Shown here piece by piece: positions 1 through 6,809 of a stretch of DNA of 6,809 nt (its first letter is position 1; the number at the start of each line of letters is the position of its first letter). The position numbers and the translations under genes were made by a program. Origin of the DNA: a virus. Taxonomy: Duplodnaviria; Heunggongvirae; Uroviricota; Caudoviricetes. The stretch lies in the IMG/VR virus record IMGVR_UViG_2802429221_000018; one strand, given 5' to 3'. The notes below the pieces were generated by a model that had not been told where the DNA came from, ran no database searches, and saw nothing but the letters and a program-made list of their open reading frames with translations.

Positions 1-1314
1 CTAACCCACTGATTTTAATAGGCCTCTTGTGTCACTTTGGTGACTATGGGACATCATTGGGACATAATCTGCCAGCTTCTGATTCAGCATTGCGATCTGT
101 TCTGCATTGCTGTCAGTCATCCATGCTCCGTATACATTGAACACCATCTGGGCACTTGCATGGCCCATCTGGCTGGCAATGAAGCTTGGATTTGCTCCGG
201 CAGATAATGACCAGCACGCATAAGTGTGTCGTGACTGGTATGCCTTTCGATGCCTGATGCCTGCACGTTTAATGGCTGTTTCCCATGAGTCGCCAATGGA
301 ATCTACCTTGTAGATAAAACCTACCTGTTTGCTTTTTCTAACCACCTGGGGGTTAAATACGAAAGTACATTCATGATTCACTGAACGTCCATATTCACGT
401 AGTTGAACCTTGATGTGGTGCTGCTTACCCAGTCTTGTCATTTCAGCCTGATTTTTCAGGACACTGATAGCGGGCTGGATAAGATGCACAACCCTGTTTG
501 TACTTGCTTCAGTTTTAGGTAGAGTGAACTCACCGAGTTTCGTATAATTGCGCCTGATAGTAATTGTTCCTGCTTTCAGATCGATATCTTCCCAGGCCAG
601 GGAGACCAGTTCACCATGACGCATTCCTGTGTACACAGCCAATGACCACAGGTTTTTTGTCTGCTGATGCCGGCAAGCATCTATCAGGCGAATAAATTCG
701 TCACGAGTTAGCGGATCTGGCTCTGCCCTGGCTCTTTTAAGAGGCTTAATTCCCTCGAAGGGATTTGCTTCTAAGTAACCGTGATCTGCAGCAAACTGAA
801 ACATTCCAGCGATTGTCGTCATATAATAATTTACAGTAACGACGCTCCGTCCTCTTGCTGGTGCTTTGTCTTTCGTTGAATTCTGATATCCGGTCAGCAA
901 ATCTTTCCTGATATACAGCAATTCCTCTTTGGTCACCGTTGACACCAGTCTGCTACCTCCAATTTTCGGAACCATCGTTCTTGCAACGGATTCATAGCGA
1001 TTGAATGCATTTGCAGAGATTTCCATGCGTTTCAGATCCAGCCACTTTTCTTCAAGCTCTTTCACCGTAATTTCTTTTTTATTTACCCCAAAAGCCCTGA
1101 GGTTAGGAGAGTCAGGGAACTGCGCAGCGTAATCAAAGTTTCCTGTACGAATGGCAAAACATACAGATGTCCGCAGCTCTCCGGCGATCTTCCTGTTCTT
1201 GGCAGTGTCAGGGACACCAAGGTTTTCCCTGACACGTTTACCTTTAAAATTAAACCAGATGCGTAATGTGCCACCGTGGTTTTCGACGCCTGTTGGATAT
1301 TTGACTTTATCCAT
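1..1314 (-). CDS. int: Phage integrase, lambda-family tyrosine recombinase with N-terminal arm-type DNA-binding domain
   Basis: 437-aa minus-strand ORF, ATG at 1314..1312 with GGAGG 5 nt upstream (minus sense), stop TAG at 3..1. N-terminus (YPTGVENHGGTLRIWFNFKGKRVRENLGV...FDYAAQFP) fits the arm-binding domain pattern of lambda-like integrases. C-terminal half has the tyrosine-recombinase catalytic pattern (RHRKAYQSRHTYA ... GHASAQMVFNVYGAW). Adjacent to an excisionase-like gene. Confidence 0.9.
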   Translation of the reverse strand: MDKVKYPTGVENHGGTLRIWFNFKGKRVRENLGVPDTAKNRKIAGELRTSVCFAIRTGNFDYAAQFPDSPNLRAFGVNKKEITVKELEEKWLDLKRMEISANAFNRYESVARTMVPKIGGSRLVSTVTKEELLYIRKDLLTGYQNSTKDKAPARGRSVVTVNYYMTTIAGMFQFAADHGYLEANPFEGIKPLKRARAEPDPLTRDEFIRLIDACRHQQTKNLWSLAVYTGMRHGELVSLAWEDIDLKAGTITIRRNYTKLGEFTLPKTEASTNRVVHLIQPAISVLKNQAEMTRLGKQHHIKVQLREYGRSVNHECTFVFNPQVVRKSKQVGFIYKVDSIGDSWETAIKRAGIRHRKAYQSRHTYACWSLSAGANPSFIASQMGHASAQMVFNVYGAWMTDSNAEQIAMLNQKLADYVPMMSHSHQSDTRGLLKSVG

Positions 1315-1369
1315 CGATACCTCCAGACGCCCAAGAGCGATACGAGCTTACATATTTCATGGTATTAAA

Positions 1370-1606
1370 TCACCTGGGTTGTTTGTTTTTCATTGAAGCG
1401 ACCCAGGCATCGATTGCTTTTCTGTTATACATACATTCGCTGGAAGGTTTTGGATTACCGTCAGGCGATACGTGAATATACTCTCTTCCTACCATCCAGC
1501 ATTCTTTCCGGGCCCGGAGAATTGTGCCTGGTTTGAGCCCGGTAATTGCGATAAGAACGCTTTCACAAACCCATTCATTGGGAGCCAGTTGAATCACATT
1601 GCCCAT
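1370..1606 (-). CDS. xis: Excisionase-like DNA-binding protein (Xis / putative excisionase family)
   Basis: 78-aa minus-strand ORF, ATG at 1606..1604 with GAGG upstream, stop TGA at 1372..1370, 55 bp upstream of int on the same strand. Sequence pattern (NEWV...ITGLKPGTILRARKEC...GREYIHV...YNRKAIDAWV) resembles small winged-helix excisionase-like proteins found beside prophage integrases. Family assignment is from memory, not a search. Confidence 0.65.
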   Translation of the reverse strand: MGNVIQLAPNEWVCESVLIAITGLKPGTILRARKECWMVGREYIHVSPDGNPKPSSECMYNRKAIDAWVASMKNKQPR

Positions 1607-1614
1607 GCATTACC

Positions 1615-1761
1615 TCACACAACACTCAGCCCACGGCAGTGGCACCACACTTCAAACATTCGTTTCACAATTTCACGGCAGTAGAAACCGTCAACATCTC
1701 GCGTCAGGTCATAGCGATTGCCGTAACGCTGGCGTACCCATAGCTCAAACGCTTTGTTCAT
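1615..1761 (-). CDS. Small hypothetical protein (48 aa, Cys/His-containing)
   Basis: ORF below the supplied track threshold, translated by hand: MNKAFELWVRQRYGNRYDLTRDVDGFYCREIVKRMFEVWCHCRGLSVV. ATG at 1761..1759 with AAGGAA 7 nt upstream; stop TGA at 1617..1615, 8 nt before the xis start. Tight packing between two supported genes on the same strand. Confidence 0.5.
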   Translation of the reverse strand: MNKAFELWVRQRYGNRYDLTRDVDGFYCREIVKRMFEVWCHCRGLSVV

Positions 1762-1764
1762 TCT

Positions 1765-2007
1765 TTATTTCCTTTTCATAGCCCGTAATTTTTTCAGATG
1801 AGTTTCCTGTTCTGTTTCTGCCAGAATTTGTCGGTATTCCTGGTGATCGAGTCGTTCAAACAGTTCATTAAAATCGTTTATTTTTACCGACTGTGTTCGC
1901 CCATCCATTCTTTTGTACAACACTGTGTTATTTATGCAGCGAATAATTTTTACCGGGTAACCGGCACTGTCGGTATACAGTTGCCCTTGATTAATCAAAG
2001 CGAACAT
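1765..2007 (-). CDS. Hypothetical phage protein (80 aa)
   Basis: Internal ATG (2007..2005) of track ORF 1765..2130, preceded by AGGAGA 5 nt upstream. The longer N-terminal extension would overlap the upstream gene. Stop TAA at 1767..1765, 3 nt before the next start. No recognisable domain. Confidence 0.55.
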   Translation of the reverse strand: MFALINQGQLYTDSAGYPVKIIRCINNTVLYKRMDGRTQSVKINDFNELFERLDHQEYRQILAETEQETHLKKLRAMKRK

Positions 2008-2038
2008 TTTTTCTCCTGCTCTCTGAATAGTGAGAACT

Positions 2039-2410
2039 TCAGAGCCGTATGTTTGTAGCGGGTTCAATACTGATAATTTCTGCTGAGATAAGCATCCCGG
2101 CAAGCCAGAGCTCTCCGGACAGGTCTTCATCCTGGCATGTCAGTTCGCCAATATTAATGGTAGCCATGATATCCGTTCCCCCTGTGCGCTCATTCTGGAC
2201 TTCTTCATAAGGTAGCGTTGCGTACAGGCTTTCAATAGCGCAACTGATAACATCCAGTCCGGTCAGATTGCCGCCGACAGTGACTTCGAATGTTTCGCGG
2301 TATTCCCATAGTCCGAAAGTTAATCGAACGGTTTGTTTTGCCATGCGTCCGCATGACGTCAGATTTGGGTCATAGTTCATTATTTGCGGTTGAGTATTCT
2401 GGGGGTTCAT
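2039..2410 (-). CDS. Hypothetical phage protein (123 aa)
   Basis: Track ORF 2039..2482. Start chosen at ATG 2410..2408 (MNPQNTQ...), which has AAGGGAAG upstream and leaves a 40-nt gap after the SPFH gene stop at 2451. The annotated 2482 start would overlap that gene. No recognisable domain. Confidence 0.5.
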   Translation of the reverse strand: MNPQNTQPQIMNYDPNLTSCGRMAKQTVRLTFGLWEYRETFEVTVGGNLTGLDVISCAIESLYATLPYEEVQNERTGGTDIMATINIGELTCQDEDLSGELWLAGMLISAEIISIEPATNIRL

Positions 2411-2450
2411 CTGATCTTCCCTTAGCCCGGCGACTTGCCGGGCATATAAG

Positions 2451-3278
2451 TTATTTAACCTGGATAAATGGTGTATTAGCACCGCTGGTCATGTATTGCG
2501 GCAGTGTGCCGTTCCATTTATTGATGGCTTCCAGCTCCATAACACCGGGGTTCTGGCGCAGAGCTTCACCGCGTAAACGAATAGCATCGGCTTCGGCCTG
2601 GGCTTTTGTGCGAATCGCATCAGCCTGTCCGGCAGCTTCCGCGCGCAACATGTTGGCTTCCGCTTCGCGCTGTTTAACTTCCTGCTCGCGCTGCAGTGTT
2701 TTCTGGTTCGCCGTGACTTTGGCATTAATGCTGTCGATAACAGTAGGCGGGTACTCCGGCTTACCCACATATGAGAGGCTCATTACCTGAATACCGATAG
2801 GTGTCATCTCTGCCTGAATGTCTTTAAGAGCTTCATCAAGCAGCTCAGACTTGCCGCCGTCGATAAATTTGTCAGTGGTCATTTTGCTGGCCAGTCGGTT
2901 GAGTGCGTCGGCGATCTTCTGGCGCAGGTCGGTGTCTGTAATGTCATCCACGCCTTTGCGGTAGGTCTGAAACACCGTGGTAACTTTGGATGGATCAACT
3001 TTGTAGGCCACGCCAATGTGATAGCCGATGGTTGTACCGTCACTCATCTGGAAACTGAACGGTTCATCGTAGGTCTTCATTTGCTTGAAGGTGGGGAAGA
3101 TGTAAACTTCAGTATTCCAGCCAGTCCAGTAGCGACCAACACCGACCACCTCACCGACGCCTTTGTCGTCGCCCAGTTTATTTACCTTGATGCCAACATT
3201 ACCTGGTTCAACGCGATCGCAACCGACAAGGCCAATAGTCGGCAGAATAATGGCTAAAGCAAAAATAATTTTTTTCAT
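2451..3278 (-). CDS. SPFH / band-7 (stomatin-prohibitin-flotillin-like) domain lipoprotein
   Basis: 275-aa ORF. N-terminus MKKIIFALAIILPTIGLVGC is a signal peptide ending in a lipobox (LVGC). The body has the SPFH-family pattern, followed by an Ala/Glu/Arg/Gln-rich coiled-coil stretch (REQEVKQREAEANMLRAEAAGQADAIRTKAQAEADAIRLRGEALRQNPGVMELEAINKWNGTLP) typical of C-terminal regions of bacterial SPFH proteins. SD TAAGGA upstream; ATGA start/stop overlap with the preceding 62-aa gene. Confidence 0.8.
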   Translation of the reverse strand: MKKIIFALAIILPTIGLVGCDRVEPGNVGIKVNKLGDDKGVGEVVGVGRYWTGWNTEVYIFPTFKQMKTYDEPFSFQMSDGTTIGYHIGVAYKVDPSKVTTVFQTYRKGVDDITDTDLRQKIADALNRLASKMTTDKFIDGGKSELLDEALKDIQAEMTPIGIQVMSLSYVGKPEYPPTVIDSINAKVTANQKTLQREQEVKQREAEANMLRAEAAGQADAIRTKAQAEADAIRLRGEALRQNPGVMELEAINKWNGTLPQYMTSGANTPFIQVK

Positions 3279-3463
3279 CTTTTATCCTTAGTGAAAGAAA
3301 GACCCTTGTAAATGGCATAAATGCAGGGCGGGGTCAGAAACGTCAGTGCAAAGCCAGAAATAACTGCTATCGTATCCTTCATGGATATAAGGAACGGAAC
3401 GAGTAATCCGTAAATGCATGCGATAATTGCCAGTAAAATTACTATTGTGAAATACAGTCTCAT
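3275..3463 (-). CDS. Small integral membrane protein, two predicted TM helices (possible NfeD-like partner of the SPFH protein)
   Basis: 62-aa ORF MRLYFTIVILLAIIACIYGLLVPFLISMKDTIAVISGFALTFLTPPCIYAIYKGLSFTKDKR with two hydrophobic segments. Its stop overlaps the SPFH start (ATGA at 3278..3275). SD is weak, so the start is uncertain. Confidence 0.55.
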   Translation of the reverse strand: MRLYFTIVILLAIIACIYGLLVPFLISMKDTIAVISGFALTFLTPPCIYAIYKGLSFTKDKR

Positions 3464-3486
3464 TGGTCTGTGGTATCCCGATATTT

Positions 3487-3594
3487 TTAACCGACTGACA
3501 GCGCAATAAAGAGAATAATGATTTCAGTTAGTGTCAGCACTGTGGCAAGGATTAAAATCAGTTTTACTCTGCTTAATTCACGGTTGCTTTTCAT
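3487..3594 (-). CDS. Putative 35-aa single-TM hydrophobic peptide
   Basis: Hand-translated from ATG 3594..3592: MKSNRELSRVKLILILATVLTLTEIIILFIALSVG, stop TAA at 3489..3487. Basic N-terminus followed by one hydrophobic helix. No convincing SD, so this may be non-coding. Confidence 0.3.
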   Translation of the reverse strand: MKSNRELSRVKLILILATVLTLTEIIILFIALSVG

Positions 3595-3605
3595 ATAAAC
3601 GGTTA

Positions 3606-3632
3606 GTAAAAAACGGAAGAATTATATTCTTC
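3606..3632 (-). terminator. Weak intrinsic-terminator-like hairpin followed by U-run (minus-strand sense)
   Basis: Inverted repeat GAAGAAT (3616-3622) / ATTCTTC (3626-3632) with a 3-nt loop. In minus-strand sense it is followed by CG and TTTTTT (plus A-run 3608-3613), directly after the TAA stop of the 193-aa gene. The stem is AT-rich, so stability is low. Confidence 0.35.
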
Positions 3633-3639
3633 TTAATAT

Positions 3640-4221
3640 TTAATGTGTCACTGGCGCTTCTGGCATACCATGAGTATTCAGGTCGTAAATCATTTCATCC
3701 AGAAGGAGTTCAAGCCCTTCGCGCCCCATAGCAGAGAGAATGAAACCATTATCAGGATCTGCGATGAGCATTTTTTGATAGAGAAACAGAACTCGCCCCA
3801 TGCCTTCAGCTTCGCCATATTTTTCAATAAATCTCCATTCGACATGGTTTTGCAGGGCAATGCGAAGTGGTCCGGGGTAGATACTCAGGCAACCATGTTT
3901 CCCCTTGTAAATAACTGCGCGATCTGTAGTTCCATTATCGTTAGGGATATCAACGGTACCGTTCTTGTCTTTCTCTTCATTTATAAACGTAGTCACATAC
4001 AGCCATCGCCATTGAGCAACTTTCATATCGACTGAAAATCGTCCCAGCAACCCTGCATCATCGGCTTCAGCAATACATTGCATGATTCTTAAACCGTGTG
4101 AGTTTGGATAATCGTATTCACCATCATTAAGTCGCTGTACGGCCTCAACATAATCAATGGTTGTATTGCCAATTTTTATGCCATGTGGCGTAACTTCTGG
4201 TTGGAACTCTGAATGATTCAT
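3640..4221 (-). CDS. Hypothetical protein (193 aa), distal gene of the accessory cassette
   Basis: Track ORF 3640..4296. Start chosen at internal ATG 4221..4219 (MNHSEFQPEV...), which has a strong AAGGAG SD 8 nt upstream and forms an ATGA start/stop overlap with the upstream 62-aa gene. Stop TAA at 3642..3640. No recognisable catalytic motif by eye. Confidence 0.7.
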   Translation of the reverse strand: MNHSEFQPEVTPHGIKIGNTTIDYVEAVQRLNDGEYDYPNSHGLRIMQCIAEADDAGLLGRFSVDMKVAQWRWLYVTTFINEEKDKNGTVDIPNDNGTTDRAVIYKGKHGCLSIYPGPLRIALQNHVEWRFIEKYGEAEGMGRVLFLYQKMLIADPDNGFILSAMGREGLELLLDEMIYDLNTHGMPEAPVTH

Positions 4222-4406
4222 AATGTTTTCTCCTTTGCTGGTGGAATAATTGTGTAGCCAGCTCTTTTTGCCATCCACAGAAATGTATCCATGCAACCAA
4301 CGAATTCATTATCCAACAGATGTTTTGAGTAAATTACTTCACCATTTTCAATGGTTAGCAACACTCTTACTTTTTTATGTGTTATGTTCTGTTGTTTTTC
4401 TTCCAT
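4218..4406 (-). CDS. Hypothetical small protein (62 aa), translationally coupled to the 193-aa gene
   Basis: Track ORF 4218..4421. Start chosen at ATG 4406..4404 (MEEKQQNITHKK...), with GGGAGA 7 nt upstream. Stop TGA overlaps the ATG of the downstream gene (TTATGA at 4223..4218). Confidence 0.6.
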   Translation of the reverse strand: MEEKQQNITHKKVRVLLTIENGEVIYSKHLLDNEFVGCMDTFLWMAKRAGYTIIPPAKEKTL

Positions 4407-4410
4407 TGAC

Positions 4411-4524
4411 TTATCTCCCATATGCTTTGCGCAAATACAGGCTGGCTATATGAAGATAAGAATCTCCATGTTGTGCAATGAGGCAGGCAGTTTTATACGA
4501 TGCCTTATGTTTCAGGAAAGTCAT
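4411..4524 (-). CDS. Putative 37-aa peptide
   Basis: Hand-translated from ATG 4524..4522: MTFLKHKASYKTACLIAQHGDSYLHIASLYLRKAYGR, stop TAA 4413..4411. Strong SD AGGAGA 7 nt upstream. The SD of the next gene lies in its last codons. Short, so uncertain. Confidence 0.35.
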   Translation of the reverse strand: MTFLKHKASYKTACLIAQHGDSYLHIASLYLRKAYGR

Positions 4525-4602
4525 AACATAATCTCCTGCGAATAAAGGTTGCAACAATCCCCGACGATAAAACCGTAATAAACATTCAGGGAATATTTAT
4601 TG

Positions 4603-4968
4603 TTATTGCGCTAATTCTTTTTCGGCAGCAGATTTTGCATATTCACATGCAAAATTCAGAATTTCGCTGCCAAGTGTTTTTGTTTCGTGATTACTTGACA
4701 TATGTAATACCTGTGTTGCATGCAATAAATGATAAACATTTACCGCAAATGAGTCAGGCTCCAGACAAATGCCTTCATAATCATCTTGTTGTGAGGTTGT
4801 TTCTGTCATTGCTCCTGAAGTGCATGCGAGCCTGTTTTTGACAATTCTCTTTCCTCTAATCACTATATCGGCAACATCTATTGCCTTTACAACCTCCGGG
4901 AGAAGTTCCGGGTTTGTATAATCAAAGTCATCAACATGGAGAACAGTTATGTTTTCGAACTTTTTCAT
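4603..4968 (-). CDS. Hypothetical protein (121 aa), first gene of the accessory cassette
   Basis: ATG at 4968..4966 with GAGGAAG 5 nt upstream; stop TAA at 4605..4603. Translation MKKFENITVLHVDDFDYTNPELLPEVVKAIDVADIVIRGKRIVKNR... has no domain I can name. Confidence 0.65.
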   Translation of the reverse strand: MKKFENITVLHVDDFDYTNPELLPEVVKAIDVADIVIRGKRIVKNRLACTSGAMTETTSQQDDYEGICLEPDSFAVNVYHLLHATQVLHMSSNHETKTLGSEILNFACEYAKSAAEKELAQ

Positions 4969-5096
4969 GGCTTCCTCAGCTGACTTATATGTTCTGCTAT
5001 ATAGCGAGTCTCAGAAGTGTTTTCATATTGAGACTGTTTCCGCAATGATTGATAAAAATGTTCGCATGTACCTTGAGGGGCGAAGCGGTGATTATG
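4969..5096 (-). promoter_or_regulatory. Intergenic control region upstream of the 121-aa gene, with palindrome and inverted repeat
   Basis: 128-bp non-coding gap between two minus-strand genes. Perfect 10-bp palindrome GCTATATAGC (4996-5005); inverted repeat AGTCTCA (5007-5013) / TGAGACT (5029-5035); weak hairpin plus T-run in minus sense (5054-5085) that could terminate the upstream HTH gene. Promoter hexamers not confidently placed. Confidence 0.35.
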
Positions 5097-5615
5097 TCAC
5101 CATTGGTATTGGTTCTTCCGTAGAAGAGCTTCGCGAGATAAGGAGCAAACTTGTTGAGATGCGTCATGGTGTTGCTGCTCCTCACTTTTTGGTTGCTCCG
5201 GAGGAGTAACCTCGCCAGTTAACAGCCACATCGGATCGCAGCCAAGAATATTTGCCAGTGGGATAAGCATACTGATAGTTGGTTCATACTCTCCGCTCTC
5301 CCACTGGATGATGATTTCTTCATCGAGATCGAGCAGCCTGGCGAGTTCGGCGGTTGTTAAGCCGCAGGCTTCGCGTTGGGTGCGAAGGCGGGAACTAATA
5401 GTCACCATAGCAAGGTGACGGCAAGATTTAGTGCGCTCTTGTCTTCTTTGTGAAAAATCTTCTTGTGCAAGAGAAGATGCCAGTTCAGCTGAAATTAGAA
5501 GTAATGAATATGAAACATCTCGCTCTTTCTCGGTACCTGAAGACAACAAGCAGGCTGCGTTAAGGGATGCAGAAAGCTTGTTGATGTCATCTATAGCGTC
5601 AATAAAATCGATCAT
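5097..5615 (-). CDS. HTH-XRE family DNA-binding protein with an additional ~69-aa N-terminal region
   Basis: 172-aa ORF, ATG at 5615..5613 with GGAG upstream, stop TGA 5099..5097. Residues ~70-136 (TISSRLRTQREACGLTTAELARLLDLDEEIIIQWESGEYEPTISMLIPLANILGCDPMWLLTGE) are a textbook Cro/CI-type helix-turn-helix. The N-terminal 69 aa and C-terminal ~36 aa are unassigned. Confidence 0.7.
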   Translation of the reverse strand: MIDFIDAIDDINKLSASLNAACLLSSGTEKERDVSYSLLLISAELASSLAQEDFSQRRQERTKSCRHLAMVTISSRLRTQREACGLTTAELARLLDLDEEIIIQWESGEYEPTISMLIPLANILGCDPMWLLTGEVTPPEQPKSEEQQHHDASQQVCSLSREALLRKNQYQW

Positions 5616-5655
5616 TTCTCAAAGCTCCAATAATGCGCTGTGAGGTAATGATTTA

Positions 5656-5681
5656 TCAACTATAATTGATAGTCAAGTATA
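5656..5681. promoter_or_regulatory. Operator-like sites between the repressor gene and the HTH gene (OL-like)
   Basis: TCAACTATAATTGA (5656-5669) matches the perfect palindrome at 6177-6190 in 12 of 14 positions. The adjacent TCAAGTATA (5673-5681) is an exact left half-site. A TTGACT hexamer is present on the minus strand. Confidence 0.45.
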
Positions 5682-5683
5682 AT

Positions 5684-6169
5684 TTAGTCTTTTTGATTGA
5701 GTTTTTGCGTGATTAGCAAGATGTTTTTTGAGTGTTCTTCCAGAAGATTTTTTGCAAAATCCAACACCTTTACCCTCTCTTTTGTGGGTAAATTCGCAAA
5801 TATTTCAAATAAATAGCTTGTATCCTCAATGATTGTTGGATCTATAGATTCAATAATACCTCGTATCAGTTTGTTGCTCATTGAATCAAAAAGAGTTTCT
5901 CCATTCTCCCGGGTAAGTGTGTACTTAGGTTTTTCTGTGTTTCCATTTAAAAGCCACTGTACGTCGCACTGTAATAGTTCTGATAATTTCAATAACTTAT
6001 CGCTAGTTATGCTTGTCTTTCCTTTCTCCCATAAAGATACAGCAGCCATTGATACCCCCATTGCTTGTGCCAGCTTTAATTGACTTAAACCAAGTTCTTT
6101 TCTGCGTGACAGAATCCTGTGCCCCATTGAGAGTGGAGAAGACTGACATGACTTTAGTTTTGTGTTCAT
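5684..6169 (-). CDS. Prophage repressor (CI / RacR-like), N-terminal HTH-XRE domain
   Basis: Track ORF 5684..6232 starts at a TTG with no SD. Start chosen at ATG 6169..6167 (MNTKLKS...) with GAGGG 5 nt upstream. Residues ~15-75 (MGHRILSRRKELGLSQLKLAQAMGVSMAAVSLWEKGKTSITSDKLLKLSELLQCDVQWLL) are a clear XRE-type HTH. Divergent from a Cro-like gene across an operator-bearing region. Confidence 0.75.
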   Translation of the reverse strand: MNTKLKSCQSSPLSMGHRILSRRKELGLSQLKLAQAMGVSMAAVSLWEKGKTSITSDKLLKLSELLQCDVQWLLNGNTEKPKYTLTRENGETLFDSMSNKLIRGIIESIDPTIIEDTSYLFEIFANLPTKERVKVLDFAKNLLEEHSKNILLITQKLNQKD

Positions 6170-6249
6170 ATTGCCCTCAAGTATACTTGATAGTAGGATT
6201 GTGTTGTAGGCCCTGTCGCTAAGCTTAATCAATTAATGTTGAGGTCTCA
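6170..6249. promoter_or_regulatory. Divergent promoter/operator region of the immunity switch
   Basis: 80-bp gap between divergent HTH genes. Perfect 14-bp palindrome TCAAGTATACTTGA (6177-6190) abuts the repressor SD; related site TCAATTAATGTTGA (6229-6242) overlaps the cro SD. Both share TCAA-N6-TTGA arms. Exact -35/-10 hexamers could not be assigned with confidence. Confidence 0.6.
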
Positions 6250-6489
6250 ATGATAAAGATTAGTGCAATTAAGTTTTATGGTTCGCAAAGAGCGATTGCT
6301 CAATCACTGGGGATTAGCGAGCAAGCTGTTTCTCAATGGCCAGAACTCATTCCTAAAGGCGCAGCTCTGGAGCTTGAGAAACTAACCGCTGGGGCTCTGA
6401 AGTGCGATCTGAACCTGTACAAGAACCGCTCGCGCAAAAACAAGCGTGGAGCACACTCAAGTTTAGCGCACACAGAGGACGGAGAGTGA
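6250..6489 (+). CDS. Cro-like HTH transcriptional regulator (YdaS/Cro family)
   Basis: 79-aa ORF, ATG 6250 with GAGG 5 nt upstream, stop TGA 6487-6489. Translation MIKISAIKFYGSQRAIAQSLGISEQAVSQWPELIPKGAALELEKLTAGAL... fits small Cro/YdaS-type HTH proteins encoded divergently from prophage repressors. Confidence 0.7.
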   Translation: MIKISAIKFYGSQRAIAQSLGISEQAVSQWPELIPKGAALELEKLTAGALKCDLNLYKNRSRKNKRGAHSSLAHTEDGE

Positions 6490-6809
6490 GGGGAGTGTAC
6501 GTTGATCGTAGAGAAATACCTCCTGATTGCGTGCAGATAGACATGCCCTCGGCTTATAGCTCAGCAGATGCTGAGTGGATTAAGCAGCAGTTACTTAGCC
6601 TGACACTCACGGCACGACAAAAAGCCATCCAGCGTTATGCCGTTGTGTATCAGGAGGCATTTGAGGCCGAACCCATTTCGTACCGCAAGGAGAACCGGGC
6701 AAGGCATGAAGCAAACACAAGGCTTCGCCTGTTTGTGAGAAATCAGGGCAGAGCTTTACAGGGGTATACCGCCGAACCTCCCCTAGCTGGAACGCAATCG
6801 CGATCCTGA
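6486..6809 (+). CDS. Hypothetical early-right operon protein, 3' end beyond window
   Basis: Open frame 6402..6809 running off the window end. Plausible start at GTG 6486, overlapping the cro stop (GTGA) with GAGGA/GGAG just upstream; the alternative ATG at 6543 has poor SD. No confident family assignment. Confidence 0.45.
   Translation: MRGVYVDRREIPPDCVQIDMPSAYSSADAEWIKQQLLSLTLTARQKAIQRYAVVYQEAFEAEPISYRKENRARHEANTRLRLFVRNQGRALQGYTAEPPLAGTQSRS

Follow-up and report, generated by a model that had tools for sequence, protein, structure and literature searches.

An SPFH/Band-7 lipoprotein gene and the gene for a 62-aa protein with two transmembrane (TM) helices directly upstream of it very probably form a two-gene, co-inherited phage unit, and the best overall reading of this unit, put forward tentatively, is an early phage module building an HflK/C-like periplasmic cage around its own partner protein. 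The window, meaning the whole 6,809 nt stretch analyzed (IMG/VR record IMGVR_UViG_2802429221_000018), was ~97.5% identical to the Stx2e phage phiP27 and its source is a phiP27-type Escherichia coli prophage. The SPFH gene, the partner gene, and a 35-aa ORF all lie on its minus strand (Table 1). SPFH cages such as HflK/C, prohibitin, flotillin, erlin, and stomatin have been visualized only recently. The phage version is very widespread and reduced to one lipoprotein and one ~60-aa protein; if the pair assembles as predicted, it would provide a compact, genetically tractable system for cage assembly and represent a new kind of phage activity at the inner membrane, serving host takeover or competition.

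Table 1. Features of the SPFH/partner locus in window coordinates.
Feature	Position	Strand	Basis
SPFH/Band-7 lipoprotein gene, 275 aa (phiP27 L05)	2451..3278	-	Pfam, PHROG, AlphaFold2, Foldseek
Lipoprotein signal peptide, lipobox L-V-G-C (Cys20), Asp at +2	3219..3278	-	Read from translation
ATGA overlap of partner stop and SPFH start	3275..3278	-	Read from sequence
AAGGA Shine-Dalgarno for SPFH gene, within partner 3' coding end	3285..3289	-	Read from sequence
62-aa two-TM partner gene	3275..3463	-	phrog_1130 match, two hydrophobic helices
35-aa hydrophobic ORF, doubtful, lineage-specific	3487..3594	-	Direct comparison of loci
Weak hairpin GAAGAAU-AUA-AUUCUUC then U6 run, after L06 stop	3608..3632 (stem-loop 3616-3632)	-	By eye and folding

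The SPFH lipoprotein and its two-helix partner

The initial annotation had proposed an SPFH/band-7 domain and an LVGC lipobox, and profile searches and direct reading confirmed both. The 275-aa protein matched Pfam Band_7 (PF01145; E=3e-31; 109.2 bits against a cut-off of 23.6 bits) over residues 22-208 and phrog_200 "lipoprotein" (E=2.9e-114) across residues 1-274. It shared 99.6% amino-acid identity with phiP27 L05, labeled "putative serine protease" in the phiP27 record, a misnomer that is still propagated. The same record leaves the 62-aa gene unannotated, as is often the case for the partner, e.g., in P1-like plasmids and Burkholderia phage vB_RY3. Among close relatives, pN/pS was 0.03 for the SPFH gene (16/13/135 variable sites at the first, second, and third codon positions) and 0.22 for the 62-aa ORF, and both are more than chance ORFs.

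The N-terminus of the SPFH protein reads MKKIIFALAIILPTIGLVGC followed by DRVE, giving a canonical lipobox in which Cys20 is succeeded by Asp; ahead of this lipobox, MKKIIFALAIILPTIGLVGC has the positive charge near the N-terminus and the hydrophobic stretch expected of a signal peptidase II substrate. Across 134 related loci the lipobox was identified by pattern ([LVI][ASTVI][GAS]C near residue 20) in 110, while the residue after the Cys was D in 71, S in 27, and Y in 6. According to the E. coli sorting rule, Asp at +2 confers inner-membrane retention via Lol avoidance, and homologues with Ser, Glu, or Thr at this position may be sorted to the outer membrane. The lipobox is replaced by an N-terminal TM helix in some distant homologues, which argues for an inner-membrane location.

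The 62-aa protein matched phrog_1130 "membrane protein" (E=1.1e-22) across residues 1-61. The family carries a conserved turn motif, V-P-x-L-I-S-x-K-D-T, predicted to be periplasmic, with P conserved in 93%, L/M in 95%, S in 94%, and G in 95% of 128 unique partner sequences. The loop averaged 0.46 K+R residues against 2.1 for the N side and 3.4 for the C tail, and the predicted topology is N-in/C-in. The suggestion that the pair mimics chromosomal NfeD-SPFH operons was retained for the gene arrangement only: the partner had no Pfam match at E<=0.1 and no NCBIfam match, the OB-fold NfeD domain (PF01957) was absent, and a search of 1.84 billion representative proteins yielded 89 family representatives, all of 36-91 aa; its identification as NfeD was thus rejected. 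The partner HMM also revealed no homology to Kayvirus MbpV or to the neighbors of the haloarchaeal virus and crAss-like phage SPFH genes, which restricts the two-TM partner to the closer SPFH subfamily.

The AlphaFold2 monomer model of the SPFH protein (mean pLDDT 80, pTM 0.56, C-terminus below pLDDT 50) comprised an SPFH fold at residues ~20-175 (strands 20-94 and 163-175), a 65-residue helix (178-242), and then a short helix; a C-terminal motif, (E/N)KW(N/D)G-LP-YM...PF, is conserved. The best Foldseek matches of the model were prohibitin, HflC/HflK, erlin, stomatin, flotillin, and QmcA cage subunits (E 3e-14 to 2e-7), with full-length matches headed by prohibitin, HflC, and HflK. The best sequence matches to solved structures and NCBIfam models were likewise prohibitin-2, HflK, and HflC, with the hflC model TIGR01932 (25.9 bits against 134.4) and the hflK model TIGR01933 (23.1 bits against 159.4) both scoring below their equivalog cut-offs.

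Coupling, co-inheritance, and distribution of the pair

The ATGA coupling of the SPFH gene to a 62-aa two-helix membrane protein, as first described, was kept with an intact partner ORF in 79 of 80 close loci, the 80th having no readable upstream ORF, and the two genes are presumably co-transcribed. In distant loci the two genes usually overlapped by 1-8 nt or stood a few nt apart. A small two-TM ORF abutted the SPFH start in 117 of 134 diverse viral loci, and a partner HMM built from seven enterobacterial sequences was run on 1342 ORFs from either strand of 57 distant loci, where the 40 best matches were all the ORF immediately upstream of the SPFH gene and the first off-target appeared only at E>=0.2. 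The partner was also directly upstream of the SPFH gene in 65 of 80 genome loci from Enterobacterales, Dyella, Pseudomonas, Sutterella, Leptospira, Bacteroidota, and Caulobacter. This conserved adjacency in close, viral, and genome loci upheld the earlier claim of a real functional unit. Four natural in-frame partner-SPFH fusions were identified (L272, L279, L281, and P0003), having TM1, TM2, and the former signal peptide as TM3, a topology that places the SPFH domain outside the cytoplasm. The genes upstream of the pair fell in eight different PHROGs; the unit is therefore exactly two genes and a third conserved gene was rejected.

The pair is old, being co-inherited and occasionally fused in phages of many bacterial phyla. 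The obligate pairing, the partner motif, and the fusions were found in no paper, and the PHROG 200 and 1130 families have no assigned function. The description of the module as unusual was not sustained: the SPFH gene belongs to PHROG 200, a family present in hundreds of temperate and virulent phages, with homologues in 742 phage records, and the module was matched in 570 of 5426 complete E. coli genomes (~10%). Carriers included Stx-converting prophages, in which the module is frequent, and P1-like phage-plasmids, the P1 genes upl and plp being possible counterparts of the pair. The pair was also present in phages of environmental bacteria and in strictly lytic N4-like and rV5-like phages, such that classic lytic model phages of the N4 type also carry it.

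The 35-aa ORF reported just upstream of the pair does exist but is outside the conserved module: it was present in only 49 of the 80 close loci, where it occurred solely alongside an L06-type upstream block, and was absent whenever a different gene preceded the pair. Conservation was assessed by direct locus comparison instead of tblastn, as the latter returned no match for the peptide, not even in phiP27, probably owing to the BLAST low-complexity filter. It is very unlikely that this single-helix peptide is a genuine third subunit of a three-component module. Its frame was open in 49 of the 50 loci carrying its block, the replacements were conservative and hydrophobic, and its pN/pS of 0.53 was below the 1.18 and 0.85 of the other two frames; however, the codon-position bias of its variable sites (10/4/10) was not significant, it has no Shine-Dalgarno, and its ATG start is lost to ATA in one locus (L035). 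The ORF was furthermore missing from 30 of the 80 close loci, in which other genes and a strong CAGGAGG Shine-Dalgarno precede the partner ATG. It had no PHROG or Pfam family match and no homologues at distant pairs, whose upstream neighbors come from eight unrelated PHROGs.

Early-operon setting and proposed function

Genomic context did not support the assignment of the module to a lysogenic region, as the pair lies within the leftward early operon, with the immunity genes on one side and xis-int on the other. Overlapping gene chains also embed it in early operons of lambdoid and P2-like prophages, a Klebsiella prophage, P88, and Stx phages, and the pair was found in the early regions of lytic KpCHEMY26, GAP31, S6, N4-type VEc25, and Pseudomonas phage 16Q. 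Judged from this context, the module would be transcribed with the early lytic genes (a PL-type operon here) and not from the repressed prophage, and early rather than lysogenic expression is considered probable. A promoter/terminator consensus scan found none flanking the module, with match counts no higher than the shuffled expectation, and neither Rfam (E<=1) nor a tRNA scan matched anything in the window. The weak hairpin upstream of the 35-aa ORF (folding energy -4.9 kcal/mol, z = -1.57) was mostly kept among close loci and was not called by the terminator scan; with its U6 run past L06 it is at best a leaky terminator, and it may leave room for separate regulation of the module.

In the proposed architecture, the SPFH protein would be exported, lipid-modified at Cys20, and kept in the inner membrane by Asp at +2, such that its SPFH domain would face the periplasm as in HflK/HflC. 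The N-in/C-in partner would hold its P-x-L-I-S-x-K-D-T turn on the periplasmic side, at the base of the SPFH domain. As suggested by the monomer model, the lipoprotein may multimerize via the 65-residue helix and the C-terminal motif into a dome over an inner-membrane patch, with the partner serving as anchor, nucleator, or enclosed client. A periplasmic inner-membrane cage of this kind is a reasonably likely architecture on the modeled fold. The CIII protein of the lambda PL operon has an analogous FtsH-inhibiting role, and the phage cage might sequester inner-membrane machinery as HflK/C cages FtsH, with FtsH as the prime candidate, so tuning membrane proteolysis in the infected cell. Sequestration of FtsH or another protease as the pay-off is rather doubtful. 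The occurrence of the pair in virulent phages, which have no lysis-lysogeny decision, speaks against a tuning role, and given hosts from many phyla and a highly conserved partner, host-independent, self-contained action fits better than FtsH recognition.

Superinfection exclusion is an unlikely alternative. The periplasm-facing cage, together with its partner, would then keep incoming phages from injecting DNA or inserting their tail tips at the inner membrane, whether in a lysogen or in lytic growth, similar to T4 Imm/Sp, P22 SieA, and TP-J34 Ltp. Phage envelope proteins that are expressed early or from the prophage and have a known function are mostly exclusion factors, and injection takes place at the site predicted for the module, the periplasmic face of the inner membrane. 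In addition, genes annotated "superinfection exclusion" adjoin the SPFH gene in N4-type VEc25 (phrog_1510) and in Vi01-like PhiSH19 (PMC3220722). Nevertheless, a PADLOC-DB v2 scan (E<=0.1) matched neither product of the pair, nor the 35-aa peptide or any of five neighboring proteins, the literature searched contained no report tying a phage SPFH protein to exclusion or defense, and a cage over small membrane patches would be an odd entry block. A host-receptor-specific block is unlikely in view of the host range of the pair across many phyla. Exclusion expressed from the prophage, as originally suggested, was not supported by the location of the pair, which sits in early lytic operons of temperate phages instead of a moron-type setting and is also present in strictly lytic phages. 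Superinfection exclusion might act during lytic growth.

A role in envelope stabilization or lysis timing is also quite unlikely. Here the cage would reinforce or compartmentalize the inner membrane of the infected cell, which would preserve the proton-motive force once injection has occurred and hold back untimely holin triggering or lysis from without; alternatively, it would gate a pore formed by the two-TM partner. Such a role is consistent with a self-contained, host-independent pair conserved across phyla, with the pinholin-like size and N-in/C-in topology of the partner, and with host SPFH proteins being linked to membrane stress tolerance (PMC10434171). Proximity to lysis genes was observed in Staphylococcus Kayvirus, where the SPFH gene mbpS and its membrane neighbor mbpV are bracketed by the endolysin gene lysK and the transglycosylase gene tgl, and in a crAss-like phage with the SPFH gene near a peptidoglycan hydrolase, whereas lambdoid, P2-like, and N4-like phages carry the pair among early or DNA-metabolism genes, well away from the lysis cassette.

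Triacylated lipoproteins all activate TLR2, which, together with the early-operon context and the occurrence of the same pair in strictly lytic phages and phages of environmental bacteria, makes it highly improbable that the module is a lysogenic-conversion lipoprotein aiding the bacterium in animals via virulence or immunomodulation, despite its frequency in Stx-converting phages and the precedent of Pasteurella multocida PM0222. This HflK/C-like SPFH protein from a lambda-like prophage island acts in TLR1/2 signaling, is released in outer-membrane vesicles, and is required for mouse virulence (PMC9872710).

Extending the early HflK/C-like cage reading, a doubtful further proposal is that the pair represents a previously undescribed SPFH class, i.e., a phage-borne, lipid-anchored, periplasm-facing cage with an obligate two-TM P-x-L-I-S hairpin unrelated to NfeD, which might serve phages of many bacterial phyla in early takeover of an inner-membrane patch such as by imprisoning FtsH or by gating or sealing the membrane against competitors. 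If true, SPFH cage assembly and client capture could be studied in the pair as a minimal, portable model.

Comparison with known envelope proteins and SPFH cages

The phage envelope proteins T4 Imm/Sp, T5 Llp, TP-J34 Ltp, and P22 SieA offer a possible functional analogy only, as early or prophage small inner-membrane proteins and/or lipoproteins acting at the envelope, and no sequence or fold relationship to them was detected. Among phage-borne SPFH proteins, PM0222 resembles the lipoprotein in its prophage location and was the only one with experimental data in the literature searched. The Kayvirus MbpV/MbpS genes share the overlap of the SPFH gene with an upstream membrane-protein gene; however, MbpS is TM-anchored and ~26% identical, and MbpV, with its single TM helix, showed no homology to the two-TM partner.

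The NfeD-SPFH operons (QmcA-YbbJ, PDB 8Z5G; Pyrococcus horikoshii stomatin-STOPP) resemble the module in the small membrane-protein gene adjacent to and co-directional with the SPFH gene and in the idea of a partner within or under the cage, and QmcA was a Foldseek match to the phage SPFH model (E=7e-8). In contrast, the phage partner lacks an NfeD/OB domain, and QmcA faces the cytoplasm while the phage protein is predicted to be exported. The prohibitin/erlin cages (PDB 8RRH, 9O9Z, 9VVJ) gave the top full-length structural matches and the top sequence match across the helix region, and have their SPFH domain on the non-cytosolic side of the membrane, but are eukaryotic heteromers with TM anchors and ~15-17% sequence identity to the phage protein. 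In the HflK/HflC-FtsH complex (PDB 7VHP, 7WI3, 9CZ2) a long helix likewise follows the SPFH domain, which sits on the periplasmic side of the inner membrane as is predicted for its phage counterpart; HflK and HflC were among the top structural and sequence matches, and the complex has a historical tie to phage biology via lambda lysogenization. The phage module differs in having one SPFH gene next to that of a 62-aa non-SPFH protein in place of a K/C heteropair, in a predicted lipid anchor where HflK/HflC have an N-terminal TM helix, and in dedicating the 62-aa protein as its partner.

Gene content and position of the module

The window was the left arm of a lambdoid prophage with 97.5% identity over positions 1-5391 to the Stx2e phage phiP27 (AJ298298 / NC_003356), and the module was 99.7% identical to that of a prophage in porcine E. 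coli UMNF18. The relevant genes were all on the minus strand in the order cI-like repressor, HTH protein, L08, L07, L06, module, L04, L03, xis, and int. Similarity to phiP27 ended at approximately 5391 and the immunity region in 5392-6809 (cI-like, cro-like, and HTH genes) was unlike that of phiP27, such that this prophage is heteroimmune. The initial annotation placed the module in the lysogenic region, but its position between the immunity region and xis-int instead assigned it to the leftward early (PL-type) operon rather than a lysogeny-expressed block. No promoter/terminator pair flanking the module was found in the window and the hairpin upstream of the module was weak. The pair was chained by overlaps to early genes in P2-like phage P88, a Klebsiella prophage, and Stx phages, and lay among early or DNA-metabolism genes in lytic phages; its expression is probably early and lytic. 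The G+C content was 0.50-0.55 in the SPFH gene and 0.36-0.45 in the partner, the 35-aa ORF, and the upstream early genes, placing a compositional step within the two-gene unit (2350-3250 vs. 3250-4750). The GTG start of L04 annotated at 2482 gave a 32-nt overlap with the 3' end of the SPFH gene. PHROG and Pfam matches to L04 started only at residue 25-36, and the likelier start is an ATG at 2410 with a AAGGGAAG ribosome-binding site.

Coordinates of features in the window and in the compared loci (L-numbers with three digits)
Feature	Locus	Coordinates	Strand	Remarks
SPFH lipoprotein (phiP27 L05), 275 aa	window	2451-3278	minus	Pfam Band_7 and phrog_200
Ribosome-binding site of SPFH gene	window	3285-3289		AAGGA
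Two-TM partner, 62 aa	window	3275-3463	minus	two hydrophobic helices; phrog_1130 'membrane protein' (E=1e-22)
Partner TGA/SPFH ATG overlap	window	3275-3278		ATGA
35-aa ORF	window	3487-3594	minus	open frame
HTH protein	window	5097-5615	minus	between cI-like repressor and L08
cI-like repressor	window	5684-6232	minus	
cro-like gene	window	6250-6489	plus	divergent from cI-like repressor
L04	window			DUF5406; downstream of module, before xis and int
L03	window			DUF4222; downstream of module, before xis and int
Partner-SPFH fusion ORF	L272	1309-2460		
Partner-SPFH fusion ORF	L279	1165-2346		
Partner-SPFH fusion ORF	L281	1294-2313		
Region with SPFH gene and partner, pGA_Eco1	L094	1708-4362		
Partner, 72 aa, pGA_Eco1	L094	3794-4012		unannotated
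IS1-type end at partner/SPFH junction	L232	712-734 and 733-1500		
mbpV/mbpS, Staphylococcus phage A5W	L312	654-1753		
'Superinfection exclusion' gene, VEc25	L089	607-921		phrog_1510, 104 aa

The lipoprotein and its coupled partner

The predicted SPFH lipoprotein was confirmed by matches to phrog_200 'lipoprotein' (E=3e-114) and Pfam Band_7 (109 bits, where the cut-off is 23.6 bits; E=3e-31), and by the N-terminus MKKIIFALAIILPTIGLVGC followed by DRVE, a textbook lipobox with Asp at +2. The residue following the lipobox Cys was D in 71 related loci. Asp at +2 classically acts as a Lol-avoidance signal in E. coli, leading to inner-membrane retention. Some distant homologues carried an N-terminal TM helix in place of the lipobox, which would be another pointer to the inner membrane. 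The gene corresponds to phiP27 L05, first annotated as 'putative serine protease' and now as 'lipoprotein' in RefSeq; the protease label persists in Stx-phage, Klebsiella, Kosakonia, and Kaistia records and some Pseudomonas homologues are labeled 'transposase'. No protease or transposase domain was found. L05 was already annotated and is a member of a large phage family.

Translational coupling to a 62-aa two-helix protein was also upheld, with the ORF and the ATGA overlap intact in 79 of the 80 near-identical IMG/VR loci and no readable upstream ORF in the 80th. The partner gene lacks annotation in phiP27. Both genes were under purifying selection among close relatives: the SPFH gene had a pN/pS of 0.03 (variable sites by codon position 16/13/135) and the 62-aa ORF one of 0.22. 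The SPFH protein belongs to the SPFH superfamily and PHROG 200, and the partner to PHROG 1130. An IS1-type end (GGTAATGACTCCAACTTATTGAT) was inserted exactly at the partner/SPFH junction in the Shigella flexneri SFBU1023 and E. coli ECMA0423 chromosomes (L232 and L233), leaving the genes 768 nt apart, GGATAAAAG duplicated, and the partner ORF longer by a few codons.

The initial annotation also described the coupled genes as mimicking an NfeD-SPFH pair, with a 35-aa ORF just upstream. The 35-aa ORF is a real open frame with poor support as a gene: it was found in 49 of 80 close loci, always together with the L06-type upstream gene, and had no Shine-Dalgarno sequence. Where another upstream gene was present, homology ended precisely where the 62-aa ORF starts, the 35-aa ORF was absent, and a strong CAGGAGG site preceded the partner ATG. 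Its ATG was changed to ATA in one compared locus (L035), it matched no Pfam or PHROG family, and tblastn with the peptide gave zero matches, including to phiP27 (probably due to the low-complexity filter). The pN/pS of its frame was 0.53 (vs. 1.18 and 0.85 in the other two), and its codon-position counts (10/4/10) were suggestive without reaching significance. As the upstream neighbors of the pair in eight other phages were eight unrelated PHROGs and the 35-aa ORF was patchy, the conserved unit comprises two genes instead of three. The likeness to NfeD-SPFH pairs was superficial and such a pair was rejected: the 89 partner relatives retrieved when 1.84 billion representative proteins were searched with a profile were all 36-91 aa, which marks the partner as a standalone mini-protein rather than an NfeD-type fragment.

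Distribution of the pair across phages and bacteria

Far from being unusual, SPFH homologues were present in 742 phage records (tblastn). Strictly lytic carriers included N4-like Schitoviridae, rV5-like Vequintavirinae, jumbo phages, PaP3-like and Otagovirus phages of Pseudomonas, Staphylococcus Kayvirus, haloarchaeal viruses, crAss-like phages, and Lak phages. Homologues of the 62-aa protein were detectable in 69 phage records and adjoined the SPFH gene wherever positions were compared. An annotated 61-84-aa gene overlapped or abutted the SPFH start in many phages, including a Klebsiella prophage, GAP31, KpCHEMY26 (with the depositors' remark '2 TMDs N in C in'), P88, Erwinia S6, N4-species VEc25, Pseudomonas Ostro and 16Q, and an Alcaligenes phage; the gene was present without annotation in Burkholderia vB_RY3 and P1-like phage-plasmids. 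A systematic scan placed the end of a small two-TM ORF a few nucleotides from the SPFH start in 117 of 134 diverse viral loci, with the majority of misses being artefacts of start-codon or TM calling. An HMM built from seven enterobacterial partners only was run on all ORFs (1342, from both strands) of 57 distant loci; its best 40 matches were all the ORF directly upstream of the SPFH gene (26 with E<1e-3) and the first off-target match had E=0.2. Among bacteria (one genome per species), 65 of 80 loci had the partner ahead of the SPFH gene, and these came from Enterobacterales, about 30 Dyella species, Pseudomonas, Sutterella, Leptospira, Bacteroidota, Saprospirales, and Caulobacterales. The pair is old and widespread, and the new content of this analysis is a tight, phylum-spanning two-gene unit.

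Four natural in-frame fusions joined the partner, the former signal peptide, and the SPFH domain (L272, L279, L281, and NCBI protein P0003), suggesting as Rosetta-stone evidence that the two products act together. They derived from an Iamiaceae MAG, an unclassified MAG, a Eubacteriaceae MAG, and a P1-like E. coli element, where assembly or sequencing errors are possible. The pair was found in nearly every sampled Dyella genome (L244-L310; about 30 Dyella/Rhodanobacteraceae species) and may represent a vertically inherited, domesticated chromosomal pair instead of prophages. In E. coli genomes, 240 of 659 matching places were on plasmids. The pair of the P1-like phage-plasmid pGA_Eco1 sits among tRNA genes and adjoins a gene of the Thoeris anti-defence Tad2 family. 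Distant phage SPFH genes (about 25% identity) had other small membrane neighbors non-homologous to the two-TM partner, such as Kayvirus MbpV/MbpS and haloarchaeal gp80/gp81, and the crAss-like gene had none. In Staphylococcus phage A5W, the TM-anchored SPFH gene mbpS overlaps the upstream one-TM gene mbpV between the endolysin lysK and transglycosylase tgl genes.

SPFH genes have repeatedly been noted in phage genomes with their role called unclear (PMC8540360, PMC13239085, PMC4936722, PMC1524935). The only experimental work on a phage SPFH protein found in the literature concerned PM0222 of a Pasteurella prophage, described as a virulence factor that activates TLR1/2 (PMC9872710), and the papers retrieved contained no account of the obligate partner, its motif, or the fusions.

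Predicted architecture and candidate functions

The turn between the partner helices was its conserved element (P 93%, L/M 95%, I/V/L 90%, S 94%, and S/D/N 94% of 128 unique partners), along with a Gly in TM2 (95%). The mean K+R count was highest in the C tail (3.4), intermediate on the N side (2.1), and lowest in the loop (0.46); this placement of positive charges flanking the hairpin rather than in its turn indicates a predicted N-in/C-in topology with a periplasmic motif. In an AlphaFold2 model of the lipoprotein (53-sequence alignment; mean pLDDT 80), the SPFH alpha/beta domain (residues 20-175) was followed by one helix of 65 residues (178-242), a second, short helix, and a tail modeled with low confidence; the motif most conserved in the family, (E/N)KW(N/D)G-LP-YM...PF, sits in this C-terminal tail. 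The full-length matches from Foldseek against the PDB covered the subunits of all solved SPFH cages, with prohibitin, HflC, and HflK at the top (E about 1e-14) and erlin, stomatin, flotillin, and QmcA below them. The closest relatives by sequence among solved structures or curated families were prohibitin-2, HflK, and HflC (E about 1e-5, far under family cut-offs), and an HflK or HflC equivalog was rejected (26 bits vs. a 134-bit cut-off). The pair is a translationally coupled, co-evolving, and sometimes fused two-TM hairpin and presumably exported SPFH protein with cage-subunit architecture. The lipoprotein may multimerize into a dome at the periplasmic surface of the inner membrane, where the conserved turn of the partner would touch the membrane-proximal SPFH domain and the partner could be an anchor, nucleator, or enclosed client of the dome.

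Superinfection exclusion at the inner membrane, proposed with abortive infection in the initial annotation, was ranked second among the potential pay-offs and is unlikely; the module matched no PADLOC defence model and no documented defence role for it was found. In N4-type phages such as VEc25, the pair is closely preceded by a gene annotated 'superinfection exclusion', whose acidic product has no signal peptide or TM helix. A gene likewise annotated adjoins the SPFH gene in Vi01-like PhiSH19 (PMC3220722). Envelope stabilization or lysis timing was ranked third and is similarly doubtful. The spread of the pair across phyla and the strong conservation of its private partner favor self-contained action and speak against any mechanism requiring a specific host protein, such as FtsH.

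Sequestration of inner-membrane machinery, as HflK/C cages FtsH, was tentatively ranked first as a possible pay-off because of the structural affinity and the PL-operon position. The FtsH inhibitor of lambda, cIII, is encoded in the PL operon. Prohibitin, HflK/C, and erlin are SPFH proteins with the domain on the non-cytosolic side of the membrane, and an exported lipoprotein would have this same orientation.

Follow-up and report, generated by a model that had tools for sequence, protein, structure and literature searches.

In P22 and lambda, the systems homologous to the one described here, the lytic and lysogenic promoters are arranged back to back, and in coliphages 186 and P2 they stand face to face. 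The operators of phage 434 have the form ACAA-N6-TTGT, with three sites per operator, and the 434 repressor carries an S24 domain. P22 operators follow the consensus ATTTAAGATATCTTAAAT, in which TTAAG half-sites are separated by 4 uncontacted bp, and a valine of the c2 recognition helix packs against the methyl groups of TTAA (PMC5175364). In the PaaR2/YdaS system of CP-933P, the operators are 18-bp palindromes with the consensus half GTTTAGTAA, four repeats of which occur in the right region, and paaR2 is leaderless, with a toxin-antitoxin pair following (PMC8630535).

The window (the whole 6,809-nucleotide stretch of viral DNA that was analysed) comes from a lambdoid prophage integrated beside yecE and covers its left arm and immunity region. 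Its repressor and cro genes are transcribed divergently and flank the right operator, as in lambdoid phages, and the repressor gene has 14-bp sites at either end, two in the interval between repressor and cro and two just past the repressor stop codon:

1-1314, minus strand: integrase, followed by excisionase and small early-left genes
2451-3278 and then 3275-3463, minus strand: SPFH-domain lipoprotein-like gene of the early-left operon and small membrane-protein ORF, a pair annotated likewise in related prophages
5097-5615, minus strand: opening gene of the leftward operon, encoding an XRE helix-turn-helix (HTH) protein of 172 aa (Pfam HTH_3; PHROG 4836/4739)
5656-5669: left-operator site 1, TCAACTATAATTGA, exact match to TCAA-N6-TTGA, 20.1 bits
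5673-5686: left-operator site 2, TCAAGTATAATTTA, one mismatch (TTTA for TTGA), 15.0 bits
5684-6169, minus strand: immunity repressor of 161 aa, XRE (Pfam HTH_3, E = 5e-15)
6177-6190: right-operator site on the repressor side, TCAAGTATACTTGA, perfect palindrome and strongest site, 21.6 bits
6229-6242: right-operator site on the cro side, TCAATTAATGTTGA, exact match and the weaker of the right pair, 16.3 bits
6250-6489, plus strand: Cro-like regulator of 79 aa (Pfam P22_Cro, E = 1.2e-16; structure 1rzs, P22 Cro, E = 1.6e-13)
6543-6809, plus strand: ORF after cro, beginning MPSAYSSADAEW (PHROG 852, a function-unknown family; probable start ATG at 6543)

Judging from the comparisons below, the four 14-bp sites are likely to be operators belonging to an immunity module of P22 type whose specificity is its own, and the TCAA-N6-TTGA palindromes are very probably the sites through which a P22-related repressor and Cro would control the lysis and lysogeny promoters.

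The same immunity region is present in Escherichia coli 52F4 (99.8% identical over window positions 5600-6260), beside yecE/yecN, and the repressor start ATG is the one given in the RefSeq annotation of that strain. The 52F4 prophage (L063; NZ_CM147848.1, 546000-569000) is a ∼23-kb remnant whose lysis, terminase, and tail genes are truncated, and in it cro is followed by a Rha-family gene and an ash-family gene, not by the PHROG 852 ORF. This ORF, which takes the place of cII, also follows cro in two of the related lineages described below (L031 and L035), in Fels-1, and in Klebsiella phages. The first early-left gene is a mosaic with a junction near 5392. Its HTH/C-terminal part (about 5050-5392) is 98-99% identical to genes of many E. 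coli prophages; a search with 5050-6809 matched 349 genomes over at least part of its length, with the top matches listed covering about 5050-5392, and those prophages examined that share this segment have other immunity regions. The N-terminal 75 residues travel with the immunity region, as in 52F4, and differ in E. coli CE10, LH50-c, and phiP27; this part of the protein may be immunity-specific.

The likeness to P22 begins with the regulators themselves. The N-terminal domain of the repressor is homologous to the DNA-binding domain of P22 c2 (E = 3e-11), with the DNA-binding domain of the 434 repressor also a detectable homologue (E = 5.5e-7), and in an AlphaFold model (database homologues; mean pLDDT 82) this domain superposes on c2-operator crystal structures at 0.8 Å rmsd over 65 columns. 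The Cro-like protein is likewise homologous to that of P22, the two genes diverge, and the palindromes stand on both sides of the repressor gene in both systems. The C-terminal domains differ, however: residues 95-160 of the model form three helices and no protease fold, where P22 has an S24 protease, and Pfam gave no Peptidase_S24 match in the repressor. Since this domain is lacking, induction would probably not proceed by RecA-stimulated self-cleavage. Relatives that do bear an S24 domain share only the N-terminal domain with the window repressor.

A reading made from the sequence alone (the sequence-only reading) had proposed a recurrent TCAA-N6-TTGA motif, represented by at least three sites plus a half-site. 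Its recurrence is confirmed: three exact matches occur in the window, at 5656, 6177, and 6229, as that reading had placed them, against 0.23 expected, and three or more were reached in 0 of 200 dinucleotide shuffles. The identity of TCAACTATAATTGA to the perfect site at 12 of 14 positions also holds (2 of 14 differ). The three sites stand, but the supposed half-site TCAAGTATA at 5673 does not, since it belongs to the full 14-mer TCAAGTATAATTTA with one mismatch; this second left site overlaps both the repressor stop codon and the -35 of a candidate leftward promoter. When the window was scanned with a weight matrix made from the sites of other lineages only, the window being left out, the top four matches were exactly these four sites, each of which contains the half-site TCAAG. 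A third right-hand site, sought with the same matrix, did not rise above background, because the next match in the window after 15.0 bits reached only 9.2 bits. Whether the motif might be equally common elsewhere, a question the sequence-only reading had raised against itself, was answered by a 50-kb stretch of E. coli 52F4 that contains the prophage remnant with its immunity region and 27 kb of chromosome, in which the window's three sites are the sole exact matches. A full-text search with the 14-mers returned only unrelated matches, such as primers and shRNA constructs.

Two sites stand out in each operator region, compared with three in P22. The left pair is spaced 17 bp from centre to centre, off helical phase, and with only two sites per region lambda-like cooperative pairs are therefore not evident. 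In a variant lineage (L004, 97.7% identical), the five intergenic substitutions on the right are all confined to the stretch that separates the two sites, with 6177-6190 unchanged, and on the left two substitutions hit sites, the position being variable in one case and conserved in the other; this pattern is weak evidence. Both left-hand sites also contain a perfect TATAAT on the plus strand (5662-5667 and 5678-5683), directed into the 3′ end of the repressor gene, which is probably a by-product of the TATA centre of the operator, and in one relative (L036) such an operator hexamer is the best PR -10 candidate.

Close relatives of the repressor are few. More distant ones were recovered by profile searches of IMG/VR and a large protein collection, with 232 family members in all, after a Cro-based locus search had yielded the second member of the family. 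Scans of species-representative genomes with the repressor and with a two-sequence alignment recovered no relatives, and a word-indexed protein search with the single repressor query returned near-identical copies only; a second viral scan added no new lineage, and a metagenome scan added one (L053), about as similar as the L033 type. The family resides in prophages of Escherichia, Salmonella, Klebsiella, Kluyvera, Xenorhabdus, Photorhabdus, Yokenella, and related genera. Across six lineages, the 1.77 kb flanking the repressor gene held 14 exact sites, whereas the other 24.9 kb held one, and dinucleotide shuffles of the flanks gave a mean of 0.09. When only non-coding DNA was considered in 13 lineages, twelve with the recognition helix xSxAA[VI]SLWE and one S24-type relative with VSKASVSLWE, 17 exact sites were found in 2.56 kb around the repressor gene, with at least one site in 10 of the 13. 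The consensus, (A/T)TCAA-G/T-TATA-C/A-TTGA(A/T), has a symmetric, A/T-rich centre in which positions 6-9 favour T-A-T-A, and the spacing is fixed at 6 bp.

The motif is kept with the recognition helix even where the remainder of the protein has diverged. The repressors are only 29-44% identical overall to the window protein, yet helix xSxAA[VI]SLWE and motif are both retained. Thus, L009, found through its Cro (68% identical), encodes a 137-aa repressor that is 42% identical overall but has the window's helix, VSMAAVSLWE, unchanged, and the perfect palindrome TCAAGATATCTTGA lies beside its repressor gene. L062, the S24-bearing relative with helix VSKASVSLWE, carries TCAAGAATACTTGA. Conversely, in Citrobacter L060 the repressor helix reads LSDVSVSQWE and the Cro helix also differs, and TCAA-N6-TTGA was not found there even at one mismatch; at the equivalent places flanking the repressor gene are TTAGC-N4-GCTAA palindromes (TTAGCTATAGCTAA and TTAGCCATGGCTAA). 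Two lineages with the same helix type as the window (L055 and L057) lacked an exact site and carried just versions with a single mismatch or another spacing. Separately, the L060 cro is followed by a YdaT-family gene, and in L040 (E. coli LH50-c) an S24-type XRE repressor with the unrelated helix VSAQSVQYW is flanked by TCAAGTTATAATTGA, with a 7-bp centre, and by several CTTGA repeats, so that the half-site is similar and the spacing different.

The earlier suggestion that OR-like and OL-like operator sets flank the repressor gene is supported by these comparisons, in which the motif tracks the HTH repressor/Cro pair across diverged prophages. The helices of both proteins track it, and the comparative data do not separate the two as binder; by analogy with P22, repressor and Cro would both bind the sites.

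In some relatives a site falls inside the cro reading frame. Among the first six lineages, 5 of the 14 flanking sites occupy cro codons 4-8 (KSSVVD), and such a site (AAA TCA AxT GTA GTT GAT) is present in L033, L035, L036, L037, L056, L058, and L061, unlike the window, in which the cro-side site precedes the ATG. Synonymous positions within the in-frame site do not change, although neighbouring codons do vary at theirs, a pattern suggestive of selection at the DNA level. These sites may in part be due to coding constraint and common descent, and in L061 the in-cro site persists though the repressor helix differs.

Set against P22, the core TCAAG-N4-CTTGA has the same geometry as TTAAG-N4-CTTAA, with 5-bp half-sites 4 A/T-rich bp apart in both, but each half-site differs by one base; the L033 site, TCAAGATATCTTGA, departs from the P22 core TTAAGATATCTTAA by just that base in each half. 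The recognition helix VSMAAVSLWE differs from P22 VSNVAISQWE by N32M, V33A, I35V, and Q37L (P22 numbering), substitutions that may be the cause of the T-to-C preference. Membership of the P22 immunity group, with the same specificity, was rejected on the half-site TCAAG and the helix VSMAAVSLWE, which are not those of ATTTAAGATATCTTAAAT and VSNVAISQWE. The sites likewise share with 434 a 14-bp operator composed of 4-bp outer half-sites around a 6-bp centre and an xCAAG half-site, but the outermost base is T/A here and A/T in 434, the recognition helix is different, and the window repressor, with two sites per region and no S24 domain, departs from the three-site operators and S24 repressor of 434. 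On this sequence evidence the system is best classed as a new immunity specificity within the P22/434 kind.

PaaR2 provides a further parallel, as a small, protease-less XRE repressor that is divergent from a Cro-like gene and has intergenic operators overlapping both promoters, as well as an additional PL with matching operators (the promoters here being predicted). None of its distinguishing features, namely 18-bp palindromes, four repeats, a leaderless gene, and a toxin-antitoxin pair, was seen in the window system. An identity of operators was rejected, as the GTTTAGTAA half is absent from the intergenic regions of the window as read by eye.

Three promoter candidates accompany the operators:

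6171-6199, plus strand: PR candidate, TTGCCC (6171-6176), 17-bp spacer, TAGGAT (6194-6199), predicted start ∼6206
6222-6250, minus strand: PRM candidate, TTGAGA (6250-6245), 17-bp spacer, TAAGCT (6227-6222), predicted start ∼6215
5648-5676, minus strand: PL candidate, TTGACT (5676-5671), 17-bp spacer, AATCAT (5653-5648), predicted start ∼5640-5642, predicted to drive the early-left operon

The PR and PRM assignments are based on our own matrix scoring and on positional conservation. Each matches 8 of 12 consensus positions, under the threshold of 9/12 in a standard promoter scan, which gave no candidate between the two start codons and reported CTGACA-18-CATATT instead of PR or PRM; the PL candidate reaches 9/12 in the standard scan and is also top by matrix scoring. 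The sequence-only reading had held that the operators do not lie between -35 and -10 elements. This is unsupported, as the best candidate in each direction has one 14-bp site wholly inside its 17-bp spacer: 6177-6190 in the PR candidate, the best rightward one in the region at 10.1 bits, and 6229-6242 in the PRM candidate, the best leftward one at 8.8 bits, whose -35 overlaps the A of the cro ATG. In the PL candidate, site 5656-5669 is in the spacer and 5673-5686 covers the -35. Because TTGA opens the -35 consensus, sites and predicted -35 elements are bound to overlap to some extent.

The layout is not confined to the window. The PRM offset, with a -35 starting on the cro ATG and a 17-bp spacer, was the top match in 8 of 15 lineages, and the -10 at this offset in the other lineages is usually TAAAAT, TAGAAT, or TATAAT; in six lineages the PR -10 ends at +48 to +51, counted from the cro ATG. 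Salmonella L054 reproduces the window layout site for site, including a site at the position of 6229-6242, with better hexamers (TTGTTG-17-TATAAT and TTGCCC-17-TATGAT). A PL-like arrangement, in which an operator sits between a TTGAnn -35 and a -10-like hexamer, was recognised by eye in L031, L033, L035, L036, and L037. PR and PRM are predicted from these sequences to face each other with starts ∼10 bp apart, a layout recurring in several lineages, and with promoters so placed each operator would also fall within the opposing transcript, at about +23 to +38, adjoining the Shine-Dalgarno sequence (SD) of that gene. The predicted geometry is closer to that of 186 and P2 than to the back-to-back promoters of lambda and P22, and as in 186 and P2 the repression of lytic transcription could relieve interference on the repressor promoter; the proteins, however, are unrelated, and the predicted transcript overlap here is only ∼10 nt.

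In the proposed switch, binding itself, the location of the promoters, the order in which sites are occupied, and the route of induction are all predicted. A repressor dimer would place one recognition helix (VSMAAVSLWE) on each TCAAG half-site, the half-sites being spaced by one turn of the helix, as they are when P22 c2 is bound to its operator, and the Cro-like protein would presumably bind likewise, with one helix per half-site. The strongest site, 6177-6190, would fill the spacer of the lytic promoter PR, and on the left 5656-5669 would fill the spacer of the leftward early promoter PL, with 5673-5686 covering its -35, so that with repressor bound at these sites RNA polymerase would be denied access to both early promoters. 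At PRM it is the weaker site, 6229-6242, that would fill the spacer, allowing Cro or excess repressor to shut that promoter. As PR and PRM would face each other with starts so close, the silencing of PR would also relieve interference on PRM. Taken to its simplest form, this would be a minimal two-operator switch of facing PR and PRM, each with a single spacer operator that also lies in the opposing 5′ leader at the SD, with PRM activated by relief of interference and not by contact between protein and polymerase; this form is put forward tentatively, as a possibility somewhat short of an even prospect.

An unlikely alternative is that the promoters are back to back, as in P22 and lambda. PRM would then be GCGACA (6219-6214)-18-TACTAT (6195-6190), which matches 8 of 12 positions and starts inside the perfect palindrome, leaving a repressor leader that is short yet still SD-bearing; with PR placed immediately before cro, the perfect site would serve in autoregulation, like OR3, and the PR operator would be 6229-6242. 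No acceptable rightward promoter was found in 6200-6240, however, and two promoters with two SD-bearing leaders do not fit into 80 bp without interleaving. The facing layout, moreover, is found at fixed offsets in other lineages, with near-consensus -10 hexamers in L054 (TATAAT and TATGAT).

Less probable again, and doubtful as a principal mode of control, is that the sites act mostly after initiation, either by blocking elongating polymerase or by occluding the SD on mRNA or DNA. The sequence-only reading leaned in this direction, from its description of the two right-hand sites as lying at the repressor SD and the cro SD. The placement is as described, with 2-nt overlaps of 6177-6190 with the repressor SD (GAGGG, minus strand, 6174-6178) and of 6229-6242 with the cro SD (GAGG, 6241-6244), and the position of the sites on the opposing transcripts under facing promoters fits as well; but such closeness to the SDs follows from an intergenic region of only 80 bp. 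The left sites are at least 35 bp from the next SD, the distance from site to SD varies among the other lineages, and a spacer site in all three best promoter candidates would already suffice for repression. Nor is it evident how an HTH protein that binds duplex DNA could mask an SD carried by RNA. Action at ribosome-binding regions in place of promoters is therefore not supported as the main mechanism. As for the two effects that had been hinted at, a roadblock may add to repression as a secondary effect under facing promoters, and translational interference is without specific support.

It is very improbable that the binder is the neighbouring XRE protein (5097-5615) in place of the 161-aa repressor. 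An HTH protein is indeed encoded adjoining the left-hand sites, but its HTH domain is also found, identical, in E. coli CE10 and, with one residue different, in phiP27. In both, the repressor is a different one, of S24 type, the intergenic repeats are others, and TCAA-N6-TTGA is absent from ∼5 kb. By these sequence comparisons the neighbour appears to be a regulated target of the switch, not the binder of the motif.

Finally, that the matches are a product of chance or a by-product of AT-rich intergenic DNA, of -35-like TTGA on both strands, or of IHF sites (WATCAANNNNTTR) is hardly credible, even though TTGA begins the -35 consensus and many sites are preceded by A/T-A/T to give WATCAA, since dinucleotide shuffles never reached the observed counts, the spacing and the T-A-T-A of the centre are fixed and symmetric, the motif is gone when the recognition helix changes, and an IHF site must have TTR 4 nt, not 6, after ATCAA, which is absent from all four window sites.

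If the four sites are operators of a P22-type module that has a specificity of its own, the reading favoured here, they would give a predicted operator sequence and regulatory layout to an uncharacterised family of short, protease-less repressors that databases have so far labelled only as "helix-turn-helix domain-containing protein". Knowledge of the operator would also allow prediction of which prophages have common immunity. Because one base pair per half-site and four helix positions, including the valine central to P22 recognition, differ between the two systems, the family offers a natural test case for shifts in HTH specificity. The analysis also points to a compact and possibly face-to-face promoter layout: if the two-operator facing switch is true, one dimer would occlude one promoter while throttling the transcript of the other, and the logic of 186 and P2 would have been made of P22-type parts with a protease-less repressor.
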